Sequence record: ON287372.1 | Direction: 5' to 3' (one strand) | Length of the DNA stretch: 64,000 nucleotides | The notes under the pieces: model-generated | What the model was told of the DNA's origin: nothing | The model's database searches: none | The model's input: the letters and a program-made list of their open reading frames with translations, nothing else | Translations under genes and position numbers: made by a program | Shown here: piece by piece, positions 1 to 64,000 of the stretch | Layout: every line of letters begins with the position of its first letter | How positions within the stretch are numbered: position 1 is the first letter of the stretch

Positions 1-201
1 CTTGGAAAGGCGTACAACCGATCCTACGCTATCTTCTGCAAACTTCCTAACCGACGTATGGATATCATCGCAAACACGCTCTAGATTGCCGAGGAGAGCC
101 TCTAGTGATTTCATTGGGTCCATCTCAACTACCTTAGGGTCTGCAATGACTTCATCTTGATGGGCTTTCAGTAAATCAGTGATGTTGAATACATTGGACA
201 T
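1..201 (-). CDS. Hypothetical protein, runs off the left window edge
   Basis: ATG at 201 after an AGAGGA RBS; open frame MSNVFNITDLLKAHQDEV... for 67 codons to position 1 (not in ORF track). Confidence 0.7.
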   Translation of the reverse strand, partial: MSNVFNITDLLKAHQDEVIADPKVVEMDPMKSLEALLGNLERVCDDIHTSVRKFAEDSVGSVVRLSK

Positions 202-258
202 GGTTCATTCCTCTATTAATAAAAGTAGAAAATAGAGCAGGGGAATTAACCTCTGCTT

Positions 259-441
259 TTAGTCGGTTAACTTCAAGAACATTGCCTCGACTTCTTTGTC
301 GGACATTTTGTTGATCGTATCCCATTCCATGCTGAAACGGTAATGTAGGATCGATTCTTGGTACGCACGCGGAGCTAGTTCAGTTTCACCTGAAGCATCC
401 ACATGGAAGGAAAGAATTACGCCGTTTGATTGAGTGCTCAT
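259..441 (-). CDS. Small hypothetical protein
   Basis: 60-aa ORF between two hairpin terminators, co-oriented with neighbours. Confidence 0.65.
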   Translation of the reverse strand: MSTQSNGVILSFHVDASGETELAPRAYQESILHYRFSMEWDTINKMSDKEVEAMFLKLTD

Positions 442-470
442 TTTTTAAATACTCGCTCAGTAAAAAAGAC

Positions 471-494
471 GGAGGAAGGTTTTACCCTTCCTCC
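471..494 (-). terminator. Intrinsic terminator
   Basis: GGAGGAAGG/CCTTCCTCC stem followed on the minus strand by GTCTTTTTT. Confidence 0.7.
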
Positions 495-510
495 AAAACC
501 TTAAGTCTTG

Positions 511-1347
511 CTACTTAGCCAATCCACGTAGTACGTAACTCCAGAACATGTTACCGAACACCGACGATTGAGTCAGTGCGGAAATTCTGGCGAACCAGCT
601 CTGCTGTAGGTAAGTACCTCGTTCTGTTTCCGTTAGCTGAGTATTGAGGTACCCAACTACAGAACGCGATACGGATTCACTCAAGGCGAGGTTGTTGATT
701 GCATACGGCGTAGTGCCGTTAGCGTAACCGTTGCCCGTCCGGAAAACCGATACCTTAAGCCCATCAACCATAAACATGTTTGTTGGTAGTGTAGAGTAGT
801 CCTGGAACTTACTTACAAACGCGGTCTTGTCATAAAATACCATTCCGCGTAAAATTTGACTTACGTCTCCGATAGCAGTACCGGCAATACGAGTTGCAAT
901 TAGCGGTGGAGTTTTATTAAAGAGTACTTTAGAAACGAGATCCTCTGAAACGACTTTATCGACCCAAACTACTTTAGACGACCAAGTATAAAGGTTCTCC
1001 CAAAATACTTGGTGGTTAGAGTCGGAATCGTTTTCGTGGAAAGTAATACCTAATCCCTTAAGGGAGTAAGTCATCTCTTTATACGCTTCCCTGGCCATCG
1101 AAATGCGGTCAGGGTCTGGCTGATAGGGCGCAGTACCGATTGGGATTGCAGGTACGATATATCCATCGGGTAACTCAAAGCCAGTTACTCGAGAACTACC
1201 CAATCCCCATGGATCTCGTTCAAAAGGAGTGATCTGACTAATGACTTCTACTCGGGCAGGTTGACGCTGAGTCTTAGCGCGAGTAAGTGAAGCTTTAATA
1301 AGATCGGTAACCTTCTTGATGTTGGCTGTATTCTCGGGGAATTTCAT
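511..1347 (-). CDS. Hypothetical phage protein
   Basis: 278-aa ORF, no recognisable motif. Confidence 0.75.
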   Translation of the reverse strand: MKFPENTANIKKVTDLIKASLTRAKTQRQPARVEVISQITPFERDPWGLGSSRVTGFELPDGYIVPAIPIGTAPYQPDPDRISMAREAYKEMTYSLKGLGITFHENDSDSNHQVFWENLYTWSSKVVWVDKVVSEDLVSKVLFNKTPPLIATRIAGTAIGDVSQILRGMVFYDKTAFVSKFQDYSTLPTNMFMVDGLKVSVFRTGNGYANGTTPYAINNLALSESVSRSVVGYLNTQLTETERGTYLQQSWFARISALTQSSVFGNMFWSYVLRGLAK

Positions 1348-1885
1348 TTAGGATAAAATCCTCTTGTTGAGGTTTCTTCTCGAATACCTTGCAACGGTTG
1401 TTACTCTCGTCATGATTAATGACGAACCCAGTAGACTCAAAGAACCCACATCCTTTTTTGTTTTGCGCTACACAGAACGCTTTTACTGATGCTGGCTCAG
1501 TTAACGACACCAATGCCTCATAGAGCGTTTTAGCCACATTACCTAGGCGATGACCCTCATCTACATAGAGACGTTCAATAAGGAGCTCCTGTCGCTCTAT
1601 AATCGCACTACTGAAACCGATTGGGTTGTTGTCGTAAAGAACAGCAGCCAACAAGTAAGATCCTGAGGTTAAACTCAGTTCTGACATGTGCTCGTAGAAC
1701 GTTTCAGTCTCAGAGACGATACCGGCTAACTTTTCGTGGTACTTGTTCAGGGTGTCAATCTTGCGATCTAAGGAACTCTTGTGCGTAGTCATGAATTCAA
1801 GCATTTCTGCTTCATTGACGGAACTATCGAAAAGACGGATTGTGTACATGTTGGTTAATTTATTCTTGCTAAAGTTAGTATTCAA
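1295..1885 (-). CDS. GNAT-family acetyltransferase
   Basis: IERLYVDEGHRLGNVAKTL (acetyl-CoA motif A-like) and GFFESTGF; true start may be MYTIRLF. Confidence 0.75.
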   Translation of the reverse strand: MNTNFSKNKLTNMYTIRLFDSSVNEAEMLEFMTTHKSSLDRKIDTLNKYHEKLAGIVSETETFYEHMSELSLTSGSYLLAAVLYDNNPIGFSSAIIERQELLIERLYVDEGHRLGNVAKTLYEALVSLTEPASVKAFCVAQNKKGCGFFESTGFVINHDESNNRCKVFEKKPQQEDFILNEIPREYSQHQEGYRSY

Positions 1886-1889
1886 AGGT

Positions 1890-1900
1890 GTGATATATAC
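1890..1900 (-). promoter_or_regulatory. Variant early (virion RNAP) promoter
   Basis: Minus strand GTATATATCAC, one mismatch from the GTATATATTAC motif seen at four other sites; upstream of the GNAT. Confidence 0.45.
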
Positions 1901-1901
1901 T

Positions 1902-3236
1902 TCAAACCTTCTCGAGATAAAGCATTAGGGCAGCCGCACTTTTCATCGTGTTAGACATTAGCCCAGGTTGCTCTCCAGTCCATTGTTCATTGGCCTGAAT
2001 TAAAACCCCTTCCATTAACGTAACGTTCCCGCCATTATCGTAGTAGACTCTGACAGGCATCCCTGGAGTAAGCAGTCTGATATCTGACCGTTGCCAGGTT
2101 GTTACCATAAGCATACCACGCTTACCTGAAAGATCAGACTGGACTTTAGCAAGGTTATCAGTAACCCCGCGAACTCCCGCCAATGCGCGCTTATCTGCAC
2201 GTGGCTCAGCACCAATGTCTGCACTGATATCCTGACGGTTATAGACAGATTGGTTATTGTCGTTAATCGCAGGCTTATCCAAGAACCCAGAGGCTCGGGT
2301 AAAGTGGATTGCAGTCTCACCGTTAATGCTGTTTGAGACGGAGAGGTCTTGCATCTTAACCGCACCTGCGCAAACTACCGTAATCTCCTCACCAACCTTC
2401 TTGAAAGAACGATCGGATGCAGGGATCATCAGAGATGAGCTCTGGATGATGGTCAATCTACGTGTTGTGGTCTTAAACCGGCGAGTATTGAACAATGGGT
2501 AAACGTACCAACGCTGGTTTTGAATGAACGACCCGATACCGTGATTATAAATCCCGTTTATCTCATCCTGAAGAAACGCAGCCAGACCAACCATCCGGAT
2601 GTTGTTCTCAATAACTAGATCCTGGATCACATCAGTAGGTTTATCGTTATCTGGATCGACAACATCTAACGAAACGAGCTTAGGTAATCCTTTAGCTGCA
2701 TCTTCATTGGTCTGAGTGATGATCATAGACTTCAGAACTTCAACCGGTTTAGCGTACCGGAATATGCCCTGGGCATACTTGGTATTCATTGAGACAGCGA
2801 TAGGATCAACCAACTGGATACGTAGCATTCTCAGCTCATCTTTACCATCCGTGTAAGGGGCATTAGTTACAGATGAGTCAGAGGTTAATTGGGCAGCGGA
2901 GTTATCTTTCAGGATAACGCGGAATGCGGTAGTGTACCGTAAACCAGAAGTCAACAGAGTACTGGAGACAGGGTCGACTTGTTCCTGAACCAGTGTAGCG
3001 TTCAAGTTGTCACGGTTAGCGTACAGCAAGTTATAGTCAGCTGTGATGACTGCGATATTCATTTCGGTGTCATGAGTAAAACTCGTGACGTAATCAGACT
3101 CTGTGTATTTCTCAATAACACGAGTCACTTCCAGCTTTCGATTTGGCAATGTGAAAATAAGACGGAACCGGAATCGGGGATAACTCCCCGACCCAGCTAT
3201 CTCCATTGCCTGTTTTCTCAACAGGGCAGCATTCAT
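1902..3236 (-). CDS. Virion structural protein, probable baseplate hub-like (phiKZ gp101-like position)
   Basis: 444 aa, last gene of the conserved structural operon; assignment by synteny and size. Confidence 0.5.
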   Translation of the reverse strand: MNAALLRKQAMEIAGSGSYPRFRFRLIFTLPNRKLEVTRVIEKYTESDYVTSFTHDTEMNIAVITADYNLLYANRDNLNATLVQEQVDPVSSTLLTSGLRYTTAFRVILKDNSAAQLTSDSSVTNAPYTDGKDELRMLRIQLVDPIAVSMNTKYAQGIFRYAKPVEVLKSMIITQTNEDAAKGLPKLVSLDVVDPDNDKPTDVIQDLVIENNIRMVGLAAFLQDEINGIYNHGIGSFIQNQRWYVYPLFNTRRFKTTTRRLTIIQSSSLMIPASDRSFKKVGEEITVVCAGAVKMQDLSVSNSINGETAIHFTRASGFLDKPAINDNNQSVYNRQDISADIGAEPRADKRALAGVRGVTDNLAKVQSDLSGKRGMLMVTTWQRSDIRLLTPGMPVRVYYDNGGNVTLMEGVLIQANEQWTGEQPGLMSNTMKSAAALMLYLEKV

Positions 3237-3802
3237 TTATAGAAGTTCCTTTTACGTACTGGACCGAAATCAATACGCTCATTAACTGGAACGTAATCTG
3301 CAGCTCTACGAATCTCAATATCGCTCTTAGGCTTAATGAGGGTAGGGCTGAAATCAACGTAGCCTTTAAAGACATTGTGAACCTCAGGCATCTTGGCAGT
3401 TCTGACTTTGTTGTAGATGTGCCGACCAAGTTCATCTAGTGATTGGAGATCACGTAGACGTTCTTGGGTGATTGCAGGATCTTCAATGTGCATACTACGA
3501 CTGATTGACTTCATGTAAACTTCAACGTCGTGAATGTGCTCTTGAATGATCTTGTGCATACTACTGATTGCCTTCATCCCCTCTACCATCGTGAACTCTG
3601 AACCAGCTTGGTAAAGATCCAACAATTGGTTGATGGTACGCCATACACGAGTACGGCGTTTAGATGCCATCTGATCTAACAGAGATGAGCCCGTTGTAAA
3701 GCTGCCGCGATGACCGACCATATTCTCATCGACCGCATCGTACTCGTACATCTCTACGTTGAACGGCTTATGGAAAATTAAGTACCCGGCGGAATAACTC
3801 AT
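3233..3802 (-). CDS. Conserved phiKZ-like protein in virion operon
   Basis: 189 aa, ATGA-type overlap with neighbours. Confidence 0.7.
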   Translation of the reverse strand: MSYSAGYLIFHKPFNVEMYEYDAVDENMVGHRGSFTTGSSLLDQMASKRRTRVWRTINQLLDLYQAGSEFTMVEGMKAISSMHKIIQEHIHDVEVYMKSISRSMHIEDPAITQERLRDLQSLDELGRHIYNKVRTAKMPEVHNVFKGYVDFSPTLIKPKSDIEIRRAADYVPVNERIDFGPVRKRNFYK

Positions 3803-5157
3803 GAAGGAAGACCTCGTAATGCTGCTGGGATAATCGAATACATGATCGGGAGGTAATAGAACCGCTCCAGGTTAGACCAGTCTCGAGAATCCTTGAAAAG
3901 ACCAATCAGTATCTTGGCATCGATAGAGCCTTGATCCAACGTTTGCCAAACCAGTGTCTCCAATGTAGACATGGCATCTGACTTACGGTAGAAGTCTGAG
4001 CTGAGGACGTAGTAGTCATCGACATCGACTAGCTTGATTCCATTCTCTACTTCCGGCTCGGCGTTCGGGTCACGCGGGACACCATTACGCTCAGGGATTT
4101 TACCGGGCTGTAGTGTTTTAGCCTTAGGGGCAGTCTCCGGGAAATTAGGGAAGTAATCATCCGGGTTGCTCTTAGGGTAGAACACGAACGGAATACCGAC
4201 ATACCAGGATGAACCGTAATACGGGTTACGTAAGAACATGGACGTATCGACAATCGGGATCTTTGCTTCCACTACGTCGATCAAATACGGATCGGTGTGC
4301 AGTAGTGCATCGAACAGTGTTCTGAATTCCCGGATATGGCTGTCCATTACGTTCAGGTTATTCATCCCGTTAAACGTGCCAACTTCTAACTGCGACCAGA
4401 GGTTGGTAACGAACTTCGTGATGAAGGGATCGTAAACGGCTTTACGACCTTGATCCGGAACCAATAACGTACCATACTCCCGATTGAAGTATTGCGTCAT
4501 GTACTGACGCGGGAGCCGATTACGAATTGACTCAAACTCTTCGGTAGCGTTATGGGCTTCGTCGGTGAGTATCGGGTTAATCCCACTATCCAAGAAAGAT
4601 TTGTGGAAATAATACTCACGCTGGACTTTACTCATCATCACTTCGTATTCACGCTGAGTCAGGAATGACTTCAGGACATACTCGATAGTGAATGTGGTCT
4701 GGCGATAGATGGTACGCTGCTGGATGTTTTCAGTAACCTGGTACAAGCCCAGTTTACCATCTAACAACGAGGCAACAAACATGTCACCTACGTTAGGACG
4801 AACCCCTGGATACATGTTTGCAGTACCACGACCAGTGAACTCGTTATTACTCGGGTCATAAGTCGGGTTTGCAGGTAACGGGTCAGTTACCATCAGTTCC
4901 AGTTTGTGGATCAGGTTGTATTGCTGGTGAATCCCCAGACGAGTCATCTGGTGACTGGATGTTTCATCATCCTTGTTGAGTACCTGGGAGAAATACTCCA
5001 CCATCCAACTACGTCCTTCAATGGCCGTAAGCATAGTCGACACTGGGGTATACTCAGTATCAACCGCCAAGCCTTTGAAAGGAGTTGGGTTAGGTAGAAC
5101 CTGCGGCGGTAAAATACTCGACGCGTTTTCGTCGTCATCAAACAGAGACATTGTCAA
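3799..5157 (-). CDS. Virion structural protein (neck/tail-completion candidate)
   Basis: 452 aa, coupled within structural operon; phiKZ-like synteny. Confidence 0.6.
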   Translation of the reverse strand: MTMSLFDDDENASSILPPQVLPNPTPFKGLAVDTEYTPVSTMLTAIEGRSWMVEYFSQVLNKDDETSSHQMTRLGIHQQYNLIHKLELMVTDPLPANPTYDPSNNEFTGRGTANMYPGVRPNVGDMFVASLLDGKLGLYQVTENIQQRTIYRQTTFTIEYVLKSFLTQREYEVMMSKVQREYYFHKSFLDSGINPILTDEAHNATEEFESIRNRLPRQYMTQYFNREYGTLLVPDQGRKAVYDPFITKFVTNLWSQLEVGTFNGMNNLNVMDSHIREFRTLFDALLHTDPYLIDVVEAKIPIVDTSMFLRNPYYGSSWYVGIPFVFYPKSNPDDYFPNFPETAPKAKTLQPGKIPERNGVPRDPNAEPEVENGIKLVDVDDYYVLSSDFYRKSDAMSTLETLVWQTLDQGSIDAKILIGLFKDSRDWSNLERFYYLPIMYSIIPAALRGLPS

Positions 5158-6708
5158 TTACTCCTTGACGGTCTGGAAATGATAACCCAGCACTGTTGGC
5201 AGGATGATCGATTTATAAGTTATCGAGAAGAATCTTTCCGCAGTTACACGAAGCTCTCGGGCTACACGGAAGTACTCACTGATCCTGACAAACTTACCAT
5301 TAACTGCGGTTGGGTAAGTGCCGCCATTTTTAACAAACTCCGGATCGAGCGCATCGATGATCATGTTAAATACATCAGGATGATCTTGCAGGTATCTGGC
5401 CGCGAATAACTGTAAGTTCAACAGCTGAGTAAATACCCCAACACGTACGTGGTAGAGTTTCTTCACATCTAGGTCATGTTGACACCAGACATTCAGATCC
5501 TCATCGATGAAGATATCTCGTTGGTCAATGGGACGATCATTCTCGTACACTGCGATGTGGGCAGCGCAGCCTGTTACACGAGGAACCATCAGTCGTTGAT
5601 CTTTGATGTATTCCAAGAACTTATCGTCGAACTTGTTCTTGCCTAGCTCCCTCAGGTTAATAACCTTCTTAGGATTAACTGAGTCAACCCTAATGAGGAA
5701 CTGCGCAATCGGCGATACGTCTGCAATGATTTGCGTAGGAATCCAATCATCGTAGAACGGGATGATGTTAAACAATGGTTCCGATCTAGACCACGAAAAC
5801 TTTTGGAACATCTCGTAATAACGACGAGTTGATCCACTACTTAATCCACGGAAGTCAGCAGGGGAATACAACCCACGATCTTTACGTAGTCCCGGCGGAA
5901 TCAGCTGGTTATGCACGACTAAAGGATACTTCACTACCATCCCAATAGGACGGTCGTAGCTGAATCGATAACTGAACGAAATATCGTAACAGTTTCCGTC
6001 AGGTAGTTTCTCTTCAATCGGCGGTGCCGAGAATTCAAAGTTACCCAAGATGTCGAGCTGGTTTTCACGGAACACGTAAGTTTCGTTTTTACCCGCATTA
6101 TCGACCATCGTAGTCATATCAGCAATTGCGTGACTTTTCAGGTAATCGTGGAACTCATCGCCATCCCCTGCTACCTTTTCTTTCATCTCGTGGAAGATGG
6201 CCAACATCGCCATTACCTGAACGGGTAAGACGTAGTGGAAAGGTGCGTTGAATGTTTCGTCGATAAAGTGACGCATGATCTTACGGCGCATCATTGTGCG
6301 CCAGTTTTGTGCTGCGTTTTTATCTACAGTACGGTAAGTAAAGTTAAGCGTAGCTTTCACTTGTTCCCGGAAAGGAGATACCGTGATGTTACGATCGGTG
6401 TCAGCCCAAGCCAACATCAGATCATTGTAGTGGTACGCCGTAGACAGGATCGGGTCGTCATTGACTTCTTCCTGATAGTCCACTTTTATTTTTTGGTAAA
6501 AGGGGAACTTAGCGGTATCGGGTTCGCTGTACTCTTTCTGGTTAAGTGTAGTCAACCAGGTAGGTACAGATTCATTCTCTCCTGAGAATTCAATAAAGGT
6601 ATCTTCTTTGATACCCGTCACGTTCATGATAGAACGGATGATACTGACGTTAACGGGTCGTGTTACGGACGCGTAGATGTCAGGGATAGGAAGCGCTAAC
6701 TGAGGCAT
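5158..6708 (-). CDS. Virion structural protein (neck/tail-completion candidate)
   Basis: 516 aa, first gene of operon; TATG late-promoter motif at 6756-6759 upstream. Confidence 0.6.
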   Translation of the reverse strand: MPQLALPIPDIYASVTRPVNVSIIRSIMNVTGIKEDTFIEFSGENESVPTWLTTLNQKEYSEPDTAKFPFYQKIKVDYQEEVNDDPILSTAYHYNDLMLAWADTDRNITVSPFREQVKATLNFTYRTVDKNAAQNWRTMMRRKIMRHFIDETFNAPFHYVLPVQVMAMLAIFHEMKEKVAGDGDEFHDYLKSHAIADMTTMVDNAGKNETYVFRENQLDILGNFEFSAPPIEEKLPDGNCYDISFSYRFSYDRPIGMVVKYPLVVHNQLIPPGLRKDRGLYSPADFRGLSSGSTRRYYEMFQKFSWSRSEPLFNIIPFYDDWIPTQIIADVSPIAQFLIRVDSVNPKKVINLRELGKNKFDDKFLEYIKDQRLMVPRVTGCAAHIAVYENDRPIDQRDIFIDEDLNVWCQHDLDVKKLYHVRVGVFTQLLNLQLFAARYLQDHPDVFNMIIDALDPEFVKNGGTYPTAVNGKFVRISEYFRVARELRVTAERFFSITYKSIILPTVLGYHFQTVKE

Positions 6709-6796
6709 AAATTCTTTTCCTGTTCACCGGCCTCGCGCCGTTTTGGGCGGGATGTCATAAGAATGCGAGCCCCTAAGGACCCGCATTCTCGATATA

Positions 6797-7906
6797 TTAC
6801 AGGTAGATCGTGTCTGCGCGACGCGGCTCTGGTTCATTAGCGCGACGATCAACATCAATCGTCAGGTTAAGATCCTGCAATGCACCTTTCAGTACGAGCA
6901 AGTAGTTCTTCGCCAGTTCGGTATCCAGCAACAGCAGGTGACGGTCATCAGTTGGGATGTGAACAACATCAGCCATATCACCGGCTTGTTCCTTGATGTA
7001 ATTCAGGAAACCGATATCCTGGAGGAAAGCCACATCGCGACCAGTGAACACAACTTCGATAGAGTTAGGCTCGCCCCGACGTGCTACCAGCAGTACTGCG
7101 CGATTAACGCCTGCCTTTACGCTTTCTTCGACGGGACGGTCGATCTTTACCGGAGCGGGCTTAGCCTCAGCTTTTTCTTTCAGCTGACGCATCATGTGAC
7201 CCAGACTACCTTCCTGTTTTACTTCGCTGGCAGGTGCCGCTGCTTCGGATACCAGCTGGGTCAGATAGCCATCGTTCTTGCCGATAGCAGGGTCTGCTTG
7301 ACGAGCTACTTCAGGAACCGGACTTTCTTCTACAGCGGTGCCGTGAGGTGGATCGATGTAATCCTGGTCTTCGTGAACAACTGCACTTGGGAAATGTTCG
7401 CTCACGTTCAGAAGCAGGTGATGGAATGTACCCAGGGCAGAGATATGGTCGTTCATCATGATAGCGACGCTACGTGCTTCTTCACGATTACCAATCTTAA
7501 CGCTCAGGAATACCTGGCCGTTAGACGTGATTTCATAAACGACTTCGCCAGTATCCAGGTGAGTGGATTTCAGGCGGAAGGCACCGAAGGTCTGATCGAT
7601 GCTGCGCGGGTCCGAGTTTGGTTGAGCAGTCGGAAGCGCAATGATGTAACCAGCAGCGGTCATCTTTTTGACAACCAGTGCTTTGAAGTGCGCGTCGCGT
7701 TCATCGCTGGAGATATCGCCGTAGAGATCAATCAGCTTGAAGAAGTTTTCGGATGCTTTAACCAGCATGAAGTTAGAAGTCTCTTCTACAGTGAAGAAAC
7801 CATTATCAGCGATCAGTACATCTTTGGCCGACTGTACGCCTACATCGGAGTCAAACTCAACGACGTCTGGGCCGGAACGGAGTTTCAGTACGAGGGTGGT
7901 TTTCAT
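6797..7906 (-). CDS. Hypothetical protein
   Basis: 369 aa, RBS AAGGA, bounded by terminators. Confidence 0.8.
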   Translation of the reverse strand: MKTTLVLKLRSGPDVVEFDSDVGVQSAKDVLIADNGFFTVEETSNFMLVKASENFFKLIDLYGDISSDERDAHFKALVVKKMTAAGYIIALPTAQPNSDPRSIDQTFGAFRLKSTHLDTGEVVYEITSNGQVFLSVKIGNREEARSVAIMMNDHISALGTFHHLLLNVSEHFPSAVVHEDQDYIDPPHGTAVEESPVPEVARQADPAIGKNDGYLTQLVSEAAAPASEVKQEGSLGHMMRQLKEKAEAKPAPVKIDRPVEESVKAGVNRAVLLVARRGEPNSIEVVFTGRDVAFLQDIGFLNYIKEQAGDMADVVHIPTDDRHLLLLDTELAKNYLLVLKGALQDLNLTIDVDRRANEPEPRRADTIYL

Positions 7907-7966
7907 TTAGGGTCCTTTGAAAAAGAAGTTAACTTCAAAATAAGCCCATGGTACGTAAAATAAAAA

Positions 7967-7988
7967 GGAGAGGGAATTAACCCTCTCC
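7967..7988 (-). terminator. Intrinsic terminator ending the inner-head operon
   Basis: GGAGAGGG/CCCTCTCC stem then TTTTTATTTT on the minus strand. Confidence 0.75.
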
Positions 7989-7999
7989 TCTATTATCGA

Positions 8000-9244
8000 T
8001 TAGTACGCATTGATGGAACGGTTACAGATAGACTGTACGATACGCAGGTAATTGATCGTTAGCGAAATAACTGGCAACGTAGGTTGGCGAGTCCATGAAG
8101 CATACGAGTTACCGTAGTTGTACAGGGCGGTACGGGCGATCCCTGGGCGACTTTCAGATACGTCACCCTCAAGGTTACCTGACATCACCTTAGCTGAACG
8201 AACCACCGATAGAGTGTTCTCAGCCAAACGATCCATCTTGTTACGTTCACGGAACCGACGAATCGATTCACAAATCCGCAAGCTAATATCCATCAGTTCA
8301 CGAATCTGATCTACCGTAAACACATCTACGTCGATCGAACCTTCAGTGTCTACTGTACCTGGCTCAAAGGTAAACCCAGAGCGCTGCAATGCACGCGCCT
8401 TGTTAACCTGAGACTGAACTTCCTTCGGGTTATTGTAGTTAAAGGACAACGTGCCGTTAGCTGGCAAATAAACTTCTTTGCGCAGGTTAGGGTGAACGGT
8501 TTCGAGTAACTGGACAGTAACGTCGTTTGCGTTCTGAAGGCTGTTCTCAATTTCCTGACTATCATCAGGATCAACCGATTTCAGCGTCTTGGACAGAATC
8601 GCCATGACTTCATTGCCAGCTTTAACGACGTCGATACCCCAGGTACTGAGAAGAGAGTCAACGACGTGCTCCAGTTCGCGTAAAGAATCGTGAATCTTAG
8701 CGAATTTATCAGTCTTGTTACCCTTGAAGTGCAAGTAACGCGTGGCGCTAATCCCTGCGTCAAACTTGCTCTCTTTAGGCTGAATACCGATAATGTCTTT
8801 GGTGCGCTCACGGGTAGCCTCAGCACCGGCTTTAACACCAGAAACACGAGTACCCATGTTTTCCCAGAACTCCTTGATTAAACGCCAAAGGCGTATCACC
8901 AGGTCACGAGAAGCACCCTTCATCCCATTAGCCAGATCGCGGAAAGCTTCCATGGAAATAGTCCCTTGGGCAGATTCCAACGATGGCATCCCACCTTTAC
9001 CGATGTCACCGAACAAAGCAGCGGTCGCCTGACTGATCAGGGCGAGTTCATGCTCAGTAACATCACCCTCACGGTCTACAGTACTTTCGAGTTCATCGTA
9101 GAGTCCAACGCGGCGCGTCGTCTCTTGGATTTCATCATCAATACTTTCTGACTCTAAGTTGATACGCTCAGATTCAGATTCAGCTAAGAGTAGGTCGTAA
9201 GGGGAAATATCTTTTAATTCGAATCCCTCATCCATCTCAAGCAC
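8000..9244 (-). CDS. phiKZ-like internal head protein paralog
   Basis: Acidic N-terminus with PSLES/ISMEA motifs then Trp-rich amphipathic helix. Confidence 0.75.
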   Translation of the reverse strand: MLEMDEGFELKDISPYDLLLAESESERINLESESIDDEIQETTRRVGLYDELESTVDREGDVTEHELALISQATAALFGDIGKGGMPSLESAQGTISMEAFRDLANGMKGASRDLVIRLWRLIKEFWENMGTRVSGVKAGAEATRERTKDIIGIQPKESKFDAGISATRYLHFKGNKTDKFAKIHDSLRELEHVVDSLLSTWGIDVVKAGNEVMAILSKTLKSVDPDDSQEIENSLQNANDVTVQLLETVHPNLRKEVYLPANGTLSFNYNNPKEVQSQVNKARALQRSGFTFEPGTVDTEGSIDVDVFTVDQIRELMDISLRICESIRRFRERNKMDRLAENTLSVVRSAKVMSGNLEGDVSESRPGIARTALYNYGNSYASWTRQPTLPVISLTINYLRIVQSICNRSINAY

Positions 9245-10424
9245 CCGCTTTATTTAATGCGTCTACGTAACCCAGAGAGCTCTTAGACACGGAGATCAGG
9301 TACTGGCTGTAGTTAACACCCAACCCATTGATCATGTTAATGACGACAGAGAACAACGTGCGTACTGCACGACCTTCTGCTGCATCAGCATCTTCTTCCA
9401 GATGCACTTTAGCGGCGGCATCAGCTTTACGCAGGAAGTCTTTCTCCAGGCGATCTTCTGAGCTACGCAATACATTGCTCTCTTTAACCGATTTAGCCAG
9501 ACGAACTGCATTATCGATAATATCCAAAGCAGTCTTCTGATCCACTGGAGGAAGTGGGCCGGAGAAATCTTCTTTGGTGCCATCCTGGAAGAAACGAATC
9601 TTAGAGCGAGTACCGAAATCGGCTACTGCTTTCAGGTTCTCTGCTTCCGAGTTCGTGTAGTGAGTATCGCGCTTGGCTTTAACCGAAACGAAGCGGTAGT
9701 TGCCGAGCAATAGAGAAGAAGTGCGTTCCTCTTCTACTTGATCAGCGTCCATCCCAAACAGATCGGCAGAAACACTCTTGCTGATCTTATCTTTACAGAT
9801 CAACTGGAATGCATCCACATAGCTCTCGATTGCATGAGCTGCCTTACGATAGTCCAGCTTACTGAGATCATCAGTCAGTTCACGGGCAGAGGCATGACCT
9901 TGTTTGGTAAACCGTTCCATAGCAGTTTCGTTGATTTTAATCAACTGATCGATTTCCTTGCTAAGGTCAGGAGCGACACTACCATCAATCGCCAACAGGT
10001 TAGGGTATTTGATTTCAACTTCCCCTTGACCAAAGTTGGTGTTCTCAGCAACAGAACGACGAAGTTCAGCTGCATGTTTAACCAACCCGTCCACACCCTG
10101 GAGAGTAGTACGAACCCAAGCCATGACTTTACGCCGCATCTCAACAATCCAACGTTTCAGCTGTTCCCACCACTGCATGATGGTAGAACGAATGGATTCC
10201 AGCGCGACTTGCTTCATCCCTAAACCATCCCCTTCAGGAGCTGGAGGAAGGACCATGTCGTAGCTAGGTGCCATTTGAGCGAGGATTTCGTACGCATCCG
10301 GATTCATGCCGGATTCGCAATCGCAATCCTCACACGCCACTTCTAAAGAGTGGAGCTCGTTTAGCCGCTTCTGCATATGCGGCGGAACGATACCTAATTT
10401 GTCTTCCAAAATACTCATCATCAC
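9237..10424 (-). CDS. phiKZ-like internal head protein paralog
   Basis: VALESIRSTIMQWWEQLKRW signature. Confidence 0.8.
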   Translation of the reverse strand: MMMSILEDKLGIVPPHMQKRLNELHSLEVACEDCDCESGMNPDAYEILAQMAPSYDMVLPPAPEGDGLGMKQVALESIRSTIMQWWEQLKRWIVEMRRKVMAWVRTTLQGVDGLVKHAAELRRSVAENTNFGQGEVEIKYPNLLAIDGSVAPDLSKEIDQLIKINETAMERFTKQGHASARELTDDLSKLDYRKAAHAIESYVDAFQLICKDKISKSVSADLFGMDADQVEEERTSSLLLGNYRFVSVKAKRDTHYTNSEAENLKAVADFGTRSKIRFFQDGTKEDFSGPLPPVDQKTALDIIDNAVRLAKSVKESNVLRSSEDRLEKDFLRKADAAAKVHLEEDADAAEGRAVRTLFSVVINMINGLGVNYSQYLISVSKSSLGYVDALNKAGA

Positions 10425-11644
10425 GCCTTATGAGTTAGTGCTGGGTAATTAGGGACTTCTTGTTCTTCTGGGTTGAGGTCCATGGAAGCATTGATGTAAT
10501 CGAGTGCCGCATTACCGACGGATGTCAGATACCCTAACACTTTGGACGAATCAAAGTTGATCAACTTGATTAATGCTTTAGCGATCTGGATGACGATGTT
10601 AACGTAATAACTTTCATCTACACTTTTAGCAGATGAAGTCATATCAGCTACGTCTTTCATAAGACCAGCGGTATCGAAGTGGGAGAACTCTTCGACTACT
10701 TTAGTGATCTTAGTTACCTCAGCCAAAAGATCATTACTGGTCTTTTTGTCCAAAGCTTCAGCTTCTTTGAAATTACGTCCCTGATCTTCTACATGAGCCA
10801 GTTTAGGATAAATCAGTTCTAAAGAGTCACCTAAACGATTCAGTGCCTGAGTCTTAGTGACGTCGTCCGTAAACCCAGGGATGGATACCATGGGTTTATG
10901 CTCAGGGATTACAGTGAAGATCGCGTAGTCGCCAGGCATTAATTCAGAAGCAATGAGGTGAGCAGGACGATTAAAGAAACTGTACTGCGCCGGCAGGCCC
11001 AAAGCCATCATTACTTCACGAGAGTGTTTGTATCCCTTGAAGGTCTGCTCAATGCGGTTGGCCAGAGGAGTTACGGTTTGAACTACAGAGTCTCGGTATT
11101 TCGACTCCATTGTGGCCCCTGCGCTTGCATTACCCTCAGCTTCACTGACCTCACGAATATAACCTTTAGTCAGGTCAATCAGTTTACGGATAACTCCGAC
11201 TGATTCTTTACGAGAATCGATGAAGAAACTCTTAATCATCGAAGTTGCATTGTTAATGTTGAATACTACGTCGGAATTAAGATTACCAGCAACTGCCAGA
11301 CGAGAAGCTGAACGGAACTTCACTTCGCCGTATTTAAACTCAGCGGAGTTGACGGCGTCAGTAGTTTTCTTTAGGCGGTTCTTAAGCACCAAGAACGATG
11401 GGTTGTTTTTGCGAACCCAGTCTTTTGCTTCCATCATCAACTTGCGCAGCCAGGCAATGAACCGTTCAAGCAGTTCTTTCGCCTTCGCCTTAATTGACTC
11501 TACCGATACTTCAGAACCCTGTGCCTGTTGCAGATATAGGTTGGCCACATCACGTGCATCTTCAGGGATTTCGGTACCGAATGATTCCAGTGCAACGCGC
11601 ATCTCTTCGAGGTTGTTTGAGTCACTTACAATTTTGTCGATCAT
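10421..11644 (-). CDS. phiKZ-like internal head protein paralog
   Basis: VALES and VSVESIKAKAKELLERFIAWL signatures. Confidence 0.8.
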   Translation of the reverse strand: MIDKIVSDSNNLEEMRVALESFGTEIPEDARDVANLYLQQAQGSEVSVESIKAKAKELLERFIAWLRKLMMEAKDWVRKNNPSFLVLKNRLKKTTDAVNSAEFKYGEVKFRSASRLAVAGNLNSDVVFNINNATSMIKSFFIDSRKESVGVIRKLIDLTKGYIREVSEAEGNASAGATMESKYRDSVVQTVTPLANRIEQTFKGYKHSREVMMALGLPAQYSFFNRPAHLIASELMPGDYAIFTVIPEHKPMVSIPGFTDDVTKTQALNRLGDSLELIYPKLAHVEDQGRNFKEAEALDKKTSNDLLAEVTKITKVVEEFSHFDTAGLMKDVADMTSSAKSVDESYYVNIVIQIAKALIKLINFDSSKVLGYLTSVGNAALDYINASMDLNPEEQEVPNYPALTHKA

Positions 11645-11670
11645 TTTTATTTAACTCTCGTAGTTGATCC

Positions 11671-11695
11671 AGGAGTAGGGAAATTCCCTACTCCT
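11671..11695. terminator. Hairpin terminator
   Basis: AGGAGTAGGG/CCCTACTCCT perfect 10-bp stem. Confidence 0.65.
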
Positions 11696-11701
11696 TATTT
11701 T

Positions 11702-13156
11702 TTATTCGGCCATACCGGAAAGGTCGGTCGATTTCGCTTTAAGTGACTTCTCAGCGTACTCTAATGAGATACGCGCCATATTACCGAAGTAGGATGCAAG
11801 TTTCGTTGTAGGGCCGCTGAGGCGACTTGCTACGGTGCTGGTGATGGTACGAAGAGAGCTCATGGTGGATTCGAGATCTTTAGCATCCTCATCACCATTG
11901 GTGTTCTGAAGACGGGAACCTGCACGATTGATTTCATTCATTGCAGAGTTGCGATCAGAAACTAAACCGTCCAGTCCACGGAGGATTTCACCAATGTTCT
12001 TAACTGATTCGGCAATGGCACGGCAATCGGTAGCGGAAAGACGATTGAACTCATTTTCCTCTTCATCGCTAACCCCGGAGTTACCCATGTTCCATTTCTT
12101 AGATTCTTCAGAATCATCGAGGAACTCAATCCGTGAGTTACGTACTGCATTAGCTACGTTGCGAATGTACGCATCCGGGGTATCGGCTTCCTGAGCCTTA
12201 ACAACTACAGCGGCCAAAGTACAGTTACCCAAGAGCTTATCGGAGACGAGTGTCTCAGCAACGATACCGTTGTTGCCGCGCAGTAAGATTTCTGCCAAAG
12301 AAGGCTCTTCAGTTTTCTTCATGAAGGAAGTCAACGAGTTGGTTGGCTCCTCAATGATCTTACGGATTTTGTCCGCTGCATTACCGACTGAACCGGCATC
12401 GGTGGCATCAGTGGATGCTACTACAGAAGCAATACCTTTTGCATGGTCAATCGCTTGCTGTTGGAGATCCATAAATGATGCGCGGCAGATATTAGCCAGG
12501 TCACGCAGGTGACGAGGAACATCATTGACTTGACCGTCGATAGCCAACTTACCGATACGGCTGGACTTAATACGATCGTCACCAGGTATGCGGTCTTCCG
12601 CATTGTCCAGAATAATCTGGGCACGGCTAACCAAACGATCGGCACCAGTGAGTACACGCTGAGCCCATTGCTCCATGTGTTGACCCATGGCCTTCAGCCA
12701 TTCACGGAAACGAGTCCACCACTCACGGATGACTTCTTTGAAGCCTTCCAACGCAACAGCGGTTTGGCTCTGGCCAAGTACCGAGTAGGATTCGTTGGAT
12801 ACGTACATGGAGATCGGCAACCCTTCCTTCTCTGCGAACAGATTAAGGAAAGTGGCAGCTTCCATGGAGATACCCGACTCTTTGTTTTTCTCAATGACAT
12901 CTACCACACCTTCGTAGGTTTTGATAGTGTCAGTGAAATCTTTTTCTTCTACTACCGAAGCAAAGTCTTCATCTTCTGGGATGTCAATATTGGCGATAGT
13001 TGGGTTAGTTTCAACTGGATCTGGGATCTCTGCCGGAGGAGCTTCGTTAGGTACGATCTCGTCTTTGTGATCCACTACTACAGTATCACCGGCAAACTCT
13101 TCTACTGCAACTTTTGGTTTAGCGGCGAGAATGCGTTGATAGTAATTTGGTTTCAT
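11702..13156 (-). CDS. phiKZ-like internal head protein paralog
   Basis: ISMEAA...VSNES...VALEGFKEVIREWW; TATG at 13185-13188 upstream. Confidence 0.8.
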   Translation of the reverse strand: MKPNYYQRILAAKPKVAVEEFAGDTVVVDHKDEIVPNEAPPAEIPDPVETNPTIANIDIPEDEDFASVVEEKDFTDTIKTYEGVVDVIEKNKESGISMEAATFLNLFAEKEGLPISMYVSNESYSVLGQSQTAVALEGFKEVIREWWTRFREWLKAMGQHMEQWAQRVLTGADRLVSRAQIILDNAEDRIPGDDRIKSSRIGKLAIDGQVNDVPRHLRDLANICRASFMDLQQQAIDHAKGIASVVASTDATDAGSVGNAADKIRKIIEEPTNSLTSFMKKTEEPSLAEILLRGNNGIVAETLVSDKLLGNCTLAAVVVKAQEADTPDAYIRNVANAVRNSRIEFLDDSEESKKWNMGNSGVSDEEENEFNRLSATDCRAIAESVKNIGEILRGLDGLVSDRNSAMNEINRAGSRLQNTNGDEDAKDLESTMSSLRTITSTVASRLSGPTTKLASYFGNMARISLEYAEKSLKAKSTDLSGMAE

Positions 13157-13243
13157 GTTTTTGCTACCTTGGGAGGAGGATGAACATAGAAAACCAGGGA
13201 GAGAGGTTTCCCTCCCTCCCTGATCCTTTTACATCAATACCGA

Positions 13244-15565
13244 TTAAGCTTCTGCTTTATCAGCTGCAGGTGCAGCGGTAGGTAGAGATTTACCAGCAAC
13301 TGCCAGGGCAGCGCGAGCAACAGCAGAGAAGTACTTGATGGATTTAGAGAACGGAGCAACCGTTTCTTTTTCCAGAGCCAGTACAACCTGACGCAGGCCG
13401 GTTTGCAGTTCGTTTGCAACTTCGTCGCCTTCACCCATTTTAGCCAGGTGTTCACCTGCAGCATCGATCTTACCAGATGCAGCTTTGCATGGGCCGTCCA
13501 ATTTCTTAGTTTCTTCGATTGCATCCAGCAGACCGATTACTGCACGAGCAACGTCCATGATGTCAGTGCGGCTCAGCGCCTTGACTTCTTTAACGTCAAC
13601 TTCTTCGGTTACCTTGGTGAATACCAGGCAATCGCCTTTGCTCATGTCAGACAGGCTAGGTTCTTTGCTGTTATCGCCAACTTGTCCGCGCAGGACGTAA
13701 CCGCCCAGTTGAACGCGAGATTGACGGAAACCATCTTCTGAACCAGGTTCGGTCAGTTTAGAACGTACTGCGGAATCGGATTGTTCGAATGAACGTGCCA
13801 GTTCCAGAGCAACCGTTTCAACGGACTCATCGCCTTTCAGCTGAGCAATCACGTCGCCAGCTTTACCGCAAGCGGCCATATCCAGAGTTGCCAGCGGCAG
13901 GTAGGTACGGTTGATCAGATCGGTCAGTTCACGTACGTCTGCAGGCAGGTCTTTGGAGAACGCATTGTCTTTGGTCAGCCAAACGGCGCCATTAACATCG
14001 ATCGTTGCGTCGGAATCGGTTTCGATCGCTTCAGCTTTCTGCAGGATAGATTCAGCAGATTTGCGCAGCGCGGTGGTGGTGTCGAACAGGGATTTCAGCC
14101 ATGCAGCGAAACGTTCACGTTGTTCTTTCATCCACGCACGCAGATCATTCCACCATTGACGCAGAGAGTCTTTGATGCTTTCGATTGCAATGCGAGTTTG
14201 AGAACGTGCGTAACCGCCGTAAGACTCAGTCGCTACGTTCATGTCCGCAGGGATACCATCACGTTGAGTGAAGATATTCAGCAGCGCAGCGGCTTCAACG
14301 GAAACACCGCCGTTTTCCAGCGCGTTGTCCAGAACAGCAACTACTTCCGGGTAAGTCTGAACTGCATCAGACAGAACTTCGTAAGTAGGCTCTTCAGTTT
14401 CCAGTTCAGTTTCTACTGCATCAGCAGCGGTGAACGCTTCGTCGACTTCGGTAACAGCAGGAACAACACCATCGGTGGATTCTGCAACAGCTACGAAATC
14501 AGGAGCAGCTTCGGCTGGTTCGGTTACTGCGGCAGGAACTTCAACCGGAGCAGTTACAACTGCAGCTTCTTCAGTCTGTTGAACGCCGTCTACTGCGTCG
14601 CCAGTAGCAACTACGATTTCAGTTTCGCCAACAGGCTCTTCTGAAGGTTGCTCAACGATAACTGCAGCTGGTTCTTCCAGTGGTTGTTCGGTAACTTCGC
14701 CAGCTGGCGCGGCTACTTCATCAGCACCGGTAGTTTCGCCTTCAGCACCTGGTTCAACTTCAACAGCAGGTGGCTCTACTGGTTCAGCAGCAACATCGGA
14801 TGCAGCGTCAGCAGCAGCCTGGTCGGCAGCGGCATCGATCTCAGCTTCCTGAGCAGCAGCTTCATCAGTTGCAGCAGCATCTGCGTCTACATCGGCAGCG
14901 ACTGCATCATCAGCGGAAGCATCAGCTTCGGCTTCTGCAGCGGCAGGTTCACCAGCGGCTTCATCTTCAGCTGCCGCGGCAGCTTCTTCTTCAGCGTTCT
15001 GCTCTTCTTCAGTAGAAGCTTCTTCCTCTGCATTTGCAGCTTCTTCTTCCTGCTCAGCAGTTTCTTCCTCTTCTTTAGAATCGGGTTCGGCGTTCAGTTC
15101 TGCTGCTACGGCCGCCGCGGCATCTTCGTTAGATGCGGCAGTTTCTTCGCCAGTTGCGACAGCTTCGTTTTCTTCGGCTTCCGGATCAGGTTTGCCTTCG
15201 GTAGGAGCAGTACCGGATTCGTCTTTCGATTCGGTATTCTCTACTTCAGACACGCCTTTTTCATCAGCAACTTCATCAGAAGTGCCGTTACCGGTGTCTT
15301 TGTTTGCGCCGTCGTCTTTGATCGGGTTAGTTTCACCAGCGATAACTTCATCCACTTCCGCCATAGTGACGTCTTTGGTAGTATCTGGCTGTTGTTCAGC
15401 AGACTGGATACCTTCGCCGCCGGTGGCGACTTCGTCTTTGTCTGCGTTCTGAGCGGCCAGTTGATCGATCTTCGCTTGATCGATTACTTCAGACTCCACT
15501 GCTGGAGCAGGGCGCTTAGAAAGAATGCTTTTTGTAAACTTCATCGATAAACTCCTCAGGAACAA
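13244..15565 (-). CDS. phiKZ-like internal head protein paralog with long acidic propeptide
   Basis: 773 aa (start may be MKFTKS at 15544); ~400 aa Ala/Glu-rich N-terminus, then VSVEAA...VATES...IAIESIKDSLRQWW aligning with the 484-aa paralog. Confidence 0.8.
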   Translation of the reverse strand: MFLRSLSMKFTKSILSKRPAPAVESEVIDQAKIDQLAAQNADKDEVATGGEGIQSAEQQPDTTKDVTMAEVDEVIAGETNPIKDDGANKDTGNGTSDEVADEKGVSEVENTESKDESGTAPTEGKPDPEAEENEAVATGEETAASNEDAAAAVAAELNAEPDSKEEEETAEQEEEAANAEEEASTEEEQNAEEEAAAAAEDEAAGEPAAAEAEADASADDAVAADVDADAAATDEAAAQEAEIDAAADQAAADAASDVAAEPVEPPAVEVEPGAEGETTGADEVAAPAGEVTEQPLEEPAAVIVEQPSEEPVGETEIVVATGDAVDGVQQTEEAAVVTAPVEVPAAVTEPAEAAPDFVAVAESTDGVVPAVTEVDEAFTAADAVETELETEEPTYEVLSDAVQTYPEVVAVLDNALENGGVSVEAAALLNIFTQRDGIPADMNVATESYGGYARSQTRIAIESIKDSLRQWWNDLRAWMKEQRERFAAWLKSLFDTTTALRKSAESILQKAEAIETDSDATIDVNGAVWLTKDNAFSKDLPADVRELTDLINRTYLPLATLDMAACGKAGDVIAQLKGDESVETVALELARSFEQSDSAVRSKLTEPGSEDGFRQSRVQLGGYVLRGQVGDNSKEPSLSDMSKGDCLVFTKVTEEVDVKEVKALSRTDIMDVARAVIGLLDAIEETKKLDGPCKAASGKIDAAGEHLAKMGEGDEVANELQTGLRQVVLALEKETVAPFSKSIKYFSAVARAALAVAGKSLPTAAPAADKAEA

Positions 15566-16095
15566 AGGTTTTGTGTACTATAAGCTCCAGCGTCGATATC
15601 GCCGAAGAGTACGTTAAGCGTACATACCATATCGTTAAAGCCACCTTCGTGCTTCAACCAGTGCCACATGTAATCATCAGGATTAACTGCGAGCATTTTA
15701 CGCAGTGATGGCGTATGGCGTGTTTGGATAAACGCAGGTGCGTTCTCCATGGAGCGTTCGGTAGCCATGCAGGCCAACCGCGCAGTAAGAGACATCGGAC
15801 GCTTACCGGTATTGATAAAGGTCACGGTGTCAACCAGGAACGCGCGCATTTGTTTCGTCAGTTTGTCGTTATTATCCTGAGAGGCTAACCAGTCAGGAAG
15901 GAAACGTAAACGATCCAAGGCACGGTTAATGACTTTACGACGGAAGCTCCAGGCGTTGGTAGCTTCACCCCGATCCGTGAGCATCGTCTGCCATGCTTCC
16001 ATAATTAATGGATCAGGAGACGGCTCAGTTTTTTGCTCACCGTATAATGGGCTACGGAAGCCCATCGGTGTATACTGGAAAGATTGCAGCTTCAT
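15556..16095 (-). CDS. Conserved hypothetical protein in head operon
   Basis: 179 aa between head genes. Confidence 0.7.
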   Translation of the reverse strand: MKLQSFQYTPMGFRSPLYGEQKTEPSPDPLIMEAWQTMLTDRGEATNAWSFRRKVINRALDRLRFLPDWLASQDNNDKLTKQMRAFLVDTVTFINTGKRPMSLTARLACMATERSMENAPAFIQTRHTPSLRKMLAVNPDDYMWHWLKHEGGFNDMVCTLNVLFGDIDAGAYSTQNLCS

Positions 16096-16096
16096 A

Positions 16097-17011
16097 TCAG
16101 ATGCCGTATTCCTTTTCCCAATTGACCAGTTTATAGTTCAGGTCACGCAGGCGGCGTTCAGTGATTTCGATAGTGCGGTCTTGTGCAGCATCGTTATCGC
16201 CGTTACGGGCAGCGCGCAACTGAGCCAGACGCAACTCCAGAGCAACACGTTCTTCTTTGGCAGCGTTGTAACGGTTAGCCTGGTATTCAACAATACCGGA
16301 ACCAATCCACCAAATCAGATCAGATACCACAGGAACCCAACCGGTCTGGAGACGCAGTGGATCGACTTTGGCCTGACCGATAGTTGCTTCAACGTCGGTT
16401 TCTTTGTCTGGATCGTAAACGATATCTGGAACGGAGTCCAGGGTGTTCAGGATCTGACGCATTGGCTGAGCAAATACTTTCGCACAGCGAGCAAAGTTAA
16501 CCAGGTGATCTTCCAACCACTTAACTTCACCTTTGGTAAACGGCTCAGGCATACCCGCTTGGTCACGAGATGCGGCCGGAACTTCTTTACCGTAAATGTA
16601 CAGCAGTACACGACGGCTATACTGACAGAAGAACTCAGTCAGAGAGATCAGACGAATCAGGGTGATCTTGTTGTAAGTCAACCCAGCTTTCGCAACGCTG
16701 TTACTCTTAAAGGAGTTCTCAACGTATTTCTCCAGCTCAGGCATGCCTTCTGCCATGCTGCTCAGAATACGAGCCAGTGCCTCTACCATGTTCATCCGAG
16801 TAGAAGCTTCACGCATGAATACGGAGTTGAAGCGTTTTACTTGTACGGACTTGAATGGATTAGGGCCAGGGAACACTTTCTGTTCCGCGGTGTCTTTGTA
16901 GACCGGAAGAGTTTCTTCGATCAACTGACGACGTGCCAGTTCCAGTTCGTCGAGAACGCGAGAGCGCTCGAAGTTAGGAACCAGCGATTTGAAGAATCCA
17001 CTTAATTTCAT
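16097..17011 (-). CDS. Internal head protein (phiKZ gp90-like position)
   Basis: Likely start MKLSGFF at 17011 with AAGGAA RBS; C-terminal coiled coil; synteny. Confidence 0.65.
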   Translation of the reverse strand: MKLSGFFKSLVPNFERSRVLDELELARRQLIEETLPVYKDTAEQKVFPGPNPFKSVQVKRFNSVFMREASTRMNMVEALARILSSMAEGMPELEKYVENSFKSNSVAKAGLTYNKITLIRLISLTEFFCQYSRRVLLYIYGKEVPAASRDQAGMPEPFTKGEVKWLEDHLVNFARCAKVFAQPMRQILNTLDSVPDIVYDPDKETDVEATIGQAKVDPLRLQTGWVPVVSDLIWWIGSGIVEYQANRYNAAKEERVALELRLAQLRAARNGDNDAAQDRTIEITERRLRDLNYKLVNWEKEYGI

Positions 17012-17021
17012 TTTCGGTTCC

Positions 17022-18257
17022 TTAGAAAGTAGGGGCTTTAGTCTGCTTGTACATTTCAAACATCTTCATGATGTCTGGGCCTTGACCTTTACCAGCGTTC
17101 TTCATTGACTCTACCGACATAACAGTAGCGCCAGGAACACCGCGGTGATAGATAGTTACTTGGTTGTAGTCACGATCAACTACGACCAGCAGCATCTGAG
17201 GGCTGTTGCTTTCCATGATAGCGCGACCGCGCGGCGTATTGAGTTTTACGCTCAACTGGCGTTCGATCGCGATAGCAGTCTCTTCAGTGATCACGTTGAT
17301 CTGAGATGCTTGGGCAACAGAAGGACGGCCGGACAAGAAACCGGAAATGGTGTTGTTACGTTTGTCGTTCAGGGACTTCAGGTACAGGCCGGTAGGATCT
17401 TTCAGGATATTCTTACGGTGTGCATCCAGCAGATTACCAACGCCGATGAAATCTTTCAGGAAACGCAAGTTACCTGCTTTCATTTCGTAATAGCGTTCTT
17501 TGGTGCTACGGTCTTGTGCACCGGCGGTCAGAATACTGGTCATGGCAGACGATGGAACCGGGATGGTATGTAACCGAACATTAACCGGTACTTTGAAGGT
17601 TTTATCATCTACGATGACAGAAACTTCGATCATCTTACCAACGGCCAGGTTGGAGTTTTCGCGCAGAGAGTTCAACGTCTCGCGGTTAGACAACTCCAAA
17701 GTAGACGGCTTACTTGAGTCTTTGCCACCTTTATTAGAGGCATCGCTTTCCAGCGCCGGCAGACCGAAGCGGAAGGCTTCGTTAGAGACAACCGAAGCGG
17801 ACTCTTTAGCAACGGAACTGGAGATCGCGCCGAATGCGTACTCTACCAGGTTGTTGCGGGGATCACGACGTGGGTTGAATTGCTCCAGTCGTTTCAATAC
17901 GGTAACACCAGCAACTTCTGCGCTCAGCGCGATTGCTTGGGTGTAATAACCAGCGAAGAGGTTCAGCAGGGATTGCAGAATGTCTTCCATGTAAGGCTGT
18001 TGGTACAAAGCGGCATCGACCAACGTCAGGGGTTCGACACGGGTTGGTTGCGCGTAATCGATCAACGAATCGGCCATCAATGCGCGAGCTTGTGCATTGC
18101 TACCGGCAGACTCTTTATAGTTGTTAGCAATAGCGCCACCAACTTTAGCTACTGCATTAGCAGCAGTGCTAATTGCGATCGCCTCGGGAATTACGCCAGT
18201 CTTCAACCCGCCTACAACATCCATAGGCGTCAAGGGCAAGTTTAGTGATAATTTCAT
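17022..18257 (-). CDS. Internal head protein (phiKZ gp89-like position)
   Basis: 411 aa; VAKES, VSNEA, PALES cleavage-type motifs. Confidence 0.65.
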   Translation of the reverse strand: MKLSLNLPLTPMDVVGGLKTGVIPEAIAISTAANAVAKVGGAIANNYKESAGSNAQARALMADSLIDYAQPTRVEPLTLVDAALYQQPYMEDILQSLLNLFAGYYTQAIALSAEVAGVTVLKRLEQFNPRRDPRNNLVEYAFGAISSSVAKESASVVSNEAFRFGLPALESDASNKGGKDSSKPSTLELSNRETLNSLRENSNLAVGKMIEVSVIVDDKTFKVPVNVRLHTIPVPSSAMTSILTAGAQDRSTKERYYEMKAGNLRFLKDFIGVGNLLDAHRKNILKDPTGLYLKSLNDKRNNTISGFLSGRPSVAQASQINVITEETAIAIERQLSVKLNTPRGRAIMESNSPQMLLVVVDRDYNQVTIYHRGVPGATVMSVESMKNAGKGQGPDIMKMFEMYKQTKAPTF

Positions 18258-18285
18258 TTCATTTCCTCTATAGGAGTTTTTAAAA

Positions 18286-19446
18286 ATGGCGTCTTATGAC
18301 GATACGCTTCGTAAAAATCTTGATATGGTTTTCAGGGCTGGCGGACTTGGCTCAAAGTACGGGCAAGTCTTTGAAAACTTCTTTGGTTATAATTATCGTG
18401 CTCGCGGTGCGGTCGTTGCAGCCAACAAAGACCAGGTTGGGTTGACTTTTTTTACAAAGCCTGACCTTAACCTACATCGCGATAATGTTACACAAGATAG
18501 ACACCTGACTCCGCTTATCTCAAGTAACCCAATTACGATCCCTTCGGCCATTAGAGCCTATTTGGATCCTAATGGGAGCATTGACCCGGCTTTTGGTTAT
18601 TCGACACCCCTGGTGAATCCTAAGGGCGCTTTCATTAGCATACTGACCAATGGCTTGAAATCCCTGTCTGGTTTTCCTGATAACGCCGTTGGTACGTACA
18701 CGTCTCCTGAAGGTATCATGGGTGAGCAATGGACTATGGCCGATGGCCCGTATCATGTTCGCGGAGCCTACCAGTTAACTGCTTCCTTTACTAACATGGA
18801 CGGTAACCCATTCATTCGACTGTTCGATGTTTGGGAAGCGTATATGGAAAATATCCGTACGAAGAAAATGGCTCCATGGCCACGTAACCGGTATCGTAAC
18901 TGTATCGATTATACGTGCAGGGTCTACCGTTTAATTCTTGATCCTACTCGTCGGTTTGTTCAACAGATCGCAGGGACTGGCTATTCATTCCCAACGACTA
19001 ACCCGCAGGGCGGTACATTCAACTTCGATAACGACGACAACTACGATCGGAGTAATGATACAGTTACCGTACAATTTAACAGCGTGGGCGCTATCTATAA
19101 TGATCCGTTGTTGATTGAAGCTTTTAATCAGACGACTGCGAAGTTCAACCCGGACTTAGCTATTGTTAATAAAAGCAAGTTGACTCGCGAAGAAATTCGA
19201 GTTAAGAGTAACAACTATTATCGTGTTACTCCTGAGCAACGTGATCTGTGTAACTTCTACTCTTATCCACTTATTCACCCGTGCACTTACGAACTCTGCT
19301 GGTTCATTGAGAAAGACGTTTATAACCGTCTGCGCGGAGCTGACTCATCTACGCCGCTTTATCGTTACGATGAAATGCCAGCTGATCCATTAGGTGAATT
19401 TGGGTACGACCAATCTATTTTAGACGCAGGAAACAATAATGGCTGA
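18286..19446 (+). CDS. Tail-tube-like baseplate protein
   Basis: 386 aa, beta-rich tube-like pattern, directly upstream of the wedge-like gene. Confidence 0.55.
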   Translation: MASYDDTLRKNLDMVFRAGGLGSKYGQVFENFFGYNYRARGAVVAANKDQVGLTFFTKPDLNLHRDNVTQDRHLTPLISSNPITIPSAIRAYLDPNGSIDPAFGYSTPLVNPKGAFISILTNGLKSLSGFPDNAVGTYTSPEGIMGEQWTMADGPYHVRGAYQLTASFTNMDGNPFIRLFDVWEAYMENIRTKKMAPWPRNRYRNCIDYTCRVYRLILDPTRRFVQQIAGTGYSFPTTNPQGGTFNFDNDDNYDRSNDTVTVQFNSVGAIYNDPLLIEAFNQTTAKFNPDLAIVNKSKLTREEIRVKSNNYYRVTPEQRDLCNFYSYPLIHPCTYELCWFIEKDVYNRLRGADSSTPLYRYDEMPADPLGEFGYDQSILDAGNNNG

Positions 19447-22336
19447 TTATGATCTCGAAGCTAAATTGAAAGCAGCGCCGTGGAACCCGGCCTCCTTTCA
19501 GCGCGTCGGTCTGGAATTCCTTGCCAGTAAACTTAATGGCGATGTACTGACCGACGTGAACTCACCGGTAGTTCATTTACTGGAAGTGAGTGCTTCTCAA
19601 GCAGTTGAACACATCAACGTCTCTCTGGCTAATGACCGCCGTCACTATCCACTGTTGGCAAATAACTTCTCTGACCTCTACGGGCACATGTCCGATGCTG
19701 ACTATCTGGAACGCTTCGGTAGCCCTGGTCAAGTTACGCTGATGTACTACGTTGCTTACGACGAAGTCATTCGGGCGATGAAAGTTATTCCTGGTACTGA
19801 GGTTAAGCGCGTGATTATTCCTCGCTATACTCAGATCAGTCCGAGCGATACTCCTTTAACGTTGCTTTACCCATTGGAGATCCGTCAGTTGCCTCACGGT
19901 GGTATTCAGGTATCTTACAATACCGATGCAACTTCGCCGATTCAGACTCTTTCGGATAACCTGTTGAAGTGGGAATTGATCAACGACCCGGATGACGTTA
20001 AGTACATGATGATCTACATCCCAGTCTATCAACTGGAACGTAACGTGACGCTGGAACAGGTCATGGATGTCCGTACTCGCTTTGCGGTATCCTTTACCGA
20101 TCAGTATTTCTACACTCGTTGCTTCTTCGGTCAGGAAGGTAACTGGACTGAGATGTCTACTACGCACTCTCTCCAAGTTTACGACGAGAAAGTCCCTACT
20201 GCTATTCTTCAGGTAGCAGAAGGTTTCATTAACGTGACCATCCCGCCTATCTACTTAACGAATCGTTCTATTAGCGGTACGTTGCGTATTGACGTCTATA
20301 CGACGAAAGGCGATATCGTTCAGGATCTGAGTAACTTTGCTTCCGACACGTTCGGAGTTACTTGGGGCAACGATATGGACGTTCCTTCGCTGAATGCTTT
20401 CTCCTCGGCTGTCCCTAACTTGTCCTATGTGTTTGTTTCTAACGATACGATCCGTGGTGGCATTAACGGCCTGACTTTCGAAGAGCAGCGTGAGCGTGTC
20501 ATCAACAACGCAACTAAGGTAAGTATTCCAATTACCCCTGCTCAGATCGAAGCTAAGTTGAACCGTGCTGGATTCGATATTCTGAAGTCTCGCGATGACT
20601 TGACTGAACGTCTTTATCTGGCAACGTCTACAATGGCTGTTCCGGATAACTCTCCGTTCTCTTCCGGTATCGCTACTGCAATCAGTACGCTTCAGACTTC
20701 CATGACTGAACTGGCTGGCTTGAAGGGCGTGTTCGACAATAACGAACGTCTTACGCTCTCCCCTAAAGTACTCTATTCTTTCGAGAATGGCGTATTGAAG
20801 ACGGTAGCCGACAACTCACGTCCTGAGATTCTGAACAAGACTCCAGAAGCATTGATCAACGCCATTAACGGCGGTAGCTACGTTTACTCCCCGTTCCACT
20901 ACGTGCTGGATGCAACTGAGAACAACTTCTCCCTTCGTCCGTATTACCTGACTGATCCTAAAGTGATACGTCGTAGTTTCATTCGCGACAATGCCAGTGC
21001 GGGGATTGCATTAACGACGAAAGAGTTTTCATTCACTCGTTACGACGGCGGTTATCGTCTGATGGTTAAGACAGGTGTCGATGATAAATATCTGAGCATC
21101 GATCCAGCGAATCGTTTCCTGCAGTTGGCATTCGTCCCTCCGGGTGAATCTGACTATGCGTATCTCAACGGTACGTTTGCAGGGGTGAACAACAAGGACG
21201 CTATCTGGTCATTCGATATTAAGACCAACTTTGATATCGATCGTGACAACAACTTGATCGTAACTAACTTCTCCATGTACGAAGCGGCACCTCGTGCGTT
21301 CCCTCTGCCACTGGAACAGGAATTTACTTTGCTCAACGTAGTTTGCGAATACGCACCTCCTGGGTTGCAGCAGACTGCGATTGATTTAGTCATCGGTAAG
21401 TTCTTGGTTGGTAAAGATCCGGTTGGACTGATGGAAGAGCGCGTTACTCTGGAGCTGGGTAAAACCATGAGTAACCTCTGGTCGGGTTCTCGTGTGCTGG
21501 CAGGTAGCTACGTCTATCAGACTTACGCTACCAACGTTTATCTGTTCTACGAGAATGATGTTCCGGTAATGAATCCCGATGGTACTGCCAAGTACGAAGT
21601 TATCGATGGGGAATTCTCATTGGTACTCGAGCACAAGGCAGGTGACCCTGTACTAGATGCTCAAGGTAGTCAGGTAATTAAGTTCAAAGCTGGTGACCCT
21701 GTACTAGATAGCAACGGTCAACCTGTTCCGGTATCTCCTCGTCCTACGATTCGTCTGATTGACATCTTTGTCATGGACGGTAACTATTACTACGCAGATG
21801 GTGCGGCTGAGAAATCTGACGCTGCCTTCTTGCCAAGTAATATCGTAAACGACATTCTTCCTCGGTTGAGTGAAGTTGCCAAAGGTCGTTTAGAACAAAC
21901 GATTATCTCGTTCTATCCTAAACAGAGTTTGGGTTCGGTCGAGGTATTGGTGGATGATGGTCAAAGTCAGTTCATTTCAGGTTCTCTGTCCTTCAAAACT
22001 AAAGTTCTGTTGACAGATATTGCCTGGCGTGACACCAAGTATCGTAGTGAACTTCAGAAGACAATCAGTCGCATCATCAACACTGAACTTCGGAAGGAAA
22101 CCGTCTCTACCATGAACATCATTTCTGCGATCAAGGATCAACGTGATGAGAACGTTCGTGGGTTCGAGATGTCGATCATGAGTAATGGTCGTGAGGTGAA
22201 TACCTTTACTGCTATAGACCAGTCCGTACAGCCTACCGTACGTCGTTTACTGGAATACGCAGGTGATGGTACTTACCAGGTTCACGAAGATATCTCTGTT
22301 GATTGGCGTGACCACACCGGTCGTCGTTACAATTAA
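19439..22336 (+). CDS. Baseplate wedge protein (T4 gp6/baseplate J-like)
   Basis: 965 aa; GGINGLTFEEQRERVI resembles the baseplate-J GGxDxExxxxLRxR motif. Confidence 0.65.
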   Translation: MADYDLEAKLKAAPWNPASFQRVGLEFLASKLNGDVLTDVNSPVVHLLEVSASQAVEHINVSLANDRRHYPLLANNFSDLYGHMSDADYLERFGSPGQVTLMYYVAYDEVIRAMKVIPGTEVKRVIIPRYTQISPSDTPLTLLYPLEIRQLPHGGIQVSYNTDATSPIQTLSDNLLKWELINDPDDVKYMMIYIPVYQLERNVTLEQVMDVRTRFAVSFTDQYFYTRCFFGQEGNWTEMSTTHSLQVYDEKVPTAILQVAEGFINVTIPPIYLTNRSISGTLRIDVYTTKGDIVQDLSNFASDTFGVTWGNDMDVPSLNAFSSAVPNLSYVFVSNDTIRGGINGLTFEEQRERVINNATKVSIPITPAQIEAKLNRAGFDILKSRDDLTERLYLATSTMAVPDNSPFSSGIATAISTLQTSMTELAGLKGVFDNNERLTLSPKVLYSFENGVLKTVADNSRPEILNKTPEALINAINGGSYVYSPFHYVLDATENNFSLRPYYLTDPKVIRRSFIRDNASAGIALTTKEFSFTRYDGGYRLMVKTGVDDKYLSIDPANRFLQLAFVPPGESDYAYLNGTFAGVNNKDAIWSFDIKTNFDIDRDNNLIVTNFSMYEAAPRAFPLPLEQEFTLLNVVCEYAPPGLQQTAIDLVIGKFLVGKDPVGLMEERVTLELGKTMSNLWSGSRVLAGSYVYQTYATNVYLFYENDVPVMNPDGTAKYEVIDGEFSLVLEHKAGDPVLDAQGSQVIKFKAGDPVLDSNGQPVPVSPRPTIRLIDIFVMDGNYYYADGAAEKSDAAFLPSNIVNDILPRLSEVAKGRLEQTIISFYPKQSLGSVEVLVDDGQSQFISGSLSFKTKVLLTDIAWRDTKYRSELQKTISRIINTELRKETVSTMNIISAIKDQRDENVRGFEMSIMSNGREVNTFTAIDQSVQPTVRRLLEYAGDGTYQVHEDISVDWRDHTGRRYN

Positions 22337-22346
22337 GCAAACATAG

Positions 22347-22368
22347 GGAGAGGGCAAACGCCCTCTCC
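22347..22368. terminator. Bidirectional terminator between convergent genes
   Basis: GGAGAGGGC/GCCCTCTCC stem. Confidence 0.7.
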
Positions 22369-22374
22369 TCTATT

Positions 22375-23592
22375 TTATTTTTTTCCGATCTTACGCAACC
22401 ACTCATCAGAAATCACGAAGAACCGGTATGCTTCAGAGAACATGTCTTCGCTGAATTGGAAGAAACGCAGGATGTTGAAGTGTTCGTTACTGATACGTTC
22501 TACTGTACTTATCAGAGAGCGAATCTCCGGCCATTCCGTTGTGCTCTGAGTATCCAGCTTATCCGTTACGCTAACGAGCTTAGCCGAGACATCTTCAAGC
22601 TTAGTACCCAATGTACCAAACAACGCAAAAATGTTATCTGGGATAATCAATGGGCTATTGCTAGCGGAGAGTACTTTGGTAAGGTGGTCGACAATACCTT
22701 GAACCTTAGCGACATCCATGACATCCAAAGAACGGTGTTCTTCAGACGACACGGTAAACCAATCTTTGATCGCCCGGATGCTTTGACGGTTATCGTTGGA
22801 GCGAGTTCCGAGGTACCCGGAGAAACGGTTGATCCCATCGATAACGATGTCGTCATCCGATGAAGCTGCAGCAACTTCTTCCTCAGATACATTGCCGCCG
22901 GATGACAACTTATCAACGACTCTATTAACACGATCAAGTTCTTGAATCATGTCTTTAAGGTCGCCTTCAAAGGTATGGGTGGCGCGTTGGTATTCCGTGA
23001 GTAATCGATCGCCCGGATCAGCTAACCGAGACACTACCACGTTAAACGCACTATCCATCGCCGAAGCATAAGTTCGCAATTCTTCATCAGATTTGATTTC
23101 TTCAGGAGACATGAACTCAGTTGGACGAGGATCATTGTTACGTTTCTCTACTCCTTCTTTCTGGCGTTCACGACGCTTAACAAAAGAGGGAAGTTTCTCT
23201 TTGATCATCTGGATGATTTTCTTAATGAACTCAACCAAACGACCAACCATATTCTTGGCAATGCCAATGATACGGTGATTCACTTCTTCAACGGCCACAT
23301 TGGAGTTGGTCATTGACGGTTTTAACGTGTAGCTGGAAAGCGGGTACCGATGATCCAAAGGACTGAAATCAGAAAGCGACTCCAAAGCAGTCATGCTCTG
23401 GCGATCGATACCTTCCGTTTTAATTTTCTCCAGGGTCTTTTCCAACTCAGACAACCGAGCATTGTCACCGTTTCGTTTAACGATGTACATCGCCCAGTTG
23501 CTGTTGAGTTCCATAGCGAGTTCACGAAGGTCGCGACCATCACTACCGATAAAACTAAAGACACCCGGAACGGATCTTACTATCTCATCCAT
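22375..23592 (-). CDS. Head protein, distant internal-head paralog
   Basis: TALES and VAVEE motifs then amphipathic helix VGRLVEFIKKIIQMIK. Confidence 0.6.
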   Translation of the reverse strand: MDEIVRSVPGVFSFIGSDGRDLRELAMELNSNWAMYIVKRNGDNARLSELEKTLEKIKTEGIDRQSMTALESLSDFSPLDHRYPLSSYTLKPSMTNSNVAVEEVNHRIIGIAKNMVGRLVEFIKKIIQMIKEKLPSFVKRRERQKEGVEKRNNDPRPTEFMSPEEIKSDEELRTYASAMDSAFNVVVSRLADPGDRLLTEYQRATHTFEGDLKDMIQELDRVNRVVDKLSSGGNVSEEEVAAASSDDDIVIDGINRFSGYLGTRSNDNRQSIRAIKDWFTVSSEEHRSLDVMDVAKVQGIVDHLTKVLSASNSPLIIPDNIFALFGTLGTKLEDVSAKLVSVTDKLDTQSTTEWPEIRSLISTVERISNEHFNILRFFQFSEDMFSEAYRFFVISDEWLRKIGKK

Positions 23593-24595
23593 TCTTGTTT
23601 CCTAGAAGGTGTTCGCACCTTGCAGTAACCAGGTTCAACATTGGCTCTTCTGCTTCAAACTGCTGGAACAGATGCTCTCCAGAAACTTCCACCGCTTTAT
23701 CGAGAATGTGCGCCATCCCATCCGTGATGTACATGAGGATCTGTACGCGGTCAGCGATAGACTCCCATGCGATTGCAATCTTTCCGTATTCTTTCCCGAG
23801 CAACGTTTTAAGTTCATGGTTCATCGGACGTACCGTATACAACGAACGTACCTGACTGAGAGTTTTAATCGCTGAGTCCAACGGGGATGATCCCAATTGA
23901 TTAAACAATGAATCGATAATCCCCAAGTTGGGTTTCTCGTTAGCCCATGAAATCTCAACTGCGGTTGTATTTACCAACTCCTCTTCCCACTTGTCAGGAA
24001 GAGTTTTACCCGACTTAAATAAGTTAGGTCCAGTCGACTCGTAATTAACGCTGTACGAGCTCTCAGAAACGATTTTAAGCGCTTCTAAGGAACTAGCTAT
24101 AACTTCATCAGAGTTGTCGATGTGAGGGTAAATAAGAGCCGCTGAGAGCGAATTATTCAACTCGCTCAATCTCGGGATCATTTTCGTGATTGACAATACT
24201 GCATCGATGTAGGGTTTGACGGTTGCTGAACTATCGCAAATACCTTCAAAGAAGAATGTACGATGAATATTCAGCGAGTCGATCAAAGGCTTCAGTATCG
24301 GATTGGCCTCTGGCCCCGTGAGGCGCCGAGTCGTTCTGACGAACTGAAGAAGTTCAGTTAATTCAGAAAGAAGAACCCGTTCTTTAGAAAGTACAGGGGC
24401 GACTTTCCTGAACATGGTCAGGCTGTCAACGATATAGGTCAGTGAGGTTAACACTGACCCTACATTATTACCGAAGGAATCGCCCTCTCCTGCGGTCGTG
24501 TGTTGACGCCGTTTTACCAAGTCACTCAGGTCATTAAACGTCTGACCGGAAAGGCGCGGTCTTTTAGAATCCAACGCACGATAGGCTGAGGACAT
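23585..24595 (-). CDS. Putative virion protein
   Basis: Likely start MSSAYRAL at 24595; SSLEA and VNYES motifs. Confidence 0.6.
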   Translation of the reverse strand: MSSAYRALDSKRPRLSGQTFNDLSDLVKRRQHTTAGEGDSFGNNVGSVLTSLTYIVDSLTMFRKVAPVLSKERVLLSELTELLQFVRTTRRLTGPEANPILKPLIDSLNIHRTFFFEGICDSSATVKPYIDAVLSITKMIPRLSELNNSLSAALIYPHIDNSDEVIASSLEALKIVSESSYSVNYESTGPNLFKSGKTLPDKWEEELVNTTAVEISWANEKPNLGIIDSLFNQLGSSPLDSAIKTLSQVRSLYTVRPMNHELKTLLGKEYGKIAIAWESIADRVQILMYITDGMAHILDKAVEVSGEHLFQQFEAEEPMLNLVTARCEHLLGNKNG

Positions 24596-24608
24596 AGTCG
24601 CGTCCTTC

Positions 24609-25052
24609 TTAGAGTTGAGTCGCATCCATCAGATACGCAGAGATCTGTGGATAAAGGATAGTGGCGGCTTCAGCTACCTTGGCCGACTCTTCCAGGGTCT
24701 GATCGATTGCGCTCAGGTAACGACGACCTGGGTTATCACCATTGGTGAACATTTTGATCTGCTCAACGTCATTGATGAATAGAGCGCGGTAACGATCCAG
24801 CCAAACCTGACGAACCCCTTCGATCACTGCACCGATATCGATCAGGTAGCGTTCGTTGAATTCGTTAGCGAAGTTACGAATTTTAGATTCGTAATGTTCC
24901 TGGTAGTAAGTAGCCGGGTCTTCACAGCCTTGGTTAGGAAGTGGCAAACCGTAGCCCAGGGTAAGTACCAGAGCTTGGGTAACCAGTGAACGTTTCAAAC
25001 CAACCTGTTTGGTCAGGGTGGTGGTGATTTCTTGGACGAATTGACGATTCAT
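24609..25052 (-). CDS. Conserved phiKZ-like virion-operon protein
   Basis: 147 aa, coupled to upstream gene. Confidence 0.7.
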   Translation of the reverse strand: MNRQFVQEITTTLTKQVGLKRSLVTQALVLTLGYGLPLPNQGCEDPATYYQEHYESKIRNFANEFNERYLIDIGAVIEGVRQVWLDRYRALFINDVEQIKMFTNGDNPGRRYLSAIDQTLEESAKVAEAATILYPQISAYLMDATQL

Positions 25053-26380
25053 CGAGTGGTACCTTCCAGGAGTTTCAATGAGTTTGCACGGACAAAGAGA
25101 TTGTTGCTAACTAAGGATTCCAGTTCCTGGAGTTCCTTGGTGATCTTTTTCTGACGGCGAGTTTCCGCAGACATCACCAACCACATTTTCTCTACGAAAG
25201 TTTCGCGGTCAGTGAGGTTGGCCAGGACGTTGTCGATAACCTGAAGATCTTCATCCAGAGACTTGCGCAGTTCGATAGGCAGGTCTTTGTTTTTCATCTT
25301 CAGTACGACTTCGTTACGCATACGTACAATGCGCTCACGTGGGCGGTCGTAGTTACGCTCATGCGGGTTGACGAAGGACATCATACCCAAGATGATTACG
25401 TTCAGTACAATACCAGGAGGGCCCAAGAAAGTGTTAACGCCCATAAACGCGATGAAGGAAATAGTCTTAACTGCTTCCATGGCGTAGAACCCGAAACCGC
25501 TCATGTAAGAGGAAGGTTCGCCGTAACGAAGAATCTTCTCCAGGCCGGTGGCGATGGCCACGGTGCAGCCCATGCGAGAAGCGAACTGATCGGAGATGGA
25601 TTCCCAGCTACGTTTGTCGTAGATAGTACTGCCAAACTCAGAGCGGATCTTTTCGTTGATTTCCGACATAACGTTAACAGTCATTACTTCAGTGCTGTCG
25701 GTGGTCGCCAACTCAGCAGCATTATTGAAACGAATGTCGTAATCCTTTTCCAGAGTGTTGATAACTTTAACACGCTGTTCGTCGCTATCTGCTTTCAGCA
25801 AACGGTTAACGGAATCCTGCAACACCAGTGCAGAAGAGATAGAGGTGCTCAGCATTTCGTAGTAGGTAAAGATGTGACCTACTTCGTGCAGGATGATACC
25901 TACTGCTTCAGCCGGCGTCATGAATTCGTTACCGATCACGGCACTGAATACGCCCAGACGAATAGGGATCTCTTGGAAGATCCCGCCGAGTTCTACCTTA
26001 CGCAGATCAACCCAGCCGATTGCATTGGCGTCACGCTTAACCGCTTTCTTACCTGCGGCTGCCTGTTCCATCATGCCGAAATAGCTTTTGATCAGGACTG
26101 AGCTTTTTACTAGGTCAGGTGGCACGGCGTACGCGTTGTAGGTAGTGTCGCTTTGAATAATGTCGAAAGTAACTTTCTTGGCCTTGATGCGGCGAGAGAT
26201 ACTTTTTGCTGCCAGATCAGAGAAAACTTTATTGCGCTCTTGTGCGCTCACGCCTTCTTTTTTACTCAGACGATAATCCTCTACGAGGACTTCGAGTTCA
26301 CGGCACAATACATCTGCCGTTTGGAAATCGATCGCCTCTACAGAGACGACAGAAGCTGGTTTAAACCACTGGTTATTCAT
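25049..26380 (-). CDS. Virion-operon protein with M48/zincin-like metallopeptidase motif
   Basis: IILHEVGH, then ESISDQFASRMG...LEKI; hydrophobic hairpin; start MNNQWF at 26380 with GAGGA RBS. Confidence 0.7.
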   Translation of the reverse strand: MNNQWFKPASVVSVEAIDFQTADVLCRELEVLVEDYRLSKKEGVSAQERNKVFSDLAAKSISRRIKAKKVTFDIIQSDTTYNAYAVPPDLVKSSVLIKSYFGMMEQAAAGKKAVKRDANAIGWVDLRKVELGGIFQEIPIRLGVFSAVIGNEFMTPAEAVGIILHEVGHIFTYYEMLSTSISSALVLQDSVNRLLKADSDEQRVKVINTLEKDYDIRFNNAAELATTDSTEVMTVNVMSEINEKIRSEFGSTIYDKRSWESISDQFASRMGCTVAIATGLEKILRYGEPSSYMSGFGFYAMEAVKTISFIAFMGVNTFLGPPGIVLNVIILGMMSFVNPHERNYDRPRERIVRMRNEVVLKMKNKDLPIELRKSLDEDLQVIDNVLANLTDRETFVEKMWLVMSAETRRQKKITKELQELESLVSNNLFVRANSLKLLEGTTR

Positions 26381-26518
26381 TACAAATTCCTCGCCTCTTT
26401 GAGGGACAATAAAGGAAATAGGGCTACACAAGAAAGGGCCGTCTTATATAGTGCTGTAGGAAAAAATGTCAAAGTCAATTGATGTAGAAGATTTTTATTT
26501 CAGTTCTTTGAGGTTTAC

Positions 26519-28264
26519 ATGACCCAAGTAAAACACGATTTCACTAAAGAAGATGTTGTTGGTTACGAATTCAAACATGCTTCTTACGCACCAAAAGACG
26601 GAAGCTATAGCGATGACTTGGTAGTAGTTAAAGAAGTTATCCACTTAAAAGATAAACGTCAGATTCCTAACCTTCGCTTTATCCGTAACTACCAGCGTCC
26701 TTACTTTTTAACTCTGGACTCTCAGCGTCGTCACAAAGACAAACGCGTATGGGAATCGGTCGATAACTTACGTCGTTATGAATGCACTCAAGCCGAAATG
26801 GTTGGTGACATTCAACGTAAGTTAAAAATGCGTGGTGGTCTTAAGACACTTAACCGCAATCCTTATCTCTACGGGACCGATATTACTTCTACCGTTTTGA
26901 TCAAACATGCTTATCTCAATAAGTATCCTGACCTTAAGTCTGAGTATCGTGTAGCTCACCTTGACATCGAATTCGACGTGACTTACGGTACAGACAAAAT
27001 CAACATGATCTCTGTATCGTGCGGTTCAGAAGTTTATCAGTTCGTAACTAAGCATTATGCCGGCACTAACCCTAACTTCATTAAAGAAGTGAAGGAATGT
27101 TACGATCGAGAAGTGAAGCCTATCCTTAATGAGATTGATACCCGTACTGAGGGTTTCGACTTCTTCGCTAAACGTAAGATTGTTCACGACTTCAATATCC
27201 ATGTTGAAATCGTAGACGATGAGTTCGAAGCGGTTCAGGCTATCTTCGATGTATTGCACAACGTCATCAAACCTGACATGTTGTCTATTTGGAACTTACC
27301 GTACGATACCGGAAAAATGGTTCAGGCAATCAAACGTCGCGGATTCACTCCTGAAGAAATCTTCTGTGACCCTAAAGTTCCTAAAGACTTCCGTTACTTC
27401 AACCTGATTGAAGGTGCGGCTAAGGTATTTGATGCGAACGGCGTTGCGGAATCTAAAGACCCATGTGACCGTTGGCATAAAGTTCACTGCCCTAGCAACT
27501 TCTTCTGGGTCGACCAGATGTCAGTACGTCGTGCTGTACGTAAGCACTTGAACAAAGAACCCTCTTATGCCTTGGGTAAAATCCTTGAGAAGACCTTTGG
27601 TTTCGGTAAGTTAAAAGGCGATGGTGACTTGCGTGCTACAGGGCTAGACTGGCACAAACACATGCAACGGCACAATAAGATTTTCTATTGCGTCTACAAC
27701 ATGTTCGATAACATCGGTGCTCAGTTATTGGATGAAGTAACGCTTGACTTGCGTTCTACATTCCCTGCTCAGTGTGGTTATAGCGACCTGCACTCTTATG
27801 GCTCACAAGGTCGTAAGTTGGCAGATGACTTCTACTTCGACTTACTGGATCGCGGTTATGTCCTGAGCGGCGTATCCGATAAGATGGAAAAAGAGATGGA
27901 CAAACATCTCGTTCCATTGGACGGATGGATCTCTACGTTGTCTGCTCACATGGTCCACCCTGACATGGGTAACAAGCTACTGGAAGATCTGCCTGACTCG
28001 ATCACTAAGATCATTCGTTGGGTATTGGATATCGACGTTAAGTCTTCGTATCCATCAACTGGTGTTTGGATGAACCTGTCTCAGGAAACTACCAAGTGGG
28101 CAATGTGTCGTATACGCGGTGTCTCTATGGAAGAGCAACGACGGGCTGGGCTTAACTTAGTTTCAGGTAAGGTTAACTCGGTTGATATCATGGTCAACGT
28201 TTGTAAGGCTCCTACTGCTATGCAATTACTGCAACGCTTCAAAGCGGCGAACGGTATCGCTTAA
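26519..28264 (+). CDS. Family B DNA polymerase, exonuclease/N-terminal half of the split phiKZ-type polymerase
   Basis: ExoI HLDIEFD, ExoII-like WNLPYD, ExoIII-like YNMFD, PolB motif A DIDVKSSYPS; protein ends before motifs B/C. Confidence 0.88.
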   Translation: MTQVKHDFTKEDVVGYEFKHASYAPKDGSYSDDLVVVKEVIHLKDKRQIPNLRFIRNYQRPYFLTLDSQRRHKDKRVWESVDNLRRYECTQAEMVGDIQRKLKMRGGLKTLNRNPYLYGTDITSTVLIKHAYLNKYPDLKSEYRVAHLDIEFDVTYGTDKINMISVSCGSEVYQFVTKHYAGTNPNFIKEVKECYDREVKPILNEIDTRTEGFDFFAKRKIVHDFNIHVEIVDDEFEAVQAIFDVLHNVIKPDMLSIWNLPYDTGKMVQAIKRRGFTPEEIFCDPKVPKDFRYFNLIEGAAKVFDANGVAESKDPCDRWHKVHCPSNFFWVDQMSVRRAVRKHLNKEPSYALGKILEKTFGFGKLKGDGDLRATGLDWHKHMQRHNKIFYCVYNMFDNIGAQLLDEVTLDLRSTFPAQCGYSDLHSYGSQGRKLADDFYFDLLDRGYVLSGVSDKMEKEMDKHLVPLDGWISTLSAHMVHPDMGNKLLEDLPDSITKIIRWVLDIDVKSSYPSTGVWMNLSQETTKWAMCRIRGVSMEEQRRAGLNLVSGKVNSVDIMVNVCKAPTAMQLLQRFKAANGIA

Positions 28265-28779
28265 TGCGAACTTTGCTAAGAACACAACGTAGGGTGGGTT
28301 CCACCCTACTTGTTTTTCGTGAGGTATCTGGAAAGATCCTTGGTTCTCGTCGAGAGCTACAATATGCGCGATTGGCAAAGGAAGCCTACAAGGAATACCA
28401 AACTGCTATAGAGGAATCCGTAGGTTACCGTCCATTTACTCTAGGTGGTAATCAGGAACACATTCTCTATTACTGGGGCGATGATGTCTCTAGGCGTAAT
28501 TACTTTGTTTATGACAACGAGCTCCCTATTGGCTTCATTAATGCGAGAAAGGAAACAACGGATGAAGGTATTAAGAAAGTTATTATTGATCGGGTATTTG
28601 TTCTACCTGAGCATCGAAACAAAGGAGCTGGACGCTATCTGGTCGATGGATTCATCCACGCCGAAGATTGGTCTATGGTTGAAATCGCTGGCTACCTATC
28701 CTCAGTTTCATTAATGGGATTCCTAACTAAGTTGGGATTCTACGCAGCGAGAACCACCTTCGTTAAAGCGAATGCATAA
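28264..28779 (+). CDS. GNAT-family acetyltransferase
   Basis: IDRVFVLPEHRNKGAGRYLV; FLTKLGF. True start uncertain because the ORF 5' end overlaps a terminator hairpin. Confidence 0.75.
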   Translation: MRTLLRTQRRVGSTLLVFREVSGKILGSRRELQYARLAKEAYKEYQTAIEESVGYRPFTLGGNQEHILYYWGDDVSRRNYFVYDNELPIGFINARKETTDEGIKKVIIDRVFVLPEHRNKGAGRYLVDGFIHAEDWSMVEIAGYLSSVSLMGFLTKLGFYAARTTFVKANA

Positions 28780-28781
28780 AT

Positions 28782-28813
28782 CCCTCCTACAGACCGCGAA
28801 GTCTGTAGGAGGG
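28782..28813. terminator. Bidirectional terminator
   Basis: CCCTCCTACAGAC/GTCTGTAGGAGGG 13-bp stem between convergent genes. Confidence 0.75.
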
Positions 28814-28826
28814 GATATGACGCTAT

Positions 28827-29489
28827 TTACTCGCCGCAGATTTCACGAATGAAACCAGCGATGCGATCGCGGTTAGCTGGCAAAGCGAATTTAGACGCTT
28901 GGTCCAGGTTCCACTTTTTGACGTGCAGGCGACGGTTTACCGGATCAGAGAACGCGATCACTGTATCCAGGAACAGGCGATAGTTGTTAAGTACAGTATC
29001 GCCCTGAGGCATTGAAGACAGGTTACGCATAACCATGTTGATTGCGAATGCCTTGCTGCGGTTTTCATTGACCACTTTCAGCAGGCGGCTAAAGCACACT
29101 GCGAAGTCGCCGTTGTCCGGCAGGTTTACCAGCTGGGTCAGGGTATTGAACAACATCTTCTGATAGCTCAGAATTTTGTCAGTTGTCATTACACGGCCCG
29201 GTGCCATTTCAGTGATGTAAGTATCCAGGTGGATAACGATTGAGCGGACGGTGTCGCTACGGTTAGCGTAGACATCGGCTACACTTTTAACTGGAGCTGT
29301 TTGCTCCGGTGCTGCAGTTGCTACTGAAGTGCCGACTGGAGAGTCTTGCGCTACGGAAGCTGCGCTATCGGTCCCTTCTGGGATTTCTGCAGCTGCTGCT
29401 TGTTGAACCTTAGCTTCAGAAGCCTGATCACTCAGTTCTGCTGCTTCAGCCATACGCATGCGCATACGGTCTTGTCTGTTCTTGCTCAT
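28827..29489 (-). CDS. Conserved phiKZ-like late protein
   Basis: 220 aa; AAGGA RBS; TATG at 29518-29521 upstream. Confidence 0.75.
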   Translation of the reverse strand: MSKNRQDRMRMRMAEAAELSDQASEAKVQQAAAAEIPEGTDSAASVAQDSPVGTSVATAAPEQTAPVKSVADVYANRSDTVRSIVIHLDTYITEMAPGRVMTTDKILSYQKMLFNTLTQLVNLPDNGDFAVCFSRLLKVVNENRSKAFAINMVMRNLSSMPQGDTVLNNYRLFLDTVIAFSDPVNRRLHVKKWNLDQASKFALPANRDRIAGFIREICGE

Positions 29490-29552
29490 GGCAATTTCCT
29501 TGAGGTATAGTTTGTTACATAGAATTACCGCCCGTTGCCAGGCGGTCTTCTA

Positions 29553-29882
29553 TTAGATTGGTTTAATGGGCGAACCATTATTGGGATTTATGCCCGCTTT
29601 CTGCAATGCGTCTTTCGTTGCATTGTCATCTTCGCTTCGCCAGCGAGTACAGCAGAGTTTAACCATTTCGATAATGTCATTGTCCATGTTAATGAATTCA
29701 GCAAAGGACATGTTCAGTTCTTTACCTACTTCATGCAAACGGAAGAACTCCAGTAACTCAACGTATTTACCTTTGTTCGCCGCTGCTTCTACACGGTGCA
29801 TCTCAATAATCGAATATGGATTACTCCGGTCGTACTCTTCTGAATAAATCCCGTTGTCGAGGTCATATGCACGACGTAGCAA
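29553..29882 (-). CDS. Tail-chaperone C-terminal extension ORF, probably reached by -1 frameshift
   Basis: Only a TTG start with a poorly spaced RBS; frame is open from 30104, across the T7 run of the upstream gene. Confidence 0.55.
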   Translation of the reverse strand: MLRRAYDLDNGIYSEEYDRSNPYSIIEMHRVEAAANKGKYVELLEFFRLHEVGKELNMSFAEFINMDNDIIEMVKLCCTRWRSEDDNATKDALQKAGINPNNGSPIKPI

Positions 29883-29923
29883 TATCTTACTCTGGAGACT
29901 CCCTTGTCCAAAGTATTTCTCTA

Positions 29924-31663
29924 TTACTCCGGTTGCCCGCTCTCCGAGACCCTGGTTACCAAAGCGCTCACTCCTAATGTCCGGAGATTTGTCAGTGGAA
30001 TTCCACCCGAGACGTGGATCCTGTGTTGAGCAAGGGTAAAAAAACCTGTAGCGGGGTTGAACGGAACAATAACCGTGCTCTCTCCTTTTTTGTTCAGGTG
30101 ATACTTACCGCAGCTCGGGCAGGATACGTTAGGGAAGCCAACGATAGCGCCGATGGAGTCATTGACGAAGTCATTGATTGCACCCATCAGTTCTGCTGCG
30201 CCTTTGGTATCGGCCGCCATTTGACGAAGGACGTTAATGATGGTGTCCATGTCTTGGATCAAGTAATAGCCGCCTTCATGGTCTTGAGAAGGGACTTTGA
30301 TTTCCTTGATGTAATGAGCGAACCGGCACAGGTCTTCGGTAGACAATGCCGACTGGATTGCAGCTGCACGGCTCTCGCTGTCTTCGTAAGCTGAACGCAG
30401 GGACTCAGACAATGCGCGGTTAATGGAGCTGATCCACTCACGGCCACGGGCCAGGTACTCATCTGCCGACGGATCGTTAAAGTAGAAAGTACGGCCGTTA
30501 TATACCCAGCTAGACGTGTTCAGAATTTCGAACTCTTCGTGATACGCTACCAAGTCATCCGGTTTAGATTGTACGTGGGAACCACGGCCCATCAGAACCA
30601 GTTGTTTAGCAGTGAAACGAGATTCGTCTACCCAGAACATACGCAGCGGGTTGGCGTGTACCGTTTGTACATCGTGACACTCTGCACATGGGATGGCGAT
30701 TGGAGTGCCGTCAGGGAATGCCGACATTGCCATACCCCAGATGATTACCGGGATGTCGTTCTTAGAGATGAACTCTTTCAACTCCAGCGGGTTCTTAGAG
30801 AACGGCAGAGTTGAATGCGTCACCAGCTTCAATGCTGCATCGAGCAGGATCTCATCGAACACCAGGGAATCGTTAGAACCTACAGCGCCGTTTGTATCCA
30901 GGCCAATCTCTTCACGAGAGAATGCCAGAGCACGGTCGATCTCTGCCAGGTAAGCGCCAGTAGGTGCGCGCATGGTCAACCAGAAGCCGGAGTGCCACAG
31001 AGGGATCTGTACGGAGCGGCCCAGATTAGTGCCTGCCATGAACAGGTCGACTGCACCGTGACCGGATACAACCGCACCTTGCTCTTTGGTCAGAGCGAAT
31101 TTATTACGGCGCGGACCCAAAGGGATGGAGGAGTTAGCCTGAGTCAGGTATTGCTTCCAACGACTACCAATACGGGTAGTGGCTTTGATCAAGCCTTCAC
31201 CTGGGAACGCAGTATCCTGCGCCGCAGTACCCGTTAACAGGAACGGAAGAATGTCGATGTTGCTACTCTCTTCGTCCGTCATGCGTTCAGTTTTGTTGTT
31301 GAAATCATCCCGAGTAGTGCTCAGGATAGCCATACCAGACTGTACGCCGGTTTTAGAATTGATCAGATGATAAACATCATTCTGAACCGTTAGCGTGTCT
31401 TCTTCTACATTGTAGAGTGCATCTTCGGCAGGCTCTTTGATTTCCTTAGGAGTTTCTACTTCCTCCTCTTGTGCAGGCGCTTCCTCAGACGGCGCTGGTT
31501 GTTCAACCTGCATCGTTGCTGGAAGTTCCTCTGATTCGATTTCGTAATCTTCGAAAACGTTACGTTTAGGAACATCAATCCCTGAAGCGGTGTCCAGAGG
31601 CTTAGTTTCTGGCTGATCCAGGGAGGGAGTAGCGTCGCTACCTTTTTCTAAATCGGTGCTCAT
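29924..31663 (-). CDS. Putative tail/baseplate assembly chaperone (T4 gp26 / lambda gpG-like)
   Basis: 579 aa; CAEC and CPSC Zn motifs; ...PATGFF near the C-terminus encoded by GGT TTT TTT. Confidence 0.5.
   Translation of the reverse strand: MSTDLEKGSDATPSLDQPETKPLDTASGIDVPKRNVFEDYEIESEELPATMQVEQPAPSEEAPAQEEEVETPKEIKEPAEDALYNVEEDTLTVQNDVYHLINSKTGVQSGMAILSTTRDDFNNKTERMTDEESSNIDILPFLLTGTAAQDTAFPGEGLIKATTRIGSRWKQYLTQANSSIPLGPRRNKFALTKEQGAVVSGHGAVDLFMAGTNLGRSVQIPLWHSGFWLTMRAPTGAYLAEIDRALAFSREEIGLDTNGAVGSNDSLVFDEILLDAALKLVTHSTLPFSKNPLELKEFISKNDIPVIIWGMAMSAFPDGTPIAIPCAECHDVQTVHANPLRMFWVDESRFTAKQLVLMGRGSHVQSKPDDLVAYHEEFEILNTSSWVYNGRTFYFNDPSADEYLARGREWISSINRALSESLRSAYEDSESRAAAIQSALSTEDLCRFAHYIKEIKVPSQDHEGGYYLIQDMDTIINVLRQMAADTKGAAELMGAINDFVNDSIGAIVGFPNVSCPSCGKYHLNKKGESTVIVPFNPATGFFTLAQHRIHVSGGIPLTNLRTLGVSALVTRVSESGQPE
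30038..30044 (-). other. Candidate -1 ribosomal frameshift heptamer U UUU UUU
   Basis: A7 on plus strand; in-phase X XXY YYZ heptamer; -1 frame continues into the 29553-29882 ORF. Confidence 0.6.
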
Positions 31664-32061
31664 TCGGTTGGTTCCTTGTCTTCGGTAGATAGTACAATAT
31701 CAGAGCAAATTGCCAGCGGCTCTAATACGGCTGGTAGTTTATTTACAAACTCGATTACGTTAAGTTTGTATTGACTGAAATCAGTCCCTGGAGGCAATGC
31801 TTCCAAGGAGGTTTTGAATTTGGCCAGATTAGTGGCAAAGGTATTGAACAGCGGGCCAATCGTATGAATAGCTCCGGAGAATTCTTCTACCTTATCTTCA
31901 GGTATTTTACCTTCCGTTTTTAACGACGTGTAATAAGCCATTAACTTATAAACGTCGACGAGTTTCTGACGGATCGATTCGATTGTATCGAAGACTTCTT
32001 TACGGGCAGAAGTTTTGGTAACCTTCTTTACTTTATTACGAGACTTGGTACTTACAGGCAT
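31660..32061 (-). CDS. Hypothetical protein
   Basis: 133 aa, 4-bp overlap with the downstream gene. Confidence 0.75.
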   Translation of the reverse strand: MPVSTKSRNKVKKVTKTSARKEVFDTIESIRQKLVDVYKLMAYYTSLKTEGKIPEDKVEEFSGAIHTIGPLFNTFATNLAKFKTSLEALPPGTDFSQYKLNVIEFVNKLPAVLEPLAICSDIVLSTEDKEPTE

Positions 32062-32154
32062 TTCATAATTCCTTATTTGAAATCGTTGAGTAAAAGACTA
32101 CATCTCAATCGGTACCTATGTAAATATTTATTCAATCACCTTGAGGGTCATAAC

Positions 32155-33003
32155 GTGATCTTAGAAGACCTAATGAGTTTCATCGAAAAGACGAACTCAC
32201 CTGAAAGGGTATCGGCATATAAAGGGTTACTCCCTTTCTTAATGCAATTAGACCCCTCGCTAATGGAAATGAACCTGTCTCAGTTCGTCGGGTTCATGGA
32301 CGATTACGATACCATCAATAACCGTGAGCAATTGGATAACTTCCTTATTCAGGTTGTTTCTGAAGGTATTGAGGACTTCGGTATTTATCTTTCCGAGTCA
32401 GCCGATTACCGCGACTCCGTATTCCTTCTTGGAGACACCTTACGTGCTCTTTATCGTGTTGACCAATATGAAGACATGGCTGCATTGACTTCTATCCTTG
32501 AGGACGGAGTGAACGCCAAAGAGACGGTAGTTGAGATCCTCTCGGCTGTTTCTCCTGAACTGGACGTAAGCGCATTGCTCAACTATATCGATGAAGTATC
32601 GAGTTCCCTGGTGCGTCGTTGGAAAGATTCGTTCGCTGATCTTTCTTATCAATTCGATGATCAACTTCCGGCAGCAGAACCTCTGTTGGTAGAACGTGTT
32701 CGTCTGGCTCTTCAAGATCTCCAAATCGAAAGTGCACGTAACTACTTTACGGAAGGCGGTGTCATCGGTGAGCCTATCGATAACTACCTCGATTATTACC
32801 TGGGTTATCTCAAACCTAAGGATGATGTCATCCGTGCTAAGTTTGCGTTGTTCTCCGCCATCGCTGCTGATGCAGCTGCCGATGAAATTCGTTCTATTGC
32901 TGGGGCCAAAATGGAATACTATTATTCCGGCGCCGAGCTACTGAACGTAACACGTAAAATCTCTACCCTACCTTTACCGGAGTTCGTCTATGCTCAAGCG
33001 TGA
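32155..33003 (+). CDS. Conserved phiKZ-like protein upstream of virion RNAP beta'
   Basis: GTG at 32155 with GAGGG RBS preferred over TTG 32077; TATG at 32117-32120. Confidence 0.7.
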   Translation: MILEDLMSFIEKTNSPERVSAYKGLLPFLMQLDPSLMEMNLSQFVGFMDDYDTINNREQLDNFLIQVVSEGIEDFGIYLSESADYRDSVFLLGDTLRALYRVDQYEDMAALTSILEDGVNAKETVVEILSAVSPELDVSALLNYIDEVSSSLVRRWKDSFADLSYQFDDQLPAAEPLLVERVRLALQDLQIESARNYFTEGGVIGEPIDNYLDYYLGYLKPKDDVIRAKFALFSAIAADAAADEIRSIAGAKMEYYYSGAELLNVTRKISTLPLPEFVYAQA

Positions 33004-34378
33004 TTATTTCCTTAAAGCGCTTCGTGCAGGTGCTTATCGATACAAGGAATGGATGGTCGAATGTTTCGCTATGGTTTCCTTGCCCGAGCGTCCACAACTC
33101 GATCGTATTATTACCGCACAGGCTTTAATGGCAGAGGATCCTTACAGTAAGATCGTTTACTCTAACGAACCTGAGCGCTACTCCTTTGAACGCTATCCTT
33201 ATCAGCTGTTTAAAGAAGATGATAAAGTCGTGTTCTTCGATCGCGATGCGCAGGCCTGGGAACCTCTCCAAGAAGTCCGATTGAACTATCCGTTCTTCCG
33301 GTTCAAGGATGAGATTAGTCTCTCTAAAGGCGACCTAGTTAACGTAGATCGTGATCTCGTCACCTGGTACGGAAACGTAGTAGTAAACCAAACTATCCTC
33401 TGTCACTCTTTCGGTGCTACGATTCCGTTCATGGCCGGTCAAATCAAAATCGGTGCGGTGGAATCTAAGATTGCGGAGTTACTGAACTCTACGCCGGAAG
33501 AAGGCGCGGAACGCGATCCTACCAAGATCTATACGGATGACCTGGAAAAGAAATATTATCAGGCTGCCTATTCCGTAACGGGCTGGTGTCAAATCGCCAC
33601 CCCTGCCGCTACGCCATACACCATCCTTACTGATCCACGTATTCATCAGCGTCGTAAAGAGCTGTTGGAGCAATACAAAGGTCAAACTCACGATGCGACA
33701 GTTGTAGCGAAGATCATGGCTGAGTTACGTGACATGGACAAAGCGTTCCAAGATCAAGACCCTGAGAAAGGCTTCTTGAAGAACGGTAAGGACTTTGACA
33801 TCACGCGTATGAAGTCTTACGTAATGCACGGTATCGAACGTGACTTTAACGATCCGAACAAGATCACTGTTATCGATCGATCCCTGGCAGAGCAATGGGA
33901 CATCAAACGTTTACCGCAGATGGCTAACTCCCTGATTGACGGCTCGTTTAACCGCGGATTCTTGACAGCGCTAGGTGGCGAGGCAGCGAAGTTCCTGTCT
34001 CGTTTCTTCCTGAACACCAACATCTCTGAGGACGATTGCGGTTCCGTACTTGGGATAACTCACCTAATTGATAAAGACAATGCCGAGGGCTACTACTGGG
34101 CATACGCATTGGTCAATGGTAAGATGGTTCAGATTACGCCGGATAACGTTTCGGAGTTTTACGGAAAAGCCACTGTAATGCGTTCTCCGCAGTTCTGTAA
34201 TACCGTTGATGGTAACTTCTGCGTGAAGTGCCTTGGTGAGCGCTACGTCGATTCTAAGCAGGCTCTGAGCTCATTAGCAACCGAATCCGGTAACGTACTA
34301 ATGAATATTTTCATGCAGTCCATGCATGGAAAGGCAGTTAAGGTTGAGAAATGGAATTGGCAACGTGACTTATTCTAA
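32990..34378 (+). CDS. Virion RNA polymerase beta'-like subunit, C-terminal part (phiKZ gp80-like)
   Basis: EDDCGS and MRSPQFC...FCVKCLG Zn-site motifs of beta'; LMNIFMQSMH trigger-loop-like segment. Confidence 0.85.
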   Translation: MLKRDYFLKALRAGAYRYKEWMVECFAMVSLPERPQLDRIITAQALMAEDPYSKIVYSNEPERYSFERYPYQLFKEDDKVVFFDRDAQAWEPLQEVRLNYPFFRFKDEISLSKGDLVNVDRDLVTWYGNVVVNQTILCHSFGATIPFMAGQIKIGAVESKIAELLNSTPEEGAERDPTKIYTDDLEKKYYQAAYSVTGWCQIATPAATPYTILTDPRIHQRRKELLEQYKGQTHDATVVAKIMAELRDMDKAFQDQDPEKGFLKNGKDFDITRMKSYVMHGIERDFNDPNKITVIDRSLAEQWDIKRLPQMANSLIDGSFNRGFLTALGGEAAKFLSRFFLNTNISEDDCGSVLGITHLIDKDNAEGYYWAYALVNGKMVQITPDNVSEFYGKATVMRSPQFCNTVDGNFCVKCLGERYVDSKQALSSLATESGNVLMNIFMQSMHGKAVKVEKWNWQRDLF

Positions 34379-34419
34379 GTCCGTCTAGCCAAAAAAAATA
34401 GTTAACGCGAAGAATAGTC

Positions 34420-34443
34420 CAGAGTACCCCGAAGGGTACTCTG
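34420..34443. terminator. Hairpin terminator, copy 1 of a 24-bp repeat
   Basis: CAGAGTACCC CGAA GGGTACTCTG; UUCG loop on the minus strand. Confidence 0.75.
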
Positions 34444-34451
34444 GCTATGTT

Positions 34452-35798
34452 CTATTTCTTAATTAAAGGGTCTTTATCTGATCCAACGTAATACGTGTTG
34501 GGATGATTAGTGGGATGGTTCATTTTATCCGACAACGTACTATAATGCTTACCCAAAGCGTCGGCGGCTAGACGTAGAGAGCCGTAATGTACTCCATCGA
34601 CTACGACAGCTTTCGAAGTAGTGCGGATTAACTTACTATCGTCTTCTATTTCTACTTTCTCCCAATTAGGGAATCTATTATCCTGGGCTCTCCTGACTAC
34701 AGTAGATGAAGAAACTCCGTAAGCCTCTCCAGCTTCAGCTGCGGTAAAAAATACTTTACCATCTACCCGATAACCAGTCCGGTCTGAGCTCTTAGCGACT
34801 GTCTCTGAAACTTTTCCTGATTTAACATCGGGATCATGTTCAGAACCGATCATGTACCACCCTGGGTAATTTTTATTAACTAACCTACGAGTAATACTAG
34901 ACTGGTTGATACCGAGAATACGAGCACACTCTGAAGCAGATGGATACTTAATCCCATCGCCCATGATTGCTTTGGAAATAGCAGTGGCTGTATTCCGGAT
35001 ATGTTCCTCGGAGTTAGGTCTACCTTTCCGTACTTCAGACATCTTGCGTTTAGTTTCTTCGGAAGCGACTTTACCCATCTTAGCTAGAGACATTTTACGG
35101 CGTGATTCTTCAGATTTAGGTACCCCTAAAGCAGGTGCCTCCGCAAGATCTCCTATGTTAAATACCGGTTGCTCTTTCTTTATCTGAGACAAAGCAACAT
35201 TCTCTAACCAGAAAGGAGTCATGGTTTCAGTGGTGCGAATAAGAATAACTTTTATCTTATCGGTAGGTTGGCCACTGAACAAGTTAAAGGTCTTCTGCAG
35301 ACTGCGGTTGTGGTGTTGGTTAGACTTAAGGGCGTTCTTGTGCTCCATTAGTCGCTTGTAGATATTGTAACTTGATCCAATGTACACTCTATCCACATCG
35401 TTTAGCTGGAGTATATAGACGCCAGCGAAAGCGCCCTCGGAGCGCGAGAACCCGAAGTCCCCCATCAAGTCATCTATCACCACCACATCCACAATCTTCT
35501 CGTAGTCTCCATCATCGAAGATCGTCTCCCTGGTGTTAATCATAAACTCCGACCCAGAGACAAACGTTACCGAAGGCGGCAGATTAGCCAGGGGGACTTC
35601 CCCGTCTAAGTTCCAGCGTTCGGTATTAAAGAGATTCATGACCTCTTTTAGTGCACCCGGTAATACAACCTTAGGATTACGAAGTGCATTGATTGCAATC
35701 GTCATCAGAAGGTCATAAACCCCTGGACCAGGTTGGCCCAGGAGTAATTTACTTTTTACAATTAAAGCGGCATCTTCCGCCAGTATTAATTTACTCAT
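34452..35798 (-). mobile_element. Free-standing GIY-YIG homing endonuclease with NUMOD3- and NUMOD1-like repeats
   Basis: GVYILQ...VYIGSSYNIYKRLMEH; SEESRRKMS/SEETKRKMS repeats; three C-terminal HTH-like repeats; AT-rich. Confidence 0.88.
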
Positions 35799-35877
35799 TT
35801 AAAAATCCTTTGCAAAGGAGGTCAATTAAGACCAATTAAGATTTTCTAATAGGAGGTAGCTAATCTCCTACATTAGA

Positions 35878-35892
35878 GTAATATATACATGA
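35878..35892 (-). promoter_or_regulatory. Early (virion RNAP) promoter
   Basis: TCATGTATATATTAC; contains the phiKZ early consensus TATATTAC. Confidence 0.75.
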
Positions 35893-35909
35893 CGGAAGAT
35901 GCATTTTAC

Positions 35910-37046
35910 TTATTTACCTGCGGCTTTGGTCATCAGCTTCAGAGTTTTGAATTTCTTAAGCATGGCTGTTTCGCAGGATTCGAAGAACAGCTTAGCCGTA
36001 GCGAAGTTGCTAGAGGACATCTGCCAACTTGCGAATTTCTCAGACTCCGGTTTCTTCTGGGATTGGATGATTTTGTTTTCTTCATCTACCAGCTTCTGGA
36101 GGGCCTTACTACGACCGTTGTCCATTACGTCGTCCATAACATCGCGGTAAGCTTTAACAATCCCCAGGAGCTCTTGGAACGTCTTAGGGGACTCGAAAGC
36201 AGGCGGTGCCATGAAATCGCTGAAGGTCACGTAGGTGCTCTTAGAGATCTCGCTGTAGAAGTGGGCAACGTCACGGATGTTACTCAGGCCATCTCCTGCT
36301 TTGTTCCGGATGTTGTTGATATCAATTGGGATGTAGATACCCATGAAGTTAGTGGTGCCGATACGACCTTTGTTAGCATAAACGAACATTGCCTTTTCGC
36401 CCAGGACTTCCCTGCTACCCATACGTTGACCGGTGTGTACCGAAACTACGCGAGACATACCGGACACGAAAGGAACCAGGATACCCTTATAGGCGTCAGC
36501 AAGGTCACTACCGCCCTTGAGCATCTCTACCGATTTAGAGCAGCGAGTCATATACAGATCAGCTAAGGTTTTGTAAGCCTTGGCAAAATCCTCCAGGAGT
36601 TGTTTTACGTTACCGCCACCGAAGTCGACTTTGAAGGCATTCCCATCGAGGGAGATTTCACCCTCTTTACCTTCCAGATTTTTGATGAGTTCATCGAGCT
36701 CGCTAAACAGTTTTCCACGGGCGCTGAACTTTTTACTCAGCCAGCCCATGAAACCGCTGTTGAACTCAGATGCCTTCTTCTGCATATTGACATGGTTTTG
36801 CTCTTTGGCAGCTTCCAAGGAAACGCCATAGTTTACATTCTCAGATTCCAGAGAGATGGATTCTCCCAGTCCCATGGAGTCCAGCAGAATACCCGCCATC
36901 AATGCATTGCTTTCATTGGCGACAGAAGAGGCTGCTTCTAAAGTAAGGTGATTGTCCAGGAATTGGGAGAAAGATTCCATGGCCGGTTGGGAAGGGATGG
37001 TCACTTCCGGGGTTTTGTTCTTGAGGATCTCGCGGGCGTATTTCAT
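35910..37046 (-). CDS. Displaced internal head protein paralog
   Basis: PAMES, LTLEA, ISLES, VSLEA motifs then GFMGWLSKKF; TATG at 37078-37081. Confidence 0.65.
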   Translation of the reverse strand: MKYAREILKNKTPEVTIPSQPAMESFSQFLDNHLTLEAASSVANESNALMAGILLDSMGLGESISLESENVNYGVSLEAAKEQNHVNMQKKASEFNSGFMGWLSKKFSARGKLFSELDELIKNLEGKEGEISLDGNAFKVDFGGGNVKQLLEDFAKAYKTLADLYMTRCSKSVEMLKGGSDLADAYKGILVPFVSGMSRVVSVHTGQRMGSREVLGEKAMFVYANKGRIGTTNFMGIYIPIDINNIRNKAGDGLSNIRDVAHFYSEISKSTYVTFSDFMAPPAFESPKTFQELLGIVKAYRDVMDDVMDNGRSKALQKLVDEENKIIQSQKKPESEKFASWQMSSSNFATAKLFFESCETAMLKKFKTLKLMTKAAGK

Positions 37047-37073
37047 TTCGGGTTTTCGCTTATAGTGGGTAGT

Positions 37074-37718
37074 CTAACATACTATCTTAGCTTCCAGTAT
37101 CTCGAGTACCCAATCCATTATAAACGTTAGTGTTTTGCCTCTGATATTCATTACCGGTATGTTACGATCTACGGCTAATTTAGTAGCCGTGCGGGTACCG
37201 CCCTTAGGCAATCCGTTCTTATCCTCATCGGCGCAATAGAGGACGAAGAGGGACGGTGAGTTCAGATCTTTGCCTAATGCTTGGTAAACATTACGGACAT
37301 GGAACTTACGCTGTGCGTCAGTAAGTCTATCAAAGATCGGATGGATCGTTGAACAAATCTCAGAAGCTTTATCGTAGTAATCCATTTCCCAAATGGCGTT
37401 TTGATCGGATGTATTTGGGTTACTGATTTCAAACTTTTTCCAAGGCAAGTAAATCTCCAGTGGTGCTAAAGGGAGATTGTTCAAACTACATTTATGGTTG
37501 GAATATTCCACACCTGCCTGGAATGCCTGGTCTGATCCAGGTGCTCGACCTGAACGTACTCCGATTCTGAAAGTAATGGAGATTACCGAGGCGAGCATTT
37601 TCATTAAGGAGAATTCCTCCTCGGTCACTTCAGTAGACCCGATCCCAGTGAAGAAGTATTCTTGTTCAGGATTCATCTTATTACAGATTGCTCTAATACG
37701 TTCAACTTTACTTGTCAT
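37074..37718 (-). CDS. SLOG-superfamily (DprA/Smf-like) protein
   Basis: FTGIGS..., RSGRAPGSDQAF, GGTRTATKLAVDRNIPVMNI. Confidence 0.75.
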   Translation of the reverse strand: MTSKVERIRAICNKMNPEQEYFFTGIGSTEVTEEEFSLMKMLASVISITFRIGVRSGRAPGSDQAFQAGVEYSNHKCSLNNLPLAPLEIYLPWKKFEISNPNTSDQNAIWEMDYYDKASEICSTIHPIFDRLTDAQRKFHVRNVYQALGKDLNSPSLFVLYCADEDKNGLPKGGTRTATKLAVDRNIPVMNIRGKTLTFIMDWVLEILEAKIVC

Positions 37719-37759
37719 TGAAAACCTCCAAAAAAAAAGAAATAGTTAATTAGATGAAG

Positions 37760-37783
37760 CAGAGTACCCCGAAGGGTACTCTG
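37760..37783 (-). terminator. Hairpin terminator, copy 2 of the 24-bp repeat
   Basis: Identical to 34420-34443. Confidence 0.75.
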
Positions 37784-37791
37784 CGATTATG

Positions 37792-38271
37792 TTACAATAG
37801 TTCTTTCAACTGGTTGATTACGCTACGACCTAGGTCGGCGCCTTTCTTACAGTCTTCCAGTGTCCAGCTATCGCCGTGCTGATGTTTGTGCAGCGCTCGA
37901 GTATTGATATCCGCTACCAGAGCCTGAATCAGTGCGTCGACGCGGTCTTCTTTACTGCCGACGGATCCTGGGAATTCACGGAAGAGTTCTTTGAAACCAT
38001 TGTTCAACTGGATCGCCGCAAGCTCCGCTTCTTTAGAGATAGTAATATCGTACTTGATTACCAGCTCAGTAATATGCATACGGCGAATGAGACCTTCTTC
38101 TTTCCAGTCGCTTGCAAATAAAAGGCACAGACCGTACTTTAATGCATCGAGGGGCTTCATCTCTTCCTGCTCGAAACGTGCTGTTTGCGAGTGGCCTTCG
38201 TAGGTCAGGGTCAGGTTTGTCTCGCCATGATAGTCAATGTGCAGCGAGGTAACTACTACTTTTCTGGCCAT
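37792..38271 (-). CDS. Hypothetical protein
   Basis: 159 aa, coupled start/stop. Confidence 0.75.
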   Translation of the reverse strand: MARKVVVTSLHIDYHGETNLTLTYEGHSQTARFEQEEMKPLDALKYGLCLLFASDWKEEGLIRRMHITELVIKYDITISKEAELAAIQLNNGFKELFREFPGSVGSKEDRVDALIQALVADINTRALHKHQHGDSWTLEDCKKGADLGRSVINQLKELL

Positions 38272-38615
38272 TATTGGAGTCCTGAAATAAAACGTTTGAG
38301 GAAGGATTGGTCAGCGGTGAACTCAATCTTGGATTCGGAGAGGGTGAACTTAACATTACCGCCGATTAAACGAATAATGCTGAGCGAGTCTTCTACAGTC
38401 TCGCCAGTTGGTTTAACTGCAAATACGCCGACGGTTGTCTCATCACGCGCCATGGCGTATTCAGCCAGATGGTCGATAGAGTGAGAGTTGAGCAGTACCA
38501 TGATGTACAGTGATTTCAGATCAGGTACGTCTGAACGTTGGATTGTGACTGCTTTGTAGTTAGAGAATAGCATCTTTGCACTCCATAATTTTCCATTTTT
38601 AGTTAGCCTACGCAC
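38271..38615 (-). CDS. Hypothetical protein
   Basis: 114-aa ORF; start uncertain. Confidence 0.65.
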   Translation of the reverse strand: MRRLTKNGKLWSAKMLFSNYKAVTIQRSDVPDLKSLYIMVLLNSHSIDHLAEYAMARDETTVGVFAVKPTGETVEDSLSIIRLIGGNVKFTLSESKIEFTADQSFLKRFISGLQ

Positions 38616-38701
38616 CTGAACGATACTTAAGGAAGGAATCGAGCTAGCTGAGCTCTTTTGGTCCCACTCCGTTGTTTCAGTAATGCTCAGGTAAAATATA
38701 C

Positions 38702-39049
38702 CTAACCGGCCATAGTCGGTGTACTCTGAAAGAATCTGGGTGGATTTTCTTCTCGAGTAGGTTTAACCTGTTCTTCTGGGAGTTCAGGCTCAGCCGTCAG
38801 AGATGTTACGTAATCCATGAAGGCTTGGGCCAGCTTATCGTTTGCGGCTGTGATTTCAGAACGACTTAAACCTTCAACAATGATACGGGTTTCCGCACCA
38901 CCCTGAGTGATGATGCGGATATCATCGAGTGTACGCGGTACAGAAATGCTAGCTGGGGCAATCATGGCCACTTCAGCTAAGTCTACTACCCCACCACGTT
39001 TCCAGCTTTCACCAAAGATGTCCTTCAGCAGAATAAATCGTTTAGCCAC
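38702..39049 (-). CDS. Hypothetical protein, possible PH-like fold
   Basis: GTG start with AGGAG RBS; strands followed by a C-terminal helix. Confidence 0.7.
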   Translation of the reverse strand: MAKRFILLKDIFGESWKRGGVVDLAEVAMIAPASISVPRTLDDIRIITQGGAETRIIVEGLSRSEITAANDKLAQAFMDYVTSLTAEPELPEEQVKPTREENPPRFFQSTPTMAG

Positions 39050-39106
39050 GTTAAACTCCTTAAATTTATTAGCGGCCTTAATGACCGCTGTTTCAGATTG
39101 GTAGAA

Positions 39107-39514
39107 TTAGTTTGCGTCGGTCAGATCGAGGAATTCAATGCCCTGGAACACGCACATATTAGGATCGGTTGCAGAAGAGTTGGAGTACATCACGCGGATA
39201 CGAGTTTCGAAGCCACGGACGAACAACACTTTGAATTCGATCGGATGAACGAATTGCTCTTTGCGTGTTGGGTTGCGGAAAGCGGCCGGGAAGGTTGGAT
39301 CTACCAGTTTCAGCTCAGCTTCGTAATCCAGCTGATTCATTTCCTGGTAAGTGTTGGCCATAAGCTGAGCTTTCTGGCGAGCGTCAGCTACGCACGGCTT
39401 AGCATACTTCACATCTGGCGATTTGTACCCGTCTGCAGCATGGGCGTTGTTAGCAGCGAAGAATGCGCCAGTTACCAGTGCGATCGCGGTGATTGCTTTA
39501 GAAATGCTTTTCAT
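39107..39514 (-). CDS. Secreted/periplasmic protein
   Basis: Signal peptide MKSISKAITAIALVTGAFFAANNAHA with an AHA cleavage site; two Cys. Confidence 0.75.
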   Translation of the reverse strand: MKSISKAITAIALVTGAFFAANNAHAADGYKSPDVKYAKPCVADARQKAQLMANTYQEMNQLDYEAELKLVDPTFPAAFRNPTRKEQFVHPIEFKVLFVRGFETRIRVMYSNSSATDPNMCVFQGIEFLDLTDAN

Positions 39515-39533
39515 TTTATTTCCTTAATTTAAG

Positions 39534-40193
39534 TTAGTTGATTGGTACAAATAGTTTACCGACTTCTTTACCACGAACCTTTTTCTTAGCGCCCGTAGTT
39601 CGAATGATTATTTCTTTAAGGATTTCAGTTGAGCTATTAATCGCCCCTTCATTCCCATTGATGTTAAAACCTAATAAAGCCCACTGCGCTTTCTTTGCAG
39701 TGATGTAGTCAAACATCTTTCCATTGATCTTCAGGCACTCTTCCAACGTTCCTTGGTTAGAGTTGACCAGTCCGTACTCTTTAAGAATCGGATTAGTGCA
39801 GATCAGGATGTATCGAGAGCAATGCTTCCCTGGGCCTTTAAACCACTTCGACATTTCATCCTGATTCTTGAAGAATCGAATATCGTTAACAGAACGAAGA
39901 TGTGAATAGCCGATCCCATTTTTCTTCTTAGAGGCAACGATTTCCAATCCCGTTTCAGTTGGACTGACATGAGAGTAGTCTTTGCCATCTAAGTGCATCT
40001 CGAGTTCTTTGAAGTTCGTTTTGAACTTATCCGCCAATCCCTCGATCTCAGGGCACGCGAACATGGTATCTATTTTAGATTCAATTACCATGGAATAGAT
40101 AATTGATTCAAAGCACGGGTTATCCAATACCCATTCTTTTACTTTCTTTCGAACACCCATTGGATAATCGAACTTAACCTTTAGATTGCTCAT
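39534..40193 (-). CDS. Early hypothetical protein
   Basis: 219 aa directly downstream of an early promoter. Confidence 0.75.
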   Translation of the reverse strand: MSNLKVKFDYPMGVRKKVKEWVLDNPCFESIIYSMVIESKIDTMFACPEIEGLADKFKTNFKELEMHLDGKDYSHVSPTETGLEIVASKKKNGIGYSHLRSVNDIRFFKNQDEMSKWFKGPGKHCSRYILICTNPILKEYGLVNSNQGTLEECLKINGKMFDYITAKKAQWALLGFNINGNEGAINSSTEILKEIIIRTTGAKKKVRGKEVGKLFVPIN

Positions 40194-40227
40194 CTGACAT
40201 TACCTATTAATGGCCTCTATCATGATA

Positions 40228-40244
40228 GTAATATATACATGAAC
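40228..40244 (-). promoter_or_regulatory. Early (virion RNAP) promoter
   Basis: GTTCATGTATATATTAC. Confidence 0.75.
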
Positions 40245-40295
40245 TTCATTCGAGAATTGGTATGTCTAACCTAAATATTCATCAGGGAATTTGTA

Positions 40296-42221
40296 ATGGG
40301 AATCCTTAATCCAATACGTTCATTTATTGGCTCAGTGAAAGTAGAAGAGAGCGGCGGAAAGATCCGTGTCTCTGCTTTGAAGACCAAGACAATGTTCGAA
40401 GATATCTTCTCTCTTTGGAGAACGAATCGAATAGCAACTCAAATGTTCCTTAAGGTAACTCCTTACCAAATTGAGTTCTACAGCTTCTTCGCTGTGGAGT
40501 TCGTCTATATCGTTGATCGGTTATTGGAGTTCCCTAAGTTAAACAAAACTTCCAAGCGTTCTTTGTCATCGGTAAAAAATGCCATGCTAGAGAACACATG
40601 GTTAAAAGACACTTTGGTAGATTACGACCCTATCCTTGATCGCTCTAAGTTAAAGTTATTCAAATACACGCCTAAAGAGCACCAGGTTGAATTCTTTGAC
40701 AAATACGACCGAGTAGTGCCTAAATTTAAATTGCGCGGCTACACGCTCGCTATGAAGACTGGTACTGGGAAAACCTATAGCTCATTGGCTCTGTCCCAGA
40801 TGCTACACTCCGACTTCACGATAATCATTACATTGAAGCGTGCAGTTTACCAGGTCTGGGAAAAGGCAATGAACAACGATTTCAATACTCCTCCTAAGTA
40901 TTGGATTCATGATCGGGATCGTGAACTAAAAGGTAATCCTCCGCCTTTCCTTATCTTCCATGTCGAAGACCTTCGTTACTTCAAGGAAATTGCCAGTAAG
41001 TTCCGTGGTAAGAAAGTCACATTGATTCTGGATGAATCGCACACGTTGAACGAAGAGACGAGTCAACGTAACAACATCATGTACGAAGCATGGAAGATGA
41101 TTGAACCAATGTCAACCATCTGGGCTTCTGCCACACCGCTGAAAGCATATGGTAGCGAAGCTATTACCATGTTGAGGACAATCGATCCGTTGATGACTGA
41201 TGCTGTTGCTGAGGCATTCAAGAAGATCTACGGTAAGTCTAGTAGTAAAGTATTTGATATCATCAGTCACAGACTCGGTAATATCGTCTTTAAGGCTGAT
41301 GTCGTTAAGACCGATCCAAAGATCGAACGAGTGCCTGTTAAGATACCTGATGCTAAACGTTTCCTTCTTTCTACTTTGAAAGAGGACATGGGTAAGTTCA
41401 TTAATGAGCGGCTGAAGTATTGGGATTCTAAACGTAGTGAGGCGATTAAGTATTACAACGAGTCATTGGCTATCTTTGAGAAAACGCTGAGTACCAATCA
41501 ACAGAAGCAACAGTTCGCTCTGTACCGTAAGATGTTTAACATCGTGGTTAAGAGTACTGACTACGTTGCCATAAAGGATACGATTGTATTCGTTAACAAA
41601 TACGAGAAGAACGTATTGTTACCTGCGTTGGATAACGAGCGGCGTAAGCAACTACGGACCTACCTGTCTGCAATCAAGTATGTGGAACTTAAGGTAAGGG
41701 GCGAGTGTTTGGGTGCTTTGGTTTCCAAGCGTCGTGAGGAAGCAGTACTGGCCATTATCAAGTACGCTAAACTGGAAGAGTACATCGAGGCTGCTGAGAA
41801 GAAGACAGTTGTCTTTACGTCTTACGTTCAGGTAGTTGAGAAGTGTGCGGAATACCTCAAGACTAAGGGGATTGATACTTTAGTTGTTCACGGAAGTAGC
41901 GAAGGTAGCGCTGACTCTGAGGTTAAGAAGTTCGCTTCTGGTAATAGTCAGGCGATGGTAACGACTTTCCAATCGTTATCCAGTGCAGTGCCATTAACTA
42001 TGGCAAATACCATACTGGCTCTAAACGTACCGTTCCGAGACTACAACATGGAACAGGCAATTGGACGTATCGATCGAATCGATCAAGATGCGCCAACATT
42101 CGTCTTTGAGTTCATTCTCGACACGGGTAAGGAAGAGAACATTAACTCCCGTACTTTCGATATTCTACAATGGTCAACTGAACAAGTTAATGCCATGCTG
42201 GATATCCCAGACGGAGTTTAA
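40296..42221 (+). CDS. SF2 (SNF2/DExH-like) helicase
   Basis: Walker A MKTGTGKT, LILDESH, SATP, motif VI QAIGRIDR. Confidence 0.9.
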   Translation: MGILNPIRSFIGSVKVEESGGKIRVSALKTKTMFEDIFSLWRTNRIATQMFLKVTPYQIEFYSFFAVEFVYIVDRLLEFPKLNKTSKRSLSSVKNAMLENTWLKDTLVDYDPILDRSKLKLFKYTPKEHQVEFFDKYDRVVPKFKLRGYTLAMKTGTGKTYSSLALSQMLHSDFTIIITLKRAVYQVWEKAMNNDFNTPPKYWIHDRDRELKGNPPPFLIFHVEDLRYFKEIASKFRGKKVTLILDESHTLNEETSQRNNIMYEAWKMIEPMSTIWASATPLKAYGSEAITMLRTIDPLMTDAVAEAFKKIYGKSSSKVFDIISHRLGNIVFKADVVKTDPKIERVPVKIPDAKRFLLSTLKEDMGKFINERLKYWDSKRSEAIKYYNESLAIFEKTLSTNQQKQQFALYRKMFNIVVKSTDYVAIKDTIVFVNKYEKNVLLPALDNERRKQLRTYLSAIKYVELKVRGECLGALVSKRREEAVLAIIKYAKLEEYIEAAEKKTVVFTSYVQVVEKCAEYLKTKGIDTLVVHGSSEGSADSEVKKFASGNSQAMVTTFQSLSSAVPLTMANTILALNVPFRDYNMEQAIGRIDRIDQDAPTFVFEFILDTGKEENINSRTFDILQWSTEQVNAMLDIPDGV

Positions 42222-42262
42222 CGTTATAGAGGGGAGGGCTTTGGCCCTCTCCCTTATTTTGT

Positions 42263-42463
42263 TCAATAGCTACTGAAAGTAGCGCAGCTGCAGCTAGGGC
42301 AGATGACTTTGTCTTCCGGGTCGGATTCAGAATACACTGAGGTAGTGAGGTGATCACCGCACGTATCGCACTTAAACTTAAAGTTTACATCAGCGTAATT
42401 ACGGAGCGACTTTACATTTAACTGGACATGACTTACTGAGCCGAGCCCTGGGATTGGAATCAT
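42263..42463 (-). CDS. Small Zn-ribbon protein
   Basis: CDTC and CPSC pairs. Confidence 0.65.
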   Translation of the reverse strand: MIPIPGLGSVSHVQLNVKSLRNYADVNFKFKCDTCGDHLTTSVYSESDPEDKVICPSCSCATFSSY

Positions 42464-42477
42464 TGGATCTCTCCTAA

Positions 42478-42954
42478 TTAAGGTTTAATAGTGAAATACT
42501 TGGTCTGTTCCTTAAACCCATATTTCTTGTAAAACTTGTTAGCTCTCTTATTACTTGCGTGTACAGAAAGAGATAACTGGTCTACTTGCTGTATCTTAGC
42601 AAAGTTTCTTACCTGATCTACTAGGGCAGAACCGTACCCTAATCCTCGGTATGTTCTGTTTACGTAAAGGTAACATATAGAAAGCCATCTTGCCCCTGAG
42701 TTACCCACTGTACTCGTGAACTCGACAAAACCGATTGGGGAGTCTTTAACTAAAAGGATCAGTATATTCGTATTGTCAACCCAGCGTTCGGAAAGGCTGC
42801 TACATTTCATCTCTTCAGTTAAGATATCTAAGTTAGCCGACTTCTTCCAATACGTAGCTTCCCTTTTATCCATAGTCTGAATCATCTTTAGAAGTGCAGA
42901 CTCATAACCCTTTAGAGCTGGGTCAGTTGAACTAAGCGCGAGAATGAATTTCAT
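42478..42954 (-). CDS. GNAT-family acetyltransferase
   Basis: LYVNRTYRGLGYGSAL; NKRANKFYKKYGF. Confidence 0.88.
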   Translation of the reverse strand: MKFILALSSTDPALKGYESALLKMIQTMDKREATYWKKSANLDILTEEMKCSSLSERWVDNTNILILLVKDSPIGFVEFTSTVGNSGARWLSICYLYVNRTYRGLGYGSALVDQVRNFAKIQQVDQLSLSVHASNKRANKFYKKYGFKEQTKYFTIKP

Positions 42955-42980
42955 GGAATAATCTCAATAGATGAAATAAG

Positions 42981-43002
42981 GAGAGGGGCCGAAGCCCCTC
43001 TC
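42981..43002 (-). terminator. Terminator closing the ncRNA island
   Basis: GAGAGGGGC/GCCCCTCTC stem, UUCG loop on the minus strand, then CTTATTT. Confidence 0.7.
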
Positions 43003-43008
43003 GATACC

Positions 43009-43198
43009 GACGTTCAACGTCTTGTGCCAGGCGCCCTTTCGGGGCCTTCTCGCACCTAGGGACTCGCAGTCCCCATTTTACTCCAGCCGGATGTAACCTG
43101 CTTAGAGTTTGGTACCACTAACCGACTGGCAAACCCCTCGTAGTCACCGCTCAATTAGAGCGACCTCTACGCCAGACGTACGCTTCCCGATCAGTGGA
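43009..43198 (-). ncRNA. Structured ncRNA candidate A (~190 nt)
   Basis: ORF-free; nested stems CTGGC/GCCAG, GTAG/CTAC, CGCTC/GAGCG, GGGACT/AGTCCC, CCC-GAAA-GGG, GACGT/ACGTC. Confidence 0.55.
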
Positions 43199-43281
43199 AT
43201 TCTTCAATAAAAAAGATATGCAGTAGTTGACCATTAGCGAAGGTCTTAAGGCTGACTAAACCTTTCTACATATCAAGGAAA

Positions 43282-43788
43282 CTAGTTGATTAACCAGGTA
43301 ATTGGATCGTTATCAGTTCGGGTAGCTAACATTTCATAATACTTAGTCATGTTAACTCGAGAACTAATATTATCGAAGCAGTCGAAGAATACTGCGGATA
43401 CATCGATAGGTAAATCTACTTTACCTAGTACCAAATCTTTTGCGGTGTATATCCGCTTAGATAAAGTCTTTTGGTTTCCTGCATCAATACCTACTTGTAC
43501 TAAGTTAGGTACAGGGATTGTTCCGCCAAATACTTGTGGGTACTTGTAGCCCATTCTAAGGAAGTCGTCCTTAAAGTCACTGTTGATAACAATAACAAAG
43601 GCTTTAGGATCTTTGATTAGCTGCTCAATAATCCAGCGGCTAGATCCACTTTGGCGAGATGCATGAATCCCGTAAGTGAAGTACTCTTTCAATGCGTGTG
43701 GACGGGAAAGTCCAATACATTTAATCACGTCATCAGAAGGTCTTGACTTGAGGAGTTCTTGCATGATCGCATCACGGTTGATGGTCAT
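43282..43788 (-). CDS. Degenerate P-loop-like protein inside the ncRNA island
   Basis: SRQSGSS resembles terminase-type RQxGK(T/S); VFFD resembles Walker B. Confidence 0.55.
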   Translation of the reverse strand: MTINRDAIMQELLKSRPSDDVIKCIGLSRPHALKEYFTYGIHASRQSGSSRWIIEQLIKDPKAFVIVINSDFKDDFLRMGYKYPQVFGGTIPVPNLVQVGIDAGNQKTLSKRIYTAKDLVLGKVDLPIDVSAVFFDCFDNISSRVNMTKYYEMLATRTDNDPITWLIN

Positions 43789-43820
43789 CGTAGAATCGTC
43801 CTAGTTTGGTTGTTGGTTTT

Positions 43821-43897
43821 TAGGTACGCGGATTCCATTCCACAAAGTCTTTAGGCGGCAGGCAGATGAATGCGGCTACTTGAGACTTACGTACCTA
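43821..43897 (-). ncRNA. Structured element G
   Basis: TAGGTACG/CGTACCTA outer stem and AAGTCT/AGACTT inner stem. Confidence 0.4.
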
Positions 43898-43899
43898 AT

Positions 43900-44026
43900 T
43901 GGGTGACGCCCCCAGGAATCGCACCTGGCTTTCCGGTGCTGTTGTCGCGATCTCGCCACAACAGTTGCTGGCACTTAGCCCCCACCGCGCCCAGCTGGCG
44001 CAGTCTGCTTTTTACGTGCAGGCGTC
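43900..44026 (-). ncRNA. tRNA-ended ncRNA B (127 nt)
   Basis: Acceptor GACGCCT/GGGCGTC, T-arm CCAGG-TGCGATT-CCTGG, 3' ACCCA; non-tRNA multi-hairpin interior. Confidence 0.65.
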
Positions 44027-44040
44027 ATTGTTCTTTTAAA

Positions 44041-44129
44041 TCGGATCGAGAGTAGGGATCGAACCTACGCAGTCTTACGGACGTATCCGCCGTCGAATTC
44101 CTCACTAGGTTTAAGTAGACTATCTCGAT
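44041..44129 (-). tRNA. Class-II-like tRNA with aberrant D and anticodon arms (pseudo or tRNA-like)
   Basis: 7-bp acceptor ATCGAGA/TCTCGAT, canonical T-arm GTAGG-TTCGATC-CCTAC, variable-arm hairpin GTC-CGTAA-GAC; no 7-nt anticodon loop. Confidence 0.55.
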
Positions 44130-44139
44130 AAAACTTTAG

Positions 44140-44216
44140 AAAGGGAAGGCGTCCCCACTGCAGATTCGTTTCACAACAGGCTGACTACAATCAACCTCCC
44201 TCTGCAATGAGGACAT
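44140..44216 (-). ncRNA. Structured element E
   Basis: GTCCTCA/TGGGGAC, TGCAGA/TCTGCA and AGGTTGAT/GTCAGCCT nested stems. Confidence 0.45.
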
Positions 44217-44219
44217 CTT

Positions 44220-44384
44220 TGGTGACACCCCTCAGAATTTCACTGAGGCTTATGGGCTGCCGACGGCTCGGGACGCGGAACTTCGCTCAAAGGCTTGTCT
44301 ACGTACCGTGCACTAAATACCGATTGCTGGCGATCGCCGCGACACGGTTGGGTTAAGGCTGCCGATCTTCTTGAGATCAGTGTC
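44220..44384 (-). ncRNA. tRNA-ended ncRNA D (165 nt)
   Basis: Acceptor GACAC(TG)/(GG)GTGTC, T-arm CTCAG-TGAAATT-CTGAG, 3' ACCA; begins 6 nt after the preceding tRNA. Confidence 0.6.
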
Positions 44385-44390
44385 GTTGTT

Positions 44391-44468
44391 TGGGAACCAG
44401 AGGAAGAATTTGAATCTCCAACCTCCGTCTTAGCAGGACGGTGCTCTATCCAGTTGAGCTACTCGTCG
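44391..44468 (-). tRNA. tRNA with GCT (Ser) anticodon, short variable loop and damaged acceptor stem
   Basis: D-arm GCTC-AACTGGATA-GAGC, anticodon arm CCGTC-CTGCTAA-GACGG, T-arm GGAGA-TTCAAAT-TCTTC; only 3 of 7 acceptor pairs. Confidence 0.7.
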
Positions 44469-44470
44469 CA

Positions 44471-45076
44471 TTATTCTTCTAAATAATACTTAGTGTATCT
44501 GAAATAAGACGATCTAGAGATTCCTGTAATTTTGCAGATCTCTTTAGAATTAAGTCCAGATTCCTTTAAAGATTTAACTTTGGCTATAAGCTCATCGGGT
44601 AAATGCCTTTCGCCTTTTTTAGAGATGGACGCTTTTCCATTTAGTACCTGCAATTTGGCGGCGCAGCTACGGGAGCAAGAATATCCAAATTTTCCTTTTC
44701 TCCGTATAACTTCGGCGGGAGTTAATTCTAATTCAGTATTACACTCTGGGTTATCGCATTTTACTTTAGTGTAAAATCCAGACTCTATTTTCTTCAACCT
44801 AACAAAGGCTTGACTCTTCCTGATATTCTCAGATTTAGTAAGTATTTGCAGGTTGGAAATATCGTCATTCTCTTTATCTTCATCTACATGGTCTACTTCT
44901 TCAGTAGGTAGAAGGATACGTTTAACTTCGATGGATTTAAGGTATTTTGCGTATGAAATTCCGAAAGTTTGTTTCTTGTCTTTATACAAGAGCACTCTTT
45001 TTCTGTTATCGGAACCATTTACCAGATAACCATAATCCCACTTTTCAGTGAAGGGAAATTCCAATTCAATTCTCAT
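44471..45076 (-). mobile_element. HNH homing endonuclease in the tRNA region
   Basis: VDHVDEDKENDDISNLQILTKSEN; CxxC motifs; C-terminal HTH; AT-rich. Confidence 0.88.
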
Positions 45077-45111
45077 GTTTTTTACATTAGTGTTAAAAAG
45101 CCTACACTAGA

Positions 45112-45128
45112 GTAATATATACATGAAC
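45112..45128 (-). promoter_or_regulatory. Early promoter of the HNH cassette
   Basis: GTTCATGTATATATTAC, identical over 17 bp to 40228-40244. Confidence 0.75.
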
Positions 45129-45160
45129 GTCAGTCCATTTGACCACTCTGGAACTCCCCC
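45129..45160 (-). pseudogene. 5' half of a Tyr-like tRNA, truncated at the HNH promoter
   Basis: GGGGGAG TT CCA GAGTGGTCAAA TGG A CTGAC matches the enterobacterial tRNA-Tyr acceptor/D-arm layout, then stops. Confidence 0.55.
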
Positions 45161-45237
45161 GTAATTCGTTTTGATTGGAGTAGGCGCGTAATGTCGCCTC
45201 GTGTTAGTTGCTCGCATTTATCATGCGCTACCTTTAA

Positions 45238-45307
45238 GGCATTCCGGTAGGGAGTCGAACCCTAAACCAACGCACTAGTGTGCGGAAGTTGTTCCACAAC
45301 CCGGACG
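45238..45307 (-). pseudogene. Degenerate tRNA
   Basis: Canonical T-arm TAGGG-TTCGACT-CCCTA, 5-bp acceptor TCCGG/CCGGA, aberrant D and anticodon loops. Confidence 0.5.
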
Positions 45308-45474
45308 ATTGAGATCGTACCCTTAAAGCTCTCCAATGCTTAGTGGGGATCCATCCCCGCTTGTAGCTGAATCTCATCTGGGTACCGACAATTCACCCGA
45401 AAGTTAATTGAACCAAATGATTACTTGATGCAGCTTCTACATACTTAAACTTGGTACGTAAAAAATGATCTTTA

Positions 45475-45633
45475 TCAATGCTTTGCGAGAATCTCTTTCC
45501 TTGATTTCTTTTTCTTGTCGGCATTGTGAAACTCTTTCGCTACTGATTGAGGGATTCCTGCTTCTTTAGCGAAATCTTTATCATGGGCAGCGATAGCCAT
45601 GAATTCCTCTTGTTTCTTACTTTTACTTGGCAT
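45475..45633 (-). CDS. Small basic protein
   Basis: MPSKSKKQEEFMAIAAHDKDFAKEAGIPQSVAKEF...; GGAGG RBS; TATG at 45652-45655. Confidence 0.75.
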   Translation of the reverse strand: MPSKSKKQEEFMAIAAHDKDFAKEAGIPQSVAKEFHNADKKKKSRKEILAKH

Positions 45634-45696
45634 GGTAATATTCCTCCTGTACATAAGCAACATAAACCGACCGGGTTTCCCCAGCCGGTAGATGAA

Positions 45697-45951
45697 TTAA
45701 CTAACGATTGGTTTATTAAGGTTAGTTACCGAATACGACATGGACTTATCGCTTTCAGTCACCTTGAGAATACATGGGAACAAACACACGCCTGTCTCAA
45801 TGGCAATCTTACTGAGCGGCTTCTCCAAGATGCTATCATCTAAGTCTTCTGAACCCAGTTGATCAGTAAACCATTTGACAGCATCAAAGACCGACTTGTA
45901 ATCATGGATGAGGAACGTTCCTTGTCCCTCGGCTGTTTCCAATACCTTCAT
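45697..45951 (-). CDS. Hypothetical protein
   Basis: 84 aa, 4-bp overlap with the upstream gene. Confidence 0.7.
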   Translation of the reverse strand: MKVLETAEGQGTFLIHDYKSVFDAVKWFTDQLGSEDLDDSILEKPLSKIAIETGVCLFPCILKVTESDKSMSYSVTNLNKPIVS

Positions 45952-46841
45952 GCAGACTTCCTTCTGGTATCCTTAGGTGAACCGATGAAGAACCAATCCA
46001 CCCACTCAGGATGACGAGAGTTCAATCTACGGTAGATCTGTGGCATCGGTAGACGCGTCTCTTTGTGGTACGAGACAACATTCCGATACTCTTTGCCTTT
46101 AACGCAGACTTGGTTACGACCTACGCCGAAGTCTGGTTTCTTTCCCTGGTGTTGGTGTTGTGTCTCTTGCGGAGGACGATCCGGTAATAATTCACCGATA
46201 CGTCTTTCGCCTTCTTCCAGGATCCCTTTGTTAGACCGAACGTAACTGGACATAGCTGCCCCCAGTTGTTCAGATTCGCTACGATCTAATACCTCAAAGT
46301 AGATACCCTTAATACGTTTATCATCGCCTGCATTAAATACAGTCTGGTACGCATTCAGTTTGTGATGCTTCCCAACCAAGTAAGCTGACTCTTGGATAAA
46401 GTCAGCCAATGGATTACGGGTCGCTTTCACGTAGTAGAACGGGCAATGGATCGGTCTGAACCAAACCACGCCATTCATCCATCCGTTATCGTAAGGCGTA
46501 CATGATACTTTGGTTACCTTAGATAAGTCTGGTATAGCTTTAGGAGTGCCAGTTAACGACATGGTGAAAGTAAAGGTATCTTTACGGTATTTCGTCTCTG
46601 TCAATTTGAAGCCAATCAAATCAGCAAAGTAATATCCATTGGCAGCGTCGAATTCTGCGTAAACCTCCTGAAGGAATTCAGGGAGAGTTTCTTTCCTTAC
46701 ATCGGACAACATGCACTTAACAATAAAGTCAAGCGCCATTTGCCATACCAGATTAAAACCTGGTTCTTCGCCTACCATATCTTTCATCAGCTTTTTTAGC
46801 TTGAAAGTAGGTGAAACGATAATCGTCTTTGTCCCGGTCAT
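45948..46841 (-). CDS. Hypothetical protein with C-terminal NUMOD1-like DNA-binding module
   Basis: C-terminus VCVKGKEY...IYRRLN...WFFIGSPKD resembles the repeats of the GIY-YIG at 34452. Confidence 0.65.
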   Translation of the reverse strand: MTGTKTIIVSPTFKLKKLMKDMVGEEPGFNLVWQMALDFIVKCMLSDVRKETLPEFLQEVYAEFDAANGYYFADLIGFKLTETKYRKDTFTFTMSLTGTPKAIPDLSKVTKVSCTPYDNGWMNGVVWFRPIHCPFYYVKATRNPLADFIQESAYLVGKHHKLNAYQTVFNAGDDKRIKGIYFEVLDRSESEQLGAAMSSYVRSNKGILEEGERRIGELLPDRPPQETQHQHQGKKPDFGVGRNQVCVKGKEYRNVVSYHKETRLPMPQIYRRLNSRHPEWVDWFFIGSPKDTRRKSA

Positions 46842-46972
46842 TTCCGAAACTCCCTCATAATTCCCTAATGTCTACATTAAGTCAAACATGCGTACATTTT
46901 AACGTAAAGACAAAAGAAAAAGATTTAAGATAATACAGCTCCCACCTACCGGTTAGGGTAGGTGGGTTTATG

Positions 46973-47647
46973 TCAAATAGATTGGATAGGTGTTCCGTTA
47001 ACGCGGTAGTCTTTGAACAGGAATTTGTAAGCGGTCACGCTACGCATTAATGGATGCAGTACCAGCGGACGCGAGAGGTCTTCTTCAGCAACGGTGTCCC
47101 AGGTATAATGGGTGAACGGTACCATAACACCGGTCGGTAATGGTTCCAGATGGTAAATCAGTTGGGAGGCTTTCTTAGCCCGTGCATCGATACGACGTCT
47201 GTAATAACGATTAGATGGTAAGGGCTTTTTAACTTTTTCCGGTTGGGCAATGCCATGGAGGTTACGCCACAGCCGCTGGATAACCTGAAACGCGTAGTGT
47301 GAATGACAGAAATCTTCCGTCTCCGGTTTTCCTGATGGGCGGGTAGTAGAACAGCTAGTACCGAATCCCATTAGATCCAGTTGCCATTCTTCGGCTACGT
47401 TGCGAGGGTAACCTTCCGGATACATGGTGTCGTAATCCTTTCCTTCGAAATTCAACCAGCAATGATGGCAGTGTCCCTGATACGCTACGACATACCCTTC
47501 GCGGTGGAGAACAATGGCGATCTCCGTACTGACGAAATAGCACAGCCCGTTGTTCAGGTCATGAATGATTTTACGAATATCTTTATTCGGTAGCACGGTA
47601 CGATACAGCTGAACAAACATAGACATCAATTCTTGAACGCGACTCAT
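46973..47647 (-). CDS. Putative transglutaminase/papain-like Cys-His-Asp enzyme
   Basis: GLC...HCWL...YD spacing. Confidence 0.55.
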   Translation of the reverse strand: MSRVQELMSMFVQLYRTVLPNKDIRKIIHDLNNGLCYFVSTEIAIVLHREGYVVAYQGHCHHCWLNFEGKDYDTMYPEGYPRNVAEEWQLDLMGFGTSCSTTRPSGKPETEDFCHSHYAFQVIQRLWRNLHGIAQPEKVKKPLPSNRYYRRRIDARAKKASQLIYHLEPLPTGVMVPFTHYTWDTVAEEDLSRPLVLHPLMRSVTAYKFLFKDYRVNGTPIQSI

Positions 47648-47706
47648 TCTCTAAACTCCATTCATTAAGACAAAAAATAAAGAGGGGAAATTAATCCCCT
47701 CTACTG

Positions 47707-47961
47707 TTAATTCCATTGGTTGATAGTATTTATCCAGAGAGTGACGATCTCATCTATCAATGGGACATCTTTTGCCGGTACCTGGAAGATATTACTTGTT
47801 CCTTCCCGGTCAATCGTCACTTGTACGGAACCTAACGGCATGGCCAGTTTGGCGTAGCTGATACCCGTAATGCCCATAATCGAGTAATGACTCAAAACAC
47901 CACTGACTTTGATGCGCAGTACAGGGAGTTTCCCATTAGGGTTAATAACTGAGTATTCCAT
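47707..47961 (-). CDS. Small hypothetical protein
   Basis: 84 aa, coupled to upstream gene. Confidence 0.7.
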   Translation of the reverse strand: MEYSVINPNGKLPVLRIKVSGVLSHYSIMGITGISYAKLAMPLGSVQVTIDREGTSNIFQVPAKDVPLIDEIVTLWINTINQWN

Positions 47962-48251
47962 CAGATCTGCTCCCAGGCGGCCATGAACTCATCGATTGCT
48001 TCCACGGCACCCTTACGGTACTTGAACGTGTACTTCGTTGATTGAGTGATGATGGTAATCACTCCCTCGCCGCAATTGCGTCCAAACTGATGAACCGCAG
48101 AGATGCTCGCTAAGCGAATAGAGTATACTTTCGAATCGATACGGAAAGAAACTTTACGGCTGTAGTTAGAATTAAACTTACCGTCAGAAGGCTTGCTCAG
48201 TGTTACGGAGAATAAGTTATCTGCTACTGAATCGCAATTTACTTCAAACAT
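47961..48251 (-). CDS. Small hypothetical protein, possible PH-like fold
   Basis: 96 aa; GGAG RBS. Confidence 0.7.
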   Translation of the reverse strand: MFEVNCDSVADNLFSVTLSKPSDGKFNSNYSRKVSFRIDSKVYSIRLASISAVHQFGRNCGEGVITIITQSTKYTFKYRKGAVEAIDEFMAAWEQI

Positions 48252-48264
48252 GTCGTGCTCCTAA

Positions 48265-48825
48265 TTAAATAGTAGTAATGCTGTTACGTTCAACGATTGT
48301 AAACACGCCATCCTTACGATGGTAAGAGAATGCGCGGTATTCGCTGGAAAGGAAATTAAAATGCCTAGGTGCGATAGCAAGGTTCTCCGATAAGCCATTG
48401 GCGTCTAATTGATAGATAGCCCCATACTTATCGGTCAGGATGTGCCCTTCAGACATTTCGCTGATTGAATCGGATCCAGACATCACTGACAGCCAGTCCG
48501 TTGGAGAAAATACTAAAGACCCGCTAAAGGGAAGGTCGCCGTTGGTACGGAACATACCTGGCCAAATATTACCTGCCTCCCAACTAAGGAAGCTACCGGC
48601 ACCTGCAGTGATAGTACACATGCTTACAGTATCTATTTCAGATACTAATTTCCCCCAGTCCATATACTGTAGCGTCATTACCGCAAGTAATCCGTCACGA
48701 TCTCTTAGCCCTCTTACCCATTCCTTTATGCGAGTAGCTGTCGTATCGTTCAACGCTAAACGTACTGAATCAGTCTTTTCAACTAACTTGTTGAATACTG
48801 TCACTACTAAGTGAGTATTTTTCAT
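48265..48825 (-). CDS. Hypothetical protein
   Basis: 186-aa ORF. Confidence 0.75.
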   Translation of the reverse strand: MKNTHLVVTVFNKLVEKTDSVRLALNDTTATRIKEWVRGLRDRDGLLAVMTLQYMDWGKLVSEIDTVSMCTITAGAGSFLSWEAGNIWPGMFRTNGDLPFSGSLVFSPTDWLSVMSGSDSISEMSEGHILTDKYGAIYQLDANGLSENLAIAPRHFNFLSSEYRAFSYHRKDGVFTIVERNSITTI

Positions 48826-48952
48826 AATTAGTTACTCTTAATCCAATTAGTTTTTAATCTTAAATAGGGTATAAATTTAGTTAAGTTAACTCAACTTATA
48901 CCCAAGATGTATTCCTTTCATCACTACGTTCTTCAGTCATACGGGTACTTAT

Positions 48953-49029
48953 TAGTCACAGGCCTACGGCCGTGACCTTGTTGGGTTTGTTTTGACAAAC
49001 TAAAGAGAAGTGACGTAAAAAATGAGAGA
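48953..49029 (-). repeat. Repeated intergenic element, copy 1
   Basis: GTCAC...GTGAC hairpin plus a 16-bp CGTAAAAAATGAGAGA match with 54692-54760. Confidence 0.7.
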
Positions 49030-49032
49030 GTA

Positions 49033-49626
49033 TTACTGTTTAAGTACAAACTTGAATAATGGATTGACAACACCATCATCCGTGAAGTAAGTACACGCAT
49101 TCAATTCACAACCGAATACTGAGCCAACCATATCAGCCATAACCACATTGACTGAACCAGTAGGACAAGGTTGTTCTAACTCATCTTCCACGAACAGATC
49201 AGGGTTAGGTTCGACATATACGGCTAACATATCCGGATAGCACAATGCAATCTTTTCACGGATGGTAACTTTCAACCATTCGCAATACTGGTTGACGGAG
49301 AAGTCATCCATGTTCGGTACAATCGTCGTCAGACGAGCCTCTAAGGCACGATCAAGTCGCTGGGTTACCAGAGTGACACCTTTAACGCCCATGGCCAGTA
49401 AGTTCTCACAGACCTCACGTACGGGGTATTGGTATTCATCCAAGCAAGATGCGCCGCTGGCGAAGTTGAACTTAACTTCTTTGACGACATTAAACTTAGG
49501 GATCACAGCTGAAACGCAATGGAGCTCACTGCGGGAATCTGCATCGGGCACCGAGCCAGAGAACAGAACAGACTTAACTACAGACGCCAGGTATTCATCG
49601 CCATTTACTTTACCAAGATAGTTCAT
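49033..49626 (-). CDS. Hypothetical protein
   Basis: 197-aa ORF with AAGGA RBS. Confidence 0.75.
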   Translation of the reverse strand: MNYLGKVNGDEYLASVVKSVLFSGSVPDADSRSELHCVSAVIPKFNVVKEVKFNFASGASCLDEYQYPVREVCENLLAMGVKGVTLVTQRLDRALEARLTTIVPNMDDFSVNQYCEWLKVTIREKIALCYPDMLAVYVEPNPDLFVEDELEQPCPTGSVNVVMADMVGSVFGCELNACTYFTDDGVVNPLFKFVLKQ

Positions 49627-49658
49627 TTTGTTTTCCTTCTAAAAAATTGAGTTGTGGG

Positions 49659-50207
49659 TTACAGAGGTTTTTTGTATTCGGTCAGAATAACATTCAGATC
49701 AAATCGATTAAAGTCGGTAACGCATTGGATCGAATCGGTACGGAGCTTTTCCCAGGAAGTTTTACTCACGGAGTTTAAGTACCGCTTAGTCTCTACATCC
49801 AGTGCCCGCAATTGGAACGGTTTAAAGACCGTATGGAGGTCTACGATGCACCCGCGATACATTGGAGTAGCTGCCAATGTTTTTGATTTTTCACCGATCG
49901 TGTGCGTGTTGTTACAGATAGAGACGAATACCCACTCCAGGTCTTTCTTTGACGGAGTCTCAACGTCAACGTGGATGTTAATGGTACCGTGCCGACCAGT
50001 GATGAGGAAGTCACCCAGATTACCGCGACGAATACCTTCCATGACGGAGAACGAGTTGGAATTAGCCAACACTTCCAGTTCTTCCGGATAGAAGAGCCCG
50101 CGATCTTCTTTAATCAGATCTTCCCAGGTGGTTACTTCAGTACTCTCCACGATGCGGATCAGACGAACTTCATTAGCTTCAATGAGAGTAATTTTTACTT
50201 TAGACAT
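49659..50207 (-). CDS. Hypothetical protein (tandem-module family)
   Basis: 182 aa; GGAG RBS. Confidence 0.75.
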   Translation of the reverse strand: MSKVKITLIEANEVRLIRIVESTEVTTWEDLIKEDRGLFYPEELEVLANSNSFSVMEGIRRGNLGDFLITGRHGTINIHVDVETPSKKDLEWVFVSICNNTHTIGEKSKTLAATPMYRGCIVDLHTVFKPFQLRALDVETKRYLNSVSKTSWEKLRTDSIQCVTDFNRFDLNVILTEYKKPL

Positions 50208-50241
50208 GACAACTCCGGATTAAGAGATAAAGGATTATAAA

Positions 50242-50266
50242 AGCCTGTAGGTTTGACCTACAGGCT
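50242..50266 (-). terminator. Hairpin terminator
   Basis: AGCCTGTAGGT/ACCTACAGGCT stem then TTTTAT. Confidence 0.7.
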
Positions 50267-50273
50267 GGAACAG

Positions 50274-51077
50274 TTATTCAGATTCAGGCGCATCCCAATA
50301 TTCAGGATTATTGAACATTTCCGTAAATGGAATATCCCGGCCTTTACGAAGATTTACTAATTCCAAAGTAGCGCCTTTGAACTGCACACCAAGAGCTACC
50401 TTAGTTCCATAAGGCGATCTGAGAAGATATTCCAACGTAGCAGTTAGATGCTCCTCGATAATAAAAGTCTCGCGTTTACCCAACCGTGGATTTTCCCGGC
50501 ACAGGTCTTCCGTTATACCTTGGATAACCCAGGTATAAGCATGATCCACCTCAAGGGTTTTAACCCGACCGCAGTATTCCAGTTTAATACCAGCTTCATT
50601 ACGTTGGATACCGTAGTCGTTACGGAATCCATCTCTGCGATCCGCAATCCCGTACCCGCGGCGAGCGGCCTGGTTACCATTTTGACGGCGGTTACGGCTA
50701 TAGGTACCGGATCGCTCTAAACCATCTCGTAACTCTTCGTAGAGACGATGGTGGTTGGGACGATCATTTAAATCCGAATCATCTGGGAAAAGGGTTTCAG
50801 GTTGGCCCACTTCAGACAAAGTTACAAATGCTTTAATGAACCCGGATACTTGAAAGGAATACGGTCTTGGTGATTTAAGTGCCGGAGGCAGGTGAGATTC
50901 AATATCTTGAATAACGCCCTTTTTAGCCATTTCACCATAACCGGCTATATGCAGTAGCTCATTTACGTCACCCATAACCGATGCCATTTGCTCTGCTATT
51001 GGGGTATCTGTATCGATTTCGATTACTCGGGCTACAGGTCTAATTTCAATTTTAACTGAACGTTTATTGATAGTCAT
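50274..51077 (-). CDS. Hypothetical protein (tandem-module family)
   Basis: 267 aa; AGGAG RBS. Confidence 0.75.
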   Translation of the reverse strand: MTINKRSVKIEIRPVARVIEIDTDTPIAEQMASVMGDVNELLHIAGYGEMAKKGVIQDIESHLPPALKSPRPYSFQVSGFIKAFVTLSEVGQPETLFPDDSDLNDRPNHHRLYEELRDGLERSGTYSRNRRQNGNQAARRGYGIADRRDGFRNDYGIQRNEAGIKLEYCGRVKTLEVDHAYTWVIQGITEDLCRENPRLGKRETFIIEEHLTATLEYLLRSPYGTKVALGVQFKGATLELVNLRKGRDIPFTEMFNNPEYWDAPESE

Positions 51078-51116
51078 GAATAACTCCTTGCTTAAATGTT
51101 GAGATGATAAATAAAT

Positions 51117-51139
51117 GCCCGTAGGTGAATCCTACGGGC
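51117..51139 (-). terminator. Hairpin terminator
   Basis: GCCCGTAGG/CCTACGGGC stem then ATTTATTT. Confidence 0.7.
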
Positions 51140-51150
51140 CTATGACGAGT

Positions 51151-52236
51151 TTAAAGTACAGCTTCGATACGGACTTCAAGTCCAGGGACTAATTCGACCC
51201 AGCGCCCCAGGTTGGTGATATGGAACGCATGGTAGAGGATAGGCGGAGAAATGTCTTCGCCCAAGTTACGTTTAATCTGGCGGGCTACGCGGTTGATGAC
51301 CCAGCTAAACCCCTCTTGTTTACCGTAGACCATATCGTAGGTCAAAACGAAGTTGGTCTTCTTACCATTGGCAGTAGCAGCCCCGCGATAGACGATGACC
51401 TTACTCATATCGTCACCGCGTTTACATGCGCATTGCAGCTTTTCCAACCGTGCAGTCAGTCTTTTGAAAAGTCCGTTTGCTGTCGTTTTTCCTAGCCCCC
51501 GTGGAATTGAGAAATATTGCATCGTATCATTGACCCAGGCGATTATTGGGGTTACGGCTTTTTCAGGGGGCGTAATACCCTTTAATTTAATCGCTGCTTC
51601 AATTAGCTCAGGAGAAAGGGAGATCGTTTCTTTCTTAATTTCCTGCGGACTGTCACTGACCGCACTGACTTCCACCGGCGTGAAGATCTGAGTGATTTTA
51701 TCAGAAGGTTGTCCGATCGGGGTAACTACTAGAGTGTAATCGCCTCCCATGAGCGCCAGCTCATTATCACCTGAACGGAGCTTGGTCCATTCTTCGCAAT
51801 TAAGTGAGCTCAAATGAGCTCTGGCCGTCAAAGACAAGCTACGAAGAGAGTTAACTTTAAACAGTGAGAACATGTCGTAGATCTCACCACGGTAGCAAAT
51901 TGCACGGATCAATCGAGTTGAGAAACTCCAACGCGGACGCAGAGAAACACTAACGCGTTCCAGTTCGATATCAGTAGGTTTCGTTATGCAAATGTAGAGA
52001 TTAAGTGCGGTACTTAGTCCAACGACTCCCGTATAGCCATCACGAATACGGAGCGCAATGCTTTCAACATACGGGTCAGACAAGGTCATGAACTCTTCTT
52101 TAGAGAAGACCTCTCGGTTACTCGTTATGGCATCCATCAACGACCTAAGTGCTTCGACATCAAAAATAGAAGTCAAACGATGCTGACCGTTAGCGGTGAT
52201 TTCTACCTTAACCATTTTTTCTTTTTTCACTTTCAA
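51151..52236 (-). CDS. Hypothetical protein (tandem-module family)
   Basis: 361-aa ORF. Confidence 0.75.
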   Translation of the reverse strand: MKVKKEKMVKVEITANGQHRLTSIFDVEALRSLMDAITSNREVFSKEEFMTLSDPYVESIALRIRDGYTGVVGLSTALNLYICITKPTDIELERVSVSLRPRWSFSTRLIRAICYRGEIYDMFSLFKVNSLRSLSLTARAHLSSLNCEEWTKLRSGDNELALMGGDYTLVVTPIGQPSDKITQIFTPVEVSAVSDSPQEIKKETISLSPELIEAAIKLKGITPPEKAVTPIIAWVNDTMQYFSIPRGLGKTTANGLFKRLTARLEKLQCACKRGDDMSKVIVYRGAATANGKKTNFVLTYDMVYGKQEGFSWVINRVARQIKRNLGEDISPPILYHAFHITNLGRWVELVPGLEVRIEAVL

Positions 52237-52247
52237 TGCCCCAATGA

Positions 52248-52844
52248 TTATTCGATGAAAATAGTGATGTCGTGCGGGTGGTCGATAGTGGAGCCGCGTT
52301 CCCCGTCTTTTAGGAAATAACCCAGAATATCCCGGACAGCATCTAAGGCAACTCCTGCGTCTACCATCATGATGTCTTCAGGGAAGTTACCTTCACGGAT
52401 CTTAGTTGCTAACCGACGATGTACTTTGACTACCGCGCCTTCAAAGTCATCATCTTCCAACAGGATGAAAGGAGTACGTTGACCACGGTACTCGATATAC
52501 CCCTTACACGCACCCAGCGTCTTTTTAACGGGGTTTAATTCAACCACGTTACTCACGGTACCCTCAAGTGGGATAACGTAAAGAGAGAGGTTATAGAACG
52601 ACGAGAGCATCCCGTAGTTGTAATCACCTGTCTCTTCGTAATACTTGCGGAGATAGTCCGGTAGTTGTTTCATCAACGCTTCGGTATTACCTAGGCCCGC
52701 TTTACGGATCATCCCCTGACGGATCTCTTTAGACACCCGACGAATGAAATCATCAACCTCAACCTTACCCGGTTGTTTGAAACGAATAACACGTTCGCCT
52801 ACGGTAATTAAGATTTCTTTATTTTCCAAGACCTTTACTCCCAT
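52248..52844 (-). CDS. Hypothetical protein (tandem-module family)
   Basis: 198-aa ORF. Confidence 0.75.
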   Translation of the reverse strand: MGVKVLENKEILITVGERVIRFKQPGKVEVDDFIRRVSKEIRQGMIRKAGLGNTEALMKQLPDYLRKYYEETGDYNYGMLSSFYNLSLYVIPLEGTVSNVVELNPVKKTLGACKGYIEYRGQRTPFILLEDDDFEGAVVKVHRRLATKIREGNFPEDIMMVDAGVALDAVRDILGYFLKDGERGSTIDHPHDITIFIE

Positions 52845-52877
52845 TCATAAACCGAGGGAGACGAATCTCCCCCAGCC

Positions 52878-53144
52878 TTAGCCAATGGTGCGGAATGTCA
52901 GCGTTGTGTCATCCAACGTATCCATAGTGGCGATACCATTCAGATAAACGTTTTCCAACGCTTCTTCGATATCATCCGTTTCAGGGTACAGCATAGTGCT
53001 GCACTCTTCAATCCATTCTGCGATCTGTTCTGAGACATCCATGAGAGAACGCTCAGAGCCGCAGCGGTAAGTGAACTCCCTTTCTTCGGCATTGCAATAA
53101 GCGGATACGAGATTAACACTAACTGTGGTTTCTTTACCTGACAT
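52878..53144 (-). CDS. Small acidic hypothetical protein
   Basis: 88 aa, coupled. Confidence 0.7.
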   Translation of the reverse strand: MSGKETTVSVNLVSAYCNAEEREFTYRCGSERSLMDVSEQIAEWIEECSTMLYPETDDIEEALENVYLNGIATMDTLDDTTLTFRTIG

Positions 53145-53686
53145 TATTTAGCTCCCTGATAGGATTTAGACACGTTGACAATAACTTCTTTACCACGAAT
53201 GACAAAGCGTTCCACTACTATCCGCTTCTTGAGATTTTCTGCGATCCTTAGCCGGTGCATTATGGTGACTGCGTGTTCCATTAGACCCAGGTTAGCTAAA
53301 GTCATCGATTTAGCTAACTGTGCACGAACCAGCCAGTTAGTTTCAAAGTCACCATTGGCATCTAATGCGAAAGTCCCGCCAAATATTAACTGGCCATGTA
53401 CGAACAACTTAAAGTCAGCCGTATTCCAAGCGGTGATGTTCTGGCTGTACGAAACGGTGAGATGAAAAGGGACTACAATGGCCGTCTCATCTGTGCGCAG
53501 TTCACCGCTTACGATACCACGTACTACTTTAGCGATAGCTTCCAGATGATCCAGACAGAAACTCCCGCCTGCTTCGTTAATGAACGCATGGAGCAATCCA
53601 CGAGATAGAGTATCTTTATCTTCGTAGCTAATGATCGTAGTGTTCTTAGCACTACCCCAACCAATTGTAAGCGATAAGTGTTTCAC
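53144..53686 (-). CDS. Hypothetical protein
   Basis: 180 aa; GTG start with AGGAG RBS. Confidence 0.7.
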   Translation of the reverse strand: MKHLSLTIGWGSAKNTTIISYEDKDTLSRGLLHAFINEAGGSFCLDHLEAIAKVVRGIVSGELRTDETAIVVPFHLTVSYSQNITAWNTADFKLFVHGQLIFGGTFALDANGDFETNWLVRAQLAKSMTLANLGLMEHAVTIMHRLRIAENLKKRIVVERFVIRGKEVIVNVSKSYQGAK

Positions 53687-53716
53687 TTCGTTTCTCCTGA
53701 TTTTTAAGTTAAAAGG

Positions 53717-54460
53717 TTATTCTTCGATATTGAGCCAATCGCTGAAATAGTCAATGGGCGTCCCTAGGAATACGCACAAACGGAAATAGGTATCAGACTT
53801 AGGCGATGCTGTACCATTAACCCAGAACGACACGGTAGACTGACCAATCCCCATCATGAGGGATACGTACTTCTGACTCATCTTGCGTTGTTGCAAGAGT
53901 GTAGAGAAAATAGTCTTACCCGTTAGTTTAGATATTTCCTTAACCTTCTTCAACTCTACGCCCTCTTTCGCAGTCAGGTCTTCTTTCCCTACGTAAAGGT
54001 CACCAATGTCGCAGTTAAGAGCATGCGCTAACTTAGGTAATGTCGAAATGTTTAACGTCGTGGTCTTACGGCTGATTAAACGAACAATCTGATCCTTGAA
54101 GTCCTTTTGAGTCTCTTCCCTGACCGCCTGATGTTTAATGAATTCACTGTCAATGTCACCGGGGTTCAGTTCTTTAAAGGTAGGGACTTTAATCATGAAC
54201 TCATCCGTACCGAAGAAGCTAACTACCTTTTTACATAAACGCCAACCTGGACGAGTACGACTATTGACCATATCGTTTACGCAAATACCCAGCTCATCAG
54301 TTAGTCTGTTGTAAGAAGTCGACTCTGGGTAAGTACGCTTTAAGAACTCTTTTAACAGTTTAGGGGACAATACCTCATCACCTAGATTAGCAACCAGTAA
54401 TTGATACGTTTCCAGATCAATCTCTACTTTACCAGTTTCTTTATTTAATTCGATAGCCAC
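53717..54460 (-). CDS. XRE-family multi-HTH DNA-binding protein
   Basis: C-terminal cro/CI HTH (MSQKYVSLMMGIGQSTVSFWVNGTASP) plus two degenerate upstream copies. Confidence 0.8.
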   Translation of the reverse strand: MAIELNKETGKVEIDLETYQLLVANLGDEVLSPKLLKEFLKRTYPESTSYNRLTDELGICVNDMVNSRTRPGWRLCKKVVSFFGTDEFMIKVPTFKELNPGDIDSEFIKHQAVREETQKDFKDQIVRLISRKTTTLNISTLPKLAHALNCDIGDLYVGKEDLTAKEGVELKKVKEISKLTGKTIFSTLLQQRKMSQKYVSLMMGIGQSTVSFWVNGTASPKSDTYFRLCVFLGTPIDYFSDWLNIEE

Positions 54461-54501
54461 AATCTTTTCTCCTGTTATCCAGTCGTTGAATATTCAATCT
54501 G

Positions 54502-54516
54502 GTAATATATACTTGA
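54502..54516 (-). promoter_or_regulatory. Early promoter
   Basis: TCAAGTATATATTAC upstream of the XRE gene. Confidence 0.7.
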
Positions 54517-54691
54517 GATCTAATGGAGGTATATTGGTAATTTTACAGAATAGATCAATACTCACCAGTAGACGATTAATCTACCAGTAAGTATCAATTT
54601 ATCTTAATTATTAAACTTGTAATACTAGGGTGTTTTAATGAGCTCCCTTCGTCTTCCCTTTGGTCATCCTAGCTCACTCCCAATCCCCTAA

Positions 54692-54760
54692 TAGTCACAG
54701 ACCCTCCGGGCCGTGACCAAGTTCTGACACATAACTGAAACATGCGTAAAAAATGAGAGA
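54692..54760 (-). repeat. Repeated intergenic element, copy 2
   Basis: Matches 48953-49029. Confidence 0.7.
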
Positions 54761-54763
54761 TAA

Positions 54764-55147
54764 CTAATTACGTAACAAAACTAACCCTTCACGATAACTG
54801 TAGAACTCTTTAATCAGGGTATCTTCGTCGTATTCAATCAAAGGTTTATTCCATCGAGTTAACTGACTTAATTCCGAACCTTGAGTGAACATGCTATCGT
54901 AGTACTTATCTCCATCCGTTAAGAATACGTGAGTAGGTGAGCCGACTAATCTAACGACCACACCTAGATCAAGTAAACGTTCAGAGGCAATTTTAGCGTA
55001 GCCATGACAAAGCCCAGACGCAACCATAGCTCTAGCTGGAATGTCCATGACCTCACCAAACAACCACTGACTCAACTCTACCCTACGAAGATCCAATTCT
55101 TCATTTAGGTTAATGAGTACCTCGGTAATAATATCACTTGACATCAT
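54764..55147 (-). CDS. Putative transglutaminase/papain-like Cys-His-Asp enzyme (paralog)
   Basis: GLC...HVFL...YYD with the same spacing as 46973-47647; start MMSSDII. Confidence 0.55.
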   Translation of the reverse strand: MMSSDIITEVLINLNEELDLRRVELSQWLFGEVMDIPARAMVASGLCHGYAKIASERLLDLGVVVRLVGSPTHVFLTDGDKYYDSMFTQGSELSQLTRWNKPLIEYDEDTLIKEFYSYREGLVLLRN

Positions 55148-55151
55148 ACCC

Positions 55152-55709
55152 TCACTGAATGAGGAACGCCGATTCTTTATCAGCATTACCAGGATAAACA
55201 TCTACACCAAAGGAAACGAGCTGATAGAACAAACTCAACTGATCGAGGTCGTTTAGTTCATTAGGGTTAACCCGAGTGTCGCTAACGTACTGGCAGTCAG
55301 TTATAACCTGAATAGGAAGGTTAATTCCCCACATCAGCCCTACTTGATGAATTACCCATTCCAAGTAAACTTTCTTACTCAAACTTTCTTCATGGAGGTA
55401 GACGTAAAACGACCCCTTCTGAAAGCCGCGCTTACAGGTCAGTACGGCAACATCGCACTTGAGGAAACCCAACGTATGGGCATGGCGGAATAAATGCGCC
55501 ATTTCCTCTACAGTAGACTCACTGGCGATGCTTTTGATAATATTGTTAACGCCGGCATTGAGCGACTGATTCAAGAAAGTCACTACTTCGTACTGAGCCG
55601 TATTCAGTGAGTTAAGGTTAGTTTGCGCACCCTCCTCACGAAAGCCTACATTACGGAACAACTTACCTGCAGTACGACGAAGATTACTAAAGACCATACG
55701 AGTTTCCAT
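55152..55709 (-). CDS. Hypothetical protein
   Basis: 185 aa; GAGGA RBS. Confidence 0.75.
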   Translation of the reverse strand: METRMVFSNLRRTAGKLFRNVGFREEGAQTNLNSLNTAQYEVVTFLNQSLNAGVNNIIKSIASESTVEEMAHLFRHAHTLGFLKCDVAVLTCKRGFQKGSFYVYLHEESLSKKVYLEWVIHQVGLMWGINLPIQVITDCQYVSDTRVNPNELNDLDQLSLFYQLVSFGVDVYPGNADKESAFLIQ

Positions 55710-55736
55710 TACACTTCCTCTATTAAACGTTATAGG

Positions 55737-55767
55737 CCCTCAGAGAGCGTAAGCGGCTCTCTGAGGG
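55737..55767. terminator. Hairpin terminator
   Basis: CCCTCAGAGAGC/GCTCTCTGAGGG 12-bp stem. Confidence 0.7.
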
Positions 55768-55775
55768 TTTTATTA

Positions 55776-56357
55776 TTACAGTTTGATTGGTGATGTCTTT
55801 TTGGTTTTGAATGCTTCCACGGAGCGCTCATCGCTCACCAGGGCACAGACATCATCCAAGTTAACTTTCGGATAACCAGCAAACTTCAAGAAAGTCCCTT
55901 TCCAGAAGTAACCCAGGGAAGTCCGGTAGTTACGGCAGGTTTCAATCTTACGAGTTTGAGAGATGCGAAACTCTTCACGACCAGACTTGATAGTCGCCTG
56001 AATGTTCTCGTACATCTTGCTGTCGAAGTTAACTGCGTGCTCCTGGATAAAGGAGATAGCAGACTTATTACCGGTATCGCCATAACGAGCTTCCAGTGCC
56101 GTCTTAAGGACGTCTTTCAAGTTATCCTTGTACTTCTCTGGAATTTGCGCTTGCTCCAGTACAGAGTTCGTGTAGGAGCTCAGACGGTTCTCTGATTCAG
56201 TATTCAGATACTTGATCTGTTCTTCGCTCTTATTACCTTCGTTGTAAGCGGATACGTACGCGACTGTAACCCCTACAATCACAGCGCCGGAAAGTAACAT
56301 CGCTACCACTAAAGCTTTAGCGAAAGAGAAAGCGGTTTTATCTGCAGAAACGCCCAT
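55776..56357 (-). CDS. LemA-like single-pass membrane protein
   Basis: N-terminal TM helix, helical-bundle body, C-terminal YRTSLGYFWKGTFLKFAGYP. Confidence 0.6.
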   Translation of the reverse strand: MGVSADKTAFSFAKALVVAMLLSGAVIVGVTVAYVSAYNEGNKSEEQIKYLNTESENRLSSYTNSVLEQAQIPEKYKDNLKDVLKTALEARYGDTGNKSAISFIQEHAVNFDSKMYENIQATIKSGREEFRISQTRKIETCRNYRTSLGYFWKGTFLKFAGYPKVNLDDVCALVSDERSVEAFKTKKTSPIKL

Positions 56358-56374
56358 AGTACTTTATTCCTTAA

Positions 56375-57433
56375 TTAAAAGACTCTGTTGTCTTTGAAGT
56401 ATTTAGCCGCGCCACCGGTGACGAGCATGTTGATGAAAATGATTAGAACAATCCACCAAATAGGTGGTGAGTAGTTACTGGCCATATACTCGAATTCAGC
56501 ATTTGGCTTACGAACGTACTCAGTAACGATCTGTTCAAACTGTTGGTGTACCAAGTCGTAACCTAAACGATTGTTACGAGCCAACCCCTCCAAGTCAGTA
56601 ATCAATCTACGATTACCTTCCCCGTCAGCGAATGTCTCCGCCTCGAACCATTCGATCTCATTATTATTCCCGATACCGTAAACTAATACGACGTCGTTTT
56701 TACGAACCCCTTTCCAGTGACTACGGAGAGCCTTCCAGTAGTCAGGGCCATTTTCGGTAATAACTAGAATGACGTTCAGTTGTTTCTTTGCACCGTACTC
56801 AATCAACATCCGATTGAGGTAGTTGTTCAAATAACCGAATGACATTGAGGTTGTATTAACGATACGGTTATACCGGTAATAATCCTCGGTCTTAGGGTAA
56901 TCTGGCAACTTACCTTTGTACTTAAGCTCGGTCGCTTCCTCAGCCTTATAACGCGCATCGTCGATTAACGTATAGTTGGTGACGGATTCTACCTTTGCAG
57001 CAGGCTCACCAATCTTAGCCGCTAGCCAACGAGGCGGGGTACGAAATCCCTGATCATCCAGTCGCTTTATTTCAAACTTACCGACTGTAGTGTAAACGTT
57101 GTAATCCCAGTCGTTATCGTGCTCATCGCAATAGACTGGAGTACAGCTTCGATCTTTACCGGTACCTGAGCATATTTCGTCGCACTTGTATTGATGTTCG
57201 CATGAAACTTCCACACGCTTCTTATCAGTAACTACACCGTTTAGGATATTGAAATCAGATGTCTTGTATAACTGACTGACAGACAATGCTGCAGTCGCTA
57301 TAGCAGTTGAGACAACAAGACATCCTAGTTGAACTAGAAACTCCTTCCCGGTGATTTGACGAGGAAAGAGGTACTTGGTTCCCAGAATAATTAATAAACC
57401 AGGAAAGAAGATAAGGACTGAGTAATAACCCAT
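56375..57433 (-). CDS. Membrane protein with large periplasmic domain (TPM-like C-terminal part)
   Basis: Two N-terminal TMs, Cys-rich segment, one C-terminal TM. Confidence 0.7.
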   Translation of the reverse strand: MGYYSVLIFFPGLLIILGTKYLFPRQITGKEFLVQLGCLVVSTAIATAALSVSQLYKTSDFNILNGVVTDKKRVEVSCEHQYKCDEICSGTGKDRSCTPVYCDEHDNDWDYNVYTTVGKFEIKRLDDQGFRTPPRWLAAKIGEPAAKVESVTNYTLIDDARYKAEEATELKYKGKLPDYPKTEDYYRYNRIVNTTSMSFGYLNNYLNRMLIEYGAKKQLNVILVITENGPDYWKALRSHWKGVRKNDVVLVYGIGNNNEIEWFEAETFADGEGNRRLITDLEGLARNNRLGYDLVHQQFEQIVTEYVRKPNAEFEYMASNYSPPIWWIVLIIFINMLVTGGAAKYFKDNRVF

Positions 57434-57494
57434 GATTAAACGCCCTGTAAGCGATTGTGAATAGAGTAGGGCAAATGCCCTACTCGTTTGTTGT

Positions 57495-57950
57495 TTAAGA
57501 ACGATAGTCGTGCAGATCGATTTCTACGAGCGTATCTTCCATCGCCTTATGAACGATGTCGAAGACTTCTTTTCGGTTCAAACCACCATGCCCGCATCCG
57601 GGATATGGAATAGCCAACTCATCGATTTCGAATTGCTCACAACGCTCAGCTAACGCAGTAAAGATCCGCGTTACCCAAGTAATATCTGATTTATCCTTCC
57701 AATGGTTTTTGGTTGCCATCAGAAGAATCTTTTTACCTGACCCATCCGTAGTTGGCATCAAGAGTAAACTACCAGGGAAGAACTTTCCCTTTTGACAAAG
57801 CGACCGATAACGCTCGTATTGTTCAGGGTATCGCTCTTTCCATTCTTTAGCATTCCCTGCGCCCGCTACGCCGACGCAGTTCACGGTTACTCCGATTATT
57901 TCACGTTCACTTTCAAATACGTTGGACTTCAACACCCTTACGATTGCCAT
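57495..57950 (-). CDS. Macro-domain protein (DarG/TARG1-like ADP-ribose glycohydrolase)
   Basis: [33 protein letters not shown]; start MAIVRV at 57950. Confidence 0.8.
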
Positions 57951-58404
57951 TATTATCCCCCGTGCCAGAAGTCCATTGAAGACTTTCGTCACTAACTAAT
58001 CGTTGTTCATACGCCTGGAAGTTATCCAGCGTAACGATTTCTTTCTCAAGACACTTACGGTAGAAGATAACGCTTCTGCTATCCCAAGGGAAACAGAATA
58101 CACGACGACCTTCTCCCGCTTTAATTAACCGCTGAACTAATTCATAACCGATACCCATCCCACGTAACCAAGTCTTTACGTAGAGCATCAGTTTATAACC
58201 CGCCTCTGGGCTCTTTTTAGTAATGCAGCCGAGAGCACAACATTTACCGTTAGCGTAAACTAACACGCCTTTGAAGGTATACCCAGGTTCATCAGCAGCG
58301 CTTCTGATAGTACGCATCATAATCCCACGTGGAAGATGCAGGCTGTTTTCCGATGCCTGAATAAAGAATTGGTTAGCATCATTGCATTCAACGTAATCAA
58401 ACAT
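57913..58404 (-). CDS. GNAT-family acetyltransferase
   Basis: [16 protein letters not shown]; [10 protein letters not shown]; start MFDYVE at 58404 with AAGGA RBS. Confidence 0.75.
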
Positions 58405-58405
58405 A

Positions 58406-58837
58406 TTAGTTCCTTGGGTATAATTCTTCGTAGGAGACATCAATTTTATCGAGAGGGAAGACAGCCGGATTATCTACGTGAGCAGAAAGATCGCTAGCAA
58501 TGGAGAATTTAATTCCCTGACTAGTTAATGCCGGGATAATTACATCCAGCATGAATTGACATTTAATGGCACGAGACAAATTACCTTCAATAGCCAAAAC
58601 CATATCTCCATTCTTTAAACCAGTCACAGGTTCTGACTTGCTCACGATCTTAACGTTAATCTCTTTGAGCAGTCCGCGTTTAATCTCATCCATGACAATC
58701 AACGCACGCTCCAGCGAAATAGCGTTAACTTTAGGATCATTGACGAGCAATCCGTACTTATGCTTAATAAATTGCAATACTGAAGTTTTACCAGAACCTA
58801 CTCTACCCAATAGTTTAAGCTTGATGCAATCAGTCAT
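58406..58837 (-). CDS. Small P-loop-containing protein
   Basis: Walker A GRVGSGKT. Confidence 0.6.
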   Translation of the reverse strand: MTDCIKLKLLGRVGSGKTSVLQFIKHKYGLLVNDPKVNAISLERALIVMDEIKRGLLKEINVKIVSKSEPVTGLKNGDMVLAIEGNLSRAIKCQFMLDVIIPALTSQGIKFSIASDLSAHVDNPAVFPLDKIDVSYEELYPRN

Positions 58838-58863
58838 GTTATTTCTCCTAAAACAAAATAGAT

Positions 58864-58884
58864 CGGAGGGGAAAATCCCCTCCG
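58864..58884 (-). terminator. Intrinsic terminator
   Basis: CGGAGGGGA/TCCCCTCCG stem then ATCTATTTTG. Confidence 0.7.
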
Positions 58885-58892
58885 CCTATGAT

Positions 58893-60410
58893 TCAAATGA
58901 CGCCAGGTAAATGCTCTGTCCTAACCTTCGTTACACGATTGCTGAACAGCCTTTCCTTACTTTTGGCATAGTCGATGTGCTTCTGAATATCCAAGCAGAC
59001 GAAGTAGTGGAAGACTTGCGCGAACTTCTTATCTCCCTTAAGTTCACGTAAACGACCCAGCGCCTGAACGTTAGCGTTCGGAGAATCAATTGCCACAGTC
59101 ATAATCGCCTGAGTCAAGTCAGGGATGTCAACCGCAGTACCCGATTTACCGATCGTAGAGACAATAACATCAGAGTCGATAAGAATCTGATAATCGTCCC
59201 CAGCCGTATAACTGTTGATGATCAAGTCAGGCATCCTCGCCTGGAACAGATCTCGTACCTTCTGACACAACTCAATCGTGGCAGCAAATACCAACAGCTT
59301 ATGCCCTTCCTCTCTCGTAAGTACCCATTGATTCAAGGTGTACTTATAGATTGCTTCGATGTAATTCTTTTCTCGTTCCTGGTCTTTCATGATCCACGCT
59401 TCATAAGCCGTGTGGGAATAACTCCCCTGACCACCATTAAACCTGACCTTAGACGGATCCTTAAGTCTGTACAGAACACGCACTGACTCAACATATACGT
59501 TTAGCTTACCGCCCTCTTTACGGAACTTACGAGGCAGCAACATCTCGTACATTCTCTGCATGAAGTCCTGGTTAGAGAACAGCGTAGCAGAGAGATACAT
59601 GGTCTTTGGAACGTGAGAGAACAAATCGATGATGAAGTTAGCATGGAAGTCCTTGTGAACCTCATCGGTGATGCGCAACCCAACACCCAGTACTTCCCAG
59701 ATGTCTTTAGGATCGATATCCTCGCAACCGCTACCAACTACCTTACCGTTTTTGTAATTCTTAAAGAAATCACGCAACGTGGCAGTGGATAGGAAAATGG
59801 CTTTAACATTAGGGATCCCAGTTTCTTTTACTTCCCGTAAAAGTTTGTACAGTTTAGTACACCCGCAGCAGGATCGAACTTCCTCGGGCTGAAGTCCTAA
59901 CAACCGATAGAACTCAGGAACCCAACGATCCTCGTAGCCGCCTAATGTAACAACTGCAAAGCGCATTCCGAGTTTAGCTGTAACGTAAAGAGAACAAAGT
60001 GTCTTACCGAAACCAGCTTGAGCGGTGATAACTTTCTGCTTACCCTCACTCATGCCAAATTCGATAATAGGGACTTGCTCTTCCCACGGTGTTGCATCGA
60101 TCTCGAAATCAAACCTAACTGGTTCGTACATGGGAACAACTTCGATTTCAAAGGAGTCTTCCGTGAACCCCTCGTACATCGCCTTTTGATAGAAATCTTC
60201 CCAGAAGTTATCATGGAAACAGATCTCTTCCCTCTCCAAGTCACGACGAGCATAAATCCTTTTCTGCTCCTGGACGAAACGTCCTCGCTTCTTAGTGAGG
60301 TTACTCTCGATAAGCGTTTCGGCCATAGACCTACGATATCCGCGGGCCTTAGCTGTAATCGCAGTCACCGCAAAGTAATGACTGTATCGAGTGATTCTAA
60401 ACTCTACCAT
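58893..60410 (-). CDS. SF2 DExH helicase (phiKZ gp75/UvsW-like)
   Basis: AQAGFGKT, ITDEVH, LSAT, QALGRLR. Confidence 0.88.
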   Translation of the reverse strand: MVEFRITRYSHYFAVTAITAKARGYRRSMAETLIESNLTKKRGRFVQEQKRIYARRDLEREEICFHDNFWEDFYQKAMYEGFTEDSFEIEVVPMYEPVRFDFEIDATPWEEQVPIIEFGMSEGKQKVITAQAGFGKTLCSLYVTAKLGMRFAVVTLGGYEDRWVPEFYRLLGLQPEEVRSCCGCTKLYKLLREVKETGIPNVKAIFLSTATLRDFFKNYKNGKVVGSGCEDIDPKDIWEVLGVGLRITDEVHKDFHANFIIDLFSHVPKTMYLSATLFSNQDFMQRMYEMLLPRKFRKEGGKLNVYVESVRVLYRLKDPSKVRFNGGQGSYSHTAYEAWIMKDQEREKNYIEAIYKYTLNQWVLTREEGHKLLVFAATIELCQKVRDLFQARMPDLIINSYTAGDDYQILIDSDVIVSTIGKSGTAVDIPDLTQAIMTVAIDSPNANVQALGRLRELKGDKKFAQVFHYFVCLDIQKHIDYAKSKERLFSNRVTKVRTEHLPGVI

Positions 60411-60506
60411 AACAGTCCTCGTAGATTATATCGCTCCATAACTAGAGGTGGATACGTGCTTTCTTAAATACGTCTCCTTTAATTAATCAAACAAAAAATA
60501 AAGAAA

Positions 60507-60525
60507 GGAGGGGACGAACCCCTCC
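60507..60525 (-). terminator. Intrinsic terminator
   Basis: GGAGGGG/CCCCTCC stem then TTTCTTTATTTTTT. Confidence 0.7.
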
Positions 60526-60537
60526 GATCTATTTTAC

Positions 60538-60600
60538 TTAAGCCTTGATCGCAGTACCTTCACGCTGGTGCTTCCTGCGCCAGAATTCCACATCCACTAA
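60538..60600 (-). pseudogene. Orphaned duplicate of the last 20 codons of the RNAP beta' gene
   Basis: Translates LVDVEFWRRKHQREGTAIKA*, versus LVDVEYWRKKHKREGTEIKA* at 61397-61459. Confidence 0.85.
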
Positions 60601-61394
60601 CTAGCAGAATAGGAATCATAACTGTCGGAATTTTTAATCGCCCATACCTCAGCAATTTCAATCCCATGCCAGTCGGCGATATCTCCAATATCCATGAACC
60701 AAAGGTCGTCTTTCACAGCGTTATAAATGGCAGCACTCACGCCACCAATTTTAACTTTGCTATCGACATAACCCTTCTCAATCGATTCAGAAACACCCAT
60801 GTTTCGTTTACGGGTACGCATGTAGAAAGAATGCGTGTGGACCCTGTACCTTTCAGATACCTCCACATTGCTCAATTTCTCTCCGGTATGCGGATCCTCA
60901 GTAATGACGTTTCGTCCCATGTTACGCATCTGATTACGATGAGTTATCCAACGCAGATTTCCAGGCTCGTAATTACCGTCGTTATCTATTCGATCAAGTT
61001 CCATTTTATCACTATAGCCTTCAGGTATCCCAGCAAGGAAACCTTCAAAGGTGGAGAAAGAAGGATGATAACCTACCCCTCTTCCGCCATAACGATGATA
61101 CTTTTTGTTCTTAGGAGAATCGCAACGGTTACGCATGTTCCAGTAAATGCTGTAAAGTCGCGACCCCTCCATTCCATGGGTTATGTTCGCTTCTCTCGCC
61201 CGGTCTTTTGCATAACAGCCGCAGGATTGAGTTTTTCCTGTACCGAGTCTCCTTTGAACTACGATTGTCATTTTACCGCAATCGCACCGACAGTTCCATT
61301 TAGCGTTACAACCGGCATCCCTGCCCCAAAATGAAACTACAGTAAGGCGACCGATATGGTCGCCTGGTTTAATGAAATACTTCTGTACTCCCAT
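60597..61394 (-). mobile_element. Free-standing HNH homing endonuclease
   Basis: ELDRIDNDGNYEPGNLRWITHRNQMRN; N-terminal WNCRCDCG...QSCGC module. Confidence 0.9.
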
Positions 61395-61396
61395 AG

Positions 61397-63388
61397 TTAG
61401 GCCTTAATTTCGGTACCCTCACGTTTATGCTTTTTACGCCAATATTCAACGTCTACAAGCAAGAAATCAAATGGATGCGATGGCCTGCATGGGTTGGTGT
61501 AACTGCTAGCCGACTGCAACATCTCGTACTGTTGTTCGTACGAAGACTTAACAGACAGACTACGACCATTCATGATCGAGGCTTTAGAGTCGAACCAACG
61601 ACCCGTTCCTTTCTTAGGCAGGCGATAGTCGCCATTCGCCGGATCACGCGACATCATCGCGTACAGAACCATTTCAACGATCGCCAAGTTAACCGAGAAC
61701 TTACGGTTAGTCATTTCACAAATGTCCTTCATGGCCATGGACAGAATATCCGGGTCAGTCAGGTCATAACGAAGCTTGGCTTTAGACTCTTTGGTGGACA
61801 TGAACAGAGTAGACTTCAGTTCAGCCATCAGTTCCAGAGTAGATTGGTGACGTTCCGGGAACCGAAGCAGAGATTCGGTGTTATCCCAGTTAGTCATGTC
61901 AATCTTGATCTTCTTACCCAGAGTATCGTAACCATAATCCAGCATGTGCTTCACTACCGCTTCCGTTAAGAACGGACGATACGAGCCATGAGATGTAGGA
62001 ACGATTACCGTGGTGATAGAACGATCTTCATCGTCGTTATGGATCAACAACGTCAAACTACGAATAACCGAGAAGCGAGCCAGTTCAGCATTGCTCAGGT
62101 TTTTCATTACGGTGATGTCAGACAGACGCGGGATATCAGCCAAGTCGATTTCGATCTCGACCTTCTTCTCCCACACCCCAGTCGAGAACATGATCTCGGA
62201 GATGTCACCGGCGTTAACCAGATACTCCGAATAGAACGGATCAACTTCAAAGCCTTCACTGGTCGCGGAGATCAGCAAGTGCTTCGTTGAGATTACGTCC
62301 TGAGATACACGTTCGTTCTGCGTTACAGTACACGCATGACCGAGGTTAGTCCCACGCTGAATAGACTCACCGATATCACCCATGCAGGTGCTACAGATGA
62401 CACCGTCATCAGGATGCCAACAGCTGGCTACGTTACGGAGCTGGATGATCTTACCGCGCAAATGACGATCGCTTGGTTTAATCATCTTCAGCGTACCATC
62501 TTCCGCCAAATACCGCTTCCCTGGCAGAATGGTATCGAGTTCATCAGCTTCTACAAGCCAAGGAACCGTTTCCGTAGAACCACAATCACCAACCCAGATG
62601 CTTTTCACCACGAACGTAAAGAGCTGCAGCTCGCGGTTATAGTACTCGGTTTGTTTAACCGGGTCATCGGTCGCTTGCATCGCTTTGGATGCATCACGAC
62701 TACACATCAGATAGTGAGAGAGCTGGTGTAACCCACGAGAGAACCCTGAGCTGACCATTGTTGGGAAGATTGTCTGATCGATCTCAGAACAGAATCCTCG
62801 GGCTCCAACAACCTGGTCAAACTGAGCGATCTTAATCTGCTTGTTTCGGTTTGCAGCCACCATCGGGTTGAAGCGGAGTTCAGCTTTCTCCATCAGTACC
62901 TTATTGATACGTGAATAGAGTTCGTTGATCCCCGCCTTGGTGTGCCGCATATCGCTAAGCGCCTTTGCAATATCCGGATCCCTGTGGATTTGCAAAAGCG
63001 ACAAAGCATCAGCAGAGTTTTGATAACGCTCACCTTGGGAAGAAAAGGCATTGTGCAACATATTCGATAAACGATATGCTGTTGCCTGCAGCTCCTCCCG
63101 ATCGGTTTCCGGATGAACCTGAAGAACCGAATTCATCCCGCGATTTCGCAGTTTGTCTTCGATCCCTGGCTCCAAACGTTCATCCCAAAGGAAGTGTTTC
63201 AGTTCCAATGGGACATCGTTATATTCCCGATGATACTGCCAGAAATACCAGGATACGAGAACCTGTTCCCAAAACGTCGGGATTTCACCATCGTCAAAGA
63301 CAATGATGAACTGCTCCATGTCATCTGCGCGTGCCCAGATTTCACGTTCGCTCCAGTTTACTAATTCGCGTGCGTAACGAGTTCTCAC
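61397..63388 (-). CDS. Non-virion RNA polymerase beta'-like subunit, C-terminal part (phiKZ gp74-like)
   Basis: QVVGARGF, DCGS, LRNVASC...ICSTCMG Zn site, SQDVISTKH. Confidence 0.85.
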   Translation of the reverse strand: MRTRYARELVNWSEREIWARADDMEQFIIVFDDGEIPTFWEQVLVSWYFWQYHREYNDVPLELKHFLWDERLEPGIEDKLRNRGMNSVLQVHPETDREELQATAYRLSNMLHNAFSSQGERYQNSADALSLLQIHRDPDIAKALSDMRHTKAGINELYSRINKVLMEKAELRFNPMVAANRNKQIKIAQFDQVVGARGFCSEIDQTIFPTMVSSGFSRGLHQLSHYLMCSRDASKAMQATDDPVKQTEYYNRELQLFTFVVKSIWVGDCGSTETVPWLVEADELDTILPGKRYLAEDGTLKMIKPSDRHLRGKIIQLRNVASCWHPDDGVICSTCMGDIGESIQRGTNLGHACTVTQNERVSQDVISTKHLLISATSEGFEVDPFYSEYLVNAGDISEIMFSTGVWEKKVEIEIDLADIPRLSDITVMKNLSNAELARFSVIRSLTLLIHNDDEDRSITTVIVPTSHGSYRPFLTEAVVKHMLDYGYDTLGKKIKIDMTNWDNTESLLRFPERHQSTLELMAELKSTLFMSTKESKAKLRYDLTDPDILSMAMKDICEMTNRKFSVNLAIVEMVLYAMMSRDPANGDYRLPKKGTGRWFDSKASIMNGRSLSVKSSYEQQYEMLQSASSYTNPCRPSHPFDFLLVDVEYWRKKHKREGTEIKA

Positions 63389-64000
63389 TCTTCTTCACCT
63401 TCATCGTCGTAGTCAGCTTCAGGTTCCATGTATTCTTCTTCATCGTCTTCTTCATCCGTAGAGACGTCTTCTAACATCCGAGCCAGAGAACTGACTTTAG
63501 GACGGTTGATTGGATCAGGATACTTACGAAGCATCTCGATTTCCAGATCCGATGCAGTATCGACTTCAGCATATGCGAACTGCGCGCCGTTACAATACAT
63601 CGCATTGTTCAGATAACTCAGAGACAACGAGTTACCGACTGGAATCTTCTGACGATTGATAGTGAAGGTCAAGTTAGTTGGCGTTTCACTTTCAATGACC
63701 TGTTTCCAGATTGCTTCCTGCGCTTTCGGGTTGTTAGCGCGATCCAACATATCAGCAGCCCAGTCACCACCCAGGATACCTGAGTAGTTACGGATCTCTG
63801 CTTCACCGAAGAATCGGAGCGGAGACTGACGATATGGCAAGTTGTGTTTATCACGAGCACTCACCTTAGTTGGAACACCATGCACCTGACGTTTAGGTAC
63901 ATCCACCGCAGACCAGTCGTGGCCAGTTTTCTCGAGCACCATCATGTAGACGTCACCGATCATTACCGGATCCATACTGACTTCTTCACGACCCAGATCA
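63385..64000 (-). CDS. Non-virion RNA polymerase beta-like subunit, C-terminal part (partial)
   Basis: IGDVYMMVLEK and PLRFFGEAE match beta C-terminal motifs; frame stays open to 64000. Confidence 0.85.
   Translation of the reverse strand, partial: DLGREEVSMDPVMIGDVYMMVLEKTGHDWSAVDVPKRQVHGVPTKVSARDKHNLPYRQSPLRFFGEAEIRNYSGILGGDWAADMLDRANNPKAQEAIWKQVIESETPTNLTFTINRQKIPVGNSLSLSYLNNAMYCNGAQFAYAEVDTASDLEIEMLRKYPDPINRPKVSSLARMLEDVSTDEEDDEEEYMEPEADYDDEGEEE

Follow-up and report, generated by a model that had tools for sequence, protein, structure and literature searches.

A −1 frameshift very probably joins two neighboring genes of the Serratia jumbo phage vB_SmaS-Totoro: judging from comparison across relatives, some form of −1 slippage, ribosomal or transcriptional, makes a trans-frame product from ORF1, a 579-aa gene of the phiKZ gp77 family, and the adjoining ORF2. 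We consider programmed −1 ribosomal frameshifting on a U_UUU_UUU heptamer (positions 30044-30038, minus strand) the likely event in the window, the 64,000-nucleotide stretch of record ON287372.1 analyzed here. A sequence-only reading of the window had proposed a −1 shift of the 579-aa gene into the next ORF, and this core claim is strongly supported by comparison because the heptamer is conserved at synonymous sites, the homologous −1 frame is open everywhere, conserved −1 residues precede the possible starts, and synonymous change is suppressed in the overlap of the two frames. The site, the open frame, the conservation of both, and a coding signature in the −1 extension can be read directly from the sequences; the evidence for the long product is wholly comparative. 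All sampled members of the phiKZ gp77 family from nucleus-forming jumbo phages (Chimalliviridae) show the same arrangement. Our literature searches found no description of a −1 frameshift for the gp77 family, whether in phiKZ, in Chimalliviridae, or in jumbo phages at this gene. In all 13 GenBank records examined the two genes are annotated as separate CDSs and none joins ORF1 and ORF2, which agrees with the earlier impression that such a shift had not been described for phiKZ-like phages.

The ORF1-ORF2 locus in Totoro

ORF1 (TOTORO_03010) lies on the minus strand at 31663..29924, and its zero frame gives the short, 579-aa product. Near its end the zero frame reads GGT TTT TTT ACC, so that the in-phase heptamer first noted at 30038-30044 is borne out: T_TTT_TTT stands in the X_XXY_YYZ phase and is the proposed −1 shift site. 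In PMC4066793, the mandatory frameshift motif is given as a Z_ZZN tetramer or an X_XXZ_ZZN heptamer. T7 runs are depleted in the window, with 8 matches in 5 separate runs versus 21 ± 5.8 expected, and the heptamer at 30044-30038 is beyond chance given this depletion; the two longest other T7 runs, both on the minus strand, sit between genes.

Past the site, an overlap segment (29927..30037, minus strand) of 37 zero-frame codons carries both the tail of ORF1, which is conserved in the zero frame, and the start of the −1 extension. It is followed by a nominal intergenic gap of 41 nt (29883..29923, minus strand) that is coding in the −1 frame; differences between Totoro and the related phage Moabite in this gap are mainly third-position changes or conservative replacements. 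ORF2 (TOTORO_03000; 29553..29882, minus strand), annotated as 109 aa from a TTG, is the proposed C-terminal domain of the long product. The −1 frame runs from 30104 through the site into this 109-aa ORF without a stop until 29553, as had been observed, and the whole open frame (29553..30104, minus strand) comprises 183 sense codons plus a stop, or 184 codons. Its earliest ATG, GTG, or TTG is the TTG at 29882, in keeping with the weak start initially ascribed to ORF2. Directly 3′ of the ORF2 stop, a GC-rich, terminator-like hairpin (29527..29546, minus strand), which has an equivalent in Moabite, probably closes the ORF1-ORF2 unit.

Under the proposed mechanism, most ribosomes would stay in the zero frame and end the 579-aa protein 37 codons past the site, and a minority, with two tRNA-Phe on UUU UUU, would slip back one base. 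Slipped ribosomes would cross the "intergenic" gap and ORF2 in the −1 frame to give a product of ∼703 aa, made up of ORF1 residues 1-542 and a 161-residue extension. The arithmetic of the fusion suggested at the outset holds, with 542 codons to the site and 161 in the −1 frame. The extension would start with a poorly conserved linker, which includes a single short conserved motif, and end in the helical ORF2 domain, and the frequency of frameshifting would set the ratio of short to long protein. Efficiency may be low, since U_UUU_UUU reportedly shifts far less readily in E. coli than A_AAA_AAG does (PMC5009743).

Gene family and annotation

The ORF1 family corresponds to phiKZ gp77 and PhiPA3 gp074, with a further homologue in 201phi2-1 gp136; ORF2 homologues are PhiPA3 gp073 and 201phi2-1 gp135. 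ORF1 has four invariant cysteines (326, 329, 515, and 518). Its neighbors include homologues of phiKZ gp75-gp80 (among them a helicase and a virion RNA polymerase subunit), an acyltransferase, and a DNA polymerase gene; the virion RNA polymerase neighbor is the phiKZ gp80 homologue, and homologues of gp78 and gp79 also adjoin. Family proteins measure 403 to 657 aa among the best 150 of 1,726 cluster representatives, and the SPAsTU homologue reaches 687 aa. A Pfam search with ORF1, the −1 piece, and both neighbors returned no significant match, NCBIfam gave weak zinc-finger matches only, and PHROGs matches were confined to families of unknown function, 4585 and 8054 in the case of ORF1.

Several leads on identity were followed and dropped. 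ORF1 is not PicA/Imp1, which is phiKZ gp69/PhiPA3 gp63, whereas ORF1 matches gp77/gp074. Mentions of "gp77" found in the literature belong to the numbering of other phages. BFVD matches of 686 to 687 aa looked like candidate in-frame fusions of the two genes, but the SPAsTU homologue (687 aa) proved to have a longer N terminus and a separate ORF2. No natural in-frame fusion of ORF1 and ORF2 occurs among 163 family proteins.

Conservation of the site and of the −1 frame

We compared 84 loci, from 9 GenBank phages and 75 IMG/VR contigs, which form 44 clusters at 50% identity or less; codon counts at the site were made on 42 of these. Seven close relatives, with ORF1 identity down to 30%, all carry GGT TTT TTT A in phase, and ORF2 is always in the −1 frame, open from the site. 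The same holds for the frame across the whole sample: at 84 of 84 loci an ORF2 homologue lies downstream in the −1 frame, and that frame is open for 150 to 203 codons past the site, with the zero frame ending 11 to 44 codons past it. An HMM of the ORF2 family matches all 84 of the −1-frame pieces and none of the reversed controls.

The heptamer itself is retained as T_TTT_TTY at 73 to 74 of the 84 loci, and the A-site T_TTY at every one. About 10 loci have an imperfect heptamer, reading G_TTT_TTY, G_GTT_TTT (3 loci), or A_CTT_TTT. The T run varies in length from 5 to 9 (T6 in 11 loci, T5-T6 in 16, T8-T9 in 25), and its phase is invariant, with no run in any other phase at any of the 84 loci. 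Phe-Phe is conserved in the proteins as well; a peptide pattern containing Phe-Phe served in part to find the loci, which may inflate amino acid conservation but not codon-level conservation. Conservation of the slippery run and the open −1 frame in related jumbo phages had been put forward as a check on the sequence-only reading, and both are conserved there. A lack of heptamer conservation, stops in the −1 frame of close relatives, and independent initiation with no fusion product had been named as outcomes that would speak against it; we tested these, and none was borne out.

Codon choice and coding signatures

Codon choice in the clusters indicates that conservation of the heptamer exceeds what the amino acid sequence demands. 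In 39 of 42 clusters T is the last base of the codon preceding Phe-Phe, against a background of 0.28 (P = 1e-18), although across clusters this codon specifies at least 11 different amino acids. TTT encodes the first Phe in 41 of 42 (background 0.39; P = 4e-16); for the second, 30 clusters use TTT and 12 use TTC, a mild preference for TTT (P = 2e-5). By these counts heptamer positions 1 to 6 are fixed and position 7 is freer, which matches the X_XXY_YYZ prediction.

Within the overlap, synonymous change is suppressed in each of three pairs of phages. The share of identical codons among codons for the same amino acid is 0.88 in the overlap versus 0.54 upstream for Totoro and Moabite (P = 0.001), 0.89 versus 0.50 for FBKp24 and KpLz-2_45 (P = 0.0002), and 0.74 versus 0.42 for SPLA10 and PCH45 (P = 0.03).

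Sequence comparison indicates that the stretch from the site to the first start codon behaves as coding in the −1 frame. A Phe column, 91% conserved in the −1 frame and located past the ORF1 stop, precedes any ATG, GTG, or TTG in 23 of 44 clusters. In Ea277G, the ORF2 domain begins with a conserved motif, and the first start codon comes only after it. In KTN4, of the phiKZ species, the site reads ACT TTT TTT ACT and the first start follows ∼86 codons past it (91 codons when counted from where the frame opens); the 218-nt gap between the two genes is unannotated.

Stimulatory elements and alternative explanations

Frameshift sites are usually, though not obligatorily, accompanied by a stimulator, either a structure 5 to 9 nt downstream or an upstream Shine-Dalgarno-like sequence. 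The TCCAC/GTGGA stem to which attention had been drawn does exist (30018-30014 paired with 30006-30002, within a longer stem starting at 30021; hairpin at 30002..30021, minus strand), but its suggested role as stimulator found no support: it begins 16 to 19 nt past the heptamer, which is too distant, its stability is that of chance, and it is not conserved beyond the closest relatives. The 98 nt downstream of the heptamer in the window fold no better than shuffles (z = 0.22), and 70 nt downstream folded in 42 clusters gave no structure beyond shuffles (mean z, −0.37). No Rfam family matches the locus, and inspection by eye of the window and FBKp24 found no upstream Shine-Dalgarno-like stimulator.

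That no stimulatory structure was found in the window or in the 42 clusters counts in favor of slippage by the polymerase instead of the ribosome. If phage or host RNA polymerase added one U at the T run, the same protein would be made, and the site is suitably homopolymeric, with T7 in the window and T8-T9 in 25 of 84 loci. The last codon of the site also prefers TTT over TTC (30 of 42), and E. coli genes avoid UUUUUUU in every frame, perhaps owing to slippage of this kind (PMC4066793). However, what is conserved is the in-phase heptamer and not the length of the run, which is only T5-T6 in 16 of 84 loci, and at all 84 the A-site T_TTY has one and the same phase, with no run in a different one; polymerase is indifferent to phase, and a fixed phase therefore argues against slippage during transcription. 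Known productive sites of transcriptional slippage, moreover, are usually runs of 8 to 9 or more. We regard transcriptional slippage as unlikely and infer that ribosomes rather than RNA polymerase slip.

Readings in which ORF2 is translated on its own differ in whether they keep the frameshift. Without any recoding, ORF2 would be expressed from the TTG at 29882 or by reinitiation downstream of the ORF1 stop, with a conserved Gly-Phe-Phe producing the heptamer and open frame as by-products. The separate CDSs in 13 of 13 GenBank records, an ATG in Moabite at the position of the Totoro TTG, and the protein-level conservation of Phe-Phe would fit this account, but amino acids cannot account for which codons are used at the site, ORF2 occupies the −1 frame at 84 of 84 loci, and the overlap shows suppressed synonymous change. 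Conserved −1 residues moreover precede every possible start in KTN4, in Ea277G, and in 23 of 44 clusters, and the distance from the site to the first start codon ranges from 2 to 151 codons. Taken with this evidence, an absence of recoding seems extremely improbable. A combination of the frameshift fusion with separate ORF2 expression in some lineages, including Totoro and Moabite, would yield three products. It draws on start codons located right where the conserved ORF2 domain begins in Totoro (TTG), Moabite (ATG), SPLA10, and PCH45, but the position of the first start is unconserved, several clusters have no start before the conserved domain, and no clear Shine-Dalgarno sequence was found before the Totoro TTG, leaving this combination improbable. 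Programmed ribosomal frameshifting with two products, short and long, remains our preferred reading.

Predicted structure and function

The predicted fold of ORF1 distantly resembles T4-type baseplate hub assembly proteins. Its AF2 model has a pLDDT of 86.7; that of the −1 piece has a pLDDT of 48, too poor for structure search. A Foldseek search of the ORF1 model against BFVD recovered four proteins labeled "Baseplate hub assembly protein, bacteriophage T4-like" (284, 312, 251, and 260 aa), at E values of 3e-5 to 1e-2 and target TM scores of 0.40 to 0.52, all of them predicted structures; matches to such proteins at E values of 3e-5 to 8e-4 have target TM scores of 0.40 to 0.56. Against the PDB, Foldseek with the ORF1 model found nothing at E ≤ 0.001, and a sequence profile search gave no match for ORF1. 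At the sequence level, the T4-type hub assembly family PF12322 (T4_baseplate) is touched by 2 of 90 family members (best E, 0.0087) and by ORF1 itself not at all, and no match from ORF1 or the 90 members reaches the Pfam threshold. The original description of the gene as chaperone-like finds only indirect support, in a distant predicted-fold match to T4-like hub assembly proteins.

Two GenBank records label homologues "baseplate hub" or "baseplate protein," and the 201phi2-1 homologues were not flagged as virion proteins by mass spectrometry, whereas their neighbors were. These observations are consistent with the gp77-family protein being a nonvirion assembly factor, and our best guess at its role is a baseplate hub assembly chaperone of the type of T4 gp26 and gp51, which PMC3004832 lists as hub assembly chaperones. 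We tentatively propose, as a possibility that we do not yet favor, that all nucleus-forming jumbo phages including phiKZ make an unannotated core protein of ∼650 to 850 aa from the gp77-family gene, in most lineages by frameshift only, with the downstream domain never made alone. The short and long forms might then be a hub/tail assembly chaperone pair at a ratio fixed by frameshifting, a counterpart of lambda G/GT built on a scaffold like that of T4 gp26/gp51.

Implications

Much work on phage cell biology, defense evasion, and therapy uses phiKZ-like nucleus-forming phages as a model, and the core genes of these phages are being inventoried one at a time. If the frameshift is real, one core gene encodes an additional, larger product that every genome record examined lacks, and the 218-nt "intergenic gap" of KTN4 is coding sequence. 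Essentiality screens, proteomics, and localization studies that treat the ORFs separately would need to be reread. The locus would also offer studies of bacterial recoding a clean, family-wide U_UUU_UUY −1 frameshift without an obvious stimulator, and an example that could improve phage gene callers. The remote likeness to T4 hub chaperones would be the first testable idea on the function of the gp77 family.

Comparison with known frameshifting systems

The tail chaperone genes lambda G/GT, P2 E/E+E′, and Mu gp41/42 are the nearest parallels in layout. In these systems, as proposed for ORF1-ORF2, a −1 frameshift near the 3′ end yields an extended second product, the two forms share an N-terminal part and the longer one gains a C-terminal domain, and the layout persists in relatives diverged beyond sequence recognition. 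In lambda, the G part has the tape measure as its binding partner and the T part has the tail tube protein (PMC5009743). The match to G/GT and E/E+E′ drawn from the window alone stands for this recoding layout, but not for gene size, position, or family, and by position, size, and family ORF1 is not a lambda G/GT-type tail chaperone. The ORF1 family measures 403 to 687 aa, as opposed to about 100 to 150 aa, with Totoro ORF1 4 to 5 times longer; the gene sits near homologues of phiKZ gp78-gp80 and DNA polymerase instead of between tail tube and tape measure genes; it has no Pfam chaperone family; and the heptamer in the gp77 family is U_UUU_UUY.

T4 gp26 and gp51 are likened to ORF1 through the remote predicted-fold match, although ORF1 is over twice as long. 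No frameshift is known for the T4 hub assembly chaperone genes; T4 gene 26 makes a second product by internal initiation. In T7 gene 10A/10B, a −1 shift near the end of the capsid gene, at a site of the G_GUU_UUC type, gives a minor C-terminally extended form, and the G_GTT_TTT variants at 3 gp77-family loci resemble that site. The T7 case differs in three respects: it concerns a capsid protein, its short extension is not a conserved domain in its own right, and the shift is not family-wide. E. coli dnaX (tau/gamma) and the ORFA/ORFAB pairs of IS elements likewise use an in-phase heptamer at which a −1 shift fixes the ratio of two products, but there the site is A_AAA_AAG and is accompanied by clear stimulators, an upstream Shine-Dalgarno-like sequence and a downstream hairpin or pseudoknot. 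In dnaX, moreover, the shift shortens the product, whereas in ORF1-ORF2 it would lengthen it.

The Totoro locus. The region under study matches Serratia phage vB_SmaS-Totoro at 100% identity (ON287372.1, genus Moabitevirus, 278,767 bp), and its record carries two separate CDSs, each annotated "hypothetical protein," for the 579-aa gene ORF1 (TOTORO_03010; 31663..29924, minus strand) and the next ORF, ORF2 (TOTORO_03000). The sequence-only reading had proposed that an in-phase slippery heptamer near the end of ORF1 leads, by programmed −1 frameshifting, into an open frame in which ORF2 has a TTG start, and all three features are present: GGT TTT TTT ACC in the zero frame puts the T run, at 30044-30038 (minus strand), in phase as T_TTT_TTT; the −1 frame has no stop between 30104 and 29553 (minus strand); and its first ATG, GTG, or TTG is a TTG at 29882 (minus strand). 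Upstream, a 133-aa gene (31660-32061, minus strand) holds the position of the phiKZ gp78 homologue in relatives and shares 4 nt (ATGA) with the start of ORF1, which suggests translational coupling of the gp78 and gp77 homologues; its counterpart in KTN4 is recorded as a putative virion-associated protein. Directly 3′ of the ORF2 stop is a GC-rich 8-bp hairpin (29527-29546) without a classical T tract, with a counterpart in Moabite.

The window holds far fewer T7 (and A7) runs than expected (8 matches versus 21 ± 5.8 in shuffles); the two longest other T runs, both on the minus strand (there are also two on the plus strand), are intergenic. Convergent genes at 32990..34378 (+) and 34452..35798 (−) are separated by 73 nt, and a T8 run within this gap (34391-34398, minus strand) probably belongs to a terminator; the minus-strand gene of the pair is annotated as an endonuclease, and its homologue is named an I-TevI-like homing endonuclease in the Moabite record. 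The stretch 37730-37790 (minus strand) contains a perfect 11-bp hairpin and, about 20 nt further on, a T9 run; GGAGG and the start codon ATG of a 214-aa ORF (37718..37074) come next, and the whole looks like an intergenic terminator plus ribosome binding site.

Conservation of the site and the −1 frame. ORF1 homologues include PhiPA3 gp074, phiKZ gp77, 201phi2-1 gp136, and EL gp47, with PhiPA3 gp073 and 201phi2-1 gp135 as ORF2 counterparts; tblastn found ORF1 homologues in 217 phage records, and a profile search placed 1,726 cluster representatives in the family. We examined 84 loci (75 from IMG/VR), forming 44 clusters at 50% identity or less. Retrieval relied partly on a peptide pattern containing Phe-Phe; in an alignment made without that pattern, F541 is invariant and F542 is at least 90% conserved. 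Stops in the −1 frame of relatives were looked for, and none occurs for 150 to 203 codons past the site at any of the 84 loci, where the zero frame stops after 11 to 44 codons. Searching with a profile of the Totoro clade's −1-frame translations recovered all 84 loci and no reversed controls. The ORF2 domain lies in frame with ORF1 in none of 163 family proteins, and a joined CDS appears in none of 13 GenBank records examined.

Six further phages (Moabite, FBKp24, KpLz-2_45, Ea277G, SPLA10, and PCH45), whose ORF1 identity to Totoro ranges from 82% down to 30%, all carry GGT TTT TTT A in phase and an ORF2 homologue in a −1 frame open from the site. Annotated ORF2 starts vary among them in codon (TTG or ATG) and position; Ea277G has its first start codon only after the conserved motif with which the ORF2 domain begins. 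The zero-frame tail 3′ of the site is also conserved among these phages and Totoro, so that the 37- to 44-codon overlap would encode protein in both frames. Consistent with dual coding, the overlap shows suppressed synonymous change: where two phages have the same amino acid, the fraction of identical codons rises from 0.54 upstream to 0.88 in the overlap for Totoro/Moabite (P = 0.001), from 0.50 to 0.89 for FBKp24/KpLz-2_45 (P = 0.0002), and from 0.42 to 0.74 for SPLA10/PCH45 (P = 0.03). Tails of this length are confined to the Totoro/FBKp24/PhiEaH1/PCH45 clade (L001-L007; 11 to 19 codons in L008-L084), which makes the long two-frame overlap a trait of that clade.

Across the wider family, the −1-frame alignment has a Phe column that is 91% conserved (residue 26 in Totoro, counted within the −1-frame piece); in 23 of 44 clusters this column is past the ORF1 stop and precedes every ATG, GTG, or TTG. 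The distance from the site to the first potential start codon varies between 2 and 151 codons. In KTN4 (species Phikzvirus phiKZ), the site reads ACT TTT TTT ACT, a heptamer shared with 201phi2-1, and the zero frame ends 10 codons on. The first −1-frame start codon is about 86 codons downstream, and the record thus shows an 80-aa ORF after an unannotated 218-nt gap (positions 3103-3320 of locus L086, between KTN4_103 and KTN4_102) whose −1 frame is open and encodes conserved ORF2-family motifs.

Codon signature and mechanism. A recoding signal can be distinguished from a conserved Phe-Phe motif at the codon level, and we scored 42 of the 44 clusters; the counts assume independent lineages, so the P values are somewhat overstated. 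Although at least 11 different amino acids are encoded just before Phe-Phe, 39 of 42 clusters have T as the third base of that codon (background, 0.28; P = 1e-18), and 41 of 42 use TTT for the first Phe (background, 0.39; P = 4e-16). With the second Phe codon split between TTT (30) and TTC (12), the pattern in these alignments is X_XXY_YYZ, positions 1 to 6 of the putative slippery heptamer being fixed and position 7 freer. Conservation of the slippery run in relatives was a check proposed at the outset: T_TTT_TTY is perfect in 73 to 74 of 84 loci, the remainder having G_TTT_TTY, G_GTT_TTT, or A_CTT_TTT, and the A-site T_TTY is kept in every one, including those with imperfect heptamers.

Ribosomal −1 slippage is the best reading of this site, and a probable one, since what is conserved is an in-phase heptamer rather than a given run length: runs vary from T5 to T9 (T6 in 11 loci), whereas their phase is invariant across the 84 loci. 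That constancy argues against transcriptional slippage at the T run, which would yield an identical protein and which we consider unlikely, although a homopolymeric site with a mild preference for TTT at position 7 would suit it. No stimulatory RNA structure turned up either: folding downstream of the site gave a mean z of −0.37 over 42 clusters, and Rfam gave no match. The hairpin proposed as a stimulator in Totoro does exist, starting 16 to 19 nt past the heptamer, but its region is no more stably folded than shuffled sequence (z = 0.22). For ribosomal slippage in E. coli, U_UUU_UUU is reported to be a much poorer shift site than A_AAA_AAG (PMC5009743), from which we infer that the frameshift frequency would be low, as for lambda G/GT.

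Predicted structure and possible role. The predicted ORF1 model is confident (pLDDT, 86.7; pTM, 0.82) and places the shift site inside helix 537-551, so that the long form would lose the conserved end of that helix; the model of the −1-frame piece is poor (pLDDT, 48). Neither a sequence-profile search of the PDB nor a Foldseek search of the ORF1 model against it found a resembling solved structure. Among predicted viral structures, the top matches are chimallivirus homologues; next, at E of 3e-5 to 8e-4 and target TM of 0.40 to 0.56, come entries bearing the names "Baseplate hub assembly protein, bacteriophage T4-like" and "baseplate hub subunit." PF12322 (T4_baseplate) is the sole Pfam family touching more than one of 90 relatives (2 of 90; best E, 0.0087). 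Hub assembly chaperones in T4 include gp26 and gp51 (PMC3004832). In 201phi2-1, gp138 and gp139 are flagged as virion mass spectrometry finds; the neighboring gp135 and gp136 carry no such flag. An assembly-chaperone role for the ORF1 protein thus has modest support, as a lead rather than a finding. Four cysteines invariant among 120 family members (326, 329, 515, and 518) make up two CxxC pairs, separated by about 190 residues, and are a probable zinc site; weak YgiT-type zinc-finger matches occur in 7 of 90 members.

Comparison with known systems. Literature searches found no description of a frameshift at the phiKZ gp77-family gene, in agreement with the claim that none had been described for phiKZ-like phages. 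The affected gene belongs to the core set of a much-studied phage family. The likeness to lambda G/GT that had been proposed for the locus holds for the recoding layout but fails for position, size, and family match, all of which put ORF1-ORF2 outside that family; the putative frameshift is a fresh instance of a known mechanism.

What the first reader, a model, noticed from the sequence alone, without database searches (positions are those of the whole stretch)
43009..45450. A 2.4-kb island of non-canonical tRNA-like and structured RNAs
About nine closely spaced structured elements and no fully canonical tRNA: two tRNA-ended long RNAs, a class-II-like tRNA lacking an anticodon loop, a chimeric tRNA, tRNA relics and hairpin RNAs. 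Standard tRNA scans would find at most one or two. They could be decoys for anticodon nucleases or uncharged-tRNA sensors, or ligands for a phage protein (inference).
Basis: partly seen in the sequence, partly recalled or inferred. Interest (0 to 1): 0.72.

Follow-up and report, generated by a model that had tools for sequence, protein, structure and literature searches.

The report
Phage operon of non-decoding tRNA mimics
A giant Serratia phage carries a very strongly conserved operon of tRNA-shaped RNAs that cannot read codons; one belongs to a widespread phage RNA family I could not find described, so phages seem to use tRNA mimicry for something still unknown.

Summary
The window is Serratia jumbo phage vB_SmaS-Totoro. 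All features lie on the minus strand, and two strong terminators bracket them. Nine structured RNA elements sit there, interrupted by two real protein genes: a 168-aa RecA-like protein and an HNH homing endonuclease found only in Totoro. Standard scans call one tRNA. That one is a chimera derived from tRNA-Arg, with a GCU anticodon and a damaged acceptor stem. The HNH insertion removed all but 27 nt of the tRNA-Tyr that relatives keep.

The other RNAs are not decay. Flanking genes are 52-76% identical to other Moabiteviruses; the RNA blocks are 85-100% identical. Three RNAs have a 7-bp acceptor-like helix and a T arm but no anticodon loop, like T4 species 1 RNA. The element at 45174-45337 is a four-way-junction RNA with about 26 near-invariant junction bases and strongly covarying helices. 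It occurs in 65 isolate phage records and 24 viral contigs, often inside tRNA arrays, and matches no Rfam 15 family.

Best reading: a co-transcribed operon of stable tRNA mimics matured by tRNA-processing enzymes.

The parts
45666..45689 (-). Intrinsic terminator upstream of orf62; likely 5' boundary of the transcription unit that holds the island
   Evidence: Terminator scan: 10-pair stem with 7 G-C pairs, followed by a T-rich tail
45338..45400 (-). C1: two conserved hairpins upstream of the four-way-junction RNA
   Evidence: Read from alignment A3. The scored interval 45160-45400, which runs from the last base of the tRNA-Tyr relic through the four-way-junction RNA and C1, is 94-96% identical to relatives. 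No homologue was found outside Moabitevirus.
45174..45337 (-). Four-way-junction RNA ('R1 family'). P1 is formed by the 5' and 3' ends. P2 carries a tRNA-like domain (45240-45307) with a D-like arm and a canonical T arm, and a tetraloop where the anticodon loop would be. P3 is a hairpin. P4 is invariant. The joining strands are near-invariant: AGC, GGUAG, AGCAAYUAACACG.
   Evidence: Covariation: 96.4% of cells paired against 73% in shuffles and 30-49% when partners are slid; 102 double changes against 31 expected. The covariance model scores it at 126.6 bits, E 1e-31, with only one copy in the window. The minimum-free-energy fold alone recovers P1-P4. The best Rfam match is a sub-threshold mascRNA hit.
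45134..45160 (-). Relic of tRNA-Tyr(GUA): the first 27 nt (acceptor 5' strand and D arm) of the Kodama-type gene, cut off by the HNH insertion
   Evidence: In alignment A3 identity with Kodama ends exactly here. Relatives have an intact tRNA-Tyr.
44471..45076 (-). HNH homing endonuclease gene, present only in Totoro
   Evidence: Pfam HNH_3, E 6e-7. PHROG HNH endonuclease, E 2e-30. Absent from all eight related loci.
44388..44470 (-). B1: chimeric class-I 'tRNA' with a GCU anticodon, derived from a phage tRNA-Arg(UCU). Its 5' acceptor strand comes from a different tRNA-like gene, so the acceptor stem is mismatched. CCA is encoded.
   Evidence: ARAGORN and Rfam calls. The Rfam alignment starts only at model position 5. 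The best nhmmer matches are tRNA-Arg(UCU) of T4-like phages. The 5' strand matches Kodama's extra element X.
44220..44384 (-). B2a: 165-nt tRNA-ended RNA. It has an acceptor-like helix, a D-like hairpin, a body of about 110 nt, a T-like arm (loop UGAAAUU) and an encoded ACCA.
   Evidence: The minimum-free-energy fold recovers the acceptor, D-like and T-like arms. RNAalifold gives compensatory changes against the Moabite/Yaphecito variant.
44145..44219 (-). B2b: long imperfect hairpin between B2a and B3
   Evidence: RNAalifold helix at columns 266-339, kept in the divergent Moabite version. Only a chance-level miRNA hit in Rfam.
44044..44129 (-). B3: tRNA-like RNA with a perfect 7-bp acceptor stem and a canonical T arm. 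Where the D and anticodon arms would be, it has an inner stem enclosing a near-invariant core of about 40 nt. No CCA is encoded.
   Evidence: Homologues sit inside the tRNA clusters of Klebsiella phage N1M2, Shewanella phage SXP01 and JD18-type T4-like phages. The acceptor, T and inner stems change by compensation between lineages. Identity among the other Moabiteviruses is 98.9-100%.
43900..44026 (-). B4: 127-nt tRNA-ended RNA. It has a 7-bp acceptor stem, two elongated arms in the D and anticodon positions (the latter ends in a tetraloop), a T arm (loop UGCGAUU), and ACCCA at the 3' end.
   Evidence: RNAalifold, 40 pairs. Fold z-score -2.88.
43282..43788 (-). ORF168: small single-domain RecA-like protein. 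In relatives the Walker A motif reads PRQSGKT; in Totoro it is degenerate (SRQSGSS, lysine lost).
   Evidence: 15 representative homologues; alignment A6. AlphaFold model with pLDDT 86. Foldseek matches to DEAD-box domain 1 and the terminase ATPase domain are weak (E about 1e-3, TM 0.4-0.47). Homologues lie in tRNA or tRNA-like regions of other phages.
42981..43197 (-). A: RNA of about 195 nt with two domains, followed directly by a UUCG-loop intrinsic terminator (42981-43002)
   Evidence: RNAalifold: 79 pairs, 4 of them with compensatory changes. Fold z-score -5.64. Terminator scan.

Best explanation
The island is the tRNA operon of a phiKZ-related jumbo phage in which nearly every 'gene' is a tRNA-derived RNA that no longer decodes. 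Shown: the elements lie on one strand between two intrinsic terminators. Several keep the parts of a tRNA that processing enzymes recognise: a 7-bp helix joining the 5' and 3' ends, stacked on a 5-bp T-type arm, with a CCA-like tail in three of them. They lack a 7-nt anticodon loop. They are conserved far better than the surrounding proteins and show covariation. Inferred: the unit is transcribed as one precursor. Host tRNA-processing enzymes (RNase P at the 5' side of each acceptor-like helix, plus 3' trimming and CCA repair) cut it into stable small RNAs, as happens for phage T4 species 1 and 2 RNAs. These RNAs then work as tRNA mimics that occupy tRNA-binding proteins rather than ribosomal A sites. 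The partner and the benefit are unknown. One element is a member of a widespread phage RNA family: a conserved four-way junction whose second helix carries a tRNA-elbow-like domain. Separately, an HNH homing endonuclease has invaded the operon in Totoro. It destroyed tRNA-Tyr, the only canonical tRNA of the cluster, and left a chimeric GCU tRNA.
For: Identity and layout. Only one tRNA call. Conservation contrast: RNA blocks 85-100% identical against 52-76% for coding flanks, and ORF168 only about 40% identical at protein level. The four-way-junction RNA is 164/164 identical in 2050HW, BUCT660 and Kodama. Structure. Family-level covariation of the four-way-junction RNA. Its covariance-model hits score 85-127 bits for complete copies. 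In 14 of 21 loci a same-strand tRNA lies within 1.5 kb, and in 9 of them within about 11 nt, which is normal tRNA-to-tRNA spacing. B3 sits between tRNAs in T4-like, N1M2 and SXP01 clusters. T4 has the same arrangement: tRNAs, the SegB homing endonuclease, then rnaD and rnaC; rnaC ends in a T arm. HNH invasion.
Against: No transcript, end-mapping or processing data exist, so the RNA boundaries are inferred from helices. The promoter scan is at chance level. Near-100% identity across a background that is 55-75% identical could reflect recent recombination rather than selection. Covariation inside Moabitevirus rests on few independent lineages: Totoro against the rest, and Moabite/Yaphecito or the 2050HW group for parts. 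A, B2a, B2b, B4 and C1 have no detectable homologues outside the genus. Neither T4 rnaC nor rnaD is detectably homologous. The step from tRNA mimicry to binding tRNA-recognising proteins is entirely inference.
Confidence: 0.55

Rival explanations
1. A decaying tRNA cluster: the elements are tRNA pseudogenes and spacer debris with no function.
For: Decay is real at the HNH junction. The tRNA-Tyr relic is 27 nt long. B1's acceptor stem is mismatched. Haymo's tRNA-Tyr has an 8-nt anticodon deletion. Position 33 of B1 varies among U, C and A.
Against: The remaining elements are the most conserved sequence in the locus. They keep their helices through compensatory changes. Two of them belong to families shared by unrelated phage genera.
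Confidence: 0.08
2. Anti-defence decoys: the mimics bind and block host tRNA-directed immunity (anticodon nucleases such as PrrC, PARIS AriB or retron/PtuAB effectors) or sensors of uncharged tRNA.
For: It fits the tRNA mimicry shown. It also fits the variable, dispensable tRNA-Tyr locus (two alleles, one deletion, one disruption) and the fast change at position 33 of B1. That phage tRNAs counter such systems is established knowledge, not tested here.
Against: Most elements have no 7-nt anticodon loop, which is the part anticodon nucleases read. Accessory anti-defence genes are usually patchy and fast-evolving, whereas these RNAs are nearly invariant and the four-way-junction family spans many phage genera and hosts. 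No defence data are available.
Confidence: 0.17
3. Cis-acting processing or regulatory signals: tRNA-like 'punctuation' (as in plant mitochondrial t-elements or MALAT1 mascRNA) and 5'-UTR structures that set the ends and the translation of the orf62, HNH, ORF168 and GNAT messages.
For: B4 lies directly upstream of ORF168 and A directly upstream of the GNAT gene. Several members of the four-way-junction family sit immediately upstream of an ORF start rather than next to a tRNA.
Against: A ends in a strong terminator before the GNAT gene. The same RNAs occur between tRNAs with no ORF nearby. Twenty-six near-invariant junction bases are far more than a cleavage signal needs. The downstream genes differ between family members.
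Confidence: 0.12
4. RNA partners of a phage protein: the RNAs assemble with the RecA-like ORF168 protein, or another phage protein, into a ribonucleoprotein.
For: ORF168 sits between the RNA blocks in all Moabiteviruses. Its homologues lie among tRNA-like pieces in a 287-kb metagenomic phage that has no ARAGORN-callable tRNA, and between tRNAs in another contig. Its fold resembles DEAD-box domain 1.
Against: The structural match is weak (TM 0.4-0.47). The Walker A lysine is lost in Totoro and Moabite. The closest structural relatives are uncharacterised proteins of phages for which no link to tRNA regions was examined. N1M2, SXP01, JD18 and ChrisDB carry B3 or the four-way-junction RNA without an ORF168 homologue in the loci fetched.
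Confidence: 0.08

Closest known systems
Phage T4 species 1 and species 2 stable RNAs (rnaC, rnaD) of the T4 tRNA gene cluster
   Same: These are small stable RNAs of unknown function encoded at the end of a phage tRNA cluster that also holds a homing endonuclease (SegB in T4, HNH here). rnaC is 139 nt and ends in a canonical T arm next to a helix formed by its 5' and 3' ends, like B2a and B4.
   Different: No detectable sequence or covariance-model similarity to any Totoro element. Totoro has many more such RNAs and, after the HNH insertion, no canonical tRNA beside them.
Bacterial Y RNAs of the YrlA type (partners of Ro60/Rsr)
   Same: Both have a tRNA-like domain with D and T arms and no anticodon loop, held at the end of a helix. 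YrlA is an RNase P substrate and can receive CCA (PMC4201824). The P2 domain of the four-way-junction RNA has that look.
   Different: The GNCGAAN0-1G motif that defines YrlA is absent from the sequence. No Y-RNA family appears among the Rfam matches up to E = 10. No TROVE/Ro60 domain was found among ten of the larger ORFs of the window. The conserved four-way junction has no counterpart in YrlA.
tmRNA tRNA-like domain
   Same: As in B2a and B4, the 5' and 3' ends form an acceptor stem stacked on a T arm, with a large insertion between them and a CCA end.
   Different: ARAGORN calls no tmRNA and Rfam gives no tmRNA hit. The third acceptor pair is C-G in both RNAs rather than the G3-U70 alanine identity pair (read from the sequence). 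The RNAs are 127 and 165 nt, against roughly 360 nt for tmRNA.
tRNA-like processing signals (MALAT1 mascRNA, plant mitochondrial t-elements)
   Same: These are tRNA-shaped structures without decoding function that recruit RNase P or RNase Z. The best Rfam match to the P2 domain is mascRNA-menRNA (30.1 bits).
   Different: The hit is below the family threshold of 42.5 bits and the family is eukaryotic, so the resemblance is of shape only.
Phage-encoded canonical tRNAs used against tRNA-targeting defences (for example phage T5 tRNAs against PARIS or retron/PtuAB)
   Same: Same genomic setting (phage tRNA clusters). Relatives carry tRNA-Tyr(GUA) here.
   Different: Those are decoding-competent tRNAs with anticodon loops. 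The Totoro elements are not, and Totoro has lost its tRNA-Tyr.

Membership tests
Canonical tRNA (element B1, annotated tRNA-Ser GCU) | 7-bp acceptor stem | tested here: not met
   The Rfam alignment covers only model positions 5-66. In the standard register only 3 of the 7 acceptor positions pair. Relatives form an 8-bp stem with one bulge, and Totoro's 5' strand breaks two of those pairs. That strand comes from another element.
Canonical tRNA (element B1, annotated tRNA-Ser GCU) | D arm, 7-nt anticodon loop with U33, and T arm | tested here: met
   Present in Totoro, but position 33 is C or A in close relatives.
Bacterial tRNA-Ser | Class II long variable arm | tested here: not met
   The variable region is 5 nt long. 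The body is closest to phage tRNA-Arg(UCU).
Canonical tRNA (elements B3, B2a, B4 and the P2 domain of the four-way-junction RNA) | Anticodon stem with a 7-nt loop | tested here: not met
   ARAGORN and Rfam do not call them. Folds show tetraloops or a conserved non-cloverleaf core at that position.
T4 rnaC/rnaD family | Sequence or profile similarity to T4 rnaC or rnaD | tested here: not met
   nhmmer with every element, and covariance model R1, against the T4 locus L012 gave no hit to rnaC or rnaD; the only nhmmer matches in L012 were weak B1 matches to T4 tRNA genes.
T4 rnaC/rnaD family | Stable non-tRNA RNA encoded within a phage tRNA cluster and carrying tRNA-like terminal features | tested here: met
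   Location and anatomy agree. Stability itself cannot be tested with these tools.
YrlA / bacterial Y RNA | GNCGAAN0-1G motif near the 5' end | tested here: not met
   The motif is absent from the 164-nt sequence of the four-way-junction RNA printed. The motif definition is from PMC4201824.
YrlA / bacterial Y RNA | Encoded within about 4 kb of a Ro60 (TROVE) gene | tested here: inconclusive
   No neighbouring ORF has a TROVE domain, nor do ten of the larger ORFs in the window. The remaining roughly 215 kb of the genome was not scanned.
tmRNA | Detection by ARAGORN or Rfam, a tag reading frame, and a G3-U70 pair | tested here: not met
   No tmRNA call. The acceptor stems of B2a and B4 have C3-G70.
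Group I intron carrying a homing endonuclease | Intron core flanking the HNH ORF, with contiguous exons in relatives that lack the intron | tested here: not met
   No Intron_gpI hit up to E = 10. Relatives without the HNH gene have separate, complete tRNA genes at the site rather than a spliced-exon equivalent. The HNH gene is therefore free-standing, like T4 SegB.
R1 four-way-junction phage RNA family (defined here) | P1 to P4 plus the junction strands AGC, GGUAG, AGCAAYUAACACG | tested here: met
   Full-length match at 126.6 bits.

The most novel reading that the evidence does not exclude
The four-way-junction RNA at 45174-45337 represents an undescribed class of functional phage RNA. In this reading, a conserved junction core with riboswitch- or ribozyme-like invariance presents a tRNA elbow. 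The RNA is carried in the tRNA arrays of many unrelated phages and has a specific molecular activity: binding a ligand or protein, or acting catalytically in tRNA-array maturation. The Totoro island as a whole would then be a dedicated tRNA-mimicry operon rather than a translation aid.
Probability: 0.3. Interest if true: 0.85.

Novelty: new variant of a known kind. Interest (0 to 1): 0.64.

Why it matters
Phage tRNA clusters are usually explained by codon usage or, more recently, as replacements for tRNAs that host defences cut. Here a cluster has kept almost nothing except RNAs that cannot decode, and it keeps them more strictly than its proteins. This revives the fifty-year-old question of what T4 species 1 and 2 RNAs do. 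It also gives that question new handles: a family with a sharply conserved four-way-junction core found in many cultivable Erwinia, Serratia, Salmonella and Pectobacterium phages, and a second family (B3) shared by jumbo and T4-like phages. Both are missed by genome annotation, or mislabelled as hypothetical proteins or 'tRNA-Undet'. Both are directly testable in laboratory phage-host pairs.

Tried and rejected
1. Known RNA families. Rfam searches at gathering and permissive thresholds, on the island and on six loci with simpler family members, gave only tRNA hits. The exceptions were sub-threshold chance matches: mascRNA at 30 bits, SAM_alpha, mir-1323 and FTX.

2. Group I intron around the HNH gene. 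Rejected (see the membership test).

3. tmRNA and YrlA. Rejected on their defining features.

4. Homology to T4 rnaC and rnaD. None found.

5. Wider relatives of A, B2a, B2b, B4 and C1. Sensitive blastn against 50,697 phage records found none outside Moabitevirus.

6. B3 pattern scans of viral and metagenome collections returned only T4-like and Moabite-type copies.

7. The MAFFT alignment of B3 was out of register for the JD18 group, so I did not run the pair-count tool on it. I tabulated its helices with a script instead.

8. The word-indexed protein search for ORF168 found only the query itself. The exhaustive search was needed.

9. ChrisDB gp19, a 169-aa ORF next to that phage's tRNA cluster, is not an ORF168 homologue.

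10. A full-text search for the conserved junction sequence found only unrelated primer matches. A catalogue of 10,006 candidate viral structured RNAs exists (PMC10690425), but I could not check whether it contains this family.

11. The sigma-70 promoter scan was uninformative.

12. The small ORFs annotated inside these blocks in phage Moabite are best read as spurious, because the conservation pattern follows RNA helices.
Full report
**What the window is.** Bases 42950-45460 match Serratia phage vB_SmaS-Totoro (ON287372.1, 278.8 kb, genus Moabitevirus) at 100% identity. Seven other Moabiteviruses cover 44-54% of that stretch at 88-93%. The phage is phiKZ-related: a phiKZ-type internal head protein lies at 11702-13156. 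All genes around the finding are on the minus strand. Two strong intrinsic terminators on that strand, at 45689-45666 and 43002-42981, bracket the region. The natural unit is therefore orf62, RNA block C, the HNH gene, RNA block B, ORF168, RNA block A, then the terminator.

**Checking the observation.** ARAGORN finds one tRNA in the 64 kb, at 44391-44467 with anticodon GCU. Rfam finds the same single hit at gathering threshold. With permissive thresholds the only other notable match is a sub-threshold mascRNA-type tRNA-like hit at 45240-45307.

The interval is not all RNA. ORF168 (43282-43788) and an HNH endonuclease gene (44471-45076) are real genes. The three non-coding blocks stand out by composition: 51-58% G+C against 33-45% in the genes.

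Reading and folding the minus strand gives nine elements, listed in 'parts'.

**Conserved, not decaying.** Totoro is a divergent member of its genus. Its helicase, GNAT, orf62, orf84 and orf297 genes are 65-76% identical to relatives at the nucleotide level. The zinc-finger gene and ORF168 are 53-55% identical, and ORF168 is about 40% identical as protein.

The RNA elements are much closer:
- B3: 98.9-100%
- B2: 99-100%, except in a Moabite/Yaphecito variant
- B4: 90-99%
- The C elements: 94-96%
- A: 85%

The 164-nt element at 45174-45337 is identical, base for base, in 2050HW, BUCT660 and Kodama.

Where sequences differ, helices are kept. Block A has 79 predicted pairs, 4 with compensatory changes and several G-U switches, and folds with a z-score of -5.6. 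B2 keeps its closing helix, T-like arm and long hairpin in the strongly diverged Moabite version. B4 folds as an expanded cloverleaf (z-score -2.9).

The high identity could partly reflect recent recombination. I could not separate that from selection.

**The tRNA-ended RNAs.** B2a (165 nt) and B4 (127 nt) begin and end with an acceptor-like helix stacked on a 5-bp arm with a 7-nt loop. They finish in ACCA and ACCCA respectively. Between the ends they carry elongated arms with no 7-nt anticodon loop.

B3 (85 nt) has a perfect 7-bp acceptor stem and a canonical T arm. In place of the D and anticodon arms, an inner stem encloses a near-invariant core of about 40 nt. B3 is not confined to this genus. 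Copies lie between annotated tRNAs in Klebsiella jumbo phage N1M2, Shewanella phage SXP01 and many JD18-type T4-like phages, and none is annotated. Across these four lineages the acceptor, T and inner stems have different sequences but stay paired, while the core barely changes.

Phage T4 shows the same design. Its tRNA cluster contains the SegB homing endonuclease and ends with the stable RNAs rnaD and rnaC, and rnaC ends in a T arm. I found no sequence homology between the T4 RNAs and any Totoro element.

**The four-way-junction RNA.** Sensitive blastn with block C hit Erwinia jumbo phages (Machinavirus) and 84-kb FelixO1-like Erwinia and Salmonella phages. In the latter, part of the match is annotated 'tRNA-Undet', 'tRNA-OTHER' or 'tRNA-Gln'. 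An 18-nt pattern taken from the conserved 3' part found 24 viral contigs of 5-381 kb, but only 12 places in 185,579 species genomes.

All members share one plan:
- P1 pairs the 5' and 3' ends, about 7 bp.
- P2 has seven covarying pairs below a variable distal domain.
- P3 is a covarying hairpin.
- P4 is invariant.
- The joining strands hardly change: AGC, GGUAG, AGCAAYUAACACG, and one or two bases before P1 closes.

On 21 distinct sequences, 96.4% of pair cells are standard pairs, against 73% after shuffling and 30-49% when the partners are slid. There are 102 double changes against 31 expected. The covariation score is 0.55 against 0.13.

A covariance model recovers all members at 85-127 bits. 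It finds exactly one copy in the window and none in the T4, JD18, N1M2, SXP01 or L023 loci. Energy minimisation alone recovers P1-P4 in Totoro.

The distal part of P2 often contains a T-arm-like hairpin. In Totoro it is a whole tRNA-like domain whose anticodon loop is replaced by a tetraloop.

In 14 of 21 loci a same-strand tRNA lies within 1.5 kb. In 9 of them it lies within about 11 nt, the usual tRNA-to-tRNA spacing. P1 (7 bp) plus P4 (5 bp) would give the 12-bp coaxial stack of a tRNA acceptor/T minihelix; that is inference.

No Rfam 15 family matches, even in members with short P2 inserts. A full-text search for the motif found nothing relevant. Isolate genomes leave the element unannotated or call it a hypothetical protein. 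A published catalogue of about 10,000 candidate viral RNAs could not be checked.

**The damaged end of the operon.** Relatives have a canonical 85-nt tRNA-Tyr(GUA) next to the GCU tRNA. It comes in two alleles, and Haymo's copy has an 8-nt deletion in the anticodon loop.

In Totoro, identity with the Kodama allele stops after nucleotide 27 of tRNA-Tyr, where the HNH gene with its own start region begins. On the other side, the HNH stop codon is followed by the 5' acceptor strand of a different tRNA-like element. That element is present in Kodama between tRNA-Tyr and B1, and in Totoro it is fused to the body of B1. B1 is therefore a chimera with a mismatched acceptor stem.

B1's body is closest to phage tRNA-Arg(UCU). 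It has no long variable arm, so it is not a serine tRNA in the bacterial sense. Its position 33 is U, C or A in otherwise near-identical relatives.

The HNH gene is free-standing and is not inside an intron. N1M2 shows the same kind of invasion of a tRNA-Asn gene.

**ORF168.** The exhaustive protein search gave 15 representatives. They share a PRQSGKT-type Walker A motif and a hydrophobic strand ending in aspartate. Totoro and Moabite have lost the lysine.

The AlphaFold model is confident (pLDDT 86). It is a single RecA-like domain that weakly resembles DEAD-box domain 1 and terminase ATPase domains. Its best structural matches are uncharacterised small proteins of phiKZ-like and T4-like phages.

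One homologue lies in a 287-kb metagenomic phage amid T-arm-bearing, tRNA-like pieces where ARAGORN calls no tRNA. Another lies between tRNAs. This is a lead for a protein partner, not evidence.

**Mechanism.** Shown: the anatomy, the conservation, the covariation, the tRNA-array context and the HNH invasion. Inferred: co-transcription between the two terminators, excision by RNase P and 3' processing as for tRNAs and the T4 stable RNAs, accumulation as stable RNAs, and action as tRNA mimics on tRNA-binding proteins.

It fits poorly with the absence of anticodon loops and with near-invariance across many phages and hosts. Processing-signal and ribonucleoprotein readings are also open.

**Verdict.** The island is a new variant of a known but unexplained kind: stable tRNA-like RNAs of phage tRNA clusters. 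It contains one member of a widespread RNA family that I could not find described.

Noticed in passing
window 44430-44436 (anticodon loop of B1) and alignment A2 columns 40-50: Position 33 of the GCU 'tRNA' is U in Totoro, Kodama and Haymo, C in Moabite, 2050HW, ParM25 and BUCT660, and A in Yaphecito, while the rest of the molecule is nearly identical. Either it is not a decoding tRNA, or the loop is under diversifying pressure.
   Followed up: partly
L003 (Moabite) and L008 (Yaphecito), insert of about 330 nt between B3 and B4; L010 (N1M2) about 3640-3720: Moabite and Yaphecito carry an extra structured segment. Part of it recurs right after tRNA-Asn in Klebsiella phage N1M2. This looks like another unannotated conserved RNA of phage tRNA clusters.
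   Followed up: no
L010 (N1M2) 2400-3050 and L011 (SXP01) 2080-2700: A long non-coding stretch conserved between two unrelated-host jumbo phages lies just upstream of their tRNA clusters and has no Rfam match. It may be a large structured RNA.
   Followed up: no
L010 (N1M2) about 2965-3626: A tRNA-Asn 5' half is followed by an HNH-like ORF ('G107 protein') and then by an intact tRNA-Asn. This is the same type of homing-endonuclease invasion of a tRNA gene as in Totoro.
   Followed up: partly
L002 (Kodama) 4510-4620, minus strand: A 95-nt tRNA-like element lies between tRNA-Tyr and B1. It has an oversized anticodon region and is not called by ARAGORN. It is the source of the 5' strand of Totoro's chimeric B1.
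   Followed up: partly
L009 (Klebsiella phage JD18) 2185-2318 and 2660-2890: The JD18 record annotates no tRNAs although ARAGORN finds four. The cluster also holds a tRNA-ended RNA of about 135 nt upstream of tRNA-Arg, and a structured tail of about 200 nt ending in a terminator, recalling T4 rnaC and rnaD.
   Followed up: partly
L023 3340-7100 (287-kb food-metagenome phage): Several kilobases around an ORF168 homologue are full of T-arm and D-arm fragments, yet ARAGORN calls no tRNA. This is a second island of non-canonical tRNA-like RNAs in a distant jumbo phage.
   Followed up: partly
window 34452-35798, minus strand: A 448-aa GIY-YIG/NUMOD homing endonuclease: a second free-standing homing endonuclease in the window.
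   Followed up: no
L005 (2050HW) 3319-3826: The ORF168 homologue of 2050HW matches in two frames, so it is either frameshifted or affected by a sequencing error. The record annotates only a fragment.
   Followed up: no
L003 (Moabite) 2978-5141: Six small 'hypothetical protein' genes annotated in Moabite (gp075, 078, 079, 080, 082, 083) lie inside the conserved RNA blocks and are probably not genes.
   Followed up: partly

Follow-up and report, generated by a model that had tools for sequence, protein, structure and literature searches.

The free-standing homing endonucleases of the T-even phages, Seg and Mob, spread by intronless homing, cause marker exclusion, and co-convert flanking sequence from a distant cut (PMC2988022; for mobE, PMC2790892). 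One-sided homing, illegitimate joints mediated by microhomology, distant cleavage sites and co-conversion are all established for T4 (PMC2988022). In phage PhiPA3, the intron-encoded gp210 is an HNH nickase directed at the beta gene of the PhiKZ virion RNAP (PMC11620839), and in fungal mitochondria mobile ORFs have given rise to "gene hybrids" at atp6 of Allomyces macrogynus and at atp6, atp9, cox2 and nad3 of Glomus (PMC3630166). The locus described here lies in the last 64 kb (the window, the whole stretch of DNA that was analysed) of the genome of Serratia phage vB_SmaS-Totoro (ON287372.1), a jumbo phage of the genus Moabitevirus.

As with Seg and Mob, the Totoro element is a separate ORF between genes, adjoins an essential gene and is sporadic among close relatives. 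Its flanks look co-converted, its predicted cut falls tens of bases inside the neighboring gene, and imprecise repair of the kind seen in T-even one-sided homing would account for the duplicated gene end found in Totoro. The Totoro family differs from Seg and Mob in combining a CapR-like zinc ribbon with an atypical HNH-like module (Arg for His) in what is a putative nuclease, and in residing in a nucleus-forming jumbo phage. We know of no T4 element described as retaining an orphan gene end. Like gp210, this is an HNH-type homing element at a multisubunit RNAP gene of a chimallivirus, which could act on co-infecting relatives, and two other Totoro RNAP genes carry introns of the gp210 type. 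Whereas gp210 is encoded in a group I intron that splits the virion RNAP beta gene at a codon of the catalytic site, the Totoro gene is free-standing, follows the stop codon of a non-virion gene, beta'C, and has no ribozyme. The fungal hybrids resemble Totoro in layout (native core, foreign in-frame C-terminus, endonuclease ORF, displaced native C-terminus, both C-termini diverged), but occur in organelle genomes, use LAGLIDADG or GIY-YIG enzymes, and have some ORFs fused in frame.

Two copies of the beta'C gene end

The beta'C gene (61397 to 63388; like all features given here, on the minus strand) encodes an intact 663-aa protein, the C-terminal half of beta' of the non-virion multisubunit RNAP. 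Its product is a homologue of phiKZ gp74 (PDB 7ogp_D, E=2.6e-64), matches phrog_3015 (E=4e-206) and shows weak matches to residues 664-821 of E. coli beta' (E=7e-4). An earlier reading, made from the sequence alone, had called this the beta' gene, correctly as to RNAP, but the homology to gp74 limits it to the C-terminal half. The GenBank label is "beta subunit." Six full-length HNH-less relatives share the length of 663 aa; the gene is annotated differently in 2050HW and ParM-25. Across the wider family, conservation of the protein is lowest in the tail, and HPFD..L..DV is the last motif that this family retains. An intrinsic terminator, a hairpin with a T-run (60504 to 60525), ends the transcription unit of beta'C and the HNH-like gene; it is annotated at the same position in phage Moabite and aligned among relatives, and no terminator was found between the two genes. 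The UvsW-like helicase gene (58893 to 60410; phrog_16, E=4.5e-30, and the Moabite annotation) is the downstream flank and lies outside the element.

The layout in Totoro has three parts: an in-frame beta'C end, an endonuclease-like ORF, and a second C-terminal remnant. The upstream, expressed copy of the last 20 codons and stop (61397 to 61459) continues the beta'C frame and encodes LVDVEYWRKKHKREGTEIKA. The orphan copy of the same codons (60538 to 60600), which encodes LVDVEFWRRKHQREGTAIKA, directly follows the HNH-like gene and is contiguous with the terminator, as is the single copy in HNH-less relatives. The sequence-only reading had reported this duplicate flanking an HNH gene, with 16 of 20 residues shared and mostly synonymous codons, and both copies are indeed there, alike at 16/20 residues and 44/63 bases, with different codons for 10 of the 16 shared residues. 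Since the second-best match of the 20-residue peptide, across the six reading frames of the window, reaches only 8/20, the duplication is not due to chance. A hand count gives about 15 synonymous and 4 non-synonymous base changes; the Nei-Gojobori method gives 14 and 5, with pN of 0.105 and saturated synonymous sites, and the longest exact run common to both copies is only about 5-6 bases. Such mostly synonymous divergence in an intact frame implies that the copies grew apart while each served as the working end of the gene in a separate genome. To call the duplicate "recoded," as had been done, overstates the case: tail alleles of different lineages have 37-52/63 bases in common, so that 44/63 is ordinary divergence between lineages.

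The orphan has neither a start codon nor a ribosome-binding site, is part of no ORF with a start, and has an in-frame TAG immediately upstream. The HNH stop codon TAG (60597-60599) overlaps its first codons (TTAGTG), and the four bases TTAG (60597 to 60600) are common to the end of the HNH ORF and to the orphan's TTA GTG, a possible microhomology used in joining. Counting minus positions from the end of the beta'C stop codon, in-frame similarity upstream of -63 before the orphan is at chance level. Extension of the orphan's homology beyond -63 was considered and rejected: the sequence there is the conserved HNH C-terminus, full length and comparable with that of a second carrier, the metagenomic contig L012 (ending in NSDSYDSYSAS in Totoro and NSDSYEEYSKS in L012), not beta'C.

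The sequence-only reading had proposed asking which copy matches HNH-less relatives. Base identity is not decisive in naming the resident copy, since either copy shares 44-45/63 bases with most relatives and Kodama, the closest to the orphan, has 49/63 in common with it and 45/63 with the upstream copy; position and context favor the orphan as resident. It is the orphan that occupies the ancestral place, with the conserved terminator immediately after it. Context, rather than identity, suggests that the upstream tail is a foreign allele that arrived with the HNH gene, and the orphan is most likely the old end of beta'C, displaced when the element brought a replacement end from another phage. 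In the fungal hybrids the native remnant is a near-perfect match to close relatives, whereas the best match of the Totoro orphan is Kodama at 49/63, no close element-free relative having been found in the collections searched.

Distribution among relatives and mosaic tracts

The HNH gene is present in Totoro and L012 and absent at the same site in seven Moabitevirus phages and the contigs L011, L023, L025 and L031. Ten HNH-less relatives (the seven phages and three assembled contigs) have a single tail copy with the terminator directly after it; none carries both copies; had any done so, it would have told against the sequence-only reading. In L012 a 265-aa HNH protein, 65% identical to that of Totoro, is encoded between the beta'C stop codon and the terminator, the order of tail, stop and HNH being that of the upstream copy in Totoro, and the orphan tail is absent. 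L012 shows the normal place of the element, after the beta'C stop codon; with beta'C at full length in Totoro, the duplicate looks like the by-product of one imprecise event. The two carrier lineages are 77% identical in beta'C, and their HNH-linked tails, at 38/63, are not especially alike.

Further searches added little. Scans of IMG/VR with the HNH protein and a beta'C tail alignment gave only distant HNH relatives elsewhere and HNH-less beta'C loci, and members of the beta'C protein cluster added only Moabite-type HNH-less contigs. JGI metagenomes, IMG/VR and GTDB genomes contained no match to degenerate back-translated patterns for both tail peptides and for the genus-level tail motif HPFD..LLVDVE.W..KH. 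The collections searched yielded no HNH-less Totoro sibling in which the orphan allele forms the normal end of the gene.

Two pairs of close relatives, each otherwise about 98-99% identical across beta'C, differ in sharply bounded tracts near the gene end. L011 (HNH-less) and L012 are siblings, 97.5% identical, whose differences in beta'C are concentrated in the final ~95 bases: of 63 in all, 27 lie within the last 110 bases (24.5% vs 1.9% elsewhere, Fisher p=4e-19), and the heterology runs from -94 right up to the HNH gene. Flank divergence is thus sharply raised between carrier and non-carrier, the sign expected of co-conversion. Between Kodama (HNH-less) and Moabite, 31 of 48 differences fall within the last 210 bases (14.8% vs 0.95%, p=5.5e-20), in a mosaic patch spanning -193 to -28. 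The -63 junction of Totoro falls inside both, so that two independent recombination tracts in other genomes overlap it. In Totoro itself, sliding profiles of identity and of synonymous differences against relatives gave no unique signal of a co-conversion tract; with a divergence of about 17%, its beta'C is mosaic from end to end. Another mosaic block between Kodama and Moabite lies around the helicase site that carries an intein-like insert in Haymo-type phages.

The overlap of the two tracts, homologous to -94 to -28, corresponds to 61424 to 61490 in Totoro, encodes ...RPxHPFDxLLVDVExWRRKH, and is the predicted endonuclease target region. Totoro's own version of this region is presumably resistant to cleavage, and the upstream tail copy would share that resistance. 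If the duplicate arose by one-sided, imprecise repair, the cut is predicted at or upstream of -63, and probably lies within about -94 to -28. The earlier claim that the duplicate pinpoints the target site holds to the extent that the junction bounds the cut; it does not give the exact site.

The HNH-like protein family

The free-standing HNH-like gene (60597 to 61394) encodes a putative homing endonuclease of 265 aa (GenBank UQT03204.1), which strongly matches PHROG families named HNH endonuclease (phrog_374, E=9e-53). In Totoro its start codon follows the beta'C stop at a distance of 2 bases, and in L012 the two overlap (TAATG). The protein has an N-terminal CxC...CGC zinc ribbon (CapR-like), a central beta-beta-alpha module (131-157), and helix-turn-helix-like helices in its C-terminal part, a modular architecture, DNA-binding plus nuclease-like, that is typical of homing endonuclease genes. 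The family numbers 5,521 database relatives at E<=1e-15; the window holds no paralogue, and two distant ones occur elsewhere in the Totoro genome. Comparison of the Totoro and L012 copies (pN 0.24, pS 0.79, pN/pS about 0.3) points to purifying selection.

Pfam and NCBIfam models gave no match to the protein, even at E<=10. The only solved structure with detectable sequence similarity is that of I-HmuI, the HNH nicking enzyme of Bacillus phage SPO1 (PDB 1u3e), at a marginal E=0.039 over residues 80-163, where the aligned beta-beta-alpha motif includes ...NLRW(I/V)T. The catalytic residue of I-HmuI is the His of a D-H motif at the end of the first strand. Aligned with this motif in the Totoro family is D134-R135, invariant in 26 of 26 aligned members, so that the catalytic His of the HNH motif is replaced by Arg throughout; I-HmuI also differs in being intron-encoded. 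N146 is likewise invariant among the 26, Q155 nearly so, and H73, elsewhere in the protein, is invariant. The AlphaFold2 model (pLDDT 84 overall, pTM only 0.51) places strands at 131-135 and 147-151 and a helix at 152-157, with pLDDT of about 90 for this module. A Foldseek search of the whole model against the PDB returned no significant hit, which the multidomain nature of the model and its low pTM probably explain. Its matches in BFVD (E down to 4e-21, to phage "HNH / HTH homing endonuclease" proteins) are only to other uncharacterised phage proteins named HNH, HTH or AP2.

Origin of the duplicate

We consider it fairly probable that a free-standing homing endonuclease gene entered the Totoro lineage by one-sided, imprecise break repair. 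The HNH-like gene, whose place is between the beta'C stop codon and the terminator, would be co-transcribed with beta'C, and its product would nick or cut the beta'C alleles of HNH-less genomes somewhere in their final ~100 bases. With an HNH-carrying genome as repair template, the donor's gene end would then be copied along with the HNH gene (co-conversion). In the Totoro lineage, homology would have guided repair on the left side alone; on the right, the HNH ORF end would have been joined illegitimately to the broken recipient end at -63, possibly via the TTAG microhomology, so that the last 20 codons of the recipient stayed behind, silent and orphaned, ahead of the terminator. This mechanism lies wholly within established homing biology. 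Of the earlier proposal that an endonuclease had inserted into an essential gene and supplied a replacement end, the foreign end and the displaced end survive; interruption of the gene does not, beta'C being intact at 663 aa. Similarly, the upstream copy with its HNH gene matches the L012 layout, but regular supply of a tail by the element does not follow.

Such regular supply is what a first alternative assumes, namely a mobile cassette of replacement tail plus endonuclease gene that inserts inside the coding region at about -63, with Totoro showing the primary state and L012 a later one from which the orphan was lost. The junction lies exactly at the HNH stop codon, the fungal precedents have the same three-part layout (PMC3630166), and in either carrier the HNH start adjoins or overlaps the tail, which would tie the tail end functionally to the HNH gene. 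Against this, of the two carriers Totoro alone has an orphan, their HNH-linked tails are dissimilar (38/63), and L012, without an orphan, differs from L011 from -94 to the HNH gene, as expected for homologous co-conversion. We regard the cassette as unlikely.

It is improbable, in our judgment, that the HNH-like protein lacks, or has lost, site-specific nuclease activity, its gene having arrived by illegitimate recombination and without cleavage at a beta'C 3' end that is no more than a rapidly evolving hotspot of recombination. Arg in place of the D-H His throughout the family, the dearth of Pfam or PDB matches, and the poor conservation of the beta'C tail across the wider family would all suit such a history. 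It leaves unexplained, however, why the same gene occupies the same site in two lineages 77% identical in beta'C, and why the tracts are so sharply bounded in genomes otherwise about 98-99% identical across that gene; the other local mosaic block also coincides with a homing-type element. Purifying selection on the protein and the modular architecture typical of homing endonuclease genes likewise speak against it.

A self-splicing intron that carries the HNH gene and joins the beta'C body to the downstream copy is highly improbable: two other Totoro RNAP genes are split by group I introns with HNH genes, and the base before the orphan is a G, but Rfam shows no group I signal at E<=1 in 60300-61800 while the same search finds both control introns, the separate ORF takes up 798 of the 859 bases between copies, the upstream copy completes an unsplit 663-aa protein with its own stop, and L012 has the HNH gene without a downstream copy as splice partner. 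Local tandem duplication within Totoro followed by drift of the unused copy is scarcely credible, for although the copies are in direct orientation, 859 bases apart, drift predicts mostly non-synonymous changes and frame damage in place of the saturated, ~15:4 synonymous divergence in an intact frame, the longest shared run is a mere 5-6 bases, and neither the HNH gene between the copies nor its clean L012 counterpart is explained.

One-sided homing, a known process, would here have left a clean natural footprint in a phage, where it is seldom this clear. The predicted target of a very widespread, uncharacterised protein family narrows to about 70 bases of an essential gene, and Totoro (carrier) and Kodama (non-carrier, with its mosaic patch) form a ready test pair; the two share a host strain and a type of source (sewage, Germany). 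The orphan tail should be annotated as a gene remnant, and the 265-aa "hypothetical protein" as a putative homing endonuclease.

Only tentatively would we entertain the further idea that the diverged gene end moves jointly with the HNH gene among nucleus-forming Serratia jumbo phages as an "endonuclease plus immune target allele" module, directed against co-infecting relatives (e.g. Totoro against Kodama on S. marcescens LVF3), with the Kodama patch as an escape allele. Were this so, the interference-competition idea put forward for PhiPA3 gp210 would come to include free-standing as well as intron-borne elements, and the non-virion RNA polymerase as well as that of the virion. The locus is relevant to the influence of homing elements on competition and gene flow among jumbo phages. 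Homing elements are found at three Totoro RNAP subunit genes, and an intein-like insert in the adjacent helicase of related phages, so that RNAP and replication genes look like a battleground for such elements.

The duplicated gene end

Window positions 59800-63400 match the end of the record of Serratia phage vB_SmaS-Totoro (ON287372.1; 278,767 bp) at 100% identity by megablast, and the window makes up the final 64 kb of that record. Totoro belongs to the genus Moabitevirus and infects S. marcescens LVF3; it came from sewage in Germany. On the minus strand, the gene here called beta'C (61397-63388) has the terminal residues ...FDFLLVDVEYWRKKHKREGTEIKA before its stop codon; an HNH-like ORF of 265 codons (60597-61394) begins 2 bases past that stop, and its own TAG stop overlaps the first codons of an orphan tail copy (60538-60600, minus strand) that reads LVDVEFWRRKHQREGTAIKA and then stops. 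The duplicate gene end described by a sequence-only reading of this DNA is confirmed: the expressed tail (61397-61459) and the orphan agree in 16 of their 20 residues and in 44 of 63 bases. The feature is real and not a product of chance; the second-best match to the tail peptide in six frames of the whole window reaches 8 of 20. The orphan has an in-frame stop codon directly upstream and no start signal.

Codons differ at 10 of the 16 shared residues. Our own count gives 15 synonymous and 4 non-synonymous base changes (14 and 5 by Nei-Gojobori, with pN 0.105 and synonymous sites saturated), and both copies thus appear to have been under purifying selection while each was in use. Duplication in place followed by drift is contradicted by this synonymous bias and the intact frame. 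The sequence-only reading called the duplicate "recoded", but nothing points to deliberate recoding: the divergence is comparable with that of tail alleles between lineages, which have 37-52 of 63 bases in common, so the copies are two alleles from diverged lineages. Their 14 third-position differences in 20 codons rank among the highest ~2% of 20-codon windows between Totoro and the HNH-less phages Kodama or Moabite, and the same window compared between Totoro and L012 (a Logan contig carrying a second HNH) also shows 14. The longest exact run common to both copies is about 5-6 bases, which makes it unlikely that homologous recombination between them would delete the HNH.

The host gene and the HNH-like protein

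The host gene is not a whole beta', as first read, and encodes a C-terminal-half beta' subunit of a non-virion RNA polymerase (RNAP). This assignment follows from matches to phrog_3015 (E=4e-206), of residues 5-644 to PHIKZ074, chain D of the phiKZ non-virion RNA polymerase (7ogp_D, E=2.6e-64), and, more weakly, to E. coli beta' residues 664-821 (E=7e-4) and NCBIfam rpoC models; no Pfam model matched. The alignment with the phiKZ protein (gp74) ends at ...HP(F/Y)D.LL(V), and the 20-residue tail is a genus-specific extension, highly variable in more distant relatives. The RNAP beta-like gene upstream (window 63385-64000, minus strand, on into ON287372.1 1-~1770) spans the origin of the circular record and reads across it as a 785-codon ORF. 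In GenBank only the final 196 codons are annotated (TOTORO_03440), and no gene is given for record 1-1760; the apparent truncation comes from the annotation, and the gene is not split. In phage 2050HW the beta'C orthologue (L008 1225-3217) appears in the annotation as a pair of overlapping CDS (1225-1785 and 1778-3217) labelled "ATP-dependent DNA helicase", probably a frameshift or sequencing error together with a wrong name.

The HNH-like protein has hits in several PHROG families with the name HNH endonuclease (phrog_374, E=9e-53), and its database relatives number 5,521 at E<=1e-15. No Pfam or NCBIfam model matched it even at E<=10. A marginal sequence match to I-HmuI (PDB 1u3e, E=0.039) spans the beta-beta-alpha motif, and an AlphaFold2 model (pLDDT 84) places strands at 131-135 and 147-151 and a helix at 152-157. 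Invariant features in a 26-member family alignment are a CxC...CGC zinc ribbon, H73, YGGRG, D134-R135, N146 and W149, with Q155 almost invariant. The catalytic base of I-HmuI is the His of its D-H motif, and R135 aligns with this residue, which makes the family an atypical HNH; the D-R motif leaves the nuclease activity of this putative endonuclease in doubt. Foldseek gave no significant match to the PDB and many matches in BFVD to phage proteins named HNH or HTH homing endonuclease. Some family members, with duplicated N-terminal modules, match the Pfam CapR homology domain, a zinc-finger DNA-binding module of phage homing endonucleases (PMC10448857); others match helix-turn-helix models at the C-terminus. 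Two distant paralogues (28-32% identity) lie outside the window at ON287372.1 51339-51884 and 166983-167501.

The closest homologue, P0016 (65% identity, 265 aa), is encoded on L012 at the same site. Between the two genes pN is 0.24 against a saturated pS of 0.79, which argues that the protein is maintained by selection. The L012 start codon overlaps the beta'C stop (TAATG), and in Totoro the final codons of the upstream tail, AAG GCC TAA (61397-61410, minus strand), contain a Shine-Dalgarno-like AAGG about 9 bases 5' of the HNH start. HNH translation therefore seems coupled to beta'C, an apparent coupling that links the gene end functionally to the element.

The locus and its mosaic tracts in relatives

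Seven HNH-less Moabitevirus phages (Moabite, Yaphecito, ParM-25, Kodama, Haymo, BUCT660 and 2050HW) and Logan contigs L011 and L031 carry a single tail, followed by a conserved terminator and the helicase gene; the sequence-only reading, which had named two copies in HNH-less relatives as evidence against itself, stands on this point. The more distant IMG/VR genomes L023 and L025, also HNH-less, have a helicase ORF directly after beta'C. The orphan adjoins the terminator in Totoro; in L012 there is no orphan, and the terminator starts at most about 4 bases past the HNH stop. Phage records, IMG/VR, JGI metagenomes, GTDB genomes and the protein collection yielded no close HNH-less relative of Totoro.

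Over 8 kb, L012 and L011 share 97.5% identity. Of the 63 differences between them in beta'C, 27 nevertheless fall in the last 110 bases (positions -94 to -4 from the end of the stop codon; 24.5% versus 1.9% elsewhere in beta'C, Fisher p=4e-19), a tract that fits the expectation for flank co-conversion in homing. Kodama, which shares host strain and source type with Totoro, is about 99% identical to Moabite across beta'C, with no non-synonymous change in the first ~580 codons; of the 48 differences, 31 are concentrated in the last 210 bases (-193 to -28; 14.8% versus 0.95%, p=5.5e-20). The tracts in Kodama and L012 have -94..-28 in common, with the Totoro junction (-63) in mid-overlap, and this stretch encodes HPFD.LLVDVE.W, the last motif kept across the wider family.

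The only other Kodama/Moabite mosaic block in the compared region surrounds the helicase Walker A codons (window-equivalent 60150-59520; 14-23 base differences per 60, almost none in the compared flanks). At this site the helicase gene of Haymo, BUCT660 and 2050HW (orthologue of window 58893-60410) is ~1 kb longer, broken directly after Walker A GFGK (Haymo: L006 1-1108); Kodama and Moabite have no insert. Its Hint-like start and LAGLIDADG-like motif (LAGLIDADG_3, E=0.0012, truncated piece) make it probably an intein, and mosaic patches would thus mark homing sites in Moabitevirus.

Probable imprecise homing and the intron alternative

An intron whose splicing joins the gene body to the downstream copy is very unlikely: the ORF takes up 798 of the 859 bases that separate the copies, the upstream copy already completes a normal 663-aa protein, and L012 has no downstream copy as splice partner. 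No group I intron was found at 60300-61800 (Rfam, E<=1). The same search detected group I introns (RF00028) beside two other Totoro HNH genes outside the window, at record 13129-13423 (61.5 bits, E=1e-14; HNH-split RNAP subunit gene 12059-14691, L026 4059-6691) and 150461-150833 (49 bits, E=7e-11; HNH-split RNAP subunit gene 149263-155457, L028 41263-47457). Exon 1 of one split gene ends inside an active-site-like ...NCDFDG motif and that of the other at ...YDD, a site of the same kind as the PhiPA3 gp211/gp210/gp209 intron. Totoro has homing elements at three RNAP genes, the beta'C-linked element included.

The duplicated end is best explained as the scar of imprecise homing by a putative free-standing HNH-like endonuclease gene. 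The element's usual place would be 3' of the beta'C stop codon, and the HNH would be co-transcribed with beta'C, since the only terminator comes after the orphan. Its product would break HNH-less alleles within the last ~100 bases of beta'C, and repair from a carrier genome would bring in the HNH along with the carrier's gene end. In the Totoro ancestor the right-hand joint would have been illegitimate, linking the end of the HNH ORF to the recipient end at -63; both partners have the four bases TTAG in common. The recipient's -63..0 segment would thereby have come to lie downstream of the HNH, which requires a break at -63 or further upstream.

In T4, experiments have established one-sided homing with microhomology joints, as well as co-conversion and cleavage at distant sites (PMC2988022). 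Fungal mitochondria show the same three-part layout as Totoro, a core with a foreign C-terminus, an endonuclease ORF and a native remnant (PMC3630166), and the HNH homing element gp210 of PhiPA3 targets RNAP genes of nucleus-forming phages and affects competition between them (PMC11620839). Homing scars of this kind are already known; the main value of this one is as a well-defined, testable system.

The HNH-stop/orphan junction lies within a small predicted RNA hairpin (60584-60617, minus strand; outer stem GAUUCC/GGAAUU, inner stem CUGCUA/UAGUGG with G-U pairs). The 151-base stretch containing it folds with z=-2.2, mostly from the terminator, and the hairpin may be due to chance.
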